Shown here piece after piece: positions 1-64,000 of a stretch of 64,000 nt of DNA. Position 1 is the stretch's first letter. The number at the start of each line of letters is the position of its first letter. Location of the stretch: positions 32,674-96,673 of the forward strand of contig CALLAL010000034.1 of NCBI GenBank assembly GCA_938002255.1, in the 5' to 3' direction. The stretch is from an uncultured bacterium. GTDB taxonomy: Bacteria > Desulfobacterota > BSN033 > UBA1163. The notes under the pieces are model-generated. The model was not told the DNA's origin and made no database searches. It saw only the letters and a program-made list of their open reading frames with translations. A program made the translations under genes and the position numbers.

Positions 1-10
1 AAGCATCTTG

Positions 11-952
11 TTAATCTCTGAGCATTCTACCTGTCAAATGGATAAACACCGTTTCCAAATTCGGTTCCGAAAGAAAGAGGGTTTTGAGCTTTACCTCGTT
101 GGTCTTCATCAGATCCAGAACCTCTTTGGAAGACTGCTCGGTTTGGTCTGTTTCGAGGTGAAGAATACTCTTTTGCTCATCCAGAAACGTGACTTTACCA
201 ATCCCTTTTATCTGTTCAATTAAATAGTCCTCAATCACGCCGTTAAATTCCAGCTGGATCATCCCCTTGCCGAAATCTCGAATGAGTTGGGCAGGAGTAT
301 CAAGGGCAATCATCTTCCCCTGATCTATAATAGCAACGCGATCACACAGGCGTTGGGCTTCCTCAATATAGTGGGTAGTGTATAAAATGGTTACTCCAGA
401 TTGATTCAAGGAACGGATGCTATTTAAAATCGCCCTTCGGCTCTGGGGGTCGACCCCCACGGTGGGTTCGTCAAGGACAAGCAGTTTCGGCTCATGAAGA
501 AGTCCTGTCGCAATATTAAGCCGTCGTTTCATCCCGTTCGATAAAGTCCCAACAGGTTGCCGGGAGCGATCGGTTAATGAAACCAGCTTCAGGACATCAG
601 TAATACGCTCTTCTAAACGCTTCCCTGATAATCCATAGATTCTTCCGAAAAAAGCAAGATTATCACGGGCGGTCAGGGTGGGATACAGAGCAACGTTTTG
701 AGGGACTAACCCAATTTTTGTTTTGGCTTCCATGGGGTTGGAAAAGAGATCCATTCCATCGATGACAATCTGACCTCGCTGGGGAGGAATGAATCCGCAT
801 AACAGCCCGATGGTCGTCGTCTTACCTGCACCATTGGGGCCTAAGAGACCAAAACATTCTCCTCGATGGATGTCGAAGGTTAACCCTTGAACTGCATCGA
901 TCGTGCCAAAGCTTTTCCAAAGATCTTTGACAAGAAGCATGGAGGAGCTCAT
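11..952 (-). CDS. ABC exporter ATP-binding protein (DrrA/CcmA-like)
   Basis: Walker A GPNGAGKTT, signature LSNGMKRR, Walker B LLVLDEPT. Start moved to ATG 952 to avoid overlap with the upstream gene. A further ATG at 6 probably starts the permease off the window. Confidence 0.9.
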   Translation of the reverse strand: MSSSMLLVKDLWKSFGTIDAVQGLTFDIHRGECFGLLGPNGAGKTTTIGLLCGFIPPQRGQIVIDGMDLFSNPMEAKTKIGLVPQNVALYPTLTARDNLAFFGRIYGLSGKRLEERITDVLKLVSLTDRSRQPVGTLSNGMKRRLNIATGLLHEPKLLVLDEPTVGVDPQSRRAILNSIRSLNQSGVTILYTTHYIEEAQRLCDRVAIIDQGKMIALDTPAQLIRDFGKGMIQLEFNGVIEDYLIEQIKGIGKVTFLDEQKSILHLETDQTEQSSKEVLDLMKTNEVKLKTLFLSEPNLETVFIHLTGRMLRD

Positions 953-962
953 CGTCAGAATC

Positions 963-1457
963 CTATGGTGTCCTTCCAAAACGGTCTAACAGATGTCCAA
1001 AGCGATATCGGTTGTACCTTTGCACGAGGATGAAAGGAATATTTTCGGTTAGGGCATAAAGAATCATAAAAAAGCCTACCCATCTTGGATTCCATAAGAA
1101 GAACAGAGGGGAAAAGAGGATGAAGATCCAATGCGTTGCCTCCGCACGACAGGTCTCAGCCCTGAAGGTTTCAAAATAGATCTTGCTTTTCCCGTCGAGT
1201 TGCTTTTTTCGAAACCCCAGCGTTCCGAGAAACTTCGCCCCATCTGGAAGATGTCGTTTCCACGTTTTAATTTTAAAAACCTCCTGATAAAGATCTCCCT
1301 CTTTTTCCCATCTTCTCCCTCGATATAGCCAATGATTCGGATTGAAATGGTGCGCCGGAACCCTGACCATAAGGGCCACGACTCCGATGTGAATCACGAA
1401 CCAGATCACAAAATCAATGACAATCGTCCAAAACGTGGGAAGATGAATGAGCCTCAC
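963..1457 (-). CDS. Glycosyl-4,4'-diaponeurosporenoate acyltransferase (CrtO-like)
   Basis: IKTWKRHLPDG, ETCRAEATHW and NIPFILVQRYNR motifs typical of the CrtO family. Confidence 0.8.
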   Translation of the reverse strand: MRLIHLPTFWTIVIDFVIWFVIHIGVVALMVRVPAHHFNPNHWLYRGRRWEKEGDLYQEVFKIKTWKRHLPDGAKFLGTLGFRKKQLDGKSKIYFETFRAETCRAEATHWIFILFSPLFFLWNPRWVGFFMILYALTENIPFILVQRYNRYRFGHLLDRFGRTP

Positions 1458-1461
1458 GATT

Positions 1462-2580
1462 CTATGATTCCCTCATACCGGTCTTAACTTCCCTTCCTTT
1501 CCAGCGAACCTTACGCAAGACGAAGATACGCAGGAGGGAGGTCATAAAAACGATCACGAAAAAGATAAGAGGGATCTGGAAAAGAAGGGCGGTTGAGAAT
1601 CCAAAATTTCCTATTCGGAAAAGCATCCAGTGAAGTTGGAGGATATAAAGCACATCGATGATAAGCCAACCCAGAAGATCGACCCAATCTCCTAAAACGA
1701 ACGATTGGACCAACTGTCTGGTCACCCCCATCCCACCAAAAATCCAGCCGACCACCATGAAGAGACTGATCAAAGACATTGCCTTGGCTCCTGTCCCAAA
1801 CCCTTTACTAAACCCTTCGATCAAGGATCGTAATCCTCCGGGGTACATGCGAAACGTAAGCGTTCCTTTTCCTCCAAAACACTGAACTCCCTTGTTATGT
1901 TTTAGAAACTCTTTGCCGATCACGAGGCTTTCCAAAACCGCATTCCGGGCTTTTTGATGACCTCCGACCTGAAAATAATCTTCCCTCGAGCAGATTATGC
2001 AGGGGCCAAAAGCCCCTTTAGGTTTCACCCTTGAACCGAAAAGAGTAAAGGCATTGATCCCTGCCATTGTAATAATGTTGAAGATTGCAGAAAGTCGCTC
2101 ATACAGTTTTTCCATTTTGTGGTAAGGCTGAATGGATAAGAGTCCCCCCTTTTCAAGATAGGTGAATACGATCTTTTCAAGACCTTCGGATTGAAAGATC
2201 GTATCGGCATCTAAAAAGAGAAAGAGATCTCCTGTTGCCTGTTGGGCTCCTTGCCAGCACGCCCAATTTTTTCCGGTCCAACCTTCTGGTAGGTCGGTAG
2301 ATGAAATCACTTTACAACCATTTCTCTTTCCCACCTCCGCTGTCCCATCCTTGGATTGATCATCGATGACAAGAATCTCATGGGGTTTGAAACGCTGAAG
2401 GTGTATGGAAGTAAGTAAATGGCTGAGGGTTTGCTCTTCATTTCGAGCAGGAATGAGGATAGAGAGTTTTGGAAACGGGAATGAGAGGGGTTTCCTTTTT
2501 GTAAGGAAAGGTATGTTCCATAAAAAAAAGAAACCGAGACACCAGAAGAACAAGAGAAGATAGAATTTATCTGGAAACAT
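1462..2580 (-). CDS. GT2 glycosyltransferase (CrtQ-like)
   Basis: IPARNEE, DDQSKDGT, LPEGWTGKNWAC, FLDAD, FRMY, C-terminal TM helices and WKGR. Confidence 0.85.
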   Translation of the reverse strand: MFPDKFYLLLFFWCLGFFFLWNIPFLTKRKPLSFPFPKLSILIPARNEEQTLSHLLTSIHLQRFKPHEILVIDDQSKDGTAEVGKRNGCKVISSTDLPEGWTGKNWACWQGAQQATGDLFLFLDADTIFQSEGLEKIVFTYLEKGGLLSIQPYHKMEKLYERLSAIFNIITMAGINAFTLFGSRVKPKGAFGPCIICSREDYFQVGGHQKARNAVLESLVIGKEFLKHNKGVQCFGGKGTLTFRMYPGGLRSLIEGFSKGFGTGAKAMSLISLFMVVGWIFGGMGVTRQLVQSFVLGDWVDLLGWLIIDVLYILQLHWMLFRIGNFGFSTALLFQIPLIFFVIVFMTSLLRIFVLRKVRWKGREVKTGMRES

Positions 2581-2603
2581 GGAGAAATGTTTAAACGATT
2601 GAT

Positions 2604-3518
2604 TCAGATTGATGAGCCCACAATACTTTGTAAGGCCTGACGGATATCAGGGTATGAAAAAACAAAACCCTTCTCCATCAACTTCTTGGGAATGACCCGC
2701 TGCCCTTCCAGAATGACTGACCCAAATTCTCCTAAAACCAGTTTAATCATAAATCCCGGTGCAGGCATAAACGAAGGACGGTGCAGAACCTCCCCGAGGG
2801 CTCTGGCAAGATCTCTATTCCTCACAGGATTGGGAGCACAGAGATTGACTGGACCTGAAATCTCCGGATGCTTGATCAAAAAGATAAAGGCCTCTGTTAG
2901 ATCTTTGATGTGAACCCATGAGAACCACTGCTTCCCGCTTCCAATGGGCCCCCCAATGTATTTCTTGAAAAGAGGAATCATTTGACCGAGGGCACCGCCT
3001 TTTTCTCCTAAGACAATGCCAAAACGGGTGATCACCACCCGAACTCCTTTATCACTGGCTTTAAAAGCTTCCTCCTCCCATTCGACGGCAATGCGGGCTA
3101 AAAAATCCGTTCCAGGAGGGGACTCCTCCGATAATTCTTCGTCTCCGCGAAAACCGTAGTAACCAACTGCTGAAGTGCTGAAAAAGGTAAAGGGGGGGTC
3201 ACGATGGGTCGGTATGCCCTCCACAATATTCTGAGTGGTAAAAACCCGACTCTCACGAATAGCTCGTTTATGTTCATCCGTCCACTTACTGAAGATGGAA
3301 GCGCCTGCGAGATTGATAACCGCATCGTGATCTTTGATGGACTGTTGCCATGGACCTTTTTGGGTTGGATCCCCCTCTAAATAGGAAATTCCTGGCAAGG
3401 CTTTTTTTGCTCCTTTCAGAGAACGAGTGAGGATCGTGATCTCATGACCATCCTGACTCAAACGGTTAAATAGCTGTGTCCCAACAAACCCTGTGCCCCC
3501 CGTCATCAGAATTTTCAT
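2604..3518 (-). CDS. TIGR01777/YfcH family NAD-dependent epimerase
   Basis: TGGTGFVG, INLAGASI, SAVGYYG, GSGKQWFSWVH. Confidence 0.9.
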   Translation of the reverse strand: MKILMTGGTGFVGTQLFNRLSQDGHEITILTRSLKGAKKALPGISYLEGDPTQKGPWQQSIKDHDAVINLAGASIFSKWTDEHKRAIRESRVFTTQNIVEGIPTHRDPPFTFFSTSAVGYYGFRGDEELSEESPPGTDFLARIAVEWEEEAFKASDKGVRVVITRFGIVLGEKGGALGQMIPLFKKYIGGPIGSGKQWFSWVHIKDLTEAFIFLIKHPEISGPVNLCAPNPVRNRDLARALGEVLHRPSFMPAPGFMIKLVLGEFGSVILEGQRVIPKKLMEKGFVFSYPDIRQALQSIVGSSI

Positions 3519-3661
3519 AACTCCCCCCTTCCCCCTCTAAAGAAGGCTGTGTCGTAATTTCGTTCATTCCGCCCTGAGCCTGACGAAGGCCAACCGGGGC
3601 ATTATGGCATGGTTACAAGGCAAAGAGAGGGCAAACAACTATATAAAAGAATAAAAAATTC

Positions 3662-4051
3662 CTACTGTTTGTCTCCGATTAAAGGCAACACTTTATCAAT
3701 TCGAAAATAGACAAGATACTTGATCGTATCTTTATAAACGGTATAGGCAGGACAGCTATCTTTCCGCCGAAGTTGGTCGATAAGAGCAGGGTCTTTCTCT
3801 TCCTTAATTTTTGTCAGATAGAGCCTCTTCCCAGCATATCCTTTCTTCTCTTCCATGAATAGATAGGCAGCATGAATATTGGACTGGAGATTCTTGTGCA
3901 TTAAACGATCTGCCATAATGAAGGCAATGGTCTTTTCAGTAATAAAATGAGGTCTCCCATAAATAGCCAATCCTACTTTGCCGTTAGCATCTGCAGTAGC
4001 AATCACACCCCGTCCTTTGGTCTTCTCAAAATATTCGCTCAGCTTCATCAT
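3662..4051 (-). CDS. Pyridoxamine 5'-phosphate oxidase-like FMN-binding protein
   Basis: GVIATADANG...AIYGRPH, NLQSN, GKRLYL; AGGAGG RBS. Confidence 0.75.
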   Translation of the reverse strand: MMKLSEYFEKTKGRGVIATADANGKVGLAIYGRPHFITEKTIAFIMADRLMHKNLQSNIHAAYLFMEEKKGYAGKRLYLTKIKEEKDPALIDQLRRKDSCPAYTVYKDTIKYLVYFRIDKVLPLIGDKQ

Positions 4052-4122
4052 ACACCTCCTTTTTTTGAGTGAATAGGAATATTAAAATTATACTAACCTA
4101 AAATTTTCCAAAAAAACATCAT

Positions 4123-5472
4123 TTATTGCAGTTGATCAATTTTTCTTACATATTGATCTGCGTCAAATTTCCTTTCCAATCCTTTGTCATTCATATATCG
4201 AACGGTGCCAAAGACGGGTCTCTCCCCCCACGGGCGGTCGTGCTTTCCAAAACACCAAGCTACACCGGTGAACCCATTGGGGTCTCTCCCGTCCAGTTCA
4301 TATTTGTTGTTGAGATAAAGGGCGGTGTGAAACGCCTCTTGAGGAGATTGGCTCCATTCCAATAGCTTCTTCCCCCAGTACATCCGCATATACCCATGCA
4401 TCTTACCCGTGATCACCATTTCTTTCTGAGCCGCATTCCAATAGGGGTCATGGGTTTCAGCCTTCTCCAGTTGTTCAAGGGTGTAGAGGTGTGGCCGTTT
4501 ATCTCGTTGATGGGTTCTTAAAGATTTTTTCGCCCATTCAGGAAGGGCTTCAAAAGAATCATATCGTTCATTATAAAATACGAAGTTCATGCTCAATTCT
4601 CTCCGGACGATCAGCTCTTCGAGAAAAGCCTCCACCCCTGGACTCTTCATCTGTTTTACCTTTAAAGCAATGTCAAGGGGAGAAATCTGTCCAAAGTGTA
4701 AATAGGGACTCATATGGGAGAGATAATCAAGGGTGGGATCGTTTCTATGCTCTGGATATCTGTCCAGCTTTTCTTCTAAAAAAACTTCAAGATGCCTGTA
4801 GGCTTCTTGAGTTCCTCCTCGGAATGAGTTCATGCTTCTAACGCTTCGATCGATCCGAAGCCTTGAAAGGGTTTTTTCAATGTCTTCAATCTCAAATGAG
4901 TTGAAGTCCATGGATAGGGAAGAAATGGCTGGCTCACCGGACGGAAGGGGAATTAAAAAACGGTTAAGTTTTTTATGAATTTTGGGCCGAAGGGTTGCTG
5001 CTGCATATTCTTCTTTTGATGAGGCTTCTTCAACGGGAATAACCACATCGCTTTCAACCTGAATCAATGGACAATTGATTCTTTCCGCAACAGTCTTTCT
5101 CCAGTGTCTCTGGATATTCAGATACCCCCGATCTACCACAACAAGCGATGCATGGTTAGCCATTTGGATGGCCCCCTTTTCGGGAGATTCATGCCTTATG
5201 ACCATCTGAATCTTTCTCTCTCTGAGAGATCGTTGGGTCTCTTTAAGGCCTTCGAGCATGAAGGCATAATGTCTCTCATTGGCCTCTGGAAAATGGTCGG
5301 TAATTCCAAAGAAGACGATGAGAGGTTGATGAAGTTCATTGGCTTTTAAGATGGCGTATTCAAGGGCATGATTATACGCTGCCCTCTGTGACGCCTGCAT
5401 CCAATAAAGGATATAGGTTCTCTTCTTGACCTCTGTTTGATTGAGAACCTTAATCCTCTCTTTTTGAATCAC
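4123..5472 (-). CDS. phr: Class II CPD DNA photolyase
   Basis: YWMQ...R..YNHAL, SHMSPYLHFGQIS, EELIVRRELS, THDPYWNAAQ, GKMHGYMRMYW, LDGRDPNG. Confidence 0.93.
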   Translation of the reverse strand: MIQKERIKVLNQTEVKKRTYILYWMQASQRAAYNHALEYAILKANELHQPLIVFFGITDHFPEANERHYAFMLEGLKETQRSLRERKIQMVIRHESPEKGAIQMANHASLVVVDRGYLNIQRHWRKTVAERINCPLIQVESDVVIPVEEASSKEEYAAATLRPKIHKKLNRFLIPLPSGEPAISSLSMDFNSFEIEDIEKTLSRLRIDRSVRSMNSFRGGTQEAYRHLEVFLEEKLDRYPEHRNDPTLDYLSHMSPYLHFGQISPLDIALKVKQMKSPGVEAFLEELIVRRELSMNFVFYNERYDSFEALPEWAKKSLRTHQRDKRPHLYTLEQLEKAETHDPYWNAAQKEMVITGKMHGYMRMYWGKKLLEWSQSPQEAFHTALYLNNKYELDGRDPNGFTGVAWCFGKHDRPWGERPVFGTVRYMNDKGLERKFDADQYVRKIDQLQ

Positions 5473-5476
5473 GTCT

Positions 5477-5953
5477 TTACCTGTTTAATGTCCAGAGAAA
5501 GAAATTGAGAACGGTAGCAAAACTGACCCATAAGAGATAAGGGAGAAGGAGCAGTCCCGCCCAAATGGAAACCTTAAAGAAGGTGACGATCGTCAAAAGA
5601 ATGGCTAACCAGAGAAAAAGGATGTCAATCAAACCCAGCAGAGGTGATTTTAGGCCGAAAAAAGCAATAGACCAAAGGGTATTGAGAGTCAATTGTATGA
5701 AGAAAAACATAAGGGCGGTCTTGACATAGGGCTGTCCCTCCCTTCTCCAGATTAAAAAGAGAGAGATTCCCATCAGCACAAAAAGGCTGATCCAGACCGG
5801 GCTAAAGACCCAATTGGGAGGGGTAAACGACGGTTTGCTTAATTCGGCATACCAATTGGGGATTGCAGGGGTGGTGAAAAGAGAACCCAAAAATCCAGCC
5901 ACCTGACAGATCAGAAGGCTTCCTAACAGTTTGAGAATATCATAAACTTTCAT
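5477..5953 (-). CDS. tspO: TspO/MBR tryptophan-rich sensory protein
   Basis: WYAELSKPSFTPPNWVF, LNTLWS, LLPYLLWVSFA. Start placed at ATG 5953. Confidence 0.9.
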   Translation of the reverse strand: MKVYDILKLLGSLLICQVAGFLGSLFTTPAIPNWYAELSKPSFTPPNWVFSPVWISLFVLMGISLFLIWRREGQPYVKTALMFFFIQLTLNTLWSIAFFGLKSPLLGLIDILFLWLAILLTIVTFFKVSIWAGLLLLPYLLWVSFATVLNFFLWTLNR

Positions 5954-6003
5954 CTCTTTTCGCCATTGATCGATACCAGCAACCCTCTTTATTCCTGGCC
6001 CGA

Positions 6004-6177
6004 TCAATCCAAGGGCATGGGATTACAAAGGTTTTCTGCTGAGTCTGCAACGCGCCCGCAGTTAAAGCAGATGTGTTTTGGGTTTTTGGTCAGTCCTTTG
6101 ATGAGATCAAATTTTTCGTTGCTCGCCAGTACACAGAGGTGTCCTTTATGATCTCCTCGGCAAGTTTTTTCTTCCAT
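6004..6177 (-). CDS. Small Cys/His-rich putative metal-binding protein (57 aa)
   Basis: AGGAGG RBS before ATG 6177; HKGHLC...CFNC...NLCNP; co-oriented with neighbours. Confidence 0.7.
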   Translation of the reverse strand: MEEKTCRGDHKGHLCVLASNEKFDLIKGLTKNPKHICFNCGRVADSAENLCNPMPLD

Positions 6178-6274
6178 ATTTTCCTCCTGATTTTTACTCA
6201 TGGTAGGAAAATCATACCTTTTCCCAAATCCTCTTTCAAGCCTTTTGTTGAAAGGGGAATCGATTTTCCTGTGA

Positions 6275-6883
6275 TCATTGTTTTGAAAAAGGTTCCCATG
6301 ACCTTTTCGAGAGAGGAATCAAATCCAGGAACTGTTTCAGGATCCGTGCGGTCGCCCCCCAGATGATATGTTCTCCGTATTGATAAGCAAAGACAATTTC
6401 TCTTCGGCCCGCCCGTGTAATTTCACGTTCTGAAAAATTTCCCTGGTCGAGTAAAAGGGAAAGGGGGACTTCAATCAATTCGGCAATTTCAATCTGACTT
6501 GTTTGAAAAGGATAAGGGTACGGGAAAAGACCGACCACAGGAGTTACAATAAACTGGGTCACCGTAATAATATCATCCAATAATCCAACGATCTGAACAT
6601 CCTTTTCCTTTAACCCAATTTCCTCATCTGCCTCCCGAAGAGCCGTCTTCTCTAAATTTAAATCATTATCATCGGCCATTCCACCTGGGAAAGAAATCTC
6701 CCCTTTATGATATTTAACGAGATCGGTTCTTTTGGTGAAGAGAAGATGGCACGACCCATTCTTATTGAAAAGAGGGACAAGGACCGCGGCTCGAGCAAAA
6801 GAGAGGTGATCCACGACTTTTCTTTGCCTGTTGGCAAGGAGGCTTCTGATCTCTTCGACAAACTCTTGTTTGCAGAACTCCAT
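6275..6883 (-). CDS. Nudix CoA pyrophosphatase (NudL-like)
   Basis: AAVLVPL, LLFTKR, GEISFPGG, ALREADEEIG, IWGATARIL. Confidence 0.9.
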   Translation of the reverse strand: MEFCKQEFVEEIRSLLANRQRKVVDHLSFARAAVLVPLFNKNGSCHLLFTKRTDLVKYHKGEISFPGGMADDNDLNLEKTALREADEEIGLKEKDVQIVGLLDDIITVTQFIVTPVVGLFPYPYPFQTSQIEIAELIEVPLSLLLDQGNFSEREITRAGRREIVFAYQYGEHIIWGATARILKQFLDLIPLSKRSWEPFSKQ

Positions 6884-6967
6884 TTCCCCCTCTCATTCTC
6901 ACCATGATCTCCCCTTTGATCGGAAGATTGAAACGGTTTTTTCGGGGAGTATCAAGGGAAAGCTTCG

Positions 6968-7534
6968 TTAGGAAATGTCCTTTAAAAATTGATCCAGGCT
7001 CATAATCCTCAAGAGAGGATAGAGGGCGAAGTCCCGATAGAGATCGAGACAGGTTTCATGAATGGTTTGATGACGACTGGCGCAACCATCCTCTAAAATA
7101 ATAACTGAAAAGTCATGGCAAAGCCCGTCCATCGCAGTTGTCAGGACGCAACACTCAGTGGTAATTCCGGTGACCACAATCGTATCCACCCCCCAGGTGC
7201 GGAGGGTTTGATCCAGATCGGTCTTAAAAAAGGCGCTGAAACGCCTCTTGGGTAAAACCATATCTGTTGGTTCCGGCTTCAGATCCTCGATGACCTCAGC
7301 GCCCTCAGTCCCCCGAAGGGAGCGAACCTTCATCTTCCCCTTAAAGATGAAGTCCTCTTTTAAAAAACTATCACAGGCAAAAATGATGGGATACCCTCTC
7401 TTGCGACTTTCACTTAAAAGGCGCTGAAGTGTGGGAAGGATCCGCCTGGCTTCCTGAGCGATCGGTGGCCGGGATCCCTCTTTGAAGGTATCCTTCAACA
7501 TATCAACGACAACGATGGCTGGCTTCATAAACAT
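6968..7534 (-). CDS. Cysteine hydrolase / isochorismatase family protein
   Basis: VVDM, KRRFSAF, GITTECCV. Confidence 0.88.
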   Translation of the reverse strand: MFMKPAIVVVDMLKDTFKEGSRPPIAQEARRILPTLQRLLSESRKRGYPIIFACDSFLKEDFIFKGKMKVRSLRGTEGAEVIEDLKPEPTDMVLPKRRFSAFFKTDLDQTLRTWGVDTIVVTGITTECCVLTTAMDGLCHDFSVIILEDGCASRHQTIHETCLDLYRDFALYPLLRIMSLDQFLKDIS

Positions 7535-7588
7535 TGCTCCTCAACCCTCTCTCCCTTCACTCTCAGATCCGTCTTTTGCCTTCAGCCC

Positions 7589-7620
7589 TTTCCCTAAAAA
7601 GCGATCGCTTTTTAGGGAAA
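7589..7620. repeat. Perfect 32-bp palindrome, possible terminator
   Basis: TTTCCCTAAAAAGCGA|TCGCTTTTTAGGGAAA, 14 bp past the tatD stop codon. Confidence 0.7.
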
Positions 7621-7633
7621 ATTTTAGACTGGG

Positions 7634-8425
7634 TTAAATGAAAAGAAATTCATTCCTCAAGTTTAATCGAAATACCTTTAGAGCATTTCGGGTGGTCAGC
7701 TCTGCCACTGTTTCAAAAGGAACCTTTTTGATCTCTGCTATTTTTTGAGCTGTATAACGCACATACCCAGGCTCATTTCGTTTGCCTCGAAAAGGAACCG
7801 GGGTTAAGAAGGGGGCGTCCGTCTCCACCAGAAGAGAGTCTAAAGGAAGTTTTTTAATAATTTCATGATAAGGACCAGCATTTTTATAGGTGATACTTCC
7901 GGAAATGGAGATATAAAAACCCATATCAATACACGTGGTTGCCATTTGCTCGTCTCCTGAAAAACAGTGGATAATCCCTCCGTTTTCCCAACCCTTTTCT
8001 TCTTTCAAAATCTCCAGAGTTTCCTGGTGGGCTTCCCGGTCATGGACGACAATCGGAAGCTTCAGTTCCTTTGCCAGTCCGATCTGTTCCCGAAATCGTT
8101 TGAGTTGGATCTCCCGGGGAGAGTGGTTTCGAAAGAAGTCTAATCCAATCTCTCCATAAGCCCTCACCTTTTCATGCTGACAGAGGTTTTTCAGAACAGA
8201 ATAAGTTTTCTCGTCAATCTCCTTGGCATGATGAGGATGGACTCCCAAAATGGCGTAGATCGATGAGCAGGATTGAGCAATCTCCAGCGCTCTTTTCCAG
8301 TCCCCTGGGTCTGTCCCAACTGTGAAAATAAATTCGACACCCGAGTCCTTCGCCCTTTGAAGGACTTCCGTTAAATCCTTTCTAAACTCAGGCATCTCCA
8401 GATGGGCATGAGAATCGATCAGCAT
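7634..8425 (-). CDS. tatD: TatD family hydrolase
   Basis: IDSHAH, GVHPH, GEIGLD, VHDRE, IHCFSG, ETDAP. Confidence 0.93.
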   Translation of the reverse strand: MLIDSHAHLEMPEFRKDLTEVLQRAKDSGVEFIFTVGTDPGDWKRALEIAQSCSSIYAILGVHPHHAKEIDEKTYSVLKNLCQHEKVRAYGEIGLDFFRNHSPREIQLKRFREQIGLAKELKLPIVVHDREAHQETLEILKEEKGWENGGIIHCFSGDEQMATTCIDMGFYISISGSITYKNAGPYHEIIKKLPLDSLLVETDAPFLTPVPFRGKRNEPGYVRYTAQKIAEIKKVPFETVAELTTRNALKVFRLNLRNEFLFI

Positions 8426-8525
8426 GGTTAGGAGGGCATCAGGATTTCAATCGATCCGGATAACGGGCTAAACCATCTTTTAGGAATTTCTCCTTGATCC
8501 CCGCATGACCTGATTTCCTGTTATC

Positions 8526-9077
8526 CTATTTTTTAGTGCCGGTGGTTTTCACCTGATTGAAATAATCAATGAATGACTTAGCCAACTCTCTCGATTTGAT
8601 TAGAACAGAAACCTCATTGTTGCTAGTCAGTGAAGAAAAAACCCAATTCGTGCTTCCGATCAGACTCCACTGTTCATCCGCCACCAAAGATTTGGCATGC
8701 ATCGTTTTGAAGAGGGGATCATAGATCACCTCCACTCCCCCTTCGGATAAGATTTTCCCAGCCATGTGATTTCGTTTGGTGGTTCGATCATCCCCCTCTT
8801 TGACCTCCAGGATCACCTCGACCTTCACTCCCCGTCTTTTTGCTTCGATCAACTCTTTGATTAACAAATTTGAAGGCGTATTCGGATACTTCTCATAATA
8901 TCCCATCTCGAACATCATTACCCGGATGGAAGATTTTGCTTCGCGAATCATCTTTCTCGCTGTTTCAAAATACTGAGCATCGGTTACGAGCTGCACATCC
9001 TCAGCGGGAAGACTAATCGAAGGAATAGGATAGAAGGTAGAAAGCCACACAAAAACCATAAAGGCAAATTTTCTCAT
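8526..9077 (-). CDS. Phospholipase D-like (Nuc-type) protein with signal peptide
   Basis: Single HKD motif HAKSLVAD followed by GSTNW and NNE; hydrophobic N-terminus. Confidence 0.82.
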   Translation of the reverse strand: MRKFAFMVFVWLSTFYPIPSISLPAEDVQLVTDAQYFETARKMIREAKSSIRVMMFEMGYYEKYPNTPSNLLIKELIEAKRRGVKVEVILEVKEGDDRTTKRNHMAGKILSEGGVEVIYDPLFKTMHAKSLVADEQWSLIGSTNWVFSSLTSNNEVSVLIKSRELAKSFIDYFNQVKTTGTKK

Positions 9078-10042
9078 TGACGTAACTCCTCGATGGAGCT
9101 GGCGCGGCGAAGGCGATCCATGATGGCCCTTCCCAAACCTATTTCAGGCACCGATTCTGCCAGAATCAAATCCAGACTCGACGCATCCAGACGACGAAGG
9201 GCACCAAAGAGATTAGCCGCGGCTTCTCTTAAATCGCCCTTCTCTGAAAGGACTTCAACCTGACTGAATCTCAAAGTAGGTTTGATCTTACAAAATGCAA
9301 GCAACCCTATCTTTTTATTGCCATAACGGGCGATATCCTCCTCAGACCCATCAAGCAAAATGGGGGTCCTCGGAGAATAATGTTTCGGGAGCATCCCTGG
9401 AGCGATAGGCCTCTCCTGATTCAGCGAACCGACCTTAACGTTTCCGATAACGGATTCGATCTCTTCAAGGGCAATTCCCCCTGGCCTCAAAAGCAGCGGC
9501 TCTTCTTCAACAAAAGAGACGATCGTGGACTCCACGCCCACCTCGCAGGGACCTCCATCTAAAATGAGATCCACCTCATGTCCCAACTGATCTCGGACGT
9601 GGTCAGCAGTCGTAGGACTCACATACCCAAAAGGATTGGCACTCGGAGCCGCTATAGGGCGGCCTGATTCTTTAATCAAATCTAAAGCCATGGGATGTTT
9701 GGGCATCCTGACCGCAACGGATGGAAGGCCCGCTGTAGCAATCTCCGGAACTTCCTCCTTTTTAAAAAGGACAAGGGTTAAAGGTCCGGGCCAGAACTGT
9801 TCCATTAATCTGATGGCTTTCGATGGAATCTCCACGACCAATCGGGTGAGATCATGATGACTGGCGACATGAACAATTAATGGATCAAAATAAGGCCTCT
9901 TTTTTACTTCAAAGATCCGAGCCACTGCTATGGGATTAAAGGCATCCGCTCCCAATCCATAGACCGTCTCGGTCGGAAATGCGACAATCCCTCCCCCTCG
10001 GATGATCGTTGCAGCCTTATGAATTGCTTCATCCTTCGTCAT
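9074..10042 (-). CDS. tsaC: L-threonylcarbamoyladenylate synthase (Sua5 type)
   Basis: [33 protein letters not shown] and a C-terminal SUA5 domain. Confidence 0.93.
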
Positions 10043-10533
10043 GTCGATTGTTTTAGGGCTCTCGATTTTTCTTCTAAATCTCTTCTTGTTTTTTCACGGA
10101 ACGCTTCCAATTTTTGAGCAATCTCCGGATATTTAATAGAGAGGATCTCGCAGGCCAGGTAAGCCGCGTTTTTAGCTCCATCGATTCCGACCGTGGCAAC
10201 AGGGATCCCCGGTGGCATCTGAACCGTTGAGTAAAGGGCATCCACACCTTCAAGGGCACCAGACTTTAGGGGGACACCGATGACAGGCAGAGTGGTATGA
10301 GCAGCCAAAACCCCTGCCAAATGGGCTGCCATCCCTGCTCCGGCAATGAGGACTTCCAATCCACGCTCTCTGGCTGTCCTGGCATAAGAAGCAGTCTTCT
10401 CAGGCAGCCGATGGGCAGAACGGATATCCATCTCATAAGGAACCCCCATTTCTCTCAGGATCTCGCCCGCTTTCTCCATTACTGGCAAATCACTGTCACT
10501 TCCCATCAGGATCCCGACCAAAGGCTTTTCCAT
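10039..10533 (-). CDS. purE: N5-CAIR mutase
   Basis: [34 protein letters not shown]; GGAGGAGG RBS before ATG 10533. Confidence 0.95.
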
Positions 10534-10610
10534 GATCCTCCTCCCCATCACCAAAGTTTAAGTCTTGAATGACAATTAAGCATCTCTTTGAAACTCCACT
10601 CATTAAATTG

Positions 10611-10724
10611 ATATGACCCACATGGAGCGATGTTTTTCATCCGTCACAAGGGAGGCGCGGAAACCGAAAAGCCTTTCAGAAAGATTCCCTTTGGGTAGGT
10701 TGAATCGCCCCCTTTGGGTCATAT
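10611..10724 (-). ncRNA. Candidate structured leader RNA upstream of purE
   Basis: 10-bp closing stem ATATGACCCA/TGGGTCATAT with nested stems GGGGCGAT/ATCGCTCC, AAGGGA/TCCCTT and AGGC/GCCT; begins right after a predicted promoter. Confidence 0.55.
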
Positions 10725-10726
10725 TT

Positions 10727-10755
10727 ATTCTAAATAATTCCTGTTGAATTCACAA
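10727..10755 (-). promoter_or_regulatory. Sigma70-like promoter for the purE leader
   Basis: TTGTGA-17 bp-TAGAAT on the minus strand. Confidence 0.55.
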
Positions 10756-10813
10756 GTAATGGAAAAACTCTCTTGTCGCCTCATAAGAGGGTTTTTCCAA
10801 CCTCGCCAACCGA

Positions 10814-13534
10814 TCAAACCGGTATGGTTCTTCCGACGATTACCCTTTTTCTCAAGATCCCTTTAGTCATTTCAATGATAACAAAAACAATCAAACCAAA
10901 AGCAACGATGATGGATAAATCGGATAGAGAAGGTTTCATGATACCAAAGGCATCTCTCACCGAAGGAATCTGGATCAACACCCCGATCAAAACGATCTCC
11001 CAGGCGAGAGCGAGGACGAGCCATTTGTGGGGTGGGGCTTTAAAGATGCTATAAATGAGGGAACGGCAGTTCAATGCCACTACGAGTTCGACAATGATGA
11101 AAAGGAAAAATATCTCCGTCCTCGCATAGGTGATGTTATCCAATTTATGGAAGAAGAGGATGTAGAAGAAAGGACACTCAATTAAAACCGCCCGGAGAAT
11201 AAAGGATTTTACATCCCATCCGAAAACGCTTTCCTTTGGATCTCTCGGGGGACGTTTCATAATATCTGGATCCGGAGGGGAAACCCCCAGAGCCAATGCA
11301 GGAAGCCCGTCCGTCGCCAGATTCATGTATAAGATAGCTGCAGGGAGAAGGGGTAAAAATTCTGGCCCCATGATGAGGACAACGCCTCCAATCACCACGA
11401 CTTCAGTGATGTTACATTGAAGGAGGTAAGCTAAATATTTTTTGATATTGTCGTAGATCCAGCGGCCCCGTTCAATCGCCGTGACGATCGTGGCAAAGTT
11501 GTCATCGGTCAGAACCATATCCGAGGCTTCTTTAGTCACTTCTGTGCCGGTGATTCCCATGGCCACTCCGATGTCAGCATGTTTCAGAGCGGGAGCATCA
11601 TTGACGCCATCTCCGGTCATGGCAACTACTTCCCCCCTCGCTTTCCAGGCTTTCACGATCTTTAGTTTATCCATGGGTGAAACCCTGGCATAAACGGTGA
11701 CTTGATCGACGATCTTTTCAAATGCTTCCTCTGGCATCTTCTCAAGTTCTTCGCCGGTTAACACCCGATCCCCTTCTTGATAAAACCCGATCTCTCTGGC
11801 TATAGCCACAGCGGTTAATTTATGGTCCCCTGTGATCATGATCGGCTTAATCCCTACCTGCTTACAGACCTTCGTTGCCTCAATGGCTTCTTCTCGTGGC
11901 GGATCCATCATGCCGGCTAAACCAAGAAAGACCATCTCTCGTTCCAGGTCCTCCTCGGTCAATTGAATTGAATTCGGACACTCACGAAAAGCCACTCCGA
12001 GAACCCTCAAGGCATGTTGTGCCATTGCTTCATTCATTTTTAAAATTTCAGATTTTTCCTCTTGTGTCAGCTCTCTTATACCCCCCTCATCGAAGATATA
12101 AGAACTTTTTTCTAAAACCACCTCAGGGGCTCCCTTCATGAAAGCTAAACGCTTGCCATCAGACATCTGATGGATCGTTGTCATTCTCTTCCTTTCAGAG
12201 CTGAAGGGAATCTCCTCAATCCTCGGATGACTCAGTCTTAGTTCTGTCTGATCCAAACCAGCCTTAACAGCAGCCACTATCAAGGCTCCCTCTGTGGGAT
12301 CCCCCTTAACGATCCATTTCCCTTCTTTCTGTTCCAGAACCGCGTCATTACATAAAAGGCTTCCCATCAGTAAAGTCTGAAGTGGAGGATGATTGGCAAG
12401 GCGAATAGAATGCGATTCTTTTAACTCGCCATCGGGCGCATACCCCGATCCAGTGACCTCAATCATCCTCCCTCCGGAAAAGATCTTTCGAACCGTCATT
12501 TCCCCTTTGGTCAGGGTTCCTGTCTTATCGGAACAGATCACCGTGGTGCATCCCAATGTCTCCACAGCAGGCATCTTTCTGATAAGGGCGTTCTTTTTAG
12601 CCATCTGACGCATCCCGATTGCAAGCGCTCCTGTCACAATAGCTGCCAGGGCTTCTGGGACTGCGGCGACTGCAAGAGCAATAGCAAACATGACAACTCT
12701 CATCACAAAAGGTAAATCGACCCTACCGCCAAAGACCTCTCTTAGGATACTGACGGCAGCGACTAAAAGACAGATGCCAAGGGCAATCATGCCCAGCCAT
12801 TTACCGATTTCCTCGGTTCTCTTTTCCAGAGGGGTCTTCTCCGTTCCGACAGAGATGACCTCTTTCGCGATCTTTCCAAATTCTGTATTCATTCCTGTAG
12901 AGGTGACGACCGCCTTGGCTCGGCCAAAAGTCACGGTTGTCCCCGTAAAGACCATATTCTTACGATCGGCGACCCGTATTTCGGGAGGTAAAGGTTTTAC
13001 ATTCTTGCTCACAGGCATGGATTCTCCGGTCAGAGGTGCCTCATCACACCGAAGGGAATGGGATTCAATGACTCTTGCATCTGCGGGAATTTTATCCCCC
13101 GCTTCAAGAATCAAAATATCCCCCGGGACAATCTCTTTGGATGCAACTTCTTCCTCCTTGCCGCCCCGGAGAACAGTAATCATTGGAGTGAGCATCTTTT
13201 TCAACGCCTCAAGCGCCCTTTCTGCTCGATACTCTTGAACAAATCCGAGAAGAGCACAAAAGACCACGATCACCGCAATGATGGCCGCATCAACCGTCTC
13301 ACCCACGAGTGCGGAGAGAAGAATGGCAATGATGAGAATAAGGATGAGAATATTCTTAAACTGGTTAAAGAAAATCGTGAGGGGGGAGACCTTTTCCTCC
13401 TTTTTTAGTTCATTATACCCGTAGATTTCGAGACGCCTTTTAGCCTCCTCCTCGGGGAGGCCCTGATGGAGATCGGATTCCAGTTCCTTCAAGACGTCTG
13501 AAATCTCTGTGGAATGCCACACTCTTTCGGCCAT
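10814..13534 (-). CDS. Cation-transporting P-type ATPase (P2A, Ca2+-type)
   Basis: LTGES, VPEAL, DKTGTLT, KGAPE, TGDGVNDAPAL; AAGGAGG RBS before ATG 13534. Confidence 0.93.
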   Translation of the reverse strand: MAERVWHSTEISDVLKELESDLHQGLPEEEAKRRLEIYGYNELKKEEKVSPLTIFFNQFKNILILILIIAILLSALVGETVDAAIIAVIVVFCALLGFVQEYRAERALEALKKMLTPMITVLRGGKEEEVASKEIVPGDILILEAGDKIPADARVIESHSLRCDEAPLTGESMPVSKNVKPLPPEIRVADRKNMVFTGTTVTFGRAKAVVTSTGMNTEFGKIAKEVISVGTEKTPLEKRTEEIGKWLGMIALGICLLVAAVSILREVFGGRVDLPFVMRVVMFAIALAVAAVPEALAAIVTGALAIGMRQMAKKNALIRKMPAVETLGCTTVICSDKTGTLTKGEMTVRKIFSGGRMIEVTGSGYAPDGELKESHSIRLANHPPLQTLLMGSLLCNDAVLEQKEGKWIVKGDPTEGALIVAAVKAGLDQTELRLSHPRIEEIPFSSERKRMTTIHQMSDGKRLAFMKGAPEVVLEKSSYIFDEGGIRELTQEEKSEILKMNEAMAQHALRVLGVAFRECPNSIQLTEEDLEREMVFLGLAGMMDPPREEAIEATKVCKQVGIKPIMITGDHKLTAVAIAREIGFYQEGDRVLTGEELEKMPEEAFEKIVDQVTVYARVSPMDKLKIVKAWKARGEVVAMTGDGVNDAPALKHADIGVAMGITGTEVTKEASDMVLTDDNFATIVTAIERGRWIYDNIKKYLAYLLQCNITEVVVIGGVVLIMGPEFLPLLPAAILYMNLATDGLPALALGVSPPDPDIMKRPPRDPKESVFGWDVKSFILRAVLIECPFFYILFFHKLDNITYARTEIFFLFIIVELVVALNCRSLIYSIFKAPPHKWLVLALAWEIVLIGVLIQIPSVRDAFGIMKPSLSDLSIIVAFGLIVFVIIEMTKGILRKRVIVGRTIPV

Positions 13535-13617
13535 AGAAGTTACCCTCCTTGGGGGATAAAGTAATGGAATATTAGTATAAACGACAAAAAAAAAGCAAGA
13601 ACATATTATTAGGAAAG

Positions 13618-13839
13618 GTAATCCCTCACAGAGGATCAAAAAAAAGGGTGGGGAGGGTTCTTCGGAAAACCTTTGAAGCGACACCTTTGTCCTTTAAATG
13701 TCCACTGCTTGGTTTTCAAACTCCCGATTCAAAGGGCATGGAGACCCAAGGAGATTGCCTCCTTGCTCGCTTTTCAAGGGTTTGGAGAGGGACCTTTCCC
13801 ACCCTTTTAAACCATCCTACCCCATCACTGAGGGATTAT
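13618..13839 (+). mobile_element. Structured repeat element copy 1 (MITE-like or ncRNA)
   Basis: Ends GTAATCCCTCA...TGAGGGATTAT; flanks TAGGAAAG/TGGGAAAG; long internal hairpin; homologous to 54396-54625. Confidence 0.7.
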
Positions 13840-13958
13840 TGGGAAAGACCGATATGTTCCAGTAATAATAATTTTCTTTACAAATCATGGAAGAGATGTG
13901 ATAAGATATCATCCGATGAGAAAGGAATCCATTGCAACATAGAAGGAAAGGAGGAATT

Positions 13959-14297
13959 ATGGATTATTTACCCTTACCTTATGAGCGGTTTAAGAAGGAG
14001 TTTCCGGAAATCGAAAAAGCCTATGAGAAACTTGCGAATCTCTGCCATGCCACAGGCCCTCTTGATGAGAAAACCCGCCGTTTAATCAAGTTAGCGATTG
14101 CCATTGGTTCAGGCTCACAGGGAGCAATCAAATCCCACACTCGAAGGGCAATTGCCATGGGAATCACAACCGAGGAGATTCAACACGTTGCACTTCTTAG
14201 CCTAACGACGATTGGATTTCCGAACATGATTGCGGCCTTTTCCTATATCAACGAGGCTTTTGAAGAAGGACCAACCAAGCATTTTAGCGGCGATTGA
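13959..14297 (+). CDS. Carboxymuconolactone decarboxylase (CMD/AhpD-like) family protein
   Basis: GPLDEKTRRLIKLAIA, SHTRRA, TTIGFP; AGGAGG RBS before ATG 13959. Confidence 0.87.
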   Translation: MDYLPLPYERFKKEFPEIEKAYEKLANLCHATGPLDEKTRRLIKLAIAIGSGSQGAIKSHTRRAIAMGITTEEIQHVALLSLTTIGFPNMIAAFSYINEAFEEGPTKHFSGD

Positions 14298-15437
14298 TTA
14301 GATAATTCCCATCCCTTTGAGCACAGAGAGCATCACTGCGGCAGCCATCACAGACCCCACCTGCCCTCCTGTGTTGGCTCCCATGGCATGCATGAGGAGA
14401 AAATTCTTAGGATTATATTTTTGACCTTCCCGTTGAGCAACACGGGCGGCCATGGGGTAGGCAGAAATCCCAGCGGCTCCAATCAGAGGGTTCACTTTTC
14501 CTCCGGTCAGAACTTTGAGAAGCTTCCCAAACAGAACCCCGCAGACTGTATCAAGACAGATAGCAATAAAGCCTAAACAGAGGACCATCAGGGTTTGAGG
14601 GGTTAAGAAGTTTTTTCCATCCATCGTGGCTCCGATGGAAATCCCTAAAAGGAGCGTAACGATGTTGGCAATCTCATTCTCCGACGCCTTGGTCAATCGA
14701 CTGACCACTCCACTTTCACGCATCAAATTGCCGAGCATGATCGTTCCAAAAAGGGGTAACCCTTGGGGAGCAATGAGGCCACCGATCACCGTCACGACTA
14801 AGGGAAAGAGAATTTTTGTTCTTTGAGAGACCGTTCGCTTGACAGTTCCCATGCTTATTTTTCTTTCCTCTGGAGTGGTCAGAATCTTCATAATGGGAGG
14901 CTGAATGATGGGAACCAAAGACATATAGGAATAGGCGGCCACCGAAACCGCACTAAGCAGATGGGGCGCGTATTTGGAAGTGACATAGATCGCTGTGGGC
15001 CCATCGCAGGCACCGATGACTCCAACCGCTACGGCATCCAGTTTTGAAAAGCCCAGGGCTAATGCCAGAGCCAATGTTAAAAAAATTCCGAATTGCCCTG
15101 CTGCTCCCAGTAAAAATATCCTTGGATTTTCCAGGAGGGGGCCAAAATCGGTCATCGCACCAATGCCGATGAAGATAAAGAGGGGAAAGAGTTCTGTAGC
15201 AATGCCGGCTTCATAAATGGTTCGGAGAAATCCCTCCTCTTCCATCAACCCTGCCAAGGGGATATTGACGAGGATGCAGCCGAATCCAATGGGAAGCAGG
15301 AGCAGAGGTTCAATGTCTTTTTTAATGGCGAGAAAGAGGAGAAGACCCCCCACTCCAATCATGATGGGATTGGACCAGTGGAGATGAGAAAACCCAGCAA
15401 TCAATCCATAGAGTCCGTTGACAATCGCATCCAACAT
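14298..15437 (-). CDS. Na+-translocating decarboxylase beta subunit (paralog 2)
   Basis: [43 protein letters not shown]. Confidence 0.92.
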   Translation of the reverse strand: MLDAIVNGLYGLIAGFSHLHWSNPIMIGVGGLLLFLAIKKDIEPLLLLPIGFGCILVNIPLAGLMEEEGFLRTIYEAGIATELFPLFIFIGIGAMTDFGPLLENPRIFLLGAAGQFGIFLTLALALALGFSKLDAVAVGVIGACDGPTAIYVTSKYAPHLLSAVSVAAYSYMSLVPIIQPPIMKILTTPEERKISMGTVKRTVSQRTKILFPLVVTVIGGLIAPQGLPLFGTIMLGNLMRESGVVSRLTKASENEIANIVTLLLGISIGATMDGKNFLTPQTLMVLCLGFIAICLDTVCGVLFGKLLKVLTGGKVNPLIGAAGISAYPMAARVAQREGQKYNPKNFLLMHAMGANTGGQVGSVMAAAVMLSVLKGMGII

Positions 15438-15456
15438 ACCCCCCCTCCTCCTCTTT

Positions 15457-15600
15457 TTAGGATGATTTCTTTTCTTCCTCTTTTTTATAGGGAAAGGCTT
15501 TCTTGAGTACTCCCATTAATAAACTGAGGAACCACATGGTGAGAAGGGTCCCTCCCATCCCCACAACCAGCATCGTGATCCCAAAGGTCCAGTTATCCAT
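15457..15600 (-). CDS. Decarboxylase gamma/delta subunit (OadG-like, 47 aa; not in the ORF track)
   Basis: Hand translation MDNWTFGITMLVVGMGGTLLTMWFLSLLMGVLKKAFPYKKEEEKKSS; one TM helix; AAGGAG RBS; directly upstream of a beta gene. Confidence 0.78.
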   Translation of the reverse strand: MDNWTFGITMLVVGMGGTLLTMWFLSLLMGVLKKAFPYKKEEEKKSS

Positions 15601-15624
15601 AGGGAGCTCCTTTTTGCGCAAATA

Positions 15625-16743
15625 TTATTTCATCATCGCAAGAAACATTCCGGCAGCCGTGGCTGTACCAATGACGCCAGCGATATTGGGACCCATGGCA
15701 TGCATCAAAAGAAAATTTTTGGGGTCTTCCTGTTGGCCTATCTTTTGCGCTACCCTCGCAGCCATGGGAACAGCAGAAACGCCGGCAGAACCAATAAGGG
15801 GATTTATCTTCTCTTTAAGAAAGAGATTCATCAACTTCGCAAGTAGGATGCCCCCCACCGTGCTGAAGGCAAAAGCCACCAGTCCTAAAAAGAAGATGAA
15901 AATGGGTGCAGGCTTTAAAAACTTGTCAGCCACCATGGTTGACCCAACGGCCAATCCAAGGAAGATCGTAACAATATTGAGCAGCTCATTCTGAGAGGTC
16001 TTAAGCAACCGTTCAACCACACGACATTCTCGAAAGAGATTTCCCACAAAAAACATCGCCATCAGAGGAGCCGATTCAGGAACAATGAGAACGATCACAA
16101 TGGTTCCTATAAAAGGAAAAAAGATTCGTTCCAATTTGGAAACGGGTCTCAACTGTTTCATTCTGATCTTTCTTTCTTCTTTTGTGGTGAGCAACTTCAT
16201 AATGGGAGGTTGAATCAAGGGGACCATGGCCATGTAGGAGTATGCGGCAATGGCATTGGCTCCTAACAGATGAGGAGCCAATTTGGTTGTCAGATAGATA
16301 CAGGTAGGTCCATCGGCTCCACCAATAATGCCGATGGAGGCGGCTTCTTTAATATTAAATCCCAAAAGAATGGCTCCGAAGAAAGTCACATAAACGCCAA
16401 ATTGAGCAGCTGCCCCCAAGAGCAATGTTTTAGGGTTGGCGATCAATGGGCCAAAATCGGTCAATGCACCAATTCCCAAGAAGATGAGAGGAGGAATGAC
16501 CTCCCATTCGAGGCCATAATGGTAAAAGAGATAGATCAGGTTTCCTTCTCCCACCAGGGGAGCCAGGGGTAAATTGACAACGAATATACTAAACCCAATC
16601 GGAACAAGAAGTAACGGTTCAAATTCTTTGGCAATGGCTAAGTAAATAAAGAAAGCACCGATCAGCCACATGATGACATGACCCAGGGTAAGGTGAAAAA
16701 AACCAGTTTTTAAAAGGATTGAACCGATGGAAAAGTCAGCCAT
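15625..16743 (-). CDS. Na+-translocating decarboxylase beta subunit (paralog 1)
   Basis: [43 protein letters not shown]. Confidence 0.92.
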
Positions 16744-16757
16744 AGGAAAACCTCGAA

Positions 16758-16895
16758 CTAATTTTTTCGGGATGTAAACAATCGAATGAGAAGTGTGGAA
16801 ATCTTAATCCCCCACATTAACAGGATTAAACCAGTAAAAACTCCACCGAAACCGAACAGAAAAACTCGAAATGCTTCTTTTATTTGCTCACTCAT
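16758..16895 (-). CDS. Decarboxylase gamma/delta subunit (OadG-like, 45 aa; not in the ORF track)
   Basis: Hand translation [45 protein letters not shown]; GFGGVF TM motif; GAGAGG upstream. Confidence 0.75.
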
Positions 16896-17040
16896 TGAAG
16901 ATAATCCTCTCTCCTACGAAATCAGATCCTGGCCAATTAAATACCTCTATCATTTAGCATCTAAATTCCAAAAAATCAACTCTAAAGTTATTTTTTTAAC
17001 AAGGGCTTCTAATAAATTATCCCCTTTAAAATCAAATAGG

Positions 17041-20000
17041 TTAGGCCCTTTTGTTTCGTCTATTCTGAAATTCCTTGGCTTGATGCATGAAGGCTTCAAG
17101 GCGGGTTAGAGTATTGGTCTGTTCTTGCCCATCATAGGCCATATTAAGGATAGGAATGTTATTGTTCTCCTCTCGATAGCGTTTTAGAAGAGCACTTACG
17201 ATCGTTCCTGGCATGCAGGTAAAAGGCATGATATTGACAATCCCGCTTGCACCTCGTTTTGCAAAATCAATCGATTTCCCGATGGAGAGGATTGCTTCTC
17301 CTTCAAAAGAGGAATCGAGATAGGGTTTTGCCTTTTTAAAGATCGATCGGGTTTTAGGTTCGCCAAAGTTTCTAAGATGGCTTTTAAAAAGCCTTTCGAG
17401 GTGGTGTTCATCTCTCTTTTGATAATAATCTGTTAGAAGGACCTTCAAGAGATTTGAAAAGGACTTTTTTCTGAGGCTTCTTCTTTTGGAGATGGTGTTG
17501 ACATAGAGTATCCATTCGGTCATCGGGGCGAGCCATGCCTCTCCCCCAAATTGTTCAATCTTTCGGATTACGTCCTCGTTGCTAAACCGATTGAGACGGA
17601 CATAAATCTCTCCGACAATCCCGATGAGAGGCTTGGTTCCAGGTTCTTCCATCTCCACCCTTCCAAATTCTTCTAAACTTTGAATCAGGGCCTCTTTCGG
17701 AGAAACTCCCCTACGAATGGCATCACAAACCCTCTTTAAAGACGCTTCATAGATCCGATCAGATTGTCCTTTCTCTTTCTCATAGGGTCGAGTCTCCAGA
17801 AGCTTTTTAATCAGGAGATCAACGGCCACGATTCCCTGCCATCCCAATCGTGAAAATTGAGAACCCATAATGCCTAAATCATTGTAGAGTGTCTCGTCCT
17901 GATTCGGAGCGTAGATGGGAATATGTCGAAAGCCTAAGTCATCAAGCACCAGACGATGGAAACGATGATATTGTCCAAAACGGCAAGGCCCATTTCCGGA
18001 AGGCATGAAAAAGGCTGCCCGCTCATGGTCGAAATTAGGGTCTTTGACCAGTTTAACCATATCGCCGGTGGTCAAGATGCAGGGATAACATTCCTTCCCT
18101 GAAGTTAGTTTTCTTCCCCAGTAAAGCGTCTCCTCATTCGATTCGGGAATGACCTCTGCTTCAACGCCACAGGCTTCAAAAGCGGCTTTCAAGGCAAAGG
18201 CGCCATCATACATATAAGGAATATAGATCTTTTTAGTCCGATCCGTCTTCGGCTTTTCCTTTCTGGAAGGAGCGAATAGGGTTGCTTTCACCTGTTTCAA
18301 GCTATCGAGAAAAGCCTCACAACGGGTAATGGCTCCTGCATCGGCACTGTGTTCATCAATCTCCAATTGCAGATGGGGCTTTCCCTTAGAAAGGTCTCTG
18401 TAAAAATGGCTGATGAACGAATCCGGACCGCATCCAAAATTGGTGATATAGATGGCATAAAGCCTTGGATCCTCATTGATAATCTTTCCTGCCGATAGAA
18501 TCTTCTGACCATATCGCCAGTACATCTCCCGAATCTCTTCGGTCGGTCGAACAGAATCCAGAGGAAGAAAATCCATTGGAATGGCAAGAACCCCCAACTC
18601 CCTTAACTTTTTAGGTAATTCCAGGTTGACTCCCGGATCGCAGGAGTTGTAAGGCCTTCCCACAATGACGATTGCCTTCTCATCAGGCTTGATCTGGTCC
18701 AGAACCTCTTTTCCTCGATTAAGGAGCGATTGGTAAAAGAGAGCCTGAAATCTCTCTGCCTTCGCCAGAGCTTTCTTGACTTGCTTGGCGTTTCGATGAA
18801 GGGATTTCCCAAATTCAGTCAGTTCTTTTTCCAGATGGTCTTTCCCAAACCGGAAATGAAGGATAGGTTGAAGGACTTCCACAGAATCCTTCTTAAAATC
18901 GATAGATGAAGGGACCGCGTAAGGAAAGGCCTGAGCATAAGGACAAGCAACACTGATCGGAATCTCAGGATGGGGTGATTTGAGGTTGACGATGCTGGGC
19001 AAGAAGATCCTCTTGACTCCTTTCTCCATAAGGTTGAGCACATGGCCATGGCTCACCTTGATGGGAAAACAGGTTTCGGCCACCACATTCTCTACCCCTT
19101 TACGGATTAACTCCTTATTCGTTGGATCAGAGAGAACGACACGATAACCTAATTCAGCAAAAAAAGCTTTCCAGAAGGGCATCATCTCATGGAGATAGAG
19201 GATTCTTGGAATCCCGATCTCCGGCGCATCCTCAGGAAGAGCTTTTTCTTTTTCATACGTGGAAAAAAGCATCTTCTCTCTTTCTTCAAAGAGATCGGGA
19301 AGATCTGATCCTTTGGTTCTTTTAATCACGTCATACTTTTCACAGCGACTTCCGTAAAAGAGAGGTCTCTCACCCTCCACACTTACCTTCCGGATAAGAC
19401 AAAGATTAGAACAACCTTTACATTCAAAAGAGGTCTGTTCGTATTGGCGCTGGCTGAGATCGAATCCTTTGAACCCCGAACGCTCCCAAGTCCGCTCTTC
19501 CATGGCCAGGATGGCCACACCAATGGCTCCTGTGACATCATGATTTTCAGGGACGATGATCTCCTTCTTGAGGACACTTTCAAAGGCTGCCACTACTCCC
19601 TTATTAAAGGCCGTCCCTCCCTGGAAGAAGATCCGTTCACCTATTCGGCGGTCGCCTACCACCCTGTTGAGATAGTTCTGGACAATTGAATAGCTGAGTC
19701 CGGCAACGAGGTTATCTTTTGCCGCTCCTCTCTGTTGATGGTGGACAAGGTCCGATTCGATGAAGACGGTGCATCGTTCTCCCATCCTTACGGGTTCTTC
19801 GGCAGAAAGGGCAAGTTTTCCAAACTCTTCTTTAATCGAGATGTCTAGTTTCTCGGCCTGTTCCTCCAGAAAAGAACCCGTTCCTGCCGCACACACTTTG
19901 TTCATTTCAAAATCAACGACCACGCCCTTCTCAAGGCTGATATATTTCGAATCCTGCCCCCCAATCTCAAAGATCGTATCGACATTGGGATCGATGTGAA

Positions 20001-21264
20001 CAGCAGCCGTGGCTTGAGCTGTGATCTCATTTCGAACCAGGTCTGCCCCGACAAAATCAGCCGTGAGATAACGACCTGAACCAGTGGTTCCTACACCTTT
20101 AATCTCAACCCGATCGCCAATTTCTTCCCCGAGCTCCTTTAAGCCAAGGCGAACCGCCTCAATCGGTCTGCCTGCAGTCATTAAATACCGTTTGGCGAGC
20201 ACCCTCTTATTCTGATCAATGACGACCAGGTTGGTGCTAATGGACCCCACATCCAGACCCAGATAGGCTTCAATCTTTTCTGTCTTTTCCTCTCTTGTCG
20301 GGATAGAAAAAACTTTTCTCTGTTCCTCGCTTCTCATCGATGAATGACAGGGGGAGGAATGATTTGACGAAAGGCAGAGAGGCTCCAAGGGAGTTTCTTT
20401 CTCCTGGTGATGGCGTAAATATTCTCTGAGAGGGGTCAGATCGAATTTCCCTCCCTTGAAAGACGATGGCCGGTTCCGGCTCACGAGGATCGCACCAATG
20501 GCTCCCATGGAGGCAAAATGTTGTGGAATGACAAGCTCTCCATCTGAAAGTTCCAGAACCTCCTGGAAAGCCTTTCTCATTCCGACATTGGCAGCAACCC
20601 CTCCCTGAAAGGAGACAGGTTTGATAAAGGTTTTCCCTTTGCCGATGTTACTCTTAAAATTCCTTGCCAGAGCATAGCAGAGACCGGCGACGATGTCATA
20701 ATCCGGTGTGGCAATCTGCTGAAGATGAATCATATCCGATTTGGCAAAGACACTGCAACGTCCCGCAATGCGGGGGGGGGTTTTGGATTTGAGGGCCAGC
20801 GCCCCAAACTCCTCAATGGTCAGACCCAATCGAGAGGCTTGTTGATCCAAAAAGGATCCCGTTCCGGCGGCGCAAAGGGTATTCATGGAGAAGTCGCTGA
20901 TTTTGAGATGACCATTCTCCACTTCGATAAAAATCAGTTTCGAATCCTCTCCCCCAATATCAATAATCGTCCGAATTTCAGGATAAAAACGATAAATGGC
21001 ATGGGCTTGAGCAATGATCTCGTTGACGAAATGGCCTTGAAGGAGTTCAGAAAGGAGTTTCCCTCCAGTTCCGGTAAACGAGAGGCTTTGAAATTGTTCT
21101 TCAGGAACTCGGCGGAGAATCGCTTCTAAGATGTTCTGAACGGTTTTGAGGGGCTGTCCCTTAATGCGGGTGTAATGTTCTTCTACGACCTCGTCCCGAT
21201 CATTTAAAATAACTGTATTTGCACTGACGGAACCGACGTCGATGCCCAGGTAGAGTCTATTCAT
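17041..21264 (-). CDS. Acyl-CoA dehydratase activase fusion (two BadF/BcrAD ATPase domains plus DUF2229)
   Basis: Two copies of G[IL]DVGS, [DE]IGG[EQ]DSK, CAAGTGSFL and RC[ST]VF; C-terminal CFPIK, FGCGPDS and PFTCMPG. Confidence 0.9.
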   Translation of the reverse strand: MNRLYLGIDVGSVSANTVILNDRDEVVEEHYTRIKGQPLKTVQNILEAILRRVPEEQFQSLSFTGTGGKLLSELLQGHFVNEIIAQAHAIYRFYPEIRTIIDIGGEDSKLIFIEVENGHLKISDFSMNTLCAAGTGSFLDQQASRLGLTIEEFGALALKSKTPPRIAGRCSVFAKSDMIHLQQIATPDYDIVAGLCYALARNFKSNIGKGKTFIKPVSFQGGVAANVGMRKAFQEVLELSDGELVIPQHFASMGAIGAILVSRNRPSSFKGGKFDLTPLREYLRHHQEKETPLEPLCLSSNHSSPCHSSMRSEEQRKVFSIPTREEKTEKIEAYLGLDVGSISTNLVVIDQNKRVLAKRYLMTAGRPIEAVRLGLKELGEEIGDRVEIKGVGTTGSGRYLTADFVGADLVRNEITAQATAAVHIDPNVDTIFEIGGQDSKYISLEKGVVVDFEMNKVCAAGTGSFLEEQAEKLDISIKEEFGKLALSAEEPVRMGERCTVFIESDLVHHQQRGAAKDNLVAGLSYSIVQNYLNRVVGDRRIGERIFFQGGTAFNKGVVAAFESVLKKEIIVPENHDVTGAIGVAILAMEERTWERSGFKGFDLSQRQYEQTSFECKGCSNLCLIRKVSVEGERPLFYGSRCEKYDVIKRTKGSDLPDLFEEREKMLFSTYEKEKALPEDAPEIGIPRILYLHEMMPFWKAFFAELGYRVVLSDPTNKELIRKGVENVVAETCFPIKVSHGHVLNLMEKGVKRIFLPSIVNLKSPHPEIPISVACPYAQAFPYAVPSSIDFKKDSVEVLQPILHFRFGKDHLEKELTEFGKSLHRNAKQVKKALAKAERFQALFYQSLLNRGKEVLDQIKPDEKAIVIVGRPYNSCDPGVNLELPKKLRELGVLAIPMDFLPLDSVRPTEEIREMYWRYGQKILSAGKIINEDPRLYAIYITNFGCGPDSFISHFYRDLSKGKPHLQLEIDEHSADAGAITRCEAFLDSLKQVKATLFAPSRKEKPKTDRTKKIYIPYMYDGAFALKAAFEACGVEAEVIPESNEETLYWGRKLTSGKECYPCILTTGDMVKLVKDPNFDHERAAFFMPSGNGPCRFGQYHRFHRLVLDDLGFRHIPIYAPNQDETLYNDLGIMGSQFSRLGWQGIVAVDLLIKKLLETRPYEKEKGQSDRIYEASLKRVCDAIRRGVSPKEALIQSLEEFGRVEMEEPGTKPLIGIVGEIYVRLNRFSNEDVIRKIEQFGGEAWLAPMTEWILYVNTISKRRSLRKKSFSNLLKVLLTDYYQKRDEHHLERLFKSHLRNFGEPKTRSIFKKAKPYLDSSFEGEAILSIGKSIDFAKRGASGIVNIMPFTCMPGTIVSALLKRYREENNNIPILNMAYDGQEQTNTLTRLEAFMHQAKEFQNRRNKRA

Positions 21265-21406
21265 TTTATTATACAACAACAATCCGCTGTGAATCGTCCG
21301 ATTTAATTACCTATGGTAAATATTAATAGATTCAAATTTCGGTTTTCAAGTCTAATTGCTTTTATGTTTGATTTTGGATCAATCCTGTGGTATGAAGGAA
21401 AGCGAT

Positions 21407-21685
21407 ATGGCAAATGTCAGAGCACGGATCATTGTGGAGGGAAGGGTTCAGGGAGTCTTCTTTCGCGCCCATACTCAGGAGATGGCTGAGCTGTTGGAAT
21501 TAAAGGGTTGGGTGAAAAACAGAAGGGATGGTCGGGTTGAAGCCCTCTTTGAAGGGGATCAAAAAAAGGTTGAGCAGATGATTCAATGGTGTCACCGAGG
21601 CCCTCCTCACGCTAAGGTGACGAGTGTCCTGATTACCTGGGAGGAGTTTACGGGAGAATTCAAAGGATTCTCGATTCTCTACTGA
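21407..21685 (+). CDS. acyP: Acylphosphatase
   Basis: GRVQGVFFR, GWVKN, GPPHA. Confidence 0.92.
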   Translation: MANVRARIIVEGRVQGVFFRAHTQEMAELLELKGWVKNRRDGRVEALFEGDQKKVEQMIQWCHRGPPHAKVTSVLITWEEFTGEFKGFSILY

Positions 21686-21909
21686 ATTGTTTTCGTGTTC
21701 TCTTTACTTCCTTCTTTGAGAATCCTCCGTTTCAGCTCCTTTCCCGTTTCATCCCTCTCCTTTTTGATCACTTCTTCAAGATGCTCCATCCTCTTTCCGG
21801 TCTCGGTTAAGCCCTCTCCAACTTTTTTAACAGCTTTACCACCCCCAAAGTAGATAAAAAGTAAGAAAATAAGAATTCCAACAATGACGCCAAATAAAAA
21901 TCGGATCAT
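21679..21909 (-). CDS. Hypothetical membrane-anchored small protein
   Basis: N-terminal TM helix and charged helical tail; AGGAG RBS. Confidence 0.65.
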   Translation of the reverse strand: MIRFLFGVIVGILIFLLFIYFGGGKAVKKVGEGLTETGKRMEHLEEVIKKERDETGKELKRRILKEGSKENTKTIQ

Positions 21910-22049
21910 CTCCTGTGGGTCACCCCCTTTCTGGTCTCTAGCGTATCAGGAACGAATCAATTTTTCAATGGATTTTTATCAAAGAACTCCGATTGCCTTG
22001 ACCGACTATGGCTCCTACATTATAATTCCGAGCAACCAAAGAGTGAAAA

Positions 22050-23318
22050 ATGTCAAAGGACAAGGGCGAGAACCCAGTGAATAAACAACCCCCAACATCC
22101 GATCCGGTTAAATCCCCTGAGGCAACCTCCTTTGTCGAAATGGGAAGAGAGAGTGGTCCAGGAATTCGCACTCCCAATCTTCCTGTTTACCGCACCTCTA
22201 CAGTTCTTTTCAAGACGCTCGAAGAAGCAAAAGTCTGCACAGAGTCCGCCAACCGCGGAGAATTAGGGGCTACCCATTATGGCACAATCGGCACGCCTAC
22301 GACTTTTGCACTCAGAGATGCCCTCGCTCGTATTGAAGGAGGAAGTCATCCTTGCCGGGCTGCTCTGATGCCATCCGGCCTGATGGCCATCACAACGTTG
22401 CTTCTGGCCTATCTGAAATCAGGGGATCATCTTCTGGTTACAGACTCTGTCTATGGTCCTACAAGAGTCTTTTGCAAGGGAATTCTTGCAAAGATAGGAA
22501 TCCATACCACCTATTATGACCCCACGATTACACCGGAAAGGCTGGAAACCCTCATCCAACCCAATACCCGCATCATCTTTCTTGAAAGCCCGGGCAGTTA
22601 TACTTTCGAGATTCAAGATGTGCCAGGGATCTGCCGAATGGCCCAGAGGCATGGGATCATGACCGCCATCGATAATGCCTGGGGATCGCCTCTCTTTGCC
22701 AAACCTTTTGACTGGGGTGTGGATGCCTCTGTCTTGCCTCTTACTAAATACTGGAGTGGACATGCGGATGTCCTTATGGGAGCTGTGATCGTGCGCGAAG
22801 AGCACTGGCTGCCGTTATGGAGGACCGTTCGGGAACTCGGGGTGTCTGTAGGGGGCGATGATGCCGCATTGATTCTTCGGGGGATGCGAACCATTGACGT
22901 GCGAATGAGAAGGCATGAGCAGAATGCCCTGGAGGTTGCACGCTGGCTGGAGCAACGATCTGAAGTAAACACAGTCCTATATCCTGCTCTTTCCAGCCAT
23001 CCTCAACATTCGCTCTGGAAGCGTGATTTCAAAGGCTCCAGCGGTCTCTTGTCCTTCGAACTGAAAGCCAACGTGCAGGGACATAAACCCACACCCAGGC
23101 AAATCGCTGCCCTTTGTGAGGGACGCCGTTATTTTGGAATTGGTTATTCCTGGGGGGGATATGAAAGCCTGATTTTACCTGCCTGGATTGATGCGCTAAG
23201 AAGCGTTAAACCATGGGAGGGAGGACCTCTAATCCGCCTCCACATCGGATTGGAAGACCCTGCTGACTTGATTTTAGATCTTCAAGACGGATTTTATGCA
23301 ATGGCAAAGGCAATCTGA
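22050..23318 (+). CDS. metC: Cystathionine beta-lyase (PLP-dependent)
   Basis: GTPTTFAL, ESPGSYTFE, DNAW, TKYWSGHADV, YSWGGYESL, IRLHIGLED. Confidence 0.88.
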   Translation: MSKDKGENPVNKQPPTSDPVKSPEATSFVEMGRESGPGIRTPNLPVYRTSTVLFKTLEEAKVCTESANRGELGATHYGTIGTPTTFALRDALARIEGGSHPCRAALMPSGLMAITTLLLAYLKSGDHLLVTDSVYGPTRVFCKGILAKIGIHTTYYDPTITPERLETLIQPNTRIIFLESPGSYTFEIQDVPGICRMAQRHGIMTAIDNAWGSPLFAKPFDWGVDASVLPLTKYWSGHADVLMGAVIVREEHWLPLWRTVRELGVSVGGDDAALILRGMRTIDVRMRRHEQNALEVARWLEQRSEVNTVLYPALSSHPQHSLWKRDFKGSSGLLSFELKANVQGHKPTPRQIAALCEGRRYFGIGYSWGGYESLILPAWIDALRSVKPWEGGPLIRLHIGLEDPADLILDLQDGFYAMAKAI

Positions 23319-23324
23319 AAGGCC

Positions 23325-24428
23325 TCACTGCTTCTCGAAGAGCTTCAGATATTCACCATAACCCTCTTTCTCAAGAACCTCCTTAGGGATGAATCTTAAG
23401 GCAGCGGAGTTGATACAATACCGAAGCCCTGTTGGAGGAGGTCCATCATCAAAGACATGCCCAAGATGGGAATCTCCATGCTTGCTTCTTACTTCTATAC
23501 GCTTCATAAAAAGTTTTCGATCCTCTCTTTCAACAATATTCCTGGGCTCAAGGGGCTTCTTAAAGCTGGGCCAACCCGTTCCGGAATCGTATTTATCGAG
23601 GGAACTGAAGAGGGGTTCCCCAGAAACGATATCTACATAGATTCCCTCTTTCTTGTTGTCCCAGTATTCATTTTGGAAAGGTGGCTCGGTCCCGTCTCTC
23701 TGAGTCACCTCATATTGTAACGGCGTCAACCTTTTCCTCAAAGTGGCTTCATCAGGTCTCTGGTATTTTTTCTTATTCTTCCTCTTTTCCAATTCTCTCT
23801 CTTCACCCCACGTCTCTGTTAAAAATTGATCCCGACCCGAGTTGAACCGGTAGAACTGGTATTTAAAGGAATTCTTTTTATAGTAATCTTGGTGATAGTC
23901 CTCAGCCTCATAAAATTGTTTGAAGGGAATAATCATTGTGACAATCGGCTTTTTGAACTTCCCTGATCGGACAAGATCTTCTTTCGACCTCTCGGCTAAT
24001 CGTTTCTGCTCTTCATTATGATAGAAAACGGCGCTCCGATACTGGGACCCTCGATCCACGAACTGTCCTCCAGAGTCCGTGGGATCGATATGCCTCCAGA
24101 AATAATCGAGTAACTCCTCATAGGTTATTCTCGCGGGATCGAAGAAGATCTGAACCGCTTCCACATGTCCTGTTTTACCTGAAGAGACCTGCTCATAGGT
24201 TGGATTCTTCTCTTCCCCGCCGGTATAGCCTGAGATAACCTTTATGACACCTGGTAATTTTTCAAAGTCTGCTTCTGAGCACCAGAAACATCCCCCAGCA
24301 AACGTGGCAACATTCAACTCCATGTTTTCCTTGGTCATTTCCTTTACCTCCATGCGCACAGAATCCTTTTTCTGACATCCACCAATACCCATTAAAAGGA
24401 TTAAAAATACAAGGACTAAACGTTTCAT
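23325..24428 (-). CDS. msrAB: Peptide methionine sulfoxide reductase MsrA/MsrB fusion, lipoprotein
   Basis: Lipobox-like IGGC; GCFWC; AEDYHQDYY; GTGWPSF, HLGHVF, RYCINS. Confidence 0.93.
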
Positions 24429-24602
24429 TAAGATTCCCCTTCAAACACCGAGATTAGAAAATTTTTAAAAAACCCATACCACACCAACACAAATTAAATA
24501 TAATCATTGAAACGGTAAAATGGTATGTCATTGGGGGAGTTTAAGGAAGATGATCCATAAAAACCTGAAGGTGATCTTAAAAAGTATCGTTTAAATATGA
24601 AT

Positions 24603-25490
24603 TTAAGCTTTCTTATTTTCCTGGGCCTGGCGTGCCTTCTTAATGTCTTCGAGATAATAACGGATTAAAGGGGACATTTCAGGAGGTTGCCAATCCGTCT
24701 TTTTGGGATCTTCAGGCCAGGTGAAGGGAAGGTGAAAGACCTCCCCGGGTCTCTTTGCTTTTTCAAAAACCGAAAGAGCTTCCATGAGGACCTTTCTTTG
24801 CCCTGCCCTGTCTCCAATCTGTCCCACAGGCCTTCCATACGGATATTCGATGGCAGCGGTTCGGGGAATGCCAACGGCTCGATGAAATTCCCATGTTGGA
24901 TTGAGAACCACAGTCGAAAAACCAGCATCTTCCAGAACCCTCGCAGCCATTCCAACGGATTGGCAGCAGAAAGGTCAGGCAGGGGTGAGAAGAACTGCAT
25001 CCACTCTCTCAGCCCTCATATGTTCCGAAATTGGCTCAATGGCTTCTTTGAGAAAGTCTGTATTTTGCCACTGAAACCCGTAAAAAGAGTAGGCTGTTGG
25101 AGCCAGACGTCCGATCACTCCTTCTTCTTCAAACTCAGCCATTCTCTGGAGGGGGAGAATGACATTGATATCCTGCATGACAAGATGGGTATTAATATGA
25201 AGGTGATTGCAATCAATCTCCTTCTCCGTCGTCCCACGGGGGATCCTTCGATAGGAGCGATCTCCCCAAAGAGGTTCCCTCTTTTCCCGCTCCATATCAA
25301 AGGGAGGATCCGTTTTAAGGCTGATCCCAGCACTGGTTACAAGGGCAAGGGTCGTGCGACTTAATGGCCTCGACATGGGCGTCCACGGGATCATTCCTTT
25401 ATATTCCTCGTCAGGAATGAAGGTCTTTACCCATGCTTTTAGCCCGGGTGGAAGAAACCTGAAGCCATCCACGATTTTCGTTTGCTCCAT
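24603..25490 (-). CDS. PrdB/GrdB-family selenoprotein B (UGA read-through, ~295 aa)
   Basis: The two track ORFs are in frame across TGA 24975-24977, giving VLLTPA-U-PFCCQSVG. LVTSAG, D.SYRRIP, DINVILP, PR and YPYGRP motifs; SECIS-like hairpin follows. Confidence 0.85.
24936..24974 (-). promoter_or_regulatory. SECIS-like element
   Basis: After UGA: GC-U-GCCA-A-UCC[GUU]GGA-A-UGGC-U-GC hairpin with a G in the apical loop. Confidence 0.7.
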
Positions 25491-25610
25491 CGGGTCCTCC
25501 TTAAGGATGAAGGATTTTCTTTAATGCTCCCAATTATATTTTGGCTTCTACAAAAGAATCAAGTAAAAAAAGAGGCTTGAATCTCATACATTAGCCAATT
25601 AGAATTTATT

Positions 25611-26363
25611 ATGGCTCAGGATTCTGAAAATCGACTTAAAAAAACCATCCCATGGAAGAAAGTTCTCATCCTTTTGATATTTATAGGAGGCTTCGTTTCG
25701 TTCTTTATTGCAGGCGGGGATCAGTACTTCAATTTCTCGACTCTTAAAACAAATCGGGATCAGTTGTTGTTCTATACCCACAATCATTACTGGCAAATCT
25801 TCATAGGGGCTATGGTACTCTATACGATTTCAACCGCTCTCAGTTTGCCTGTAGCAACAGTGCTTTCGTTGACCATCGGGTTCCTCTTCGGTTTATGGGC
25901 AGGGACGGCCATCATTCTTTTCTCTGCAACCCTGGGAGCCACACTCGTCTTTCTTGCCGCTCGTTATGTACTGGCAGAGGCTGTCTCCAGACGAATGGGC
26001 ACGAAGATCAAAAGATTGATGTCCGAGTTTCAACGAAATGATTTCAATTACCTTCTCTTTTTAAGGCTCGTCCCTCTCTTTCCCTTCTGGTTAATCAATC
26101 TGGCACTCGCTTTTACTCCCATTAAAGTCCACACCTATGTTCTGGCAACGCTGATTGGCATTATCCCAGGAGCCTTTGTCTTTGCCAATCTCGGCCAATC
26201 CCTTGGCCGCTTGGAATCTACCGATCAATTGCTATCATTCAGAACGATGAGTGCACTGATTTTACTCGGGATATTCGCTCTCGTCCCAATCCTTGTAAAA
26301 AAATATCGTTCTTCACCAAAAGAAAGGAAAGAACATCATGAATCCTCTTCCAACCCTCTTTAG
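25611..26363 (+). CDS. TVP38/TMEM64 (DedA/VTT) membrane protein
   Basis: SATLGATLVFLAAR, LRLVPLFPFWLINL, GIIPG. Confidence 0.9.
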   Translation: MAQDSENRLKKTIPWKKVLILLIFIGGFVSFFIAGGDQYFNFSTLKTNRDQLLFYTHNHYWQIFIGAMVLYTISTALSLPVATVLSLTIGFLFGLWAGTAIILFSATLGATLVFLAARYVLAEAVSRRMGTKIKRLMSEFQRNDFNYLLFLRLVPLFPFWLINLALAFTPIKVHTYVLATLIGIIPGAFVFANLGQSLGRLESTDQLLSFRTMSALILLGIFALVPILVKKYRSSPKERKEHHESSSNPL

Positions 26364-27282
26364 AACTCATCTCGAAATCCTTCAGGTCAATCTGGGCTAC
26401 CGATGTAACCAGAGATGCCTCCACTGCCATGTCAATGCAGGACCTGAAAGGACAGAGATGATGGATCAAGCGACGATCCATGAGGTCATCGCCTACCTTG
26501 AATCTTCCAATGTTCAGACGGTCGATCTCACCGGAGGGGCTCCTGAGTTGAATCCTTATTTTAAAGAACTGGTCCAAAGCACTCGAGCGATGGGTTTCCA
26601 TGTGTTGGATCGTTGTAATTTAACGGTCCTCGAACAGCCCGGATTAGAAGGATTGGAGGAATTTCTTGCGAAACATCACGTCGAGATCATTGCCTCTCTG
26701 CCTTGCTATATGAAAGAAAACGTTGATTATCAACGAGGAGAAGGAGTGTTTAAAACCAGTCTCCGCGTCCTGAAGAAGCTGAATCGCCTGGGTTATGGAC
26801 AGACTGGCTCAGGACTCGTCCTCAATCTCGTCTATAATCCGCTGGGCTCTTTTCTTCCTCCCCAGCAATCCTTCTTGGAAGACGAATATCGAAGAGAGCT
26901 GGGGGAGCGCTATGGCATTGTTTTTAATCATCTCTACACCATCACCAATATGCCTATCCATCGTTTCGAAACATTATTGATCGCAAAAGGCGAACGCTTA
27001 AGTTACCTAAACCTCCTGCATCAGGCGCATCGGGACAGTAATCTCGAATCGGTCATGTGCCGACGATTGATCAGTGTGGATTACCAGGGAGTGGTTTTTG
27101 ATTGCGACTTCAATCAGGCTCTTGGTCTTCCTCTGAGGTGGAAAGACAAGCCAAGGGTTCATCTTTCAGAACTGAAAGGAATCGATCTGGAGGGGTTTCC
27201 CATTCCCCTTCTGGAACATTGTTTGGGTTGCACGGCAGGTGCAGGAAGCAGTTGCACAGGCGTATTAAGCAGTCCAGGATAA
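26338..27282 (+). CDS. arsS: ArsS-type radical SAM protein (TIGR04167-like, arsenosugar biosynthesis family)
   Basis: LQVNLGYRCNQRCLHCHVNAGP, DLTGGAPE, ASLPCY, LNLVYNP, DCDFNQ, HCLGCTAGAGSSC. Confidence 0.85.
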   Translation: MNPLPTLFRTHLEILQVNLGYRCNQRCLHCHVNAGPERTEMMDQATIHEVIAYLESSNVQTVDLTGGAPELNPYFKELVQSTRAMGFHVLDRCNLTVLEQPGLEGLEEFLAKHHVEIIASLPCYMKENVDYQRGEGVFKTSLRVLKKLNRLGYGQTGSGLVLNLVYNPLGSFLPPQQSFLEDEYRRELGERYGIVFNHLYTITNMPIHRFETLLIAKGERLSYLNLLHQAHRDSNLESVMCRRLISVDYQGVVFDCDFNQALGLPLRWKDKPRVHLSELKGIDLEGFPIPLLEHCLGCTAGAGSSCTGVLSSPG

Positions 27283-27315
27283 GTTAACGAGACCGTGGAT
27301 GACCTCACCGAATCA

Positions 27316-28017
27316 ATGAGGATGAAACTTTCTATCATTCTACCGGTTTTAAATGAAGCATCAGGTATTGTAAAAACTCTTCAAGCACTTCAGCCGTTTC
27401 GAGAGGCAGGTCATGAAGTTATTGTCGTGGATGGGGGAAGCGAAGATGACACAAGGGTTCTTTCAACCCCCTATGCGGATCAAGTGATACAGGCCTCAAG
27501 GGGTCGGAGCCGCCAGATGAACGCTGGAGCAAGATTGGCAACGGGTGAAATCTTTATCTTTCTCCATGGCGATACTATCCTACCTTTACAAGCAGATCAT
27601 CTCATCACTGAGGGGATGAGCAGAAGAAAGAGGGCATGGGGACGTTTTGACGTGAGGCTCTCAGGATCCCACCCCTTTCTTCGGGTCATCGAATTTCTGA
27701 TGAACTGGCGTTCCCGGCTCTCGCAAATCGCTACCGGTGATCAAGCTATTTTTGTCAGGCGTACACTCTTTGAAGAAATGGGAGGGTTTCCGGAGATCGA
27801 CTTAATGGAAGACATTGCCCTGTGCAAGATATTGAAAAAACACAGCCCCCCTCTTTGTCTCCGTCAAACGGTTTTAACGTCAAGCCGTAGATGGGAAGAA
27901 AAGGGATTGTTCCGAACCATCTTCCTCATGTGGTTGCTGAGATTGTTTTATTTTCTTGGATTAAACCCAAACCGACTGGCAAAACTCTATTATCCAAAAT
28001 ACGAATCGCACAAATAA
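27316..28017 (+). CDS. TIGR04283-type glycosyltransferase (rSAM/selenodomain-associated transferase 2)
   Basis: PVLNE, VDGGS, GRSRQMNAGA, GDQAIFV, LMEDI, TSSRRW. Confidence 0.85.
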   Translation: MRMKLSIILPVLNEASGIVKTLQALQPFREAGHEVIVVDGGSEDDTRVLSTPYADQVIQASRGRSRQMNAGARLATGEIFIFLHGDTILPLQADHLITEGMSRRKRAWGRFDVRLSGSHPFLRVIEFLMNWRSRLSQIATGDQAIFVRRTLFEEMGGFPEIDLMEDIALCKILKKHSPPLCLRQTVLTSSRRWEEKGLFRTIFLMWLLRLFYFLGLNPNRLAKLYYPKYESHK

Positions 28018-28042
28018 AACAGACCGATTGTCGATCCACACA

Positions 28043-28672
28043 ATGAATGACATGAATTGCCCCATCATCGTTTTTGCTAAGGCTCCTATCCCGGGAGAGG
28101 TCAAAACACGTCTTCTCTCTACTATGGATTCTGCTTCCGTGATTGCCCTTTACGAAAAACTCATTCTTCATACGTTAAGAACAGCTCTTGACTCTAAAGT
28201 TGGCCCAGTTAAACTCTGGTGCACTCCTTCAGCGGATCATCCTTTCTTTATTCACTGTGCAAACAAATTCCAGATCGAACTCCATCAACAGGCCGGAGGA
28301 GATCTGGGGAAACGGATGGCTCTTGCTTTTAGGGAAACATTAACAAGGGCTCCCATAGCCCTGCTGATAGGAACGGATTGCCCATCTCTTACCTCAAAGG
28401 ATTTAATAGAGGCAAACCAAACATTAAAACAGGGGGTTCCGGTGGTTATCTCTCCGGCTGAAGATGGAGGGTTTGTCCTCATCGGTCTCTGTCAATATGA
28501 GCCATCACTCTTCGAAGGAGTCCTCTGGGGAACAGAGTCCGTCCTGAAAGAGACAAAGGACCGGCTTCGTCAATTAGGATGGGACTGGCGGGAGCTCCCG
28601 ACACGATGGGATGTGGACCGACCCGAAGATGTGGATCGTTTAAGAAGAGAGGGGTTGATGGAATGGGATTAA
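28043..28672 (+). CDS. TIGR04282/DUF2064-type transferase (rSAM/selenodomain-associated transferase 1)
   Basis: FAKAPIPGEVKTRL, GDLGKRM, IGTDCP, PAEDGG, DVDRPED. Confidence 0.85.
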   Translation: MNDMNCPIIVFAKAPIPGEVKTRLLSTMDSASVIALYEKLILHTLRTALDSKVGPVKLWCTPSADHPFFIHCANKFQIELHQQAGGDLGKRMALAFRETLTRAPIALLIGTDCPSLTSKDLIEANQTLKQGVPVVISPAEDGGFVLIGLCQYEPSLFEGVLWGTESVLKETKDRLRQLGWDWRELPTRWDVDRPEDVDRLRREGLMEWD

Positions 28673-29415
28673 AAATAAAATCCGAGAGGGCAGGGATGAG
28701 CGGGATCATCATCTTTCTCCTTATTTTTCCTTTCCCCGCATTCCCTCAACCAGACTCCATCATCGAAGTTGGTAAATTCTCAAGTGAAAAAGTTGAAAAC
28801 AGACTCCCGTCCTATTGGAAACCTTTGACCTTTAAAAAGATTGAACGACATACAACCTATTTTCTGGTGAAAGATGGGGAGACAACTGTTGTCAAGGCGA
28901 TTTCTGAAGCCTCCGCTTCAGGGTTGACCCGAGAGATCCAGATTAATCCGAAAACATATCCTATCATTCAATGGCGATGGAAAGTGGAGAATATTCTCCA
29001 AAAAGGAGATGTCCATAAGAAAGAGGGGGATGATTATCCAGCACGCCTTTACATCACCTTCCAATACGATTCATCTAAATTAGGATTTTTTGAAAAGGCG
29101 AAATATGAAGCAGCCAGGCTTCTCTATGGACAATATCCACCGACCGCTGCCATCAACTACATCTGGGAGAGCAAGACGCCCGTATCTACTTTCATCCCCA
29201 ATCCTTATACAAATCGGGTGATGATGATCGTAGTCGAAAGTGGTGCTACCCAATTGAATCAATGGGTAAATTATGAAAGAAACCTCTATGAAGATTTCAA
29301 AAAGGCTTTTGGATACGACCCTCCTTTGGTTTCCGGGGTCGCCATTATGTCAGACACCGACAATACGGGCGAATTCGCCATCGCTTATTATGGCGACATC
29401 GTGTTTAGAAGATGA
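28663..29415 (+). CDS. DUF3047 domain exported protein
   Basis: ASASGL, WRWKV, GDDYPAR, INYIW, AIMSDTDNT; signal peptide. Exact start uncertain. Confidence 0.82.
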   Translation: MGLKIKSERAGMSGIIIFLLIFPFPAFPQPDSIIEVGKFSSEKVENRLPSYWKPLTFKKIERHTTYFLVKDGETTVVKAISEASASGLTREIQINPKTYPIIQWRWKVENILQKGDVHKKEGDDYPARLYITFQYDSSKLGFFEKAKYEAARLLYGQYPPTAAINYIWESKTPVSTFIPNPYTNRVMMIVVESGATQLNQWVNYERNLYEDFKKAFGYDPPLVSGVAIMSDTDNTGEFAIAYYGDIVFRR

Positions 29416-29449
29416 GGCTTTACTGAGAATACAAAGAAGCAATAAGAGA

Positions 29450-30277
29450 TTAACCGAAAAACCTGGGTCGCCTGTAACTGAGATAATGTTCGGCGATGAA
29501 ATTAAGGGGCTTCTTTGCCTTCGGGAAGTCTTCGTGTAAAGTCCAGAAAACCTCTGACAGCTCTAATTCTCTTGCCTTAGGATGCTCCGCAGCCAGCCGA
29601 TAAAATTTTCGGCCCTCCTGTTCATAGTCCTCTGCACTCATCCTCGTCTTCCCATAGAAAGAGGGCCTGAGAGCTCCTGAAAAAGGGTAACGGTAATCAT
29701 ATTCTGCATAGTCCGGGAACATGCCAAGAATGAAGAGACAGATATCAGCAATCCTCTTATAAAAACCGAGCTTATATTCATCATCCACTTCTTCGCTGAG
29801 ATCTATCAAGCTGAACAGGTCGATATCATTAAACTTAATATGTTCAAAAAGGTACTCCCCCACCTGAAGGGAAAAAATATATGTCTTAATGTGAGTAAAA
29901 GAGGAAAGCATATCAGCGAGATAGGCCAGCAGAGACTCTTTCCCCAGAAATTCCACCACCTCTTTCGTATCGAAGACAGGAATTTTTGCCGTTCCCGTCT
30001 TCTCGAGGGTAAAGCTCATCTCTTTTAACTCTCTAACTGCCTTTCGGAGAAGGATCTCAAAGAAGAGGGCCGGCGAAATTTTTAAAAATACCTCCTCCTG
30101 ATCCATCACCCTGCGAAAGACTTTTTCATCTTCAATAAATGTATTCCTTAATTTCTCATCTTCCCGGAGAATCTGTTTAAGCTTGGGTTTATCGAACACC
30201 CCAGGAGACGATGTTTCAATCAGAAAATCGAGGTCTCGATCGGATAGATTTAAACTTTTAAAAATCAACCTCGCCAT
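29450..30277 (-). CDS. Hypothetical protein
   Basis: 275-aa ORF with GGGAG RBS; mostly helical composition; no family recognised with confidence. Confidence 0.7.
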   Translation of the reverse strand: MARLIFKSLNLSDRDLDFLIETSSPGVFDKPKLKQILREDEKLRNTFIEDEKVFRRVMDQEEVFLKISPALFFEILLRKAVRELKEMSFTLEKTGTAKIPVFDTKEVVEFLGKESLLAYLADMLSSFTHIKTYIFSLQVGEYLFEHIKFNDIDLFSLIDLSEEVDDEYKLGFYKRIADICLFILGMFPDYAEYDYRYPFSGALRPSFYGKTRMSAEDYEQEGRKFYRLAAEHPKARELELSEVFWTLHEDFPKAKKPLNFIAEHYLSYRRPRFFG

Positions 30278-30773
30278 AAATTTTACTCCCCTTTGAATAT
30301 ATTATAGCTTAAAATATTATAACTTTCAGTGGTTGGACTGCTCAATGGAAACATATGCCACTGGCTCTTGTTTTTCTTTAAAAATCTTGAATGGCTCCCT
30401 AAAAAAATTAAACTCTAAAAAACGTTATTTCGATCTCCGATGATGCAGTATAAAAAATGATTCTACGGATTTCCCTTTCTCATTACCATATGTCTAATCG
30501 GTGAAATCGGTTTTAGTTGGTATAAAGCAGAAACTTGCTGCTTATTGTTATTACTTTTACTGTGAAACCGACTTGGAAGAGACGTCTGTGACCCCAAAAC
30601 ATCTACTTCTCCAAAAGGCAACCTTTGCTATAACCTGGATCCGCCTCGTTGACCCCGTTTCAACCATTCAAAAGTAAAGGTGGGAAAGTGAAGTTTATCG
30701 TTGCCTTGGAATGGGAGTGGGCATGCTTTTTACAGATAGCCCGGATTCCAGATTTTAAGTCATAATTTTTAGT

Positions 30774-31301
30774 TTGTATAACGGTTCGTTTGACGAACCC
30801 CTGGCAGGTTTTATTGCCAAACGTCAAAAGGAGGGGCAAGAATTCAATCTGGATGAACTCCTTCTCCTCTCTTATCTGAGGAATCATACTGAGATCGATG
30901 TCACGACAGCCGCAAAGCTTTGTCAGCGATCTGATGAAAAAATTCGGGACATCCTTGAGGGATTGGCCGTTCAACGCGGGACATGGTTAGAACGCCGTGG
31001 CAAAAAGAAAGGCGTAACCTATCATTTGAGCCGAAGTGCTGCCAGCGAATTATTGGGTAAAGTGGCTTATACACGGACAAGGGATATTGATGCTGTGCGT
31101 TATCCTGAACTTATTCGGGCCTATGTTCAACAACATGGATTCATTAATAATAGAGACTGCAGAGAGTTATTGGGTTTAGGAAGCTCAATAACGGCTAAGG
31201 TGAAAGCTTCAAGGTTATTAAGTCGTTGTGAGTTTTTAGAACGCTTTGGCCAAAAGCGGGGCACACAATATCGTTTAAAGTCTAATTTAAACGTTAAATA
31301 A
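30774..31301 (+). pseudogene. 5'-truncated ATP-binding/HTH transcriptional regulator (C-terminal remnant)
   Basis: No RBS or ATG; two winged-HTH-like segments (WLERRGKKKGVTYHL; GFINNRDCRELLG), resembling C-termini of AlbA/HATPase regulators found near RM loci. Confidence 0.55.
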
Positions 31302-31451
31302 TTATTTAACATGTTAAATAAATAAAATCTGTTTGATAAATAAAATTGATAAATAACTTTGAAATCAACATAAATTAATTAATCAAACTACATTAATTGC
31401 GTACAACATATCAAAATAATTTGATTTTTCTTTTAATAACTGGAGGGCCAA

Positions 31452-33541
31452 ATGACCCTTGCGGTTGACAATCCTATTATCAACTCCCCATTTGAAGAGC
31501 CCTTGAGATACTGGGATTACAGGGAGGGTCAACCTATTCTCTCTTCGGGGAGGCGGCCTGCGGGTTATTACCTCAGACCGAGAACCCGAGAAGCCCAACT
31601 CTCAATGCTTGAAGAGGAATTTGTGCTTCTTGAAATGGTCAATATGATCCGTGAAAAAGTCAAGAACTGGTGTGAAAGGAATTATCCAGGAATCATCTCC
31701 ATCACCCGCCAGCTCTTAAATCACTGGAACTACCCTGATAGGGAACGAAAGCTCTTCTTCTGCCAGAGAGAAGCCGCTGAGACGCTCATCTGGTTAAATG
31801 AGGCCTCACCGGCTGAGAGGCAGAGCATTATTATTCCAAAAGACGAATTCAATAACTCTTTAAAAGGAACCCTAACCCGATATGCCTGCAAGATGGCCAC
31901 CGGAAGCGGAAAAACCGTGGTGATGGGGATGGTCATTGCCTGGCAGGTTCTCAATAAACTGGCAAATCCACAGGATCGGCGTTACTCTGATGCGGTGCTT
32001 CTGGTCTGCCCTAACCTGACCATACGCGAAAGGCTTAAGGTCCTTTTGCCATGGAACAGAAAGAATTATTACGATCAGTTCGATCTGGTGCCAGTCTCTT
32101 TCAAAGAAAGGCTTCACAGAGGAAAGTTTTTTATTACCAACTGACATCTTTTCCAGCCTGAAGATGACTCAAGGAGAAGAGGGGTCGTTCAGAGAGGCCG
32201 GGAGAGTGAGCGCGCATTTTGCAATCGAGTTCTAAAGGATCTGGGAGGGAAACAACATCTTCTGGTCATTAACGACGAAGCACACCATGCATACCGTCCG
32301 GCACCTCTGTCCGAAGAGGTGAAAGAACAACTCTCGGCAGAAGAGATCGCCGAGCGGGAGGAGGCAACGGTCTGGGTCTCAGGGCTCGAGAAGATCCATG
32401 CTGTAAGGGGAATCAACTTCTGTGCTGATTTTTCAGCCACACCCTTCTATATTAGATGAACTATGACGATTTTACTGAACCGGAATATGTGGATGTTTAT
32501 GGTGTTCCCTTTGAGGTCATCCCGGTCAAGAAAAAACCGGTGGGCCGCACAGAGATCCAGAAAGTCTCAACTCTTATCCGTGCGTTACCTGAGCGTAAGC
32601 ATCTTGAGATTACTTTTCCGAGGGTGGAAGGTTATGTTTTCGATGTAAGGCAAAGGATAAAAATAAACTTAGAGGCCATTCCATTCCTAATCATTGATCC
32701 TACAAGTGCTCCCACAGAAGTCCAGGTCAAACCTGCTGCTGGTTACCGAATTGGGAGACCCGACAGGCTTGGCCCTGGCTCAGAGGTGATGCATGACCGA
32801 AATCCTTTTCATCAGGAGAAGAGACTCCAAGCGAGTGTTTACGAAATTGCGGCAGAACTCACCCAACGCCTCAAGAATCGGCGTGAAGATTGGAACGCAA
32901 GGCATATCCTATTTCCGCAGGTGCTGGATATTGTCCAACAATATATCGATAATCGGGTAGTCATAACTAACGAGGCTCCTCTTGAGGAAATAGCCCTGCT
33001 GAAATACAGGCAAAGAATCCTTGAGCGGTTAACGGAGGCGATTGAGCCTGATAGAGAGGCTGGCGAATCTCCTGTTTTACCGGTGATTGAGCGCTTTCGT
33101 CCTGTTGGGTCAACTTCGGAAGTTCTTTTCAGGACGGTTCGGCCTACCATTGGAACCACAAAAAGCCACATCAGCCATGTCGTTTTAGACGCTCCTAAGT
33201 GGGAGCATAGCGTGGCTTTTCAGTTAGAAAAAATACCGGAAGTTCTATCTTTTGCCCGAAATGATCATCTCGACCTGACCATACCCTACGAATGGCAGGG
33301 TATTCGCCATGAATACCGCCCCGATTATTTGATACGGTTAAAAGGTAAAGATGGCTTTGAAATCAAAGTAATCCTTGAGGCGAAGGGGTTTGAGACAGAG
33401 CAGGACAGGCAGAAGGAAACAGCGACAAAGAGATGGGTAAAGGCGGTCAATCATCATGGAGAATTCGGGCACTGGGCATTTGCCATTTGTAAGGCCCCCT
33501 CAAAGCTTAAAAATTCCTTGAGAGAAATAGGCCTTTCATAA
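31452..33541 (+). pseudogene. Disrupted type III restriction enzyme Res subunit (BPTD_3080-like)
   Basis: NPIINSPF, MATGSGKT, NDEAHH, SATP, YRPD...LEAKG. Nonsense TGA at 32142, then a frame change and apparent internal deletion near 32455. Confidence 0.82.
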
Positions 33542-33585
33542 AAACCCTCATGAATACCTCATGATCCAAACAAAAAATCCCATCC

Positions 33586-33615
33586 TTGACAAGATATGAC
33601 GGACTGACTTATATT
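33586..33615 (+). promoter_or_regulatory. Sigma70-like promoter for the tmk operon
   Basis: TTGACA-18 bp-TATATT. Confidence 0.5.
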
Positions 33616-33642
33616 TTGGCTTAGATTTCAAATATTTATTTA

Positions 33643-34323
33643 ATGTCCAAAGGAGCAACTTTGTCTCTTTTCATTACCTTTGAGGGAGTGGAGGGAAGTG
33701 GAAAGACCACTCAGATTCAACGTCTGAAAAGATATCTGGTCCGAAAGGGAATTCCCTGCAAGGTGACGCGGGAGCCAGGAGGCCCTCCGATCAGTGAAAA
33801 AATCCGAAAGATCCTTCTTGACCCGAACCATAAAAAGCTGACTCCCTTTAGCGAACTCCTTCTTTACGAAGCGGCACGGGCACAGCATGTGATTGAAATC
33901 ATCGAACCTCTGCGCAAAAAGGGAATCGTCGTTCTCTGCGATCGCTTCAACGACGCCACAGTAGCCTATCAGGGCTATGGACGAAAACTTGACCAGAACC
34001 TGATCCAAACGCTCAATAGGCTCGCCTCTCAGGGAATCAAACCGGATCTCACCTTTCTTCTCGATTGCCCCTCGGATATTGGTCTGAAAAGGGCACTCCA
34101 AAGAAATCGAATTTCAAAAAACGAGAAAGAAGGGCGTTTCGAAAGTGAGAGTATCCAGTTTCATCATCGGGTGAGAAGAGGCTACCTCGAAATTGCAAAG
34201 AAGGAACCCCATCGGGTCAGGGTGATCGACACCCGACTTGGTGAAGATAAGGTGTTTGAGAAAATCCGTGAGATGGTGGAAAAATTATTAGTTCGAGGTT
34301 CTAAGTTCAGGACTCGGAGTTAA
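33643..34323 (+). CDS. tmk: Thymidylate kinase
   Basis: FEGVEGSGKTT, TREPGG, CDRF, AYQGYGR. Confidence 0.95.
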   Translation: MSKGATLSLFITFEGVEGSGKTTQIQRLKRYLVRKGIPCKVTREPGGPPISEKIRKILLDPNHKKLTPFSELLLYEAARAQHVIEIIEPLRKKGIVVLCDRFNDATVAYQGYGRKLDQNLIQTLNRLASQGIKPDLTFLLDCPSDIGLKRALQRNRISKNEKEGRFESESIQFHHRVRRGYLEIAKKEPHRVRVIDTRLGEDKVFEKIREMVEKLLVRGSKFRTRS

Positions 34324-34406
34324 ATCAAAATTTCGTATCAGTCTCTTTTTTTCGCTCCGAACCAAAGAAGCCTCATTACGCCGATCTTTTTTTTGGAGAA
34401 AAGACG

Positions 34407-35384
34407 ATGTCTTTCAAAGATGTGATGGGCCATGAAAAGCCTATTCTTTTGCTTCAGCGAGCCATTGCTCAGAATAAGGTAACCCACAGTTATCTCTTCA
34501 CAGGGAATGATGGGATCGGCAAGAGTCTCGTTGCGCTACAATTTGCCAAAGCCCTGAATTGCCTTCAGGGAGAGAATCCATTGGATGGGTGTGATCGCTG
34601 CTCTTCCTGTAGAAAAATCGATCGTGCTCTCCACCCTGATGTTTTGCTCATTGAACCGGAAGGGCAAACCCTAAAGGTGGACCAGGTCAGGGAGATGCAG
34701 TCCGCCATCGCTTACAGGCCTTATGAGGGCAGACGGAAGGTCTTTATCCTGGCAGCAGCCGATCGGATGGCACCCCATATGTCCAACACCCTCCTTAAAA
34801 CATTAGAGGAACCTCCCCTACACACGGTGATCATTCTTTTAGCCAAAAGTCCTAAGGGGATTCTTCCCACCATCCTCTCCCGTTGCCAATCCATTCGATT
34901 CAATTCACTTCCTCCCCAACTGGTCTCTGAATGGTTGATGAAGGAGAAAGGGCTTAATGAAAACGAAGCCCGTCTGCTTAGCTCTCTTTCAGAAGGAAGC
35001 CCTGGAAAAGCCTTGGAAATAAAGGAGGAGATTTCCGAAATCCCGCGAGAAGAGCTTCTCAAGAGGTGGATAGGATCGAAATCCTTTTCCATGGAAGAAA
35101 AAGAAGGCTGGATCGAATCGTTTCCATCTCAACGGGAGAACCTCCACCTGATTCTTGAGGTGGCAAAGACCCTGCTGAGAGATCTTATTCTCATTCAGAC
35201 TACAGGGGATCAAACAAAGTTAATCCATTCTGACCTCACAGAGGAGATAGAACAGATAGCAAAACAATGGGAGACTCCACATCTTTTAAACAGAATGGAT
35301 CTTCTCCATCACGCCACTTGGGCGATTAAAGGAAATGCCAATATGAGATTAACCCTGGAGGCGATGATGCTCTCCTGGGCTTAG
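34407..35384 (+). CDS. holB: DNA polymerase III delta' subunit
   Basis: HSYLFTG..GIGK, zinc C...CDRCSSC, HPD, LLKTLEEPP, TILSRC; follows tmk. Confidence 0.92.
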   Translation: MSFKDVMGHEKPILLLQRAIAQNKVTHSYLFTGNDGIGKSLVALQFAKALNCLQGENPLDGCDRCSSCRKIDRALHPDVLLIEPEGQTLKVDQVREMQSAIAYRPYEGRRKVFILAAADRMAPHMSNTLLKTLEEPPLHTVIILLAKSPKGILPTILSRCQSIRFNSLPPQLVSEWLMKEKGLNENEARLLSSLSEGSPGKALEIKEEISEIPREELLKRWIGSKSFSMEEKEGWIESFPSQRENLHLILEVAKTLLRDLILIQTTGDQTKLIHSDLTEEIEQIAKQWETPHLLNRMDLLHHATWAIKGNANMRLTLEAMMLSWA

Positions 35385-35498
35385 TGGAAAACTCTATGGA
35401 TAACGTTTATACTTCGATTGAACGAAAAACATCACGCTCAATCGAAATGATGATAAGGGTGGAAAGGCCGATGGCTTTACCCCGAAGGATAACGCAAA

Positions 35499-36284
35499 AT
35501 GATTCGGATGGTTTATGTCAAAATGATGAATGGTAAAACAGAAGCATTGGAGGCAGGAGACCTTCCCCTGAGTCACGGAGAAGCGGTGATCGTTGAGTCG
35601 GATAAGGGATTGGTGATGGGAAAAGTGCTCTCCTCTCCCCACGACAGGGAAATCCAGCCAATGGAAAAACCCCCGAAGAAGGTACTCCGTAAGGCGACCT
35701 CCGAGGATCTTGAACAGTTTCAAAAAAATCAACAACTGGAAAAGGAGGCATTTCAGTTCTGCCTTGAAAAAGTGAAGGAAAAGAATCTTCAGATGAAGCT
35801 GGTGAAGACGGAAGTTCTTTTCGATCGCTCCAAGATTCTTTTCTATTTTACAGCTGAAAAAAGGGTCGATTTTAGGGAACTGGTCAAGGATCTAGCCGCC
35901 CAGTTCAAGATGCGAATTGAGATGCGTCAAATCGGAGTGAGAGATGAGGCGAAGATGATCTGCGGGCTTGGAAGTTGTGGCCGAGAGCTCTGTTGTTCTC
36001 GTTTTTTAAATCAGTTCGAACTCGTCTCCGTCAAAATGGCTAAAGAACAGAACATCGCTCTAAATCCGACCAAGATCTCAGGCATTTGTGGTCGCTTGAT
36101 GTGCTGTTTGGCTTATGAATATCCCATTTACACAGATCTCAAAAAAGACCTTCCAAAGGTGGGAAAGCACATCGTCACCCGTTCTGGCAAGGGAAAAGTC
36201 ATCCGGCAGAATGTCCTGAACCAGACCGTCACCGTTCAACTGGAAGAAGGGGGAGAGGTTACGATTCATGTGTCCGAAATCTAA
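35499..36284 (+). CDS. PSP1 domain protein (YaaT/RicT)
   Basis: FYFTAEKRVDFRELVK, RQIGVRDEA, CGRELCC, SGICGRLMCCL. Confidence 0.92.
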   Translation: MIRMVYVKMMNGKTEALEAGDLPLSHGEAVIVESDKGLVMGKVLSSPHDREIQPMEKPPKKVLRKATSEDLEQFQKNQQLEKEAFQFCLEKVKEKNLQMKLVKTEVLFDRSKILFYFTAEKRVDFRELVKDLAAQFKMRIEMRQIGVRDEAKMICGLGSCGRELCCSRFLNQFELVSVKMAKEQNIALNPTKISGICGRLMCCLAYEYPIYTDLKKDLPKVGKHIVTRSGKGKVIRQNVLNQTVTVQLEEGGEVTIHVSEI

Positions 36285-37839
36285 AGGAACTTTCTACATC
36301 ACCACACCCATTTATTATGTCAATGATGTCCCCCATATTGGTCATGCTTATACCACAGTGGCTGCAGATGTGTTGGTTCGCTTCAAACGGCTCGAAGGAT
36401 ATCAAGCCTTTTTTCTCACCGGCACGGATGAGCATGGTCAGAAGGTTGAAAAAGCCGCACAGGAACGGGGCGTCGATCCAAAAGTTCACTGTGACGAAAT
36501 GGTTAAACGGTTCCAGTCTCTCTGGAGAAGGCTGAACATCTCCAATGACGACTTTATTCGAACAACTGAGGATCGTCATAAAAAAGTGGTCCAGAAGATC
36601 CTGCAAGATCTCTATGACCGAGGAGAGATCTATCAGGCAAGTTATGAGGGTTGGTACTGCATTCCCTGCGAACGGTTCTGGACGGAAAAAGATCTCACCG
36701 AGGGAAAATGCCCGGATTGTCTCCGGGAGGTTGTCGAGATTTCAGAGAAGAATTACTTTTTCAGGATGAGTCAATATCAATCCTGGCTGATCGATCACAT
36801 TGAAAAGAATGACCGGTTCATTCTTCCTCCATCAAGACGAAATGAGATTTTAGGATTTCTCCAGAACCCTCTTGAAGACCTCTGTATCTCAAGACCTAAA
36901 AAGCGTCTCAAATGGGGCATTGAAATTCCCTTTGATCCGGATTATGTAACCTATGTCTGGTTTGATGCTCTGATCAATTATGTCAGCGGAATCGGTTACA
37001 GTTCGGACAATCCTCGCTTCTCTGATTTCTGGCCAGAAGCCATCCATTTGATCGGCAAGGACATCCTCACCACACACACGGTTTACTGGCCCACCATGCT
37101 TCGAGGAATAGGATTGACACCCCCTAAGATGGTTTTTGCCCATGGCTGGTGGACCGTGGAGGGGAAAAAGATGTCTAAATCTCTCCAGAATGTGGTGGAG
37201 CCAAACCGTTTGATTGACACCTATGGCGTGGATGCCCTTCGATACTTTCTGATGCGGGAGGTTCCTTTCGGCATGGATGGAGATTTTTCCCATGCTACCA
37301 TGGTCCACCGGATCAATAGCGATCTTGCCAATGATCTCGGAAATCTCTTCAGCCGTGCCCTCAGCATGGTGATCCGATATTTCGACGGCATCATCCCCGT
37401 ACCTTCTTCCCTCCAAGAGATTGACTTACGACTCCAGGAGTCCTCAGCAAAAGTGATCGCTCAACTTCCAGGGCAGATGAACGATCTTGCCTTTAACAAG
37501 GCCCTGATCACACTCTGGGAAATCGTGAGCGCTTCGAATAAGTATGTCGATGAGACCGCTCCCTGGTCTCTCGCTAAAGAGGAGAAAGATCGGCCCCGTC
37601 TCGCCACGGTTCTTTACCAGACCCTCGAGGCGCTTCGAATCATAGCGCTACTTCTTGCTCCCTTTATGCCCACGACCGCAGAAAAGATGTGGACCCATCT
37701 CGGGATGGAATCTAACCTCTGGGAACAAAATTTAGAAGCCGATGGAAATTGGGGAGGATTGAAGCCAGGGGGAAAAATAGTAAAACCAACGCCGCTCTTT
37801 CCAAGAATAGATACGACGAAAATGGAAAAGAAGATTTAG
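36268..37839 (+). CDS. metG: Methionine--tRNA ligase (short form)
   Basis: YITTPIYYVN, HIGH, GTDEHG, YVWFDAL, KMSKS. Confidence 0.95.
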   Translation: MCPKSKGTFYITTPIYYVNDVPHIGHAYTTVAADVLVRFKRLEGYQAFFLTGTDEHGQKVEKAAQERGVDPKVHCDEMVKRFQSLWRRLNISNDDFIRTTEDRHKKVVQKILQDLYDRGEIYQASYEGWYCIPCERFWTEKDLTEGKCPDCLREVVEISEKNYFFRMSQYQSWLIDHIEKNDRFILPPSRRNEILGFLQNPLEDLCISRPKKRLKWGIEIPFDPDYVTYVWFDALINYVSGIGYSSDNPRFSDFWPEAIHLIGKDILTTHTVYWPTMLRGIGLTPPKMVFAHGWWTVEGKKMSKSLQNVVEPNRLIDTYGVDALRYFLMREVPFGMDGDFSHATMVHRINSDLANDLGNLFSRALSMVIRYFDGIIPVPSSLQEIDLRLQESSAKVIAQLPGQMNDLAFNKALITLWEIVSASNKYVDETAPWSLAKEEKDRPRLATVLYQTLEALRIIALLLAPFMPTTAEKMWTHLGMESNLWEQNLEADGNWGGLKPGGKIVKPTPLFPRIDTTKMEKKI

Positions 37840-37858
37840 GTGAGGGAGAAGAGAGGGG

Positions 37859-38320
37859 ATGAAAAAACCCCAGCCGATTCAATCCATACTCGAACAGACA
37901 CTTAAAGGCCTGGAACTTGACCTTCCCCTTAAGACTTCCTCCCTCTGGAGATCATGGAAAGAGATCGTGGGGGACCCTATTTGCCTCCATACAAAGCCTC
38001 ATGCCATCCGTAATCGCATCCTCTTTATTACCGTCTCTCATTCCACCTGGATGCAGCAGCTTCAATTTTTAAAATCCTCCCTTCTCAATAAGATCCATCG
38101 TTTTCTGGGTGAACCTTTGATCGAGGACATCCGATTCAAGGTAGGGAAAATCCATCAGGTCGAAACCCCATCTCCCAAAAAGGGCGATGAACCTCTTGAT
38201 CGAAAAACGATCGAGCGGATCGAAAAACTACTTGAGAATATCACCGACGAGGAAGTGAAAGAAGGATTCCGAAACCTTCTGACCCAGAGCGCCAAACATA
38301 AATGCCACGGATCGTCATAA
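37859..38320 (+). CDS. DUF721 / DciA-like protein
   Basis: WKEIVG...HTKP...LFITVSHSTWMQQL...IRFKVG. Confidence 0.8.
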   Translation: MKKPQPIQSILEQTLKGLELDLPLKTSSLWRSWKEIVGDPICLHTKPHAIRNRILFITVSHSTWMQQLQFLKSSLLNKIHRFLGEPLIEDIRFKVGKIHQVETPSPKKGDEPLDRKTIERIEKLLENITDEEVKEGFRNLLTQSAKHKCHGSS

Positions 38321-38337
38321 AAACGTGGGGCATCCTT

Positions 38338-39033
38338 TCACTTCTTTTCCTGGATGGAGATCAGTTCCACTTCAAAGATCAAGGTGGCATTGGGACCAAT
38401 TCGTGGTCCAGCGCCCCTTTCGCCATAGGCGAGCTGGGGAGGAATAAAGAGCTGCCACTTGGCTCCCTCCTCCATTAACTGGAGAGCCTCGGTCCAGCCT
38501 GGAATGACTCCGTTAACTGGAAAACTGGCAGGTTGACCCCTGCGGTAGGAACTATCAAATTCTGTCCCATCGATCAAAGTTCCTTTATAATGAGTGGTCA
38601 CCGTATCCGTCAAGTTCGGTTTTTTCCCGCTTCCTTTCTTTAACACTTTATACTGAAGGCCACTGGTCAACGTGACCACCCCCTCTTTTTTCTTGTTTTC
38701 TGCAAGAAAAGCCTCTCCTTCTTTCTTATTTTTTTCTCCCATTCTCTTGGTTACCTCCTCCTGTTTAACTTGCATCTCTTTCTGAAATGCGGCTATCGTT
38801 TCTTTAATCTCCTGATCACTCATCAAGGGTTTACTCCCAGAGAGGCCATCTTTAATTCCCCTGAGAAGGATGTCCGGATTCACATCTACGGATTGATTTT
38901 TAAGATTCATTCCGATATCCATCCCGATGACATAACTCAGACGATCTTTCTGATTTTTGGGCCCTTCTTTCTCTTGCCCAAAAGTCTGGTTGAAGAACAA
39001 CAACACCATCATGATGATCCCAAGGTATTTCAT
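38338..39033 (-). CDS. FKBP-type peptidyl-prolyl isomerase (FkpA/Mip)
   Basis: SYVIG, SGLQYKV, HYKGTLIDGTEFDSS, VIPGWTEAL, LAYG. Confidence 0.93.
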   Translation of the reverse strand: MKYLGIIMMVLLFFNQTFGQEKEGPKNQKDRLSYVIGMDIGMNLKNQSVDVNPDILLRGIKDGLSGSKPLMSDQEIKETIAAFQKEMQVKQEEVTKRMGEKNKKEGEAFLAENKKKEGVVTLTSGLQYKVLKKGSGKKPNLTDTVTTHYKGTLIDGTEFDSSYRRGQPASFPVNGVIPGWTEALQLMEEGAKWQLFIPPQLAYGERGAGPRIGPNATLIFEVELISIQEKK

Positions 39034-39108
39034 ATCAACCCCTTCCTGAAAACGTATTTTTATCTTAAATTTATTTAATTTTAAAAGGATATTCTTCAGG
39101 ATGCAAAG

Positions 39109-39139
39109 AAAAAAGCGTCCAACTCGTGGTTAGACGCTT
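39109..39139 (-). terminator. Intrinsic terminator of the nuo operon
   Basis: Minus strand AAGCGTCTAAC-CACGA-GTTGGACGCTT followed by a T run. Confidence 0.75.
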
Positions 39140-39172
39140 GTTGATGTTTCTTTCAACCTTTCAAAAAAGGAT

Positions 39173-40624
39173 TTACATCAATCCAGCAATCGACTTCTGA
39201 GCAAAGGAGAGAACATTAGATGGGAAGATTCCCAAGTAAAAGGTTCCAATAAGAGCTAAAATAAGGGCAAGGGTGGGAGCAGGTGAAAATGAAAGCCCTG
39301 TGATCTCTCTTTCCGGTTCCCTAAAATACATCAACACCGTTACCCGAAGATAGTAATAGACGGAGATGGCACTATTGATCATACCCAGAACCGCCAGCCA
39401 ATAAAACTTTGCTTCCACCGCCGCACTGAAGACATAGAATTTAGCCATGAATCCGCCTAAGGGAGGAATGCCTGCCATGGAGAGAAGAAAGACCGTCATG
39501 GAGGCCGCCAGAAGAGGATATTTAAACCCCAAACCAGCATAGTCCGTAATCAATGTGTTCTCTTCTCCTTTTTTCCCGAGCAGAATCACGCAGGTAAAAG
39601 CCCCTAAATTCATAAAAGCATAAGCCATCAAGTAGAAAAGGATTCCAGAGGTTCCCAGTTTATTTCCAGCCACAAAGGCTACGAGAATATAGCCCGCATG
39701 GGCAATGCTCGAATAGGCAAGCATCCTCTTAATGTTGTTTTGCGAAATGGCTATGATGTTTCCAAAGGTCATGGTCGCCACCGCGATGAGCCACATGATG
39801 GAAGTCCAATCCGGTTGAAAGGCGGGAAGAGCCGTAAAGAAAACCCGGAGCAGAGCGGAAAATCCTGCTGCCTTTACGCCTGTGGCCATAAAAGCGGTGA
39901 CGGAAGTTGGGGCCCCCTCATAGACATCGGGCGTCCACATATGAAAAGGAACGGAGGCAATCTTAAAACCAAAGCCAATTGTCAGAAAGGCCAAACTCAT
40001 CAGAAGCATGGGATGATTGAGAAGGTTTTTTGAACCGATATAAGAAGCGATGTTTTTCAGATAAAGAGATCCAGTAGCCCCATAGAGAAAGGCAATTCCA
40101 TAGAGGAGAAAGCCGGTGGCAAAAGCGCCCAAAAGAAAATATTTAAATGCCGATTCCACAGACTTTTGATCCCCTCTTAACATACCTGCCAATACATAGA
40201 TCGAGATAGACATGGTCTCCAGACCGAGGAAGATAATGATGAGATGGGTCCCGGCCGCCATGAGCATCATTCCAAAAGTGGCAAAAAGAATAAGTGCATA
40301 ATATTCTCCGAACCCGATTCCCTCTCTAGGGGCATAGCCGATGGAGATGAGCAGGGTCAGGAAGGCAATGATGAGAATGGTAATTTTGAAAAAGATCGCA
40401 AACCCATCCGCTGCAAACATCTCTACAAATCCCGTTTTCCCGGTTCCCACCAGGGGAAGGGTATAGAAGAAGGCAATGGCGACACCGAGGAGACTGAGAA
40501 CGCCAAGATATCCTTTCTTCTCTCCTTTGGGGGCGAAGACATCCACCAAGAGAACCAAAAATCCAAAAACGGTAATGATGATTTCCGGCGCAATGAGATA
40601 GAGATCAATATCTGGCAGTTTCAT
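39173..40624 (-). CDS. nuoN: NADH-quinone oxidoreductase subunit N
   Basis: ESAFKYFLLG, FKIASVPFHMWTPDVYEGAPT, KRMLAYSSIAHAGY. Confidence 0.93.
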   Translation of the reverse strand: MKLPDIDLYLIAPEIIITVFGFLVLLVDVFAPKGEKKGYLGVLSLLGVAIAFFYTLPLVGTGKTGFVEMFAADGFAIFFKITILIIAFLTLLISIGYAPREGIGFGEYYALILFATFGMMLMAAGTHLIIIFLGLETMSISIYVLAGMLRGDQKSVESAFKYFLLGAFATGFLLYGIAFLYGATGSLYLKNIASYIGSKNLLNHPMLLMSLAFLTIGFGFKIASVPFHMWTPDVYEGAPTSVTAFMATGVKAAGFSALLRVFFTALPAFQPDWTSIMWLIAVATMTFGNIIAISQNNIKRMLAYSSIAHAGYILVAFVAGNKLGTSGILFYLMAYAFMNLGAFTCVILLGKKGEENTLITDYAGLGFKYPLLAASMTVFLLSMAGIPPLGGFMAKFYVFSAAVEAKFYWLAVLGMINSAISVYYYLRVTVLMYFREPEREITGLSFSPAPTLALILALIGTFYLGIFPSNVLSFAQKSIAGLM

Positions 40625-40724
40625 CAAAAGAATCCTCCAATGAAAAAGGCTCAAAGATCCGAGGGTCTTGGGACTGATCACTTCAATCTCTGCCTAACGG
40701 TGGGCAGGCTTAACCCCTTAACCC

Positions 40725-42269
40725 CTATTTCTTAATTTCTGCAACGACCTTCGGGACAGTCAGGTCTGCTTTCATTTCCACCTTTCCCCGGAAATCCTTC
40801 AGGAACTTTTCTACGCTCACATCCATCTTGCTGAAAAAGAGTTTGGGATAGATACCCATCAGGAAGATAAGGGCAATCATCGGAATGAGCGTAAGGATTT
40901 CGCGAGCATTAAGGTCTTTTAACCCTTCGTTCTTGGGATTGGTGATCTTTCCAAACATGACTCGCTGGAACATCCAGAGCATATAAGCGGCTCCCAAGAT
41001 GACCCCAACGGCTGCCAAGACACCATAGACTGTATTGGCCTGAAACGCTCCTAAAAGGATGAGAAACTCTCCTACAAAACCGTTTGTGCTTGGAAGGCCA
41101 ATCGAAGAGAGAGTCACAATCATAAAGAAGACTGCAAAGACAGGCATCACTTTTGAAATGCCTCCAAAATCGGCGATGAGCCGGGTGTGCCTCCGTTCAT
41201 AAATCATTCCCACGATCAAGAACAGAGAACCGGTGCTGATCCCGTGATTGAGCATCTGATAGATGGAACCCTGGACCCCCTGGGTGTTGAGAGCAAACAT
41301 CCCCAGCATGACATAGCCCAGGTGACTCACGCTTGAAAAAGCGACCAGCCTCTTGAGGTCCGGTTGCATCATCGATACCAGAGCCCCATAGATAATTCCA
41401 ATGAGGGCTAAGACGGAGATGAGTGGCATCAGTTCAAGGGCAGCATGTGGAAAGAGAGGGATCGCAAAACGGATAAAACCATAAGTTCCCATCTTCAGTA
41501 AGACACCCGCTAAAATCACACTTCCCGCAGTCGGAGCTTCGGTGTGTGCATCAGGCAACCAGGTATGAAAGGGAAACATCGGTACTTTAATCGCAAAAGC
41601 CAATGCAAAGGCTCCAAAAAGCCAGTATTGAGTTCCAACAGGAATGCCAAGTTTGTAGAGTTCAAGGACATCGAAGGTGGCTTTGCCAGTCGCCTTGAGA
41701 TTGATAAAATAGAGGGCCAAAATAGCCACCAGCATAAGAACGCTTCCTGCCATGGTAAAGAGGAAAAATTTTATGGCGGCATAAATCCGTCGGGCAGGAT
41801 TCCCCCATACACCGATCAGGAGATACATCGGAATAAGCATGACCTCCCAGAAGACATAGAAAAGGATGAGATCCAGAGCAACAAGGGCACCGACCATTCC
41901 TGTCTCCAAGAAAAGGAAAGAGACCATATACTCCTTTACCCGAAAGGTGATAGCGGTCCAGGAGCAGAGAACGCAGAGGACGGTTAGAAAGGTTGTGAGA
42001 AGGACAAGGAGAAGACTGATCCCATCAATCCCAATCTTATAGCTGATCCCATAGGCTTCCACCCACCACCAGTCCTCAAGAAACTGCATGGCGGCCGTGG
42101 TCGAATCGAAACGGAAGAAAAGAGGCAAAGAAACCACAAATTCGATTAAAGCAACAACGAGGGTCACCCACCGGATGGTCTCATCTTTTTTAAGAAAGAG
42201 GAGAAGAACGGCACCTGCCAGTGGAAAGAAAATCAAGAAGGATAGAATGGGAATTCCCAAAATGTCCAT
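40725..42269 (-). CDS. nuoM: NADH-quinone oxidoreductase subunit M
   Basis: [29 protein letters not shown]. Confidence 0.95.
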
Positions 42270-42297
42270 GGAATTAACTCCTTGTCACTCGTGTGAT

Positions 42298-44271
42298 TTA
42301 GAAGAATGCCCGCATGATATAGTAGAGGGCCAATATAACTCCACCCACAATCATTGAAACGGCATAGTTCTGAACAAAACCTGTCTGCATCCTTCTCATC
42401 AAGCTTGAGAGCCATCCAATGAAATAGGCGATGCCATTGACTGTTCCATCAATAATAAACTCATCAAATCCCTTCCAGAGCCCCATCCCCAATTTCTTTA
42501 AGGAATTAACAAAGAGGACTTGATAGAGTTCATCCACATAATATTTATTGGCCACCAGGCGATAGAGTCCTGAGTATTGTTCGGCAAGTCTTTTAGGCAG
42601 GATGGGGTTCTTCAGATATAAAAAGTAGGCGATCCCTATACCGGTAAGTGCAATCAGCACGGAGAGGACCATCAAAAAGAGTTCGAGCGCAGTCGAATGG
42701 CCTCCCTGAGCACCTCCAGCGGCCCAGGCCTGAGCAAGGATAGAAAAACCGGCATGGGCTTTCCCAGGCTCAGGTCCTCCTCCCACCACTGGTGCTAAGA
42801 ATTCATGAATATGGTTGGCGCCTCCTAACACATGGGGAACGCCCACATAACCTCCAACGATGGATAAGAAGGCCAAAACCATCAGAGGTACGGTCATAAT
42901 TTTGGGCGATTCATGAATATGATGCGCCACATGGTGGTCCACCCTCGACTCCCCGAAGAAGGTCATAAAGAGGGCCCGGAACATATAGAAGGCCGTCATC
43001 CCTGCGGCAATGGCAGCCACCATCCAGAGCAAAAAATGGCCGCGAGGACTGGAAAAAGCCATCCATAGGATCTCATCCTTGCTGAAGAAACCCGAAAGTC
43101 CGGGAATGCCTGCGATCGCTAACGTGGCGATGAAGAACGTTCCGAAGGTAATAGGAATCTTTGATCGCAGCGCCCCCATCTTTCGGATGTCGAGTTCTCC
43201 ACTGAGGGCATGCATGACGCTTCCTGCTCCCAAGAAGAGAAGTCCTTTGAAGAAAGCATGGGTCATCAGGTGAAAGATTCCTGCTGAATAAGCCCCCACC
43301 CCGACCGCGAGAAACATATACCCTAACTGGCTGATGGTTGAGTAAGCCAGAATCTTTTTGAGATCATATTGACAGAAACCAATGGAGGCGGTGAAGATAG
43401 CCGTGGCCACTCCCACGATCGCCACAACTGCCATAGCTATGGGCGCCATATTATAAAGGACGCTACACCGAGCGACCATATAGACCCCTGCCGTCACCAT
43501 GGTGGCGGCATGGATCAAGGAGCTAACAGGTGTAGGACCCTCCATCGCATCAGGAAGCCAGACATAAAGTGGAATCTGAGCCGACTTCCCGCAAGCCCCT
43601 ACAAAGAGCAGAAGGGTAATCGCCGTGACGGTTGCCGTGTCGAGCTGACCTGCTTTAGCAAAAGCATCGGTAAAATCAAGGGTTCCCAAGTTGACAAAGA
43701 TGAGAAACATTCCAAGGATGAAACCGAAGTCTCCGACCCGGTTGACGACAAAGGCTTTCTTGCCCGCATTGGCGGCTGAATCCTTCTCATACCAGAAACC
43801 GATCAGGAGGTAGGAGCACAGGCCCACCCCTTCCCAGCCTACAAACATCAAAAGGAAGTTATTGGCCAGAACAAGGTTGAGCATCATGAAGACAAAGAGG
43901 TTCAGATAGGTAAAGTATCGAGTATAACCTGGGTCGTCGTGCATGTATCCAACAGAATAGATGTGAATGAAAAAGCTGACGCCCGTTACCACCAGAGCCA
44001 TGAGGATGGAGAGGGGATCAATCTGATAGCCAATGACAGTCTGAAAGGAACCTGAAACCACCCAGTCGAAGATTACCTTTTCAAAATGTCTCTCCGAGGC
44101 AGGTTTGCCGATCAATTCGAAGAAGATGAGAATGGAGGTAAGAAAGGAAAGTCCGATGGCAGCAGGACCTACAACACTCACCACGCCTTTTCCCAAACGC
44201 CTCCCCAATAATCCATTAATCAAAAACCCAATTGCAGGAAATAGAGGTATGAGCCACACATAGTCAAGCAT
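42298..44271 (-). CDS. nuoL: NADH-quinone oxidoreductase subunit L
   Basis: GWEGVG, GKSAQIPL, WLPDAMEGPTP, THAFFK. Confidence 0.95.
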   Translation of the reverse strand: MLDYVWLIPLFPAIGFLINGLLGRRLGKGVVSVVGPAAIGLSFLTSILIFFELIGKPASERHFEKVIFDWVVSGSFQTVIGYQIDPLSILMALVVTGVSFFIHIYSVGYMHDDPGYTRYFTYLNLFVFMMLNLVLANNFLLMFVGWEGVGLCSYLLIGFWYEKDSAANAGKKAFVVNRVGDFGFILGMFLIFVNLGTLDFTDAFAKAGQLDTATVTAITLLLFVGACGKSAQIPLYVWLPDAMEGPTPVSSLIHAATMVTAGVYMVARCSVLYNMAPIAMAVVAIVGVATAIFTASIGFCQYDLKKILAYSTISQLGYMFLAVGVGAYSAGIFHLMTHAFFKGLLFLGAGSVMHALSGELDIRKMGALRSKIPITFGTFFIATLAIAGIPGLSGFFSKDEILWMAFSSPRGHFLLWMVAAIAAGMTAFYMFRALFMTFFGESRVDHHVAHHIHESPKIMTVPLMVLAFLSIVGGYVGVPHVLGGANHIHEFLAPVVGGGPEPGKAHAGFSILAQAWAAGGAQGGHSTALELFLMVLSVLIALTGIGIAYFLYLKNPILPKRLAEQYSGLYRLVANKYYVDELYQVLFVNSLKKLGMGLWKGFDEFIIDGTVNGIAYFIGWLSSLMRRMQTGFVQNYAVSMIVGGVILALYYIMRAFF

Positions 44272-44331
44272 GAAAAACTCCTTTTACGCCCACCCTACCT
44301 TTCTCCTTTGAGGGGAGAGGGTTTGGAGGGA

Positions 44332-44649
44332 TCACCACTTTAACAGATTCACTTCATCGACGTTGACCGTCTCTCTTGAACGATAAAGCATGACAAAAAT
44401 CGCTAACCCCACGGCAGCCTCTGCGGCAGCGACTGCCATCACGAAAAAGGCAAAAATGACGCCATCGATGGACTGAAGAAAGCGAGAAAAGGTGATGAAA
44501 CTTAAATTGACCGCATTGAGCATCAATTCAATACAGATGAAAACCACGATGGCATTGCGTCGGGTGATGGCGCCGATCACGCCAATCATAAAAAGAATTC
44601 CACTCAATATGAGATAAAGAGCAGGAGGAATGGTTGGAACGACCCACAT
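44332..44649 (-). CDS. nuoK: NADH-quinone oxidoreductase subunit K
   Basis: [20 protein letters not shown]. Confidence 0.95.
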
Positions 44650-44661
44650 AACTTTTTCTCC

Positions 44662-45189
44662 TTATGTCCTTTTCTTGCTTAAAATCACTGCACCAATGAT
44701 CGCCACCGTTAAGAGAATGGCACTGATCTCAAAAGGAAACACATAATCCGTGAAGAGCGATTCCCCAACGGTTTTGACGTTGTTAGCCATTCTGTCAGGG
44801 GTAAGGGAGCCTATTTCTCCGGTTGGCGGTTTGGCGACAACGCTATAGAGAAGCCCGAAGAGAAACAGAAGCGCCAAGAACACACCCACAATCTTTGAAT
44901 AAACGACTTTCATTTTGGAACGAAGCTCAACCTCCAGATCCAACAGCATGATGATGAAGACGATGAGCATGACAATGGCCCCGGCGTAAACCACCACCTG
45001 GATAATGGCAATGAACGGGCTATAGAGGAGGATATATAAAACCGCCACACAGAGAAGGGTCAACACCATAAAGAGGGCACTATGGATAGGGTTTTTTCGC
45101 GTAATGACCAGCAGGGAGGCAACAATCGAGACGAAGGCCATTCCCAAAAAGATCAACCACTGAAAGAGGATTCCAAAATTTTCAGCCAT
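44662..45189 (-). CDS. nuoJ: NADH-quinone oxidoreductase subunit J
   Basis: NPIHSAL, QVVVYAGAI, PFEI. Confidence 0.93.
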   Translation of the reverse strand: MAENFGILFQWLIFLGMAFVSIVASLLVITRKNPIHSALFMVLTLLCVAVLYILLYSPFIAIIQVVVYAGAIVMLIVFIIMLLDLEVELRSKMKVVYSKIVGVFLALLFLFGLLYSVVAKPPTGEIGSLTPDRMANNVKTVGESLFTDYVFPFEISAILLTVAIIGAVILSKKRT

Positions 45190-45251
45190 GGTCTAACTCC
45201 AGATGTTTATGTGATGGGCACCTTGCCCTAAGGAACATGCCCGATTGATTT

Positions 45252-45671
45252 TTATGGGTTCTTCTTTTTCTCCTCTAAAAGCTTCTCCGTATTCATGAGA
45301 TAGGGTGTTCTCTCCCCTTCGACCCATTCATAATTCTTTCCTACGAAGATGGCATTGACCGGACAGGCTTCCTCGCAATAACCGCAGAAGATACATCTCA
45401 GGGCATCCAGTTCATAGGTTAAAGGATAGCGCCTCCCCTCTTCGTCTTCCGAGGTTTCGATGTAGATGCATTGGGAAGGACAGACCGCCATACAGAGGCC
45501 ACAGGCCACGCATTTGGTTCTCCCCTGCTCATCCTTCTCAAAATACTGGATTCCTCTCCAGCGCTTGGCAGGTGGTACCTTCTGCTCTGGATATTGAATG
45601 GTGATCGGTCTGGAAAAAAACCGCCCCAAGGTAAAGGCCAACCCTTTTAGCAACGGGATAATCATACCCAA
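45252..45671 (-). CDS. nuoI: NADH-quinone oxidoreductase subunit I
   Basis: TIQYPE, CVACGLC...CP, CIFCGYC...CP. Confidence 0.95.
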   Translation of the reverse strand: MGMIIPLLKGLAFTLGRFFSRPITIQYPEQKVPPAKRWRGIQYFEKDEQGRTKCVACGLCMAVCPSQCIYIETSEDEEGRRYPLTYELDALRCIFCGYCEEACPVNAIFVGKNYEWVEGERTPYLMNTEKLLEEKKKNP

Positions 45672-45678
45672 CTCCTTC

Positions 45679-46698
45679 TTAACCTTTCAGCAACATAACA
45701 AAAGCGGTGATCAGAATATTGATCAACGTCAACTCAAACAGCACTTTCCAGCCAAATTTCATGATCTGGTCATAGCGAAGTCTTGGAAAAGTTCCTCTTT
45801 GCCAGATGAAGAAGAAGATCAAGATAAATACCTTTGCCCCAAACCAGAAGACCCCAGGGATAAACTCAAGAAATGGCAAAGGAGCCTGCCATCCGCCCAA
45901 GAAAAGGGTTACGGCGATAGAAGCCACAGTAATCATATGGGCATATTCTGCCATGAAAAAGAGGGCAAATTTCATACTGCTATATTCGATGTTAAATCCA
46001 CAGGCAAGCTCTGATTCGGCTTCAGGCATGTCAAAGGGAGTTCGGTTGATTTCAGCAAGTGCACAGACGATGAAGAAGACGAAAGCGGCAGGTTGATAAA
46101 TAATATTCCAATGCCAGAACCCTCCAGCCTGAAGAGCAACGATCTCGGTCAAGCGGAGACTTTGGGATAAGAGAATCACGCCCACGATGGAAAGACCGAG
46201 GGCAACTTCATAACTGATCATTTGAGCCGCCGCTCGAAGAGAACCGGTGAGGCCGTATTTATTCCCGGACGCCCAACCGCCGAGGACAATACCGAATTCT
46301 CCCAGCGAGGCAATGCCAAACACATAGAGGAGTCCGATATCAATATCAGCAATCCGAAGTTTGACCACGTAGTCCGTTCCCGGTAGGGTAAACTGGTTTC
46401 CAAAAGGGATGACCGCAAACATGCTGATCGCCGAGATGATGGCAATCATAGGAGCCAGAACAAAGACCGGTTTATCAGCACTCCCAGGGATCAGATCTTC
46501 TTTGAAGAAGGCTTTAATCCCATCTGAAAAGGGTTGAAGTAGTCCAAAAGGACCACAGCGATTGGGACCGAAACGAATTTGAATGTGGCCCAATACCTTT
46601 CGTTCCAACCAGGTTAAATAGGCCACGGAGAGCATGAGGCATGCAAAGACCACCACACATTTGATAATTGTTTCGATGAGAAAATAAAAGACCTGCAT
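45679..46698 (-). CDS. nuoH: NADH-quinone oxidoreductase subunit H
   Basis: ERKV, GLLQPFSDG, AQMISYE, NRTPFDMPEAESEL, PRLRYDQ. Confidence 0.95.
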   Translation of the reverse strand: MQVFYFLIETIIKCVVVFACLMLSVAYLTWLERKVLGHIQIRFGPNRCGPFGLLQPFSDGIKAFFKEDLIPGSADKPVFVLAPMIAIISAISMFAVIPFGNQFTLPGTDYVVKLRIADIDIGLLYVFGIASLGEFGIVLGGWASGNKYGLTGSLRAAAQMISYEVALGLSIVGVILLSQSLRLTEIVALQAGGFWHWNIIYQPAAFVFFIVCALAEINRTPFDMPEAESELACGFNIEYSSMKFALFFMAEYAHMITVASIAVTLFLGGWQAPLPFLEFIPGVFWFGAKVFILIFFFIWQRGTFPRLRYDQIMKFGWKVLFELTLINILITAFVMLLKG

Positions 46699-46723
46699 CC
46701 TGCGTCTCCTCTAAACCTCTTGT

Positions 46724-48676
46724 TTAAACTGCAAACAACCCGACCCGGACACACCGAAGGCAACGTTCTGCCTCTTTCTGGGCGACAGGAATAGGAAATC
46801 CTTTTTCCACTTCATCAAAGACCCATTTTCTCGTTTCCGGAGGAAGCATCTCCAGCATGGCCCTCTTCTGGCCACCTGGAACCCCGATCTTCTCATCCTT
46901 CGAATAGACCTTGATCTTTTCCATCAAGGTTTCGAGACGTTCCTCTTCTGACTCCTTGACCTCGACCCCCCTCAGATAGGCGTCAATCTTTTCAGCAACT
47001 CTTTTCCCGTGACCCGCTGCACGGACCAGGACATCGGGGCCGGTCACACAATCCCCACCGGAAAAGATCTCAGGCCGACTGGTTTGAAACGTCCCTTCCT
47101 GAATAGCGATAGTAGATCGTTTGGTCGTCTTGATTCCGAGCTGTTCTTCAAGAAAGGAGAGATCAATGGCCTGTCCGATGGCAGGAATGGCAATATCGGC
47201 TTCAATGAAGAACTCCGACCCTTTGATGGGAACAGGCCTTCGCCTTCCACTCTCATCTGGCTCTCCCAATTCCATCCGGATGCATTCCATCCCGACGACC
47301 TTTCCCTCCTTTGCAACAATTCGGATCGGATTGCAGAGGTAGTGAAATTTGACCCCCTCTTCTTCAGCATCGTGGATCTCCACCCGGTCTGCAGGCATCT
47401 CTTTTTTGGTCCGTCGATAGACCAGGTTGACATCCGGCTTCCCAATCCGGAAAGAGGAACGAACACAATCAATCGCCACATTTCCACCGCCGACGACCAC
47501 CACCCTCTTTCCTTCAGGATAGGGATCTCTTCCAAGGTTGATTTCCAGGAGATAATAAACTCCGGGGATGAATCCCTTGTATCCCTTATCCTCTCCCTCC
47601 ACACCCATGGGCGTATTGGTCTGGGCTCCCACAGCAATATAGATGGCTTTGTACCCCTGCTCGAGCATCTGGGAGAGGGTAATATCTTTTCCGACCTGGA
47701 CGTTATAACGAATCTCCACGCCTAACTGCTCCACGAGGCTGGCTTCGTATCTGACGATATGTCTGGGTAACCGATAGTCTGGAATGCCGACTGCCGCCAT
47801 CCCTCCTGGCTCCCCTAACCTTTCAAAGATCGTCACAGGATACCCTTTTAAGGCTAAATAATAAGCACAGGTCAAACCAGAAGGCCCGGCACCGATGATG
47901 GCTACTTTTTCAGAACGGGTTGGCGCCTTGGTCACTTCCGGTTTAATCCCTCTCTCCAATTCATAATCTGCCACAAATCGTTTGAGCCATTTGATCGAAA
48001 CGCACTCATCCACATTCTGTCGCCGACAGTTGTCCTCGCACGGACGGATGCAGACCCTTCCAAGGATTCCGGCCAGGCAGGTGGCCTCCCGGATAGCAGC
48101 CAATGACTCTGTATAACGTCCCTCTTTGATCAATTCGACGTAACGGGTAATGGGGAGATGGGATGGGCAGGCACTTTCACAGGGAGCGGTCACCTTTATT
48201 TTATATTCCTGTCTCGGAATCTTCTTTTTTGAACGAATCGCCTCGGAAAATTCTTCTTTATAGTACTCAAGGGCATGAAGCACAGGTTTAGGTCCGGTCT
48301 GCCCAAGGTTACATTTGGAACTGCTGAGGATCATCTCCCCCAACGACTTCAACTGATCTAAATCCTCTAATTTCCCTTCGCCCTCAGCAATCCGATTCAG
48401 GAGGGTAGACATGATCTCTGTACCAACCCGGCAGGGAGTACATTTCCCGCAAGACTCTTTCTGGACTGCCTCCATGTAAGCCCGCACAAGATCAACGAGG
48501 TTGACCTCCGGGTCTCGAATGGCAATTCCATCCCAGCCGATGAAGGCTTTGATCTTCTTTTCATGATCAAATTCGAGGGGGAGATTGAGATGAGGAACGG
48601 GTTGTCTTTCTCTATCTGTTTTCCCTCGATTATCTATGACCGTCCCCCCCCAGCTGCTAAAAAGAATATCTGTCAT
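46724..48676 (-). CDS. SfrB-like FAD/FeS NAD(P)H oxidoreductase (NuoF-type 4Fe-4S domain plus GltD/NfnB-like domain)
   Basis: N-terminal FSSWG...DNR; ESCGKCTPCRVG; PCESACP, CIRPCE; GAGPSG; GGGNVAIDC; YRRT (NADPH-type); ERCLRC. Confidence 0.85.
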   Translation of the reverse strand: MTDILFSSWGGTVIDNRGKTDRERQPVPHLNLPLEFDHEKKIKAFIGWDGIAIRDPEVNLVDLVRAYMEAVQKESCGKCTPCRVGTEIMSTLLNRIAEGEGKLEDLDQLKSLGEMILSSSKCNLGQTGPKPVLHALEYYKEEFSEAIRSKKKIPRQEYKIKVTAPCESACPSHLPITRYVELIKEGRYTESLAAIREATCLAGILGRVCIRPCEDNCRRQNVDECVSIKWLKRFVADYELERGIKPEVTKAPTRSEKVAIIGAGPSGLTCAYYLALKGYPVTIFERLGEPGGMAAVGIPDYRLPRHIVRYEASLVEQLGVEIRYNVQVGKDITLSQMLEQGYKAIYIAVGAQTNTPMGVEGEDKGYKGFIPGVYYLLEINLGRDPYPEGKRVVVVGGGNVAIDCVRSSFRIGKPDVNLVYRRTKKEMPADRVEIHDAEEEGVKFHYLCNPIRIVAKEGKVVGMECIRMELGEPDESGRRRPVPIKGSEFFIEADIAIPAIGQAIDLSFLEEQLGIKTTKRSTIAIQEGTFQTSRPEIFSGGDCVTGPDVLVRAAGHGKRVAEKIDAYLRGVEVKESEEERLETLMEKIKVYSKDEKIGVPGGQKRAMLEMLPPETRKWVFDEVEKGFPIPVAQKEAERCLRCVRVGLFAV

Positions 48677-48799
48677 AAGGACCCCTCATGTTTTTAAAAT
48701 CCGAAATCCGAATATCGAAACCCAAAAACAAAAATCACTTTCCTTGGGAAAATTTAAATTGGGTTCAACATTCAAATGTTGTGCATCGCATGTTTTCAC

Positions 48800-49972
48800 T
48801 TATCGATCTATTTCTCCTAACACAATATCGATACTTCCAATGGCGGAGATCACATCCGCTATCAAACCCCCTTCAATCATTTTGGGAAGGGCACTCAGAT
48901 TGAGAAAAGAGGGTGGTCGGATCCGCATTCTCAAGGGCCGATTCGAGCCATCGCTGACGATATAGAATCCTAACTCTCCTTTGGAAGCCTCCACACTCGC
49001 ATAGACTTCTCCTCTGGGAGGGGTAATTCCTTCAGAGACAATCTTGAAATGTCGTATCAAGGAAGCGATATCCGTAAGGACCATCTCTTTGGGAGGGAGA
49101 GCCACTTTCGGATCATCCGCCATAATCGGTCCTTTGGGAAGCCGGTCCAACGCCTGTCTCACGATGGAATTGGACCATTCCATCTCTCTTAACCGAACAT
49201 AGTACCGGTCATACACATCGCCGGTCGAACCCGTGGGAATGTCAAATTCAAACTCATCATAGCTCGAATAAGGAAAGGCTTTCCGCACATCCCACTTCAC
49301 CCCAGAACCCCGAAGAGTCGGACCGGTCACTCCCCAATTGATGGCATCTTCCTTTGAAATGATCCCCACTCCTTTGGTCCGTTTCAACCAGATCACATTC
49401 TTTGTGAGAAGGGTTTCATACTCCTTCATGTGGTCCGGAAAGGCATTTACAAAACTTCTGATCTTTCCTTCAATTCCCTCCGGGAGGTCCTTTGCCACTC
49501 CGCCAATTCTCAAATAGGTTGGAGTCAGTCTTCCACCTGCCACTTCTTCAAAAATCCTTAAAATTTCTTCTCTTTCTCGAAAATTGTAAAAGAGGAGAGT
49601 CATGGCGCCGATGTCAAGGGCATGCGTTCCCAACCAGATGAGATGGGCGGCTAACCTTTGAAGTTCTGCCATCATCACCCTCAGGTATTGGGCTCTTTTG
49701 GGAACCTCGATCCCTAACAGTTTCTCAACAGCCAGGACATAAGCCAGGTTATTTCCCATGGCATTGGTGTAATCCAGCCGATCCGTAAGAGGAATAATCT
49801 GATGATAGGTCCTTGCTTCAGCCAGTTTCTCAACTCCCCGGTGGAGATGTCCGATATGAGGAGTTGCCTTTACAATAATTTCTCCATCCAGCTCCAACAC
49901 AAGTCTTAACACCCCGTGGGTGGCTGGGTGTTGTGGACCCATGTTGATGGTCATCAATCTTGTCTCTGCCAT
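48800..49972 (-). CDS. nuoD: NADH-quinone oxidoreductase subunit D
   Basis: NMGPQHPATHGVLRL, LHRGVEK, DRLDY, GEIDR; no NiFe CxxC motifs. Confidence 0.95.
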   Translation of the reverse strand: MAETRLMTINMGPQHPATHGVLRLVLELDGEIIVKATPHIGHLHRGVEKLAEARTYHQIIPLTDRLDYTNAMGNNLAYVLAVEKLLGIEVPKRAQYLRVMMAELQRLAAHLIWLGTHALDIGAMTLLFYNFREREEILRIFEEVAGGRLTPTYLRIGGVAKDLPEGIEGKIRSFVNAFPDHMKEYETLLTKNVIWLKRTKGVGIISKEDAINWGVTGPTLRGSGVKWDVRKAFPYSSYDEFEFDIPTGSTGDVYDRYYVRLREMEWSNSIVRQALDRLPKGPIMADDPKVALPPKEMVLTDIASLIRHFKIVSEGITPPRGEVYASVEASKGELGFYIVSDGSNRPLRMRIRPPSFLNLSALPKMIEGGLIADVISAIGSIDIVLGEIDR

Positions 49973-49973
49973 T

Positions 49974-50462
49974 TCAGACCTCGGGGACAAAGGGTTTGTC
50001 GAAGTCCGGTCCTTCAACCGGAAAGTCTTTTCTGAGAGGATGTCCTTCGTAACCATCCCAGAGAAGAATTCTTCTCAGATCGGGGTGGTTCTCAAAGGAG
50101 ATGCCATACAAGTCATAGACCTCTCGCTCCAGCCAATTCGCTGCTTTCCAGATGGATTCAACGCTCACGACCGATTCCCCTTCTCCCACTTTCGTTTTAA
50201 GTCTCAACCGTTGATTCAACTTAAACGAATAGAGGAGATAGACAACCTCAAAACGGGGGGTCTGAGGGAAATAATCGACACCACAGAGATCGGTCAGCAT
50301 ATGATACTGGAGATCAGGATCCAAATAGAGAAAACGGCAGATCTCAAAGAGATCTTTTTTCGGTAGAACCACATTTACCTCGCCTCGAAACGAGGTGACC
50401 TCCAATATGGAGGAAGGAAACTTTTCCTGAAGTTTTTTTACCGCAAGGTGAACTTCAACCAT
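49974..50462 (-). CDS. nuoC: NADH-quinone oxidoreductase subunit C
   Basis: ANWLEREVYD, HPDLRRIL, GHPLRKDFP. Confidence 0.95.
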   Translation of the reverse strand: MVEVHLAVKKLQEKFPSSILEVTSFRGEVNVVLPKKDLFEICRFLYLDPDLQYHMLTDLCGVDYFPQTPRFEVVYLLYSFKLNQRLRLKTKVGEGESVVSVESIWKAANWLEREVYDLYGISFENHPDLRRILLWDGYEGHPLRKDFPVEGPDFDKPFVPEV

Positions 50463-50465
50463 ATC

Positions 50466-50975
50466 CTACCCTTTCTCTTCAATGACCATCTTGACGTTTT
50501 TACGATTAGCCAGACTCTCCTGCTCAATCTTTTTCTGGAGTTTCATGAGCGCCGTTAAGAGCGCCTCTGGCCTCGGCGGACAACCGGGTACGTAAACATC
50601 TACAGGGATCATTTGATCGACACCCTGAACCACATTGTAGGTCTTAAAAATACCACCAGAGCATGCACAAGCCCCGTAAGCAATCACCCATTTAGGCTCA
50701 GGCATCTGCTCATAAATCCGTTTCACCATGGGAGCCATTTTTTTGGTTAGCGTCCCTGCCACGATCATGAGATCTGCTTGCCTTGGAGAAGGTCTGAAAA
50801 CCTCTGATCCGAATCTTGAAATATCCCATGTTGCAGAACTGGTCACAATCATCTCCAGGGCACAACAGGCAAGACCAAAGGTAACCGGCCAGATCGAATA
50901 CTTCCGACCCCAATTGACCACTTTATCGAGGACGGGCATCAAGGGGGTTTTTTCCAGATAAGTTTCTATTCCCAT
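50466..50975 (-). CDS. nuoB: NADH-quinone oxidoreductase subunit B
   Basis: [25 protein letters not shown]. Confidence 0.95.
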
Positions 50976-51322
50976 TCCAGTGCTCCTTTTTTCCATATAT
51001 AGATATATGCGATGATCAAAATGGCCAAAAAAATCGCCATAGAAATAAATCCGAACATCTTTAATTCTTTAAAAATCACTGCCCAGGGATAGAGGAAGAC
51101 AACTTCGATGTCAAAGAGAAGGAATAACATGGCGATGATGTAATATTTGATAGGAACTCTCCGAAATGAAGACCCATAAGTGTTCATACCGCATTCATAA
51201 GGCGCTTCTTTTAAGCGGGTAGGTTTTCTCTGGCCGAGGAGGTGAGAAGCCAGGATCGCAAAACATGCAAAGAAGATGGCGATGGCCACATAGAAAAGGA
51301 TGGGAAGATAATCGATCAGCAT
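50966..51322 (-). CDS. nuoA: NADH-quinone oxidoreductase subunit A
   Basis: [24 protein letters not shown]. Confidence 0.95.
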
Positions 51323-51332
51323 TATACCCCCC

Positions 51333-51389
51333 TTGTGAAAAGTTTCTTCATTCGTGCTAAAACCTACAAGATTGAACCCTTTTTGTCAA
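51333..51389 (-). promoter_or_regulatory. nuo promoter with Rex-like operator
   Basis: Minus strand TTGACA-17 bp-TAGGTT at 51361-51389; TTGTGAA-AAGT-TTCTTCA at 51333-51350. Confidence 0.5.
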
Positions 51390-51574
51390 GAAAAAATTTG
51401 AAACTTAAGAACATGACTATCAATCGTTATACTATGAATAATATATTGATATGATTAGTTATTTTGTTTTTTATTACATTTGACAATTGAATCAAACCTC
51501 CATATACGTGAAACAAATAACATCTTATCTCTTGAAGTGTTTACGTAAAGATAATTTTCTATCATTTTTAAAAC

Positions 51575-54241
51575 TTAACACTTCTCGACCCTAACAACTG
51601 ATACTTTTAAGTCAGGGATTTTCGATTCAGGATCGAGTACTGTATTGGTGACGAGATTTACAGGGGTCTCTGCAAAGTGAAATTTTGCAAAAATCACTCC
51701 CCGCGAAACTTTTTCCGTTACTTTCACCCTGGAAGTAAATTCACCTCTTCTACCAATCACTTTGATCTGATCTCCTTCTTTGATTCCAAGCTTCTCTGCA
51801 TCGGAGGGATTTATTTCTACTAAGCTTTCCGGACACATTTGATTAAGAAGTTTCACTTTTCTGGTCATGGAGCCGGCGTGATAATGGTAATAATCTCTTC
51901 CTGTACTCATAATAAACGGAAAATCTTTGTCAGGAACCTCTGGAGGAGGCGTATGGTCTACTGGAACAAACAGCCCTTTTCCCCTTACAATCCTTCCTTT
52001 GTGAAGAAAAGGGGTGCCCGGATGGGTTGTATCAGGACAAGGCCATTGAAGACCTCCGGACTCAAGCCGTGCATAAGTAATTCCTGCATATTGGGGAGTG
52101 ACTTTTCGGATCTCTTCGAAGATCTCTTCTGGATCTTGATAATCCATTGGATATCCGAATCGTGAAGAGAGTTCACAGAGAATCTCCCAGTCCGCGCGAG
52201 CACCTTTAGGTCCACCAATCACCTTTCTAACCCTCTGAACCATCCTCTCGGTATTGACAAAAGTTCCATCCTTCTCAAGAAAGCTGCGTGAGGGAAGGAC
52301 AACATGGGCCAACTTGCCTGTTTCAGTCAGGAAGATATCCTGAACCACCAGAAGTTCTAATTTGCCATAGGCTTTTTTAAGATGCGAAAGGTTTGGATCA
52401 GTGACCATGGGATTTTCTCCCATAATATAGAGTGCTTTAATCTTTCCTTCATAAGCCGCCTCGCCCATTTCGACAACCGTCAATCCTGGTTTATCGGAGA
52501 GGGGAACTCCCCATGCACTCTCAAATTTATCTTTAAACTCTTTTATAGCGACTCCTTGATATCCTGGGTAGACCGTCGGCAGGCAACCCATGTCGCAGGC
52601 TCCTTGCACATTGTTCTGTCCTCTCAAGGGATTGACACCGCTTCCGGGTTTTCCTATCTGACCGCAGAGTAGCGCAAGGTTGGAGATTGCCTTGACTGCA
52701 TCCGTTCCTTTGGAGTGTTGGGTGATACCCATACAGTAAAGGATGGCTGCGTTTTTAGCTGTGGCATATGTCCTTGCTGCATGGATCAGCCGATCTTTGG
52801 GAATTCCTGTGATTTCTTCAACAACCTCTGGCGTGTAATGGGAAACTTTCTCCCTTAAGGCTTCAAATCCTTCTGTATGCTGTTCGATAAAAGGTTTGTT
52901 GTAGAGTTTCTCCTGGATGATGATATGAGCCAGTCCGTTTAACCAAGCAATATCGTCTCCGGGTTTGGGTTGAAGATGGAGGCAAGCCTCTTCGACCAAA
53001 TCAATCTTTCTTGGATCGACCACAATGATTTTGGCTCCATTGAAGCGTGCACGATGTCTCAAGAGCATCCCAATGACAGGATGCGTTTCCGTTGTATTGG
53101 ACCCAGTCACCAGGTAGAGGTCTGCTTTCTTTAGATCTGCAAACGAATTGGTCATGGCTCCAGAACCGAGGGTGGTGGCCAGACCGACCACCGTGCTGGA
53201 GTGTCAGAGACGGGCGCAATGATCAATATTGTTTGTCCCGATTGCTGCACGGATGAATTTTTGGAAGAGATAATTCTCCTCGCAAGTGGCTCTTGCGGAG
53301 GCGAGACCTGCAATGCTATCCGGTCCGTCTTTCTCTTTGATCTCCTTTAATTTGGCTGTCATATAGGTAAGGGCTTCATCCCAGCTTGCTTCTCGAAACC
53401 CACCATTTTCCCGGATGAGAGGTGTGTTCAGCCTCTCAGGGCTCTGAACAAATTCAAAACCAAACCTCCCCTTCACACAGAGGGTTCCATGGTTGGTCCC
53501 TAATCCTTCTCGTGTGGTGACCTTAATAAGCTTATCGCGAACAACATTGACTTCCAGAGAACAGCCGACTCCGCAATATCCACATACAGTGGTCACCCGT
53601 TTCGCCTGCCATTTCCTTCCTTTGAGGGAGCTCACATTTTCGGTGAGGGCTCCCACAGGACATGCGGCAAGACATTCCCCGCAGGAGATGCATCTCTCTG
53701 GTCTGACGGCTTCGACCCTTGCACGAAAACCGGTTTCGATCAGATCAAGAACCTCCCTGCCAGCAATCTCTCTGCAGGCCCGAATGCAGCGGCTGCAGAG
53801 AATGCATCGATTGGGATGATACTTGATCGCAGAGGTAGAATAGGTTCGATATTCTTTCGGTTTGATTTCGACTTGGTATTCCGCTTTTTCAATTCCATAT
53901 TCATAGACATAATCCTGGAGATCACATTCTCCTCCCTTGTCACACACCGGACAATCAAGAGGATGGTTCACTAACATGAATTTCAGCACTTCTTTTCTAA
54001 TCTCCCGAATCTTTGGAGTATCGGTCTCGATCACCATGCCATCCACGGCTGGCGTGTTGCAGGCGGTGACAGGATTCTGAAGGCCATTGACTTCAACGAC
54101 ACACATCCTGCAAAAGCCTGTTGGAATGAGGCTCTCCATGTGGCACAGCGTGGGGATGCGGAATCCATTTTCTTTGGCAATCTTTAAAATGGTAGCACCT
54201 TCGGCGGTCTCAATAGCTCTGCCATTGATGGTGATTCTCAT
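51575..54241 (-). CDS. fdhA: Selenocysteine-containing formate dehydrogenase alpha subunit (~888 aa)
   Basis: Two track ORFs joined in frame at TGA 53204-53206: NIDHCARL-U-HSSTV. N-terminal 2Fe-2S and HPLDCPVC clusters, CGYCGVGC, LRGQNNVQG; no Tat signal. Confidence 0.92.
53176..53203 (-). promoter_or_regulatory. SECIS element of fdhA
   Basis: GGUGGUC-GGUCU-GGCCACC hairpin about 11 nt after the UGA. Confidence 0.8.
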
Positions 54242-54320
54242 CGTGATCCTCTCCTTTTAAAAATTGGACAATTCCTCTTAAAAAATATTCTTGTGAAGCT
54301 CGCCATATTGGATTTTAACT

Positions 54321-54375
54321 TTGTGAAATATTTAATTAGCCACTAATCAATAGAACAACCTATTTAATTTGTCAA
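54321..54375 (-). promoter_or_regulatory. fdhA promoter with Rex-like site
   Basis: Minus strand TTGACA at 54370-54375 with a weak -10; TTGTGAA-ATAT-TTAATTA at 54321-54338. Confidence 0.4.
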
Positions 54376-54395
54376 GTAAAAAAAAGGGGGGCTGT

Positions 54396-54625
54396 GTAAC
54401 CCCTCAGTTAAAGAAATAAAAAAGGGGTGGGAGGTTGCTTCGGAAAAACCTTGAAGCGCGAAACCTCTGTTCGTTAAAACGACCCAATCTGATTCAAAAA
54501 AATCCGATTCAAAGGGCATGAGGGCCCTGATGGGGGTAACCCCTTTTATAACCGCTATTCAAGGTTTTGGAGGAGGAACGTTCCAACCCTTTTAAACCGA
54601 AAACACCCCATCACTGAGGGATTAC
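54396..54625 (+). mobile_element. Structured repeat element copy 2 (MITE-like or ncRNA)
   Basis: Ends GTAACCCCTCAGT...ACTGAGGGATTAC; flanks GGGGGCTGT/GGGAGCTGT; homologous to 13618-13839. Confidence 0.7.
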
Positions 54626-54864
54626 GGGAGCTGTGTAAAAAATCCGAAAATCTTTTTTGATTTAAATGAAAAAGAGGTAATGGATTTAAAACATATTGAA
54701 AATAAAAGATAATTGTAAAATTATGTTTAATTTTTTCCCCATCGGGAAACTAAACAAAAAGAGGGTTCTTAAAACGTTTTATGAAAAACTTGACAGACAC
54801 CAGTCGTTTTGAATATTCTACTCTTTCAAGCTTTAAGGGATTTCTTCTGGAAAAGAATTTAAAT

Positions 54865-55704
54865 ATGAGATTTGGTTTTCATATTTCTATTGCCGGAGGG
54901 TTTTCCAAGATCCTGGAAAGGGCAAACATTCGGGAATGTGAGACGATTCAATTCTTCTCCAGGAACCCGAGAGGATGGAGGTATGATCCTCTGGACCAAA
55001 ATGAAGTGAAGAGCTTTCGAAAGGCTATTCAAGCCTCCATTCTCTCCCCCGTCTTCCTTCATCTCCCTTACCTCCCAAACCTCGCCTCAAAGAAGTCAAA
55101 ATTTTATCGCCCTTCTATCGACTCCGTTGTGATTGATCTCGAAAGGGCTGAGCAGTTAGGGGTTCCATATCTGATTAGTCATATCGGTCATCGCCTGGAT
55201 TCTTCCGAAGAGGAAGCGATCGAGGCTGTCATAGAGGCCATCAATCAGGCATTCGATCGAGTAAGAAACACCATCATCCTCCTGCTTGAAAACACGGCCG
55301 GTCAGGGATCAGAAATTGGTTATGAGTTTAGTCAAATTAAAAAAATCATCAAAGGGATTGATGCAAAGGAGAGGATAGGAATCTGTCTTGACGTTGCTCA
55401 TGCCTTTGAAGCGGGATATGATCTTTCGAACCAAGAAGGAATTGATCGAACTCTCGAATCATTTGATCAAATGGTCGGCTTGAGGAAACTCCACCTTCTT
55501 CACCTCAATGATTCCAAAACTCCTCTGGGCTCAAGAAAGGATAGGCATTGGCACATTGGTGAGGGTTATATAGGTCTGGAGGGATTCCGATATTTAATCA
55601 ACCATCCGCAATTAACACACCTTCCTGGCATTATGGAGACTCCAAGAAATGATACGGTGGAAGATTTGAAGAATATGAAAGTGATCCGTAGCCTGCTGGA
55701 GTAA
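54865..55704 (+). CDS. nfo: Endonuclease IV
   Basis: GFHISIAGG, HLPYLPNL, LENTAGQG, CLDVAH, HLNDSK, DRHWHIG, MET. Confidence 0.93.
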   Translation: MRFGFHISIAGGFSKILERANIRECETIQFFSRNPRGWRYDPLDQNEVKSFRKAIQASILSPVFLHLPYLPNLASKKSKFYRPSIDSVVIDLERAEQLGVPYLISHIGHRLDSSEEEAIEAVIEAINQAFDRVRNTIILLLENTAGQGSEIGYEFSQIKKIIKGIDAKERIGICLDVAHAFEAGYDLSNQEGIDRTLESFDQMVGLRKLHLLHLNDSKTPLGSRKDRHWHIGEGYIGLEGFRYLINHPQLTHLPGIMETPRNDTVEDLKNMKVIRSLLE

Positions 55705-55711
55705 TTGAAAA

Positions 55712-57253
55712 TTGTCCATCCTCTTCTTGATTCATCCTCCGATTTCCAAACCGAGCGAACCTCCAGCAGGGATTGCAAAATTATCCGGGCTCCTCCACCC
55801 ATATGAATTAAAACCAAGAGTACTTGACGCCAATATCGAAGGTCTCTTAAATTTATTGACATCCTCTCCTTCCGCTTCGGATACCTGGACCCTCCGAGCC
55901 CTTTGCCATCTTCCAAAACATCTCGATTCATTGAGGGGTTGGATCGCTTATAAAAACCAGGACCATTATCGGCGGACCATCCTGGATCTAAACCGACTTC
56001 TTGCGATGACCACACACCCATATAGAGTGCGACTGAGTCTGGTGAATTACGAACATAACGTTCTCTCTCCTGTAAGAAGCCAGGATCTGATCAGGGTCGC
56101 TGAGCGTCCTGAGGAAAATCCCTTCTATCCTTACTTTAAGGAACGGCTCACCAAACTGATTGAAAAAGAGTCACCCCCCTTGGTCGGTTTTTCGCTCAAC
56201 TACTTAAGTCAGGCTCTCTGCACCTTCGCCATGGTCGGTTTCCTGAAGCGTGAATGGCCAGAGATCAAATTGGTCCTGGGAGGAGGGCTAGTCACTTCAT
56301 GGATGAGAAGACCTCACTGGCAAAATCCCTTTGAAAGTTTAGTGGATCATCTTGTAGATGGACCAGGAGAGGTCCCTTTGCTCAGGCTGACAGGGATAGA
56401 GAAAGTAGCAAATATCATCTATCCGCCCGTTTATGATTCCTTTCCTCTGAAAGATTACTTTGCTCCTGGCTTTATTCTTCCCTATAGTGCCTCCAGAGGA
56501 TGCTACTGGAATCAATGCTCATTCTGCCCTGAACGGGCCGAAGGCAATGCTTATCACGCCTTGACTCCAAACCTGATCATTCAGGACCTTTCTCAACTTA
56601 TATTAAAACATCAACCGGTTCTCATCCATTTACTGGACAATGCTCTCCCTCCGTCCTTGATGCAAGCCATGATCAAACATCCTTTGGGAGTCCCATGGTA
56701 TGGCTTTGCAAGATTCACCTCCCACCTCACCGATCCGGATTTCTGTCTTGCTTTAAGGCAATCCGGATGCGTAATGTTAAAACTGGGGCTGGAGTCAGGA
56801 GACCAGAAAGTGCTCGACGCTCTTCAAAAGGGGATTGATCTTAAAGAAGCTTCCCTTGCTTTAAGAAATCTAAAGAGGGCAGGAATTGCAACCTATCTCT
56901 ATCTCCTGTTTGGGACTCCTCCGGAAGGACAGAAGGAAGCGAGAAAAACGCTTCAGTTTGTGGTAAGGCATCAGGAGTGCATCGATTTCCTGAACCTTGC
57001 CATTTTCAACATGCCGGTCTATGGACCGGAAACCCATCAGATCGAGACAGAACCCTTTTATGAAGGAGACCTCTCCCTTTATACCGGCTTTCATCATCCC
57101 AAAGGCTGGAGCCGACCCTTGGTCCGACAATTTCTGGACAAGGAATTGAAAAGGCATCCTGCCATTTCACCGATTGTGCGAAGAACTCCTCCAGCCTTCA
57201 CCTCTAACCACGCCCCCTTCTTTGCTAGGGATGAAGGTTTTTGGTTAAAATAG
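55712..57253 (+). CDS. Radical SAM protein with B12-binding-like N-terminal region
   Basis: HPP...P, SRGCYWNQCSFC, GLESGDQKVL, YLLFGTP. Confidence 0.82.
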   Translation: MSILFLIHPPISKPSEPPAGIAKLSGLLHPYELKPRVLDANIEGLLNLLTSSPSASDTWTLRALCHLPKHLDSLRGWIAYKNQDHYRRTILDLNRLLAMTTHPYRVRLSLVNYEHNVLSPVRSQDLIRVAERPEENPFYPYFKERLTKLIEKESPPLVGFSLNYLSQALCTFAMVGFLKREWPEIKLVLGGGLVTSWMRRPHWQNPFESLVDHLVDGPGEVPLLRLTGIEKVANIIYPPVYDSFPLKDYFAPGFILPYSASRGCYWNQCSFCPERAEGNAYHALTPNLIIQDLSQLILKHQPVLIHLLDNALPPSLMQAMIKHPLGVPWYGFARFTSHLTDPDFCLALRQSGCVMLKLGLESGDQKVLDALQKGIDLKEASLALRNLKRAGIATYLYLLFGTPPEGQKEARKTLQFVVRHQECIDFLNLAIFNMPVYGPETHQIETEPFYEGDLSLYTGFHHPKGWSRPLVRQFLDKELKRHPAISPIVRRTPPAFTSNHAPFFARDEGFWLK

Positions 57254-57348
57254 ATTTGAATGAACAGAGATCGTTCCCAAAAGGCTTCTCAATGGGATCA
57301 ACCCATTTCCATGCTGACAAAGAATCAATATTTCCAAAGTGATCTCTC

Positions 57349-59148
57349 ATGAAACATATCCGGAATTTCAGCATCATTGCCCATATTGATCATGGGAAAT
57401 CGACCCTGGCGGATCGGCTCATTCAATATACGGGCATGGTGGATGAGCGAAATTTTAAAGACCAGATCCTGGATACAATGGAGATCGAACGAGAGCGCGG
57501 AATCACCATCAAGAGCCAGGCGATTTCCCTTCCCTATCAAGCTCAGGATGGAGAGGACTATCTTCTCAATCTCATCGACACGCCCGGTCATGTGGACTTC
57601 TCGTATGAAGTCTCTCGTGCTCTTGCCTCTTGTGAGGGCGTCCTCCTTTTAATCGATGCGGCCCAGGGCGTGCAGGCTCAAACCCTTGCAAACCTCTATC
57701 TGGCGATGGAAAACAACCTTGAAATCATCCCGGTCATCAATAAAATCGATCTTCCTACCGCAGATGTGGATCGGGTGCTCGAACAGATCGATTCGGAATT
57801 AGGGCTTGACCCCTTCAGCGCCCTTAAATGTTCGGCCAAGGAAGGTATAGGGATTGAAGAGATCATAGAAGCCATTGTCTGTAGAATTCCTCCCCCAAAA
57901 GGCAAACCAGATTCACCGCTGGCCGCATTGATTTTTGATGCCCAATACGATCCCTTTCGAGGTACGGTCATCCATTGCCGGCTCTTCGATGGAACGGTAA
58001 AAGCTGGAGAGATCATCCGCTTTATGTCGAATCAGGCGGTCTATAAGGTTGAAGAGGTTGGACGATTTCTCCTCACCCGACAAAAACGGGACCGTCTCTC
58101 TGCGGGTGAGGTCGGCTATATCTTGGCAGGGGTTAAGACCGTTTCCGATGTCCATATCGGCGATACGATCACACTCGACGATCAGCCCTGCGATGCCCCC
58201 CTTCCCGGTTTCAAGGAATTTAAGCCCGTCGTCTTCTCATCCATTTATCCCATTGCTCCGGAAGATTATGAGGACCTTGCGGTTGCCCTTGAAAAGTATA
58301 AACTCAATGATGCGGCTTTTGTCTATCAGAAAGATTCATCCATTGCCCTTGGGCAGGGATTCCGGTGCGGTTTTTTAGGCCTTCTCCATCTTGAAATTGT
58401 TCAGGAAAGATTGGAACGGGAATATGATCTCTCCATCATCCTTTCTGTTCCGAGTGTTCGTTACCGATTCACCCTGAAGGATGGAAGCACCGTCTATGTT
58501 GATAACCCTGCCCACTATCCAGATCCTGGCTCCATCGAAAGAGGAGAAGAACCTTACATTCGTGCCACCCTGATCCTGCCTGAAAGATACCTGGGCGCAG
58601 TGATGAAGCTCTGTATGGAGAAGCGGGGTGAAAATTCGAAGCTGAACTATCTTGGCCCTGGAAGAGTGGAGTTGATTTATGAGATGCCTCTTGCTGAGGT
58701 GATCTATGATTTTTATAATCGGTTCAAATCGATCACTCAGGGCTACGGATCCTTTGATTATGATGTCCTCGACTACCGAGAAAGCAACCTGGTTCTGGTT
58801 GACATCCTGGTCAACGGCGAAAAGGTCGATGCTCTGTCACAAATTGTCCATCGCGATCAAGCCCGGCCCCGGGCTTTAGGGGTTTGCGAAAAACTGAAAG
58901 AAGAGATCCCCCGCCAGATGTTTAAGGTAGCGATCCAGGGCGCTATTGGCGGAGAGATCATCGCCCGCACGACCATCTCTCCTTTTCGCAAGGATGTGAC
59001 AGCAAAGTGCTATGGGGGAGACATCACCCGAAAGCGAAAACTCCTCGAAAAACAGAAGAAAGGTAAAAAACGGATGAAGATGATCGGCTCGGTCTCCATC
59101 CCCCAGAGTGCTTTCTTAGCCGTGTTGAAATCGGACACCGACAGTTAA
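57349..59148 (+). CDS. lepA: Elongation factor 4
   Basis: IRNFSIIAHIDHGKSTLADR, GFRCGFLGLLH, KCYGGDITRKRKLLEKQK. Confidence 0.96.
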   Translation: MKHIRNFSIIAHIDHGKSTLADRLIQYTGMVDERNFKDQILDTMEIERERGITIKSQAISLPYQAQDGEDYLLNLIDTPGHVDFSYEVSRALASCEGVLLLIDAAQGVQAQTLANLYLAMENNLEIIPVINKIDLPTADVDRVLEQIDSELGLDPFSALKCSAKEGIGIEEIIEAIVCRIPPPKGKPDSPLAALIFDAQYDPFRGTVIHCRLFDGTVKAGEIIRFMSNQAVYKVEEVGRFLLTRQKRDRLSAGEVGYILAGVKTVSDVHIGDTITLDDQPCDAPLPGFKEFKPVVFSSIYPIAPEDYEDLAVALEKYKLNDAAFVYQKDSSIALGQGFRCGFLGLLHLEIVQERLEREYDLSIILSVPSVRYRFTLKDGSTVYVDNPAHYPDPGSIERGEEPYIRATLILPERYLGAVMKLCMEKRGENSKLNYLGPGRVELIYEMPLAEVIYDFYNRFKSITQGYGSFDYDVLDYRESNLVLVDILVNGEKVDALSQIVHRDQARPRALGVCEKLKEEIPRQMFKVAIQGAIGGEIIARTTISPFRKDVTAKCYGGDITRKRKLLEKQKKGKKRMKMIGSVSIPQSAFLAVLKSDTDS

Positions 59149-59231
59149 ACCCATAGGGCAAAGGGCTCAGCCAACAGAGTATAGAAAAATATATTGGGTT
59201 TCAACTCCACCCAATAAACTTAAGGAACTCC

Positions 59232-60371
59232 ATGAACACCCTAAACGTTATAAAAACACCTGGCCTTTACATCCACATTCCCTTCTGCTTGAGCAAATGC
59301 CCCTATTGTGATTTCTATTCTTCCACCTCTGTCTCACTCATTCCCTATTTCTTAAATGGCCTTTTCAAGGAAATGGAAAGGCACTCCCACCGATTTAAAC
59401 GCTTTGATACAATCTACCTGGGTGGCGGAACTCCTTCCCTGCTGACTCCTAAACAATTGGAAAGTATCCTGATGGAAGTAAGAAAAAACTTTCATCTGAC
59501 TTCAACCCCTGAGATAACGATGGAGGCTAACCCGGCAGATCTCAATCCTGTCCTTCTTGAATCTATCCGTGGGATCGGAATCAATCGCCTCAATATCGGG
59601 ATCCAGTCTTTTGATGAGAGAGTGCTAAGGTTTCTTGGGAGAAGACATTCTCTGAACCAGGTCATTTCAGCCATCGAGGCGTCAAGAAAAGTAAAATTCA
59701 ATAATATAGGGTTTGATCTGATTTACGGTGTCCCCGGTCAGGAGATGGATTCATGGCTCCAAACCCTGAGGCAGGCTCTCGACTTTTCACCGGAACATCT
59801 CTCCTGCTATCAATTGACCTTCGAGCCCGAAACACCTCTGGGAAGAAGATTCCAGGCAAGAGAATTCCATGCCCCAGGGGATGATCTGACTCACCAATTT
59901 TTCATTGAGACTTCGAATGTTCTGAGCGAAGCCGGTTATATCCATTACGAGGTGTCGAACTTTGCAAGAGGAATGGAACATACTTCCAAACATAATCAAA
60001 AATACTGGGATCATTCACCCTATCTCGGTCTCGGTCCGTCGGCTCACTCCTTTGACGGGCATCAGCGATGGTGGAATCATCGTTCCCTCGCTCAATATCT
60101 CGATGAAATCCAAAGAGGAAATCTTCCCATAGAAGGAAAAGAGACCTTGACGCTGGAGCAGCTCCGGTTGGAAGCACTCTACTTCGGTTTTCGAACAAAA
60201 AAGGGAATTCATTTTGATCATTTTAAGGATCGGTATGCCTTCGATCTCTGGATGGAAAAGAAGGAAATCTTGAGAAGATTAAAAGCAGAAGGATTCCTCT
60301 TGATTCAACACGATCACCTCTCCCCTACTCCCCAGGGCTTCGCCCTATCCGATAGCCTTGCCTTGTTGTGA
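59232..60371 (+). CDS. hemW: Radical SAM heme chaperone HemW
   Basis: LYIHIPFCLSKCPYCDF, GGGTPS, HYEVSNFA, HNQKYW. Confidence 0.9.
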   Translation: MNTLNVIKTPGLYIHIPFCLSKCPYCDFYSSTSVSLIPYFLNGLFKEMERHSHRFKRFDTIYLGGGTPSLLTPKQLESILMEVRKNFHLTSTPEITMEANPADLNPVLLESIRGIGINRLNIGIQSFDERVLRFLGRRHSLNQVISAIEASRKVKFNNIGFDLIYGVPGQEMDSWLQTLRQALDFSPEHLSCYQLTFEPETPLGRRFQAREFHAPGDDLTHQFFIETSNVLSEAGYIHYEVSNFARGMEHTSKHNQKYWDHSPYLGLGPSAHSFDGHQRWWNHRSLAQYLDEIQRGNLPIEGKETLTLEQLRLEALYFGFRTKKGIHFDHFKDRYAFDLWMEKKEILRRLKAEGFLLIQHDHLSPTPQGFALSDSLALL

Positions 60372-60396
60372 AGAATCCACGGGATGATTCACAAGA

Positions 60397-61389
60397 TTAA
60401 CGGTCTGCCGCCAATACCTTTTTTAACTCTTCAGTCAAAGCAGGAACGATCTGGAAAAGATCTCCTACAATGCCATAATCAGCGTAATTAAAAATGAGAG
60501 CATTGGGGTCTGTATCCACCGCAACAACTGTTTTACAAGTCCCAATGCCTAAGACATGGTGAATGGCTCCTGAGATACCAAAGGCCATATAGAGTTTAGC
60601 CGAGATATTTTTTCCGCTCTTTCCAATCTGATCCTTGAGATCTCTCCATCCCTCATCCACAGTGGCTCGTGTCGTTCCCACCGAAGCATTGAGAACGTCT
60701 GCCAGATCCTCAATCAGCTTAAAATGCTCTGGAGCTTTGATTCCTCTGCCTGCCGCCACAACAATATCCGCTTCCGTGATATCGAGTTTTGTCCCCTCTG
60801 CTTTCTCAAAGCCAACCACCTTCTTCTTCAATAAAGAGGAATCCATCGAAGGGGTGATGGAAATGATCTGAGCTGAGCGATCAGGATGTTCTTTAATGAG
60901 AAAAACATTATTTCTCACGGTTGCCATCTGAGGTCGCACTTCTGAAAACCCTACTTCGGCAAAGACTTTTCCGCCAAAGAGTGGTCGAAGGGCGGTGAGT
61001 TTTCCATTCTCTTCAATCGATAGTCCTGTGCAATCGGGCACATACCCGGTCTGGAGATGCATGGCTAACCTTGGAAAGAGGTCTTTTCCTGTGGAAGTGG
61101 CTCCGCCTAAAAGGATGGAAGGCTGATGTTCTTTGACAAGTGGTACAATCCCAGCAAGATAAGCCTCTGAGGTATAGGGAATAAAAAGGGTGTCATTGAT
61201 CCAATAGATCTTATCCGCATAAGGGGTCAGACTGTTGACGGCTTCCTCCAATCCGCTCCCGAGAAGAACCGCTCCAACTTCCTGCCCCGTCTTTTTTGAA
61301 AATTCGATCCCTGCAGAAAGGAGCTCCAAAGAAATTTTTTTAACTTTTCCATCTTGATGTTCGACCAACACCCAGATTCCGTTTGGCAT
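60397..61389 (-). CDS. etfA: Electron transfer flavoprotein alpha subunit
   Basis: RPLFGG, EADIVVAAGRG, GISGAIHH, ADYGIVGDL. Confidence 0.9.
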   Translation of the reverse strand: MPNGIWVLVEHQDGKVKKISLELLSAGIEFSKKTGQEVGAVLLGSGLEEAVNSLTPYADKIYWINDTLFIPYTSEAYLAGIVPLVKEHQPSILLGGATSTGKDLFPRLAMHLQTGYVPDCTGLSIEENGKLTALRPLFGGKVFAEVGFSEVRPQMATVRNNVFLIKEHPDRSAQIISITPSMDSSLLKKKVVGFEKAEGTKLDITEADIVVAAGRGIKAPEHFKLIEDLADVLNASVGTTRATVDEGWRDLKDQIGKSGKNISAKLYMAFGISGAIHHVLGIGTCKTVVAVDTDPNALIFNYADYGIVGDLFQIVPALTEELKKVLAADR

Positions 61390-61486
61390 AGTCCTTCCTT
61401 TCGATTCATTTGGAATCATATCGCCCAAAGTTCGATATCTCTTTTCCCATCCCAGAACCTTGTATGCTGAACCCCATACTTGATGA

Positions 61487-62269
61487 TCAGATGACTTTCG
61501 CTTCTTCCCTCAAAAGCTTAATCAACGTCTTCACATTCTCAGGAAAATCTTCTTTAATGATCTTGACCGGAGGTCGCTTAGGTGGAGGGAGATATTTTTG
61601 AATCTTTATTGTTGAGGCTTGAGCTCCTACCTCTGTTGGGGATAGTCCCAAAGAGGCAAGATCGACCTTCTTGATTTGTGCCTTCATCGCCTTCATGACA
61701 TTCATCACCAGGGGAATCCGAGGGGAATGGAGCCCTTTCTGACAGGTAAAGAGCGCCGGTAAGGGGCATATTAAAACTTCTTTCCCGTTCTCCACCTCCC
61801 GAACCACCCTTGCCTCTTTCTTCTGAGCATCCACCTCAAGACCGATGATCGAGTGGATATGGGGAATCCCGAGACATTCAGCCACCGCAGGCCCGACAAT
61901 GCCAGCATCATCATCCATCGCCTGTCTGCCGGTGAAAATGAGGTCAAATGGTTTATTTTGAAGGTAAGCAGAAAGAGTTCTGGCTACAGCAAAAGGATCA
62001 GAACCCTCCAGCGCAGGATCGGTGATTTGGACGGCCTCATCCGCTCCCATGGAGATTCCTCTTCTCAAGGCATCCACCCTTCGATGATCGAGGGTGAGAA
62101 CGGTTACTTTGCCTCCGAACTTTTCCTTCAATTTCAGACCTGCCTCAACAGCAATCTCATCAAAAAAGTTCGTGAAATACTTATTCTCTATTTCCAATTC
62201 CGAATCCGATTTGACTTTAACGATTGCCTCAGGATCAGGAACCTGCTTCACAAGAACATAAATTTCCAT
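61487..62269 (-). CDS. etfB: Electron transfer flavoprotein beta subunit
   Basis: VKQVPD, MGADEA, GRQAMDDDAG.VGP. Confidence 0.92.
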   Translation of the reverse strand: MEIYVLVKQVPDPEAIVKVKSDSELEIENKYFTNFFDEIAVEAGLKLKEKFGGKVTVLTLDHRRVDALRRGISMGADEAVQITDPALEGSDPFAVARTLSAYLQNKPFDLIFTGRQAMDDDAGIVGPAVAECLGIPHIHSIIGLEVDAQKKEARVVREVENGKEVLICPLPALFTCQKGLHSPRIPLVMNVMKAMKAQIKKVDLASLGLSPTEVGAQASTIKIQKYLPPPKRPPVKIIKEDFPENVKTLIKLLREEAKVI

Positions 62270-62320
62270 TTGGACCTCCGAACAATCCGATTCCGTTCCT
62301 TTCTTTTACCTCACAGCTTT

Positions 62321-63481
62321 TTAATCTTTGCAATATACTCTTCCCAAATAGTCACAAAGCACTTCGTGCGTCCCTCCGCCGTAGAGCAAGAATTTTGCAT
62401 CTCTCCAGAACCGCTGGACAGGGTACTCACTGCAAAAGGCATTTCCACCGTAAATCCTCATTGCCTCCTCCACGGCATACATACACATCTCTGTAGCATG
62501 ATATTTGGCCAGCATACATTCATTGATACAGGGGATGTTATTCTGGATCATCCAGGCACATCGATATAAAAAGGTCCGTGAAGCCTCATACCAGGCCCAG
62601 TATTTAGCAAATTTTTCACGGATCAACTGATATTTGCTGATCGGATTTCCGAAGGCGATCCGATTGTTAGCATATTGCTTGGCATCCTCCATCGCCTCTT
62701 TAGCAATAGCCAGCGCATTCATCCCGGTCATGACCCGAACTTCGTTCAGAATTTCACCGGCATATTGGACTCCCTTTCCGATCTCTTCGCCAAGAAAGTT
62801 CTCGTCCGGCACAAAGACGTTATCTAAGACCAATTCACCTGTCACTGAACAACGGGAGCCCAATTTGTGGAGCCGCTGTCCAGAAACAAACCCGTCTCGA
62901 TTTTCGGTTTTCCTTTCAACGAGATAGAAATTAAGCCCTTTGAGCCCCAACTTTGGATCAACGGTTGCCATCACTGTCGCAAAATCAGCAATAGGTCCAT
63001 TGGTGATCCACTGTTTTCTCCCATTCAACCGCCACCCTCCATCCACTTTGGTCGCCAGTGTTCGAGTCCCTCCAAGGTCCGAACCTGATTGGTCTTCAGT
63101 AAAACAGATGGTACCGATCTTTTCCCCTTTGATCGCAGGGACCAGAATCCTCTGTTTGATCTCCTCGTTTCCAAACCGAGCGATGAAATAAGTTCCCATC
63201 AGGATCTGCATGATGACCGACATGGCGAACCCACAGGACCCTCTGGCCAGTTCTTCATAGAAAATCATCTGGGTAATCGTATCGGTCTCCATCCCCCCAT
63301 ATTCCTCCTTATGCCTCAGGCCAAGATATCCAAGACTGGCAAACTCTTTCCAGAGATCCCATGGAAATTCCTCCTTTTCATCGAGTTCCTTCACCCTCGG
63401 CATAATCAACCGATTGACAGCATCGCGAACCGTCTGCCTGAAAAACTCTTGCTCCTCGGTAAACGAAAAATCAAGGGCCAT
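62321..63481 (-). CDS. Acyl-CoA dehydrogenase
   Basis: FTEDQSGSD, LNGRKQWITNG, RIAFG, IYGG, YGGGTHE. Confidence 0.92.
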   Translation of the reverse strand: MALDFSFTEEQEFFRQTVRDAVNRLIMPRVKELDEKEEFPWDLWKEFASLGYLGLRHKEEYGGMETDTITQMIFYEELARGSCGFAMSVIMQILMGTYFIARFGNEEIKQRILVPAIKGEKIGTICFTEDQSGSDLGGTRTLATKVDGGWRLNGRKQWITNGPIADFATVMATVDPKLGLKGLNFYLVERKTENRDGFVSGQRLHKLGSRCSVTGELVLDNVFVPDENFLGEEIGKGVQYAGEILNEVRVMTGMNALAIAKEAMEDAKQYANNRIAFGNPISKYQLIREKFAKYWAWYEASRTFLYRCAWMIQNNIPCINECMLAKYHATEMCMYAVEEAMRIYGGNAFCSEYPVQRFWRDAKFLLYGGGTHEVLCDYLGRVYCKD

Positions 63482-63569
63482 GGGTTACTCCTTTCATCGT
63501 ACCTGTTTGGGATCATAAGTTGAGTGTTCGGCGTATTATTTTTTCCAGCCTCTGAACTCAAAACATTTT

Positions 63570-64000
63570 TTAAATGATATTCTTCTCCTTTAATGCCTTA
63601 AGTTGGTCCGTGCTGTATCCTAAAACGCCTCCATAGATCTCTTCATTATGTTCTCCAAATCGTGGAGGAAAGCTTAGCCACTTTCCGGTGGATTGGAGAT
63701 AGGGGGTCATATAGGGAGGGGGAGCCAGGGTGACTTCCAAACCTGTTTTGGGATCTTTGCAGCGTATGAGATTGGGTTTGACCAGAGGGTCTTCCACTAC
63801 CTCTTCAATCGTATTCACCTTTGAAATCGGAATGGTCGCTTTATTGAACAGATCAATTAATTCCTGGGTCGTAAATTGCTTTGTGATGGCATTGATCCTT
63901 TCATTCAAATGGTTTACCTCTGCAATCCGGCCTGCATTCCGTTCATATTCTTTTTTATAAAGAGATTCGAATCCGGGAATCTTGGTCATCGTCTCCCACT
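63570..64000 (-). CDS. CaiB/BaiF family III CoA-transferase (3' part; runs off the window)
   Basis: C-terminal VNTIEEV.EDP...PPRFGEHNEEI...LGY...II. Confidence 0.75.
   Translation of the reverse strand, partial: WETMTKIPGFESLYKKEYERNAGRIAEVNHLNERINAITKQFTTQELIDLFNKATIPISKVNTIEEVVEDPLVKPNLIRCKDPKTGLEVTLAPPPYMTPYLQSTGKWLSFPPRFGEHNEEIYGGVLGYSTDQLKALKEKNII

Follow-up and report, generated by a model that had tools for sequence, protein, structure and literature searches.

A transposase-less MITE family with a one-strand conserved stem, probably mobilised by IS66-type enzymes, upstream of promoters in an uncultured bacterium

Introduction

Bacterial MITEs, among them Correia/NEMIS of Neisseria, ERIC, Nezha of cyanobacteria and MITEAba12, are small elements that lack a transposase, share inverted repeats with insertion sequences and duplicate their target sites. 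They occur in many intergenic copies, at sites filled in some relatives and empty in others, and they form a long RNA-type hairpin, which the review PMC3184786 treats as a classic feature of such elements. Here we describe a family that resembles them in all these respects, two members of which lie in a 64,000-nucleotide stretch of DNA (the window) from an uncultured bacterium. It departs from the described MITEs in three ways: its core shows no relationship to the sampled partner elements and is more conserved than the ends; its pairing is kept across genera by compensation with a G-U bias on one strand; and it inserts at a set spacing from -35 boxes. The mismatch between core and partner, the cross-genus pairing on one strand and the fixed -35 distance were not found together in those parts of the MITE literature that were examined.

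The ends of the family place it close to the ISBst12 group of IS66 elements (e.g. ISDge4), in which ends likewise begin GTAAC..CTCAG and an 8-bp target duplication is made (PMC12898284 and PMC11946415). For ISDge4 itself the ends are given as GTAACTGCTCAGCA, the transposase as 449 aa long and the target duplication as 8 bp (PMC12898284); IS66 is reported with ends beginning GTAAGCG and 8-bp repeats (PMC11946415). Unlike these elements, the present one is a MITE without transposase and has only 13–21 terminal bases in common with its IS66-type relatives.

A fixed insertion distance is familiar from another quarter. TnGBS, ISLre2 and ISKra4-group elements insert at a constant 15–17 bp ahead of the -35 box in sigma-A promoters, and those of the ISKra4 group, whose inverted repeats are near-perfect, do so in either orientation (PMC3942029). 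The present family shares the fixed-distance insertion, here with a gap of 19 bp and in both orientations, but those elements use Mutator-like transposases whereas its own probable partners belong to the IS66 superfamily; because the superfamilies differ, the promoter-targeting trait would have arisen independently. For the stem, integron attC sites, 6S RNA and the single-strand origins of rolling-circle plasmids offer a lead on mechanism: each is a long imperfect hairpin that works on one strand only and has conserved unpaired bases. We claim no membership in any of these, and Rfam, which includes 6S RNA, gave no match.

In our estimate there is roughly a three-in-four chance that the observations below are jointly explained by a MITE with IS66-type mobilisation and promoter-upstream targeting, whose stem is selected as a one-strand module for the propagation or retention of the element.

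Results and discussion

Copies, ends and target duplications

The two window copies (Table 1) are members of a transposase-less MITE family with about 65 full-length copies in the genome. A preliminary description of the window had reported a twice-present element of ~225 nt, which is true of the window itself; a search of the whole draft genome (G000; 59 contigs, 98.5% complete, 3.3 Mb) located 80 matches, of which 65 are full length. The 58 copies bounded by repeats on both sides measure 222–231 bp and share a 13-bp terminal inverted repeat with the consensus GTAACCCCTCAGT / ACTGAGGGGTTAC. An 8-bp target duplication flanks them without mismatch in 29 cases, with one mismatch in 16 and with two in three, so that 45/58 have at most one, and the same 58 copies gave no duplication signal at 6, 7, 9 or 10 bp. 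Among copies in sister species, 21 of 32 carry a target duplication at this stringency. The terminal inverted repeats and duplication-like flanks first noticed in the window are properties of the family as a whole. Mean identity among copies is 92.7%, the core being better conserved than the ends, and the longest stop-free frame spans only 47–75 codons (38 copies), so no transposase gene is present. Searches of plasmids and phages returned no match to the core. Partial matches to the first 70–85 bases in sister genomes were considered as ends of autonomous elements and rejected, since ordinary genes flank them; they are solo fragments.

Table 1. Features of the two window copies and their flanks.
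Feature	Position	Strand	Remarks
MITE copy 1, divergent family member	13618..13839	+	222 bp
Left target-site duplication, copy 1 (TAGGAAAG)	13610..13617	.	7/8 match to 13840-13847
Right target-site duplication, copy 1 (TGGGAAAG)	13840..13847	.	7/8 match to 13610-13617
Left terminal inverted repeat, copy 1 (GTAATCCCTCACA)	13618..13630	+	family consensus GTAACCCCTCAGT
Right terminal inverted repeat, copy 1 (ACTGAGGGATTAT)	13827..13839	+	sequence and family-wide repeat analysis
5' arm of long stem, copy 1	13642..13681	+	P1a 13642-13663, internal loop GG(A), P1b/P1c to 13681; predicted fold and covariation
3' arm of long stem, copy 1	13769..13808	+	P1c/P1b, internal loop GGA, P1a 13787-13808; predicted fold and covariation
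-35-like hexamer TTGCTT, leftward P-type ATPase gene	13593..13598	-	first base 20 positions from copy 1 end
MITE copy 2, near family consensus	54396..54625	+	230 bp; 93-96% identity to other copies
Left target-site duplication, copy 2 (GGGGCTGT)	54388..54395	.	sequence and family-wide duplication analysis
Right target-site duplication, copy 2 (GGGAGCTGT)	54626-54634	.	one base inserted or changed relative to left
-35 hexamer TTGACA, leftward Fe-S/formate-dehydrogenase-like gene	54370..54375	-	21 positions from copy 2 end

Copy 1 starts with GTAATCCCTCAC... at 13618 and ends with ...ACTGAGGGATTAT at 13839. Its mean column identity to copy 2 is 79%, and it is about 73% identical to the rest of the family. 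Every feature named in the preliminary description is present in the sequence where it had been placed: the shared blocks are identical in the two copies, and the near-direct repeats flanking copy 1 agree at seven of eight positions. Empty loci exist for both insertions, in four sister species for copy 1 (G012, G006, G009, G003) and in nine for copy 2. The promoter block beside copy 2 is kept in all 11 aligned species, element present or absent, and the GCAAG block at the copy 1 hexamer is kept in four element-free sister species. Four DNA read runs assembled over window positions 52500-56500 contained no contig spanning an empty site at copy 2. Contigs derived from these reads stop at the ends of the copy 2 element, as expected for a repeat.

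The partner transposase

No IS66 transposase (PF03050, NF033517) was matched in the draft genome, an absence that is not established because repeats are often left unassembled, and a search among repeat-bounded pairs 260–8000 bp apart revealed no credible autonomous element there. ISKra4 and ISLre2 transposases are likewise not assembled in this genome, and no transposase of these three families was found in the other copy-rich genome (G001). IS66 transposase matches do occur in seven of 12 sister species, and it is in these genomes that transposase genes bounded by the same ends were found. A 1494-bp element (L186, in G007) carries a truncated IS66 transposase between perfect copies of GTAACCCCTCAGT, and an 1858-bp element (L082, in G002) encodes a 450-aa DDE_Tnp_IS66 protein (E = 6.3e-40); the 13-bp ends of the MITE are the terminal 13 bases of both. 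At a further locus (L086, in G005) the transposase C-terminus is followed by ...ACCCCGTAACTGAGGGATTAC, and the right end of a sister-species MITE agrees with it at 19 of 21 bases and with L186 at 20 of 21. The ends are common to the MITE and the autonomous elements L186, L082, L086 and L183. More widely, among 80 metagenome loci that encode related transposases, 52 have ends of the GTAAC(C/T)..TCAGT type. The partner elements are 1.3–3.0 kb long with a single DDE_Tnp_IS66 open reading frame of ~450 aa. IS66-family ends listed in the ISfinder tables start with GTAA, and the repeats there are 8–9 bp.

Because no such transposase is assembled in the genome that houses the window, it is from the sister genomes that we infer mobilisation of the MITE in trans by an IS66-family, ISBst12-like DDE transposase. 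Such an enzyme would recognise the 13-bp ends GTAACCCCTCAGT and would cut its target with an 8-bp stagger. The likeness between the MITE and these insertion sequences is confined to the terminal 13–21 bases: a covariance model of the core matched none of 84 loci with autonomous elements, and the MITE interior is not that of a deletion derivative of any sampled partner.

The partner could instead be a Mutator-like ISKra4 or ISLre2 enzyme, from families known for promoter targeting. ISKra4-group elements do insert upstream of promoters in either orientation (PMC3942029), and ISKra4-type transposase genes occur in nine of 55 genomes of the same taxonomic family. We nevertheless regard this as hardly credible. 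None of the four ISKra4 loci examined is bounded by MITE ends (single hits with three mismatches, at chance level, in three of them and zero in the fourth), and MITE-type ends do bound elements that carry DDE_Tnp_IS66 genes. ISKra4 and ISLre2 genes are both absent from the assembly, although the ISLre2 search matched none of 14 control genomes, so that blank is weak.

Insertion upstream of promoters

The 58 repeat-bounded elements provide 116 flanks, in which we scored as a -35 hit any match to TTGACA at five or more of six positions; an offset of +20 means that the element end lies exactly 19 bp from the -35 box. Such hits fall at +20 in 34 of the 116 flanks, at +21 in six, at +19 in three, and at every other offset in three or fewer. 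In all, 40/58 elements have a -35 flank of this kind, the hexamer being missing at the expected offset in 18/58. Downstream of it stands a -10 of the type TG-n-TAAnaT at the right spacing, and the gene on the -35 side is oriented away from the element in 37 of 42 cases. The TTGCTT beside copy 1 matches TTGACA at only four of six positions and, with the cut-off at 5/6, was left out of the counted hits. A large survey found the IS66 family over-represented between convergent genes (PMC9208149); the present clade, in contrast, lies at promoters, and the gene contexts of 56 elements are divergent in 24 cases, tandem in 30 and convergent in only two.

The same geometry recurs beyond this genome. 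In sister species the +20 offset is found in 15 of 71 flanks, and it reappears in elements of other genera. Autonomous relatives in metagenomes have it in 28 of 104 flanks (three at +21, two or fewer elsewhere), with the left and right sides of the element represented about equally (L 15, R 16). A multicopy IS66-like element of G008 has other ends and no TTGACA at +20 (0 of 13), and was used as a negative control. That MITE and autonomous relatives share one offset shows that target choice belongs to the transposase clade. We also considered the core as a 6S-like guide to promoters, which is disfavoured because autonomous relatives that have no such core show the +20 offset too.

A +20 peak might also arise by survival rather than targeting, if insertion took place anywhere and only harmless spots upstream of promoters were retained. 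All 58 copies are intergenic on a rough gene map, as purifying selection would also produce. We find this account very unlikely, since selection for harmless sites cannot give an offset sharp to a single base (34 flanks at +20 against six or fewer elsewhere). Moreover, the offset is the same in other genera and in unrelated metagenome contigs with autonomous relatives, it is lacking in another insertion sequence of the same genus (0/13), and one and the same promoter has been struck by two different subfamilies in G000 and G004.

In the targeting that we favour, integration is steered to one set position ahead of sigma-70-type promoters. There the order is the duplicated 8-bp target, 11 bp that are often a T-run, and the TTGACA -35 box, which places the cuts near -47 and -55 of the promoter; either end of the element can face it. 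By analogy with TnGBS, the position may be found through direct reading of TTTTTnCTTGACA, or because the transposase touches RNA polymerase bound at the promoter or the DNA that the polymerase bends.

Fold and covariation of the long stem

Copy 1 has a minimum-energy fold of -97.5 kcal/mol (z = -5.7), which none of 200 shuffles equals. It contains the 22-bp stem and the further helix AAACCTTTGAA/TTCAAGGGTTT that had been proposed for it, the former pairing 13642-13663 with 13787-13808, together with the side hairpin CAAGGAG/CTCCTTG; for copy 2 the fold is -83.1 kcal/mol (z = -3.85). Only part of this architecture belongs to the family. The proposed junction helix TGTCCTTT/AAAGGGCA, like the side hairpin, is private to copy 1: over 38 members the two are 65.7% paired, a value that 418 of 500 shuffles reach. 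The long stem behaves differently. In a plain MAFFT alignment of the same number of copies its 30 pairs form three helices that are 96.7–98.8% paired, 11 of the 30 pairs have changed on both sides, none of 500 shuffles reaches any of the pairing measures, and slid partners attain at most 62%. Beyond the genus the stem sequence is almost wholly different and the pairing is retained: across 71 elements from ~25 genomes, in an alignment that was fitted to the structure, two or more Watson–Crick types occur at 21 of the 30 pairs, and the 3' internal loop is GGA in 63 of 71 elements. The covariation anticipated for the fold thus resides in the long stem, in both alignments.

Its pairing is strand-specific. 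Cell counts in the 38-copy alignment are 985 Watson–Crick, 137 G-U and 5 A-C, and in the 71-element alignment 1877, 182 and 16, bearing in mind that the copies are related, so that such counts overstate the independent events, and that the strand of distant members was set by a model which leans towards G-U over A-C. Pairs of the terminal repeats in the 71 elements have no such bias (G-U 47, A-C 58). The excess of G-U over A-C in the stem, 182 to 16, means that selection acts on one of the strands in its single-stranded state: it is the + strand, of fixed polarity, as the G-U wobbles of copy 1 had suggested. Scores of the whole covariance model are 187.8 bits on the + strand against 33.7 on the - strand for copy 1, and 194.7 against 49.5 for copy 2. 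Of 84 elements only 54 have a whole-element folding energy that favours the + strand, and among distant elements the figure is 17 of 32; this is a weak comparison, on which the strand claim is not based. Mutation bias was dismissed as a source of the G-U excess on the reasoning that the usual replication bias on the mostly occupied strand favours A-C. Read-through transcription was dismissed as a source of the strand bias, tandem contexts being sense in 12 cases and antisense in 18.

Could the paired stem be a functionless by-product? Template switching during replication corrects quasipalindromes, and together with recent common ancestry this might mimic compensation. As DNA, the stem does amount to a long inverted repeat, the orientation of copies is non-random with respect to replication-type GC skew (44/57), which ties the element to replication, and related sequences inflate the counts in the alignments. 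Template switching should, however, remove G-T and A-C alike, which is at odds with stem ratios of 137:5 and 182:16 beside 47:58 in the terminal repeats; in addition, the unpaired GGA loops are conserved on both arms, and pairing persists through near-complete change of the stem sequence between genera. We therefore consider a by-product unlikely.

What the core may do

The alternative put forward in the preliminary description, an undescribed structured non-coding RNA, would make the element a host gene family, with a core that is functional at each locus and transposon ends that merely spread it. Such a reading would suit the strong covariation on one strand, the conserved GGA/GGA internal loop, a core more conserved than the ends, and the lack of relationship between this core and the sampled autonomous elements. 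Several observations weigh against it. A simple scan detected no promoter-like site inside either window copy, and the copies are placed upstream of promoters directed away from the element. Orientation relative to neighbouring genes is random (12 against 18 in tandem contexts), which argues against a routinely transcribed + strand. No Rfam family matched at gathering score over the whole window, and permissive scans around both copies yielded chance-level matches only (E = 0.8 or worse, 9–18 bits). Resident copies, moreover, decay almost neutrally: within the family of this genome stem sites change at 3.25% and unpaired sites at 5.1%, and most stem changes break pairs, namely 58 of the 99 in consensus Watson–Crick pairs with gaps set aside (18 from Watson–Crick to A-C, 40 to other mismatches). 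A host RNA gene family is accordingly, in our view, quite improbable, slightly more so than a stem without function.

Inverted repeats, 8-bp duplications, empty sites, transposases with the same ends in sister genomes and covariation of the stem all support the other proposal of that description, in which the element is a non-autonomous transposon with a selected fold. In the mechanism that we favour, the ends enclose a core of ~190 nt, unrelated to the sampled autonomous elements, in which a 30-bp interrupted stem with its GGA/GGA loop is kept by compensatory change, G-U being tolerated on the + strand and A-C not. The stem is preserved in lineages that went on spreading, whereas single resident copies decay almost neutrally, and from this pairing of observations we infer that it serves the propagation or retention of the element rather than a host function at each locus. 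It may do so either in the form of RNA or in that of single-stranded DNA at replication or transposition; this is the least certain step of the mechanism.

A more specific and speculative idea, which we hold only tentatively and think doubtful, is that the core is a polarity-specific single-stranded module (RNA, or ssDNA exposed at the replication fork) read by the machinery of the IS66 clade or by the replisome, and so a cis-acting enhancer of mobilisation. If true, the core would enable an element that lacks a transposase to compete for the enzyme, and would fix its orientation relative to replication, and reading of the enhancer would account for a core kept more strictly than the ends. No structured nucleic-acid cofactor would have been described before it for an IS66-family DDE transposon.

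Conclusions

Promoter targeting is already known for the Mutator-like TnGBS, ISLre2 and ISKra4 elements; for IS66 it was not found in the literature covered by full-text word searches, and the supplementary tables of PMC3942029 may list further elements. The same geometry in an unrelated IS66-family clade that is common in environmental metagenomes points to a convergent 'safe harbour' strategy, and offers a second system for studying how transposases locate promoters. MITE hairpins are usually seen as the passive outcome of inverted ends; here a core has been kept paired across genera on one strand, and the functionality of MITE structure becomes directly testable. The family should be made known to annotation pipelines, to keep its members from being called as novel sRNAs. 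For the organism itself, some 65 insertions replace the DNA upstream from about -47 of promoters in a 3.3-Mb genome, and could thereby reshape regulation in this uncultured lineage.

A mobile element with IS66-type ends

The element present twice in the window (see table) is a transposon, a MITE with IS66-type ends. Both stretches were found on re-reading as the preliminary description gave them, and a search of the window's own genome (G000; a 3.27-Mb draft in 59 contigs) with both copies returned 80 matching places, of which 65 are full-length copies. Mean pairwise identity within the family is 92.7% (57 copies); copy 2 is a typical member and copy 1 an outlier at ~73% identity. The MITE consensus starts with GTAACCCCTCAGT and ends with ACTGAGGGGTTAC; 58 copies are delimited by this pair, nearly all of them 222–231 bp long, and no conserved reading frame was found within the elements. 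The 8 bases flanking each end are identical in 29 of the 58 copies, with one difference in 16 and two in three, and no duplication signal was seen at 6, 7, 9 or 10 bp. The element is also mobile: the copy 2 locus is empty in nine sister species, which retain the flanking genes and promoter block, and the copy 1 locus has empty counterparts in four. A non-autonomous transposon whose fold is under selection had been the first of the two readings offered from the sequence, and it is borne out by the duplications, the empty sites and the covariation presented below.

MITE copies in the window and IS elements that carry MITE ends
Element	Genome	Position or length	Content	Ends and flanks
MITE copy 1	G000	window 13618-13839, + strand		GTAATCCCTCAC at 13618 to ACTGAGGGATTAT at 13839; flanks TAGGAAAG and TGGGAAAG
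MITE copy 2	G000	window 54396-54625, + strand		
L186	G007	1494 bp	truncated IS66 transposase	perfect GTAACCCCTCAGT at each end
L082	G002	1858-bp element	450-aa DDE_Tnp_IS66 protein (E = 6.3e-40) and DUF6788 protein	
L086	G005		transposase C-terminus	...ACCCCGTAACTGAGGGATTAC after the C-terminus
L183	G051	2435-bp element		GTAATGCCTCAGT

Variant forms were also encountered. On contigs of three DNA runs an element form lacks 143 internal bases (window 54431–54575), a gap spanning from inside the 5' arm of the stem to inside its 3' arm, and at G000:C30:56564-56856 a full copy and a short derivative stand in head-to-tail order, the 8-bp TTTTTCTG being common to both. A public contig labelled as an unrelated group (L141) matches a G000 contig at 99.99% identity across 7218 bases and, beyond the element, runs on into a different G000 contig; it was counted as not independent of G000.

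No IS66-type gene is assembled in the draft G000; seven of 12 sister species have IS66-type matches, and the MITE ends are carried by four elements (L186, L082, L086 and L183). The right end of a sister-species MITE agrees with L086 at 19 of 21 bases and with L186 at 20 of 21, and from this latter match alone the MITE + strand is tentatively equated with the transposase-sense strand. Likeness to the IS elements ends after 13–21 bases. Features published for the ISBst12 group and IS66 agree with these elements (PMC12898284, PMC11946415), and the MITE appears to be mobilized in trans by an IS66-type enzyme. Transposases of the ISKra4 type also occur in the same taxonomic family of bacteria; they were rejected as the partner, the MITE ends being absent from all four ISKra4 loci examined. 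The contig bearing L082 (G002:C152, 1866 bases) wraps round the complete IS66-type element, and at bases 1–45 and 1830–1866 the element's right end meets its left end across 8 bp (GGCGACCG); a circle junction, a tandem copy and an assembly artefact are all possible sources of this arrangement.

Insertion upstream of -35 boxes

The 58 copies have 116 flanks. With all of these anchored at the element ends, a -35-like hexamer (TTGACA matched at five or six positions) started at +20 in 34 of them, at +21 in six and at +19 in three, with every other offset seen at most three times. Such a flank occurs in 40 of the 58 elements, on both sides in three, with 25 matches at the right end and 18 at the left. 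Of genes on the hexamer side, 37 of 42 point away from the element, versus 42 of 72 on the other sides. The reconstructed target consists of the 8-bp duplicated site (no consensus), ..TTTTTnC, TTGACA and, at -10 spacing, TG-n-TAAnaT. Judged from a rough gene map, the gene context is divergent for 24 elements, tandem for 30 and convergent for two, and no element falls within a long reading frame. The same offset recurs in sister species (15 of 71 flanks) and in other genera, with subfamily-specific shifts where the model boundary differs from the true end. Elements of one genus (L200, L207, L209, L210, L212 and L213, in G046) hold the core within an extra inner inverted repeat (GTNACGGGTGGAA...), are ~245 bp long with the usual ends ~11 bases further out, and have -35 boxes at +31 or +32 from the model boundary.

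Relatives of the L183 transposase, 55–84% identical, were taken from 80 metagenome contigs, 52 of which contain GTAAC(C/T)..TCAGT end pairs 1.3–3.0 kb apart. Here the hexamer stands at +20 in 28 of 104 distinct flanks and at +21 in three (other offsets at most two), with 15 matches at one end and 16 at the other. In another genome, G008, a different IS66-like element, also multicopy, has TTGACA at +20 in none of 13 flanks. These autonomous relatives decisively, together with the G008 element, indicate that targeting is a property of the transposase clade, inherited by the MITE; the mode of promoter recognition by the transposase is one that we infer. The G008 element ends ...AAAGAGCTAAAGTGATAC and breaks the assembly at at least 13 contig ends (among them L169–L181).

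The closest precedent is the Mutator-like group of TnGBS, ISLre2 and ISKra4, which insert 15–17 bp upstream of -35 boxes and for which contact with the polymerase initiation complex was proposed (PMC3942029). According to a large survey, the IS66 family overall lies predominantly between convergent genes (PMC9208149). Word searches of the literature found no report of promoter-upstream targeting by IS66.

At copy 2's promoter, a sister locus (L146, G004:C14, orthologous to window ~54370–54470) holds an element that belongs to another subfamily and is truncated; the same GTCAAG block is 18 bp away. We read it as a second, independent insertion, which suggests that a single promoter has been hit independently more than once. 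The promoter block of the leftward Fe-S/formate-dehydrogenase-like gene (window 54320–54380) hardly varies in 11 species, and the sequence beyond it could not be aligned among them; the minus strand of the block has TTGACA, 17 bases, TATTGA and a conserved stretch ending CACAAAG.

A covarying stem in the core

Both window copies fold far better than shuffled sequence (copy 1, -97.5 kcal/mol, z = -5.7; copy 2, -83.1 kcal/mol, z = -3.85), and no Rfam family matched, either across the entire window at curated thresholds or in a permissive scan around each copy. Run on 38 copies, plainly aligned and drawn from eight genomes, RNAalifold recovered a long stem of 30 pairs, whose three helices are paired at 98.8, 98.5 and 96.7%, with both-side changes in 11 of the 30 pairs; the terminal repeats are less well paired (86%). 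None of 500 shuffles reached the observed stem values, and slid partners pair at 62% at most. The stem cells comprise 985 Watson–Crick, 137 G-U, five A-C and 13 other combinations, a tally that, like all stem counts here, is inflated by relatedness of the copies.

Searches with a covariance model derived from these 38 aligned copies detected the family in 42 of the 54 other genomes belonging to this taxonomic family and in none of 13 from two neighbouring families. In distant genera the stem sequence is almost wholly different and pairing is kept: 71 elements, in an alignment fitted to the structure and with the strand of distant members chosen by the model, give 1877 Watson–Crick, 182 G-U and 16 A-C cells, with at least two Watson–Crick types in 21 of 30 pairs. 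The terminal-repeat pairs of the same elements include 47 G-U and 58 A-C. Between the two main helices the unpaired bases are GGA in 51 of 71 elements for the 5' arm and in 63 of 71 for the 3' arm. The inner junction helix and side hairpin proposed in the preliminary description find no support in this family comparison, and by the folding energy of the whole element the + strand is favoured in only 54 of 84.

Orientation, selection and the core

In G000, window copies included, 44 of 57 copies (p = 4.7e-5) have their + strand on the strand whose replication-type GC skew is negative, a figure with the coding-strand effect removed, from a draft genome with replication direction inferred from skew alone; raw skew gives 47 of 58. 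The bias is independent of which end faces the promoter, and other genomes follow the same trend, which is not significant (28 of 44; 8-kb windows, raw skew). It might reflect oriented integration at the fork, or possibly loss of copies with the stronger hairpin on the lagging-strand template.

The core model has no match in 84 loci holding autonomous elements; the core is thus specific to the MITE and, since autonomous relatives find promoters in its absence, dispensable for targeting. In the young G000 family, change per site is 3.25% in the stem versus 5.1% at unpaired sites, and Watson–Crick stem pairs became G-U 35 times, A-C 18 times and other non-pairs 40 times. Given these changes, resident copies decay under little constraint and it is the spreading lineages that keep the stem. 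Within a known kind of element, three features are new: an IS66 clade that inserts upstream of promoters, a foreign core whose stem is strictly conserved on one strand, and copies whose orientation is biased with respect to replication. We infer that the stem serves the element's own spread or retention, and not the host at each site.

Follow-up and report, generated by a model that had tools for sequence, protein, structure and literature searches.

The window analysed here, that is, the whole stretch of 64,000 nt, carries between fdhA, which lies to the left on the minus strand, and an AP-endonuclease-2 (nfo-like) gene, which is the right neighbour, a palindromic element that we designate copy 2. 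The fdhA gene was recovered as two ORFs with an in-frame TGA between them, which falls in the motif HCARLUHSST, and its product is thus a selenoprotein. No ORF of at least 60 aa overlaps copy 2, the whole interval from 54241 to 54781 being free of them. The features of the element and of its left flank are the following.

54370-54375, minus strand: -35 hexamer TTGACA of the leftward fdhA promoter region, 20 nt from the left end of copy 2 (the 9-bp duplication plus 11 nt)
54387-54395, no strand: left copy of the target-site duplication, GGGGGCTGT, 9 bp
54396-54625, plus strand: copy 2, interpreted as a MITE, 230 bp, non-coding and palindromic, belonging to a 226-bp family
54396-54408, plus strand: left TIR of copy 2, GTAACCCCTCAGT, read from the sequence
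54420-54460, plus strand: 5' arm of the long internal inverted repeat, which pairs with 54553-54593 (columns 27-67 of alignment A2)
54523-54534: GGGG-GTAA-CCCC hairpin of copy 2, read from the sequence
54553-54593, plus strand: 3' arm of the long internal inverted repeat (columns 191-231 of alignment A2)
54613-54625, plus strand: right TIR of copy 2, ACTGAGGGATTAC, with one mismatch to the left TIR (12/13 complementary)
54626-54634, no strand: right copy of the target-site duplication, GGGAGCTGT, 9 bp, 8/9 the same as 54387-54395

The fdhA promoter was not called by a simple promoter scanner because its -10 (TATTGA) is poor. A pattern search for the TIR in the window returned three matches at two or fewer mismatches, and shuffled sequences gave a mean of 0.99, with 9 of 100 shuffles reaching three. 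The third match of the window (27583-27614) lies in coding sequence and was discarded as a chance match. The TIR pattern alone is therefore insufficient, and it is the existence of a family of copies that excludes a chance origin of copy 2.

This family was delimited by blastn and with an nhmmer profile, and the copy-2 type was found to be spread across the whole genome. The profile detected 82 loci in the 3.27-Mb, 59-contig genome, 60 of them with both ends, after removal of the reverse-strand duplicate matches that a palindromic element produces, and some contigs of the assembly terminate inside copies of the element. Family members are 215-234 bp long (most complete copies, 223-227 bp), and copy 2 is 87-96% identical to the other full-length copies. 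Of the 60 complete copies, 53 have duplications next to the TIRs, all of different sequence and with at most two mismatches. These duplications were of 8 bp in 49 copies (29 perfect, 17 with one mismatch and 3 with two) and of 9 bp in 4 (1 perfect and 3 with one mismatch, copy 2 included), and the remaining 7 copies displayed no duplication. The 13-bp TIR with a single mismatch described for copy 2 in the original prediction was confirmed, and its 9-bp flanking repeats are present as target duplications, but the norm of the family is 8 bp. Of the other genomes of the genus, 8 of 12 contained related elements (70-78% identity), as did 1 of 12 from other genera of the host family, and 16 genomes from outside the family had none. 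The family thus has TIRs, copy-specific duplications and empty sites in relatives (see below), and is small, non-coding and multi-copy, as befits MITEs. Considering also the evidence presented in what follows, we believe that copy 2 very probably derives from an IS66-family insertion sequence as a MITE (non-autonomous DNA transposon), with promoter-upstream targeting and neutral decay afterwards.

The window bears a second element, copy 1, located between a P-type ATPase gene (minus strand) and a CMD-family gene (plus strand), with these features.

13593-13598, minus strand: TTGCTT, a -35-like hexamer in the leftward promoter of the P-type ATPase gene, at 19 nt from the left end of copy 1 and followed by TAATAT
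13610-13617 and 13840-13847: 8-bp duplication of copy 1, TAGGAAAG and TGGGAAAG, respectively
13618-13839, plus strand: copy 1, 222 bp, singleton of a divergent sub-lineage

Copies 1 and 2 are 74% identical (blastn), and no closer relative of copy 1 was found in this genome or in 12 other genomes of the same genus. As had been proposed, both copies lie in divergent regions, P-type ATPase/CMD and fdhA/AP-endonuclease-2, just outside a leftward promoter that their left ends face.

We examined the position of the promoters with respect to all members of the family by reading the flanks outward from the element ends at offsets 0 to 54 (138 flanks for all loci, 120 for the complete copies). Among the 138 flanks, TTG started at offset 19 in 49, TTGA in 38, TTGAC in 27 and the full TTGACA in 18, with 4 further cases of the latter at offset 20, while at the other offsets the maxima were 9, 8, 4 and 4, respectively. 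Boxes matching TTGACA in at least five of six positions began at offset 19 in 38 flanks, at offset 20 in 7 and at offset 18 in 3; within the complete copies, such boxes occupied offsets 18-20 in 43/120 flanks versus 0-3/120 at six control offsets. When matches of four or more of six were accepted, a box at offsets 18-20 was present in 49 of the 60 complete copies, only to the right in 24, only to the left in 17 and on both sides in 8, and 11 lacked a -35-like box on either side. An A/T-rich tract and a T five bases ahead of the hexamer were also noted; they fall outside all selection criteria and were seen before de-duplication of the hits. A -10 box followed at 16-18 nt in 21 of the 48 box flanks (of 138), as compared with 6.2% of 1762 random TTGACA-like sites (p = 1e-12), all promoters being consensus predictions. 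Moreover, according to gene positions taken from crude ORF calls, the adjacent gene reads away from the element in 48/56 box flanks and in 32/62 boxless flanks (Fisher p = 7.5e-5); 8 box-bearing flanks face a gene that reads towards the element, and the median distance from the box flank to the start codon is 84 nt.

The offset depends on the size of the duplication, since it was 19 in 29 of 33 cases with 8 bp and 20 in 3 of 4 with 9 bp, and copy 2 (9-bp duplication, offset 20) obeys this rule. It follows that the promoter-proximal joint is fixed at 11 nt from the hexamer and that the far joint varies, 8 or 9 nt further out. The right end faced the promoter in 26 cases and the left end in 22, which means that either end may do so and that the shared orientation of the two window copies, although true, is a coincidence. 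By setting, 23 copies were divergent, 33 tandem, 2 convergent and 2 unknown. The enrichment in divergent intergenic regions suggested for further examination was indeed observed genome-wide, with 23 of the 58 classified copies in such regions, which make up 15% of all regions by count (p = 7e-6) and 22.5% when weighted by length (p = 0.004), as would be expected if promoters are the target.

A different explanation for this distribution would be that insertion is random and that copies survive only where they do no harm, upstream of promoters. About 89% of the genome is coding according to crude ORF calls, and none of the 60 complete copies was inside an ORF-based gene call, which is what purifying selection would give. 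However, selection is unable to set the single-nucleotide register described above, in which offset 19 accounts for 27 occurrences of TTGAC and none of the remaining offsets (55 in all) for more than 4. Also, convergent or other promoter-free intergenic DNA should be equally harmless, and just 2/58 copies were found there. Further evidence against random insertion came from repeated hits at the same places. At two loci (C3:28389 and C40:212), an older copy, now degraded, is separated from the promoter by a younger one, and both have the same 8- or 9-bp duplication. By the time of the second insertion, the DNA upstream of the reused target was already a MITE end, so that the promoter side must provide what is recognised. 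In addition, one and the same promoter was struck 1 nt apart in two species: in genome G004, a truncated related MITE with a different duplication lies 19 nt from the fdhA hexamer next to which copy 2 is found. Together with the recurrence of offset 19 outside this genome (see below), these observations make random insertion with later selection very unlikely.

The comparison of the fdhA locus among species also informs about the order of events. Seven congeneric genomes conserve the TTGACA together with about 75 nt further on, and the conservation of the fdhA promoter region reaches about 10 nt past the hexamer. In two of the congeners (G007 and G002), the fdhA-nfo spacer keeps the conserved TTGACA region and the MITE is absent. 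On these alignments, the comparison shows that the predicted promoters predate the insertions.

The register was found again in two independent sets of elements. In the genome of a sister species (G001), whose copies are about 74% identical, 19 loci were fetched, and in 8 of the 16 with both ends located TTGAC started at offset 19, with no other offset accounting for more than one. Similarly, among the gene-bearing IS66-type elements with the TIR (10 loci), a box matching at least five of six positions was present at offset 19 in 6 of 12 visible ends (L129 right, L133 right, L132 left, L180, L181 and L186). As a control, we used another IS66 lineage, represented in genome G008 by 14 copies with different ends, and the offset-19 signal was displayed by 0/13 flanks. 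The fixed 19-nt offset in the three sets, the empty sites and the reused targets uphold the targeted insertion that the original prediction had offered as one of two possibilities, and the conclusion that this family lands at one exact spot upstream of promoters is strongly supported.

The other possibility was regulatory domestication, and it has to be weighed against the structure of the element, which is a long imperfect palindrome. In alignment A2 (28 natural copies from 9 genomes, oriented), the TIR and three arm helices comprise 48 pairs, and 95.7% of their cells are paired. The 35 pairs between the arms at 54420-54460 and 54553-54593 reach 97-98% (28 sequences, 9 genomes) and the TIR helix 90.5% (28 sequences), and sliding the partners by 1-3 columns leaves 42-62% paired. 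Seven pairs were changed on both sides, in 19 cells; the shuffle mean was 6.4 cells, and the observed values were reached by 0/500 shuffles for the cell count and by 1/500 for the pair count. Three double changes distinguish copy 1 from copy 2 (alignment pairs 55/203, 35/223 and 42/216). They include the compensatory change between the inner arms of copy 2 (AAAACCTTGAA / TTCAAGGTTTT) and those of copy 1 (AAACCTTTGAA / TTCAAGGGTTT), which had been pointed out before and is real (pair 55/203, A-T in copy 2 and C-G in copy 1). Standard pairs are formed at 46/48 positions in copy 1 and at 44/48 in copy 2, and the identity between both copies is 80/96 in the arms versus 78/126 in the centre. In contrast, the side hairpin is not conserved across the genus, with only 2 weak pairs in alignment A2. 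The GGGG-GTAA-CCCC sequence said to replace it does exist in copy 2 but is private to this copy, the family consensus at that position being GAGGGTAACCTT.

If the elements were domesticated regulatory sequences or structured RNAs, the host would keep the copies because their hairpins act on promoters or because they yield a functional transcript. The inverted repeat maintained across nine genomes, the two-sided changes beyond those of shuffles, the better conservation of the arms between copies 1 and 2 and the proximity to promoters would all be in keeping with this, as would the fact that, on the given strand, the arm mismatches between lineages comprise 124 G·T cells versus 23 A·C, with 4 G·T and no A·C among the persistent columns of helix 2. 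However, the pattern within the genome is that of neutral decay. In the 59 main copies, substitutions affected 355 of 8350 paired positions (4.25%) and 203 of 4904 unpaired ones (4.14%), and the one-sided changes were 99 G·T, 92 A·C and 112 other mismatches. Equal change at paired and unpaired positions and a similar frequency of G·T and A·C indicate that individual copies decay neutrally. Of the two observations put forward as capable of refuting the original prediction, random placement did not occur, given the fixed register, and the breakage of pairing as often as neutrality predicts did. Moreover, the promoter-facing end is random (26 versus 22), and the promoters read away from the element and so leave it untranscribed. 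No sigma-70-type promoter was predicted inside copy 2, and Rfam yielded no match at the gathering score (at E up to 10, only 13-17 bits with E 0.75-3.9, which is the level of chance). Judging from the genomes with an empty spacer (G007 and G002), the orthologous promoters would work without the element. Finally, symmetric transposase-binding ends or conversion between arms would yield the same covariation. On these grounds, domestication is most improbable.

The compensatory changes between lineages (7 pairs) are nevertheless real, and they fit a constraint on the mobile element's own inverted repeat and not a host function. We infer that the palindrome is a property that active source copies must keep for mobilisation, unlike a host function, which would be kept at each locus. 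Its basis could be two symmetric binding sites, a transposition hairpin or conversion between the arms. The excess of G·T between lineages hints at a single-stranded form, for which the transposon interpretation does not account.

To identify the origin of the family, we searched for its ends in related genomes. The TIR GTAAYCCCTCAG adjoins IS66 transposase genes at L105 and L109, and the latter agrees with the right end of the MITE in 21 of 23 terminal bases. In related genomes, 10 loci have IS66-type genes flanked by the exact TIR, which is next to IS66 transposase genes at L105, L109, L129, L131, L132 and L133, and next to a DruA-like ORF at L180, L181, L186 and L191. L129 is a full element of 2435 bp with both TIRs present; L132, from a congener, has exact TIRs and is derived by deletion, and clean duplications were seen in neither. 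The transposases beside the TIR scored 130-138 bits with Pfam DDE_Tnp_IS66 and 227-239 bits with the NCBIfam IS66 model. The ORF upstream of the transposase encodes 296-297 aa and matches Pfam DruA (PF14236) with 103 bits, and it recurs next to IS66-type genes at L131, L104 and L106; an AlphaFold2 model of its product had a mean pLDDT of 39 (4-row alignment). IS66 transposase genes were found in 7 of the 13 genomes of the genus searched, and neither they nor the DruA-like gene are in the assembly studied here. The likeness between the MITE and the IS is confined to the ends (13-23 nt), the MITE interior being unrelated. Judging by these shared ends, the family is probably mobilised by an IS66-type transposase. 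Consistent with this, the MITE has GTAA termini and an 8-bp target duplication, which, from ISfinder descriptions, we take to be traits of the IS66 family.

An IS1634-family element was the first candidate for this role, and it was dropped in view of its different ends and duplications. In contig C37 of the genome studied here (G000), the 17 nt GTAACCCCTCAGTTAAA lie directly ahead of an IS1634-family transposase gene (385 bits, NCBIfam), and contigs C37 and C38 share an overlap of 141 nt in which the sole ORF is of 103 aa. With a matching TIR so placed and no IS66 genes in this assembly, it could be argued that IS1634 or another transposase mobilises the MITE and that the likeness to the IS66 ends is coincidental. 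However, the true ends of the IS1634-family element, deduced from ten copies in another genome, are CTTTTTTTCTACAG...CTGTAGAAGATCAG, with 5-bp A/T-rich duplications, and the C37 element had landed at TTAAA inside a degraded MITE-like end. The 8-bp duplications and GTAA ends of the MITE are incompatible with IS1634, and the ten loci with the exact TIR beside IS66-type genes also count against such a partner, so that we regard this alternative as barely credible.

With IS66-family insertion sequences, the MITE shares the 12-13-nt TIRs, and it is small, non-coding and palindromic like other bacterial MITEs. Classical IS66 elements carry a TnpA/TnpB pair, and the gene-bearing relatives differ from them in having a DruA-like (PF14236) ORF ahead of the transposase. 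A second difference is the precise target upstream of promoters, which we found described for no IS66 element in the literature searched. Our search, which covered mainly non-subscription journals and main texts and included passages of PMC10969869, PMC11602168 and PMC8024623, disclosed no promoter-upstream insertion for IS66 or ISBst12. Within the same scope (mostly non-subscription journals and main texts), no paper tying DUF4338 to IS66 was found.

Concerning the mechanism, we propose that an IS66-type transposition complex supplied in trans would take promoter DNA as its target and measure from the -35 box, so that joining would occur 11 nt upstream of the hexamer. Neither the core promoter nor the adjoining 19 nt or so upstream would then be altered, and no gene would be disrupted. 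Such a safe-harbour landing would explain how a genome with 89% of coding DNA tolerates about 80 copies. Within this explanation, we favour, by analogy with TnGBS, docking on promoter DNA held by the RNA polymerase holoenzyme, to which we would give close to an even chance; it is almost equally likely that the transposase or a DruA-like partner reads TTGACA and the A/T-rich tract directly. The DruA-like protein could be the target selector. More generally, we put forward as a tentative possibility, less likely than not, that the IS66-type lineage (DruA-like ORF plus transposase) and its MITEs use the promoter, most likely when bound by the holoenzyme, as a landing pad exactly 11 nt upstream of the -35, which would be a second independent invention of promoter homing, after that of TnGBS and ISLre2 and, as regards its logic, that of Ty3.

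The closest precedent is that of TnGBS and the ISLre2 and ISKra4-group elements, for which the available passages of Guérillot et al. 2014 (PMC3942029) describe insertion 15-17 bp upstream of sigma-A -35 boxes, in either orientation for elements with near-perfect, symmetric inverted repeats. In the same passages, the authors invoke Ty3 as an analogy and suggest that the initiation complex of RNA polymerase is contacted. The family studied here resembles those elements, as presented there, in its fixed distance upstream of a sigma-70-type -35 and in its two orientations, and differs from them in the IS66 transposase, the 19-nt offset, the 8-bp duplication and the non-autonomous nature of the MITEs. 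Their transposases are Mutator-like (p-MULT) DDE enzymes, and IS66 is mentioned 0 times in PMC3942029. Since the transposase associated with our elements is IS66 by both Pfam and NCBIfam, the MITE family works like the TnGBS group and is no member of it. As portrayed in the passages of PMC10969869 available, Correia/NEMIS, RUP and ERIC are, like this family, short palindromic intergenic repeats with TIRs, often near gene starts, and Correia elements have a TA duplication and their own promoters. In contrast, the fixed register to a pre-existing -35 box seen in the MITE family is not described for any of them in those passages. Ty3-like retrotransposons of Pol III promoters, according to the part of the discussion of PMC3942029 available, also insert at a fixed distance from the transcription start, with the initiation machinery as landing pad and safe harbour. 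However, Ty3 is eukaryotic and uses a reverse-transcribed intermediate and an integrase, so that the likeness is only an analogy of logic.

These results bear on how a repeat of this kind should be read. Compensatory changes in a palindromic repeat close to promoters resemble those of a regulatory RNA, yet the copies drift neutrally, and a tempting misreading is thus corrected. To our knowledge, few bacterial transposons choose their target via the transcription machinery. Promoter targeting of this kind has been published for one superfamily of transposases; if a second, unrelated family shares it, the DNA upstream of promoters would prove to be a safe harbour that is used recurrently, and the contrast between both families would help to establish how promoters are recognised. 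For this uncultured organism, about 50 element ends point at -35 boxes with single-base precision and represent a free promoter map. If the landing-pad interpretation is true, every element end would mark a real promoter, and the system would be a compact, protein-only device for safe-harbour insertion.

On the leftward side of the MITE copy at 54396-54625 lies fdhA, which shows up as two ORFs:

Window 51575-54241, minus strand: fdhA, in two ORFs with the break at 53192-53203.

The two ORFs are joined by an in-frame TGA, which falls within ...NNIDHCARLUHSSTVVG.... fdhA is a selenocysteine formate dehydrogenase rather than a broken gene. Comparison of eight genomes of the genus (window 54290-54385; loci L168-L174) showed that the approximately 75 nt from the fdhA start to the TTGACA box (CTTTGTGAAATATTTAATTAGCC...TTCAATAGAACAACC...) are near-invariant and that conservation is absent beyond the box. 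This conserved upstream stretch is probably a leader or a regulator site.

In the IS66-type lineage, an additional ORF accompanies the transposase:

L129:181-1071 and L132:588-1481, also in L131, L104 and L106: DruA-like ORF of about 297 aa, directly upstream of the transposase.

Its match to Pfam DruA (Druantia) is stronger than its match to Mom. A literature search found no published description of its pairing with an IS66 transposase, and the structure that AlphaFold2 predicted from a four-sequence alignment was not usable. Genome G008 has another IS66 lineage in multiple copies, with ends ...GCTAAAGTGATAC, which breaks the assembly at 13 or more contig ends (L114-L126); on the side examined at 13 of these ends, no fixed-offset -35 box was found.

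In the oriented alignment of 28 natural MITE copies from nine genomes, the persistent between-arm mismatches of the helix (columns 27-48 / 210-231) were G·T on the given strand (columns 38, 41, 45 and 46), and no persistent A·C mismatches occurred in this helix. Simple double-stranded protein binding does not account for this asymmetry.

Another type of element was found in the same genome as the window:

Locus L013 (contig C37:212-2127; not part of the window): IS1634-family insertion sequence with a 545-aa transposase.

It is inserted at TTAAA within a degraded MITE-like end, and its close relatives (protein 66-92% identical) are present in many unrelated anaerobe MAGs.

At the same fdhA promoter in another species (L169, G004:C14), a truncated related MITE lies 19 nt from the hexamer with a different duplication, and probably represents an independent hit. 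Tandem arrangements were found in the window's own genome at C3:28389-28720 and C40:212-490, where an older copy, degraded or truncated, is separated from a promoter by a young MITE copy. Since the young and older copies have an 8- or 9-bp duplication in common, the landing site was used again.
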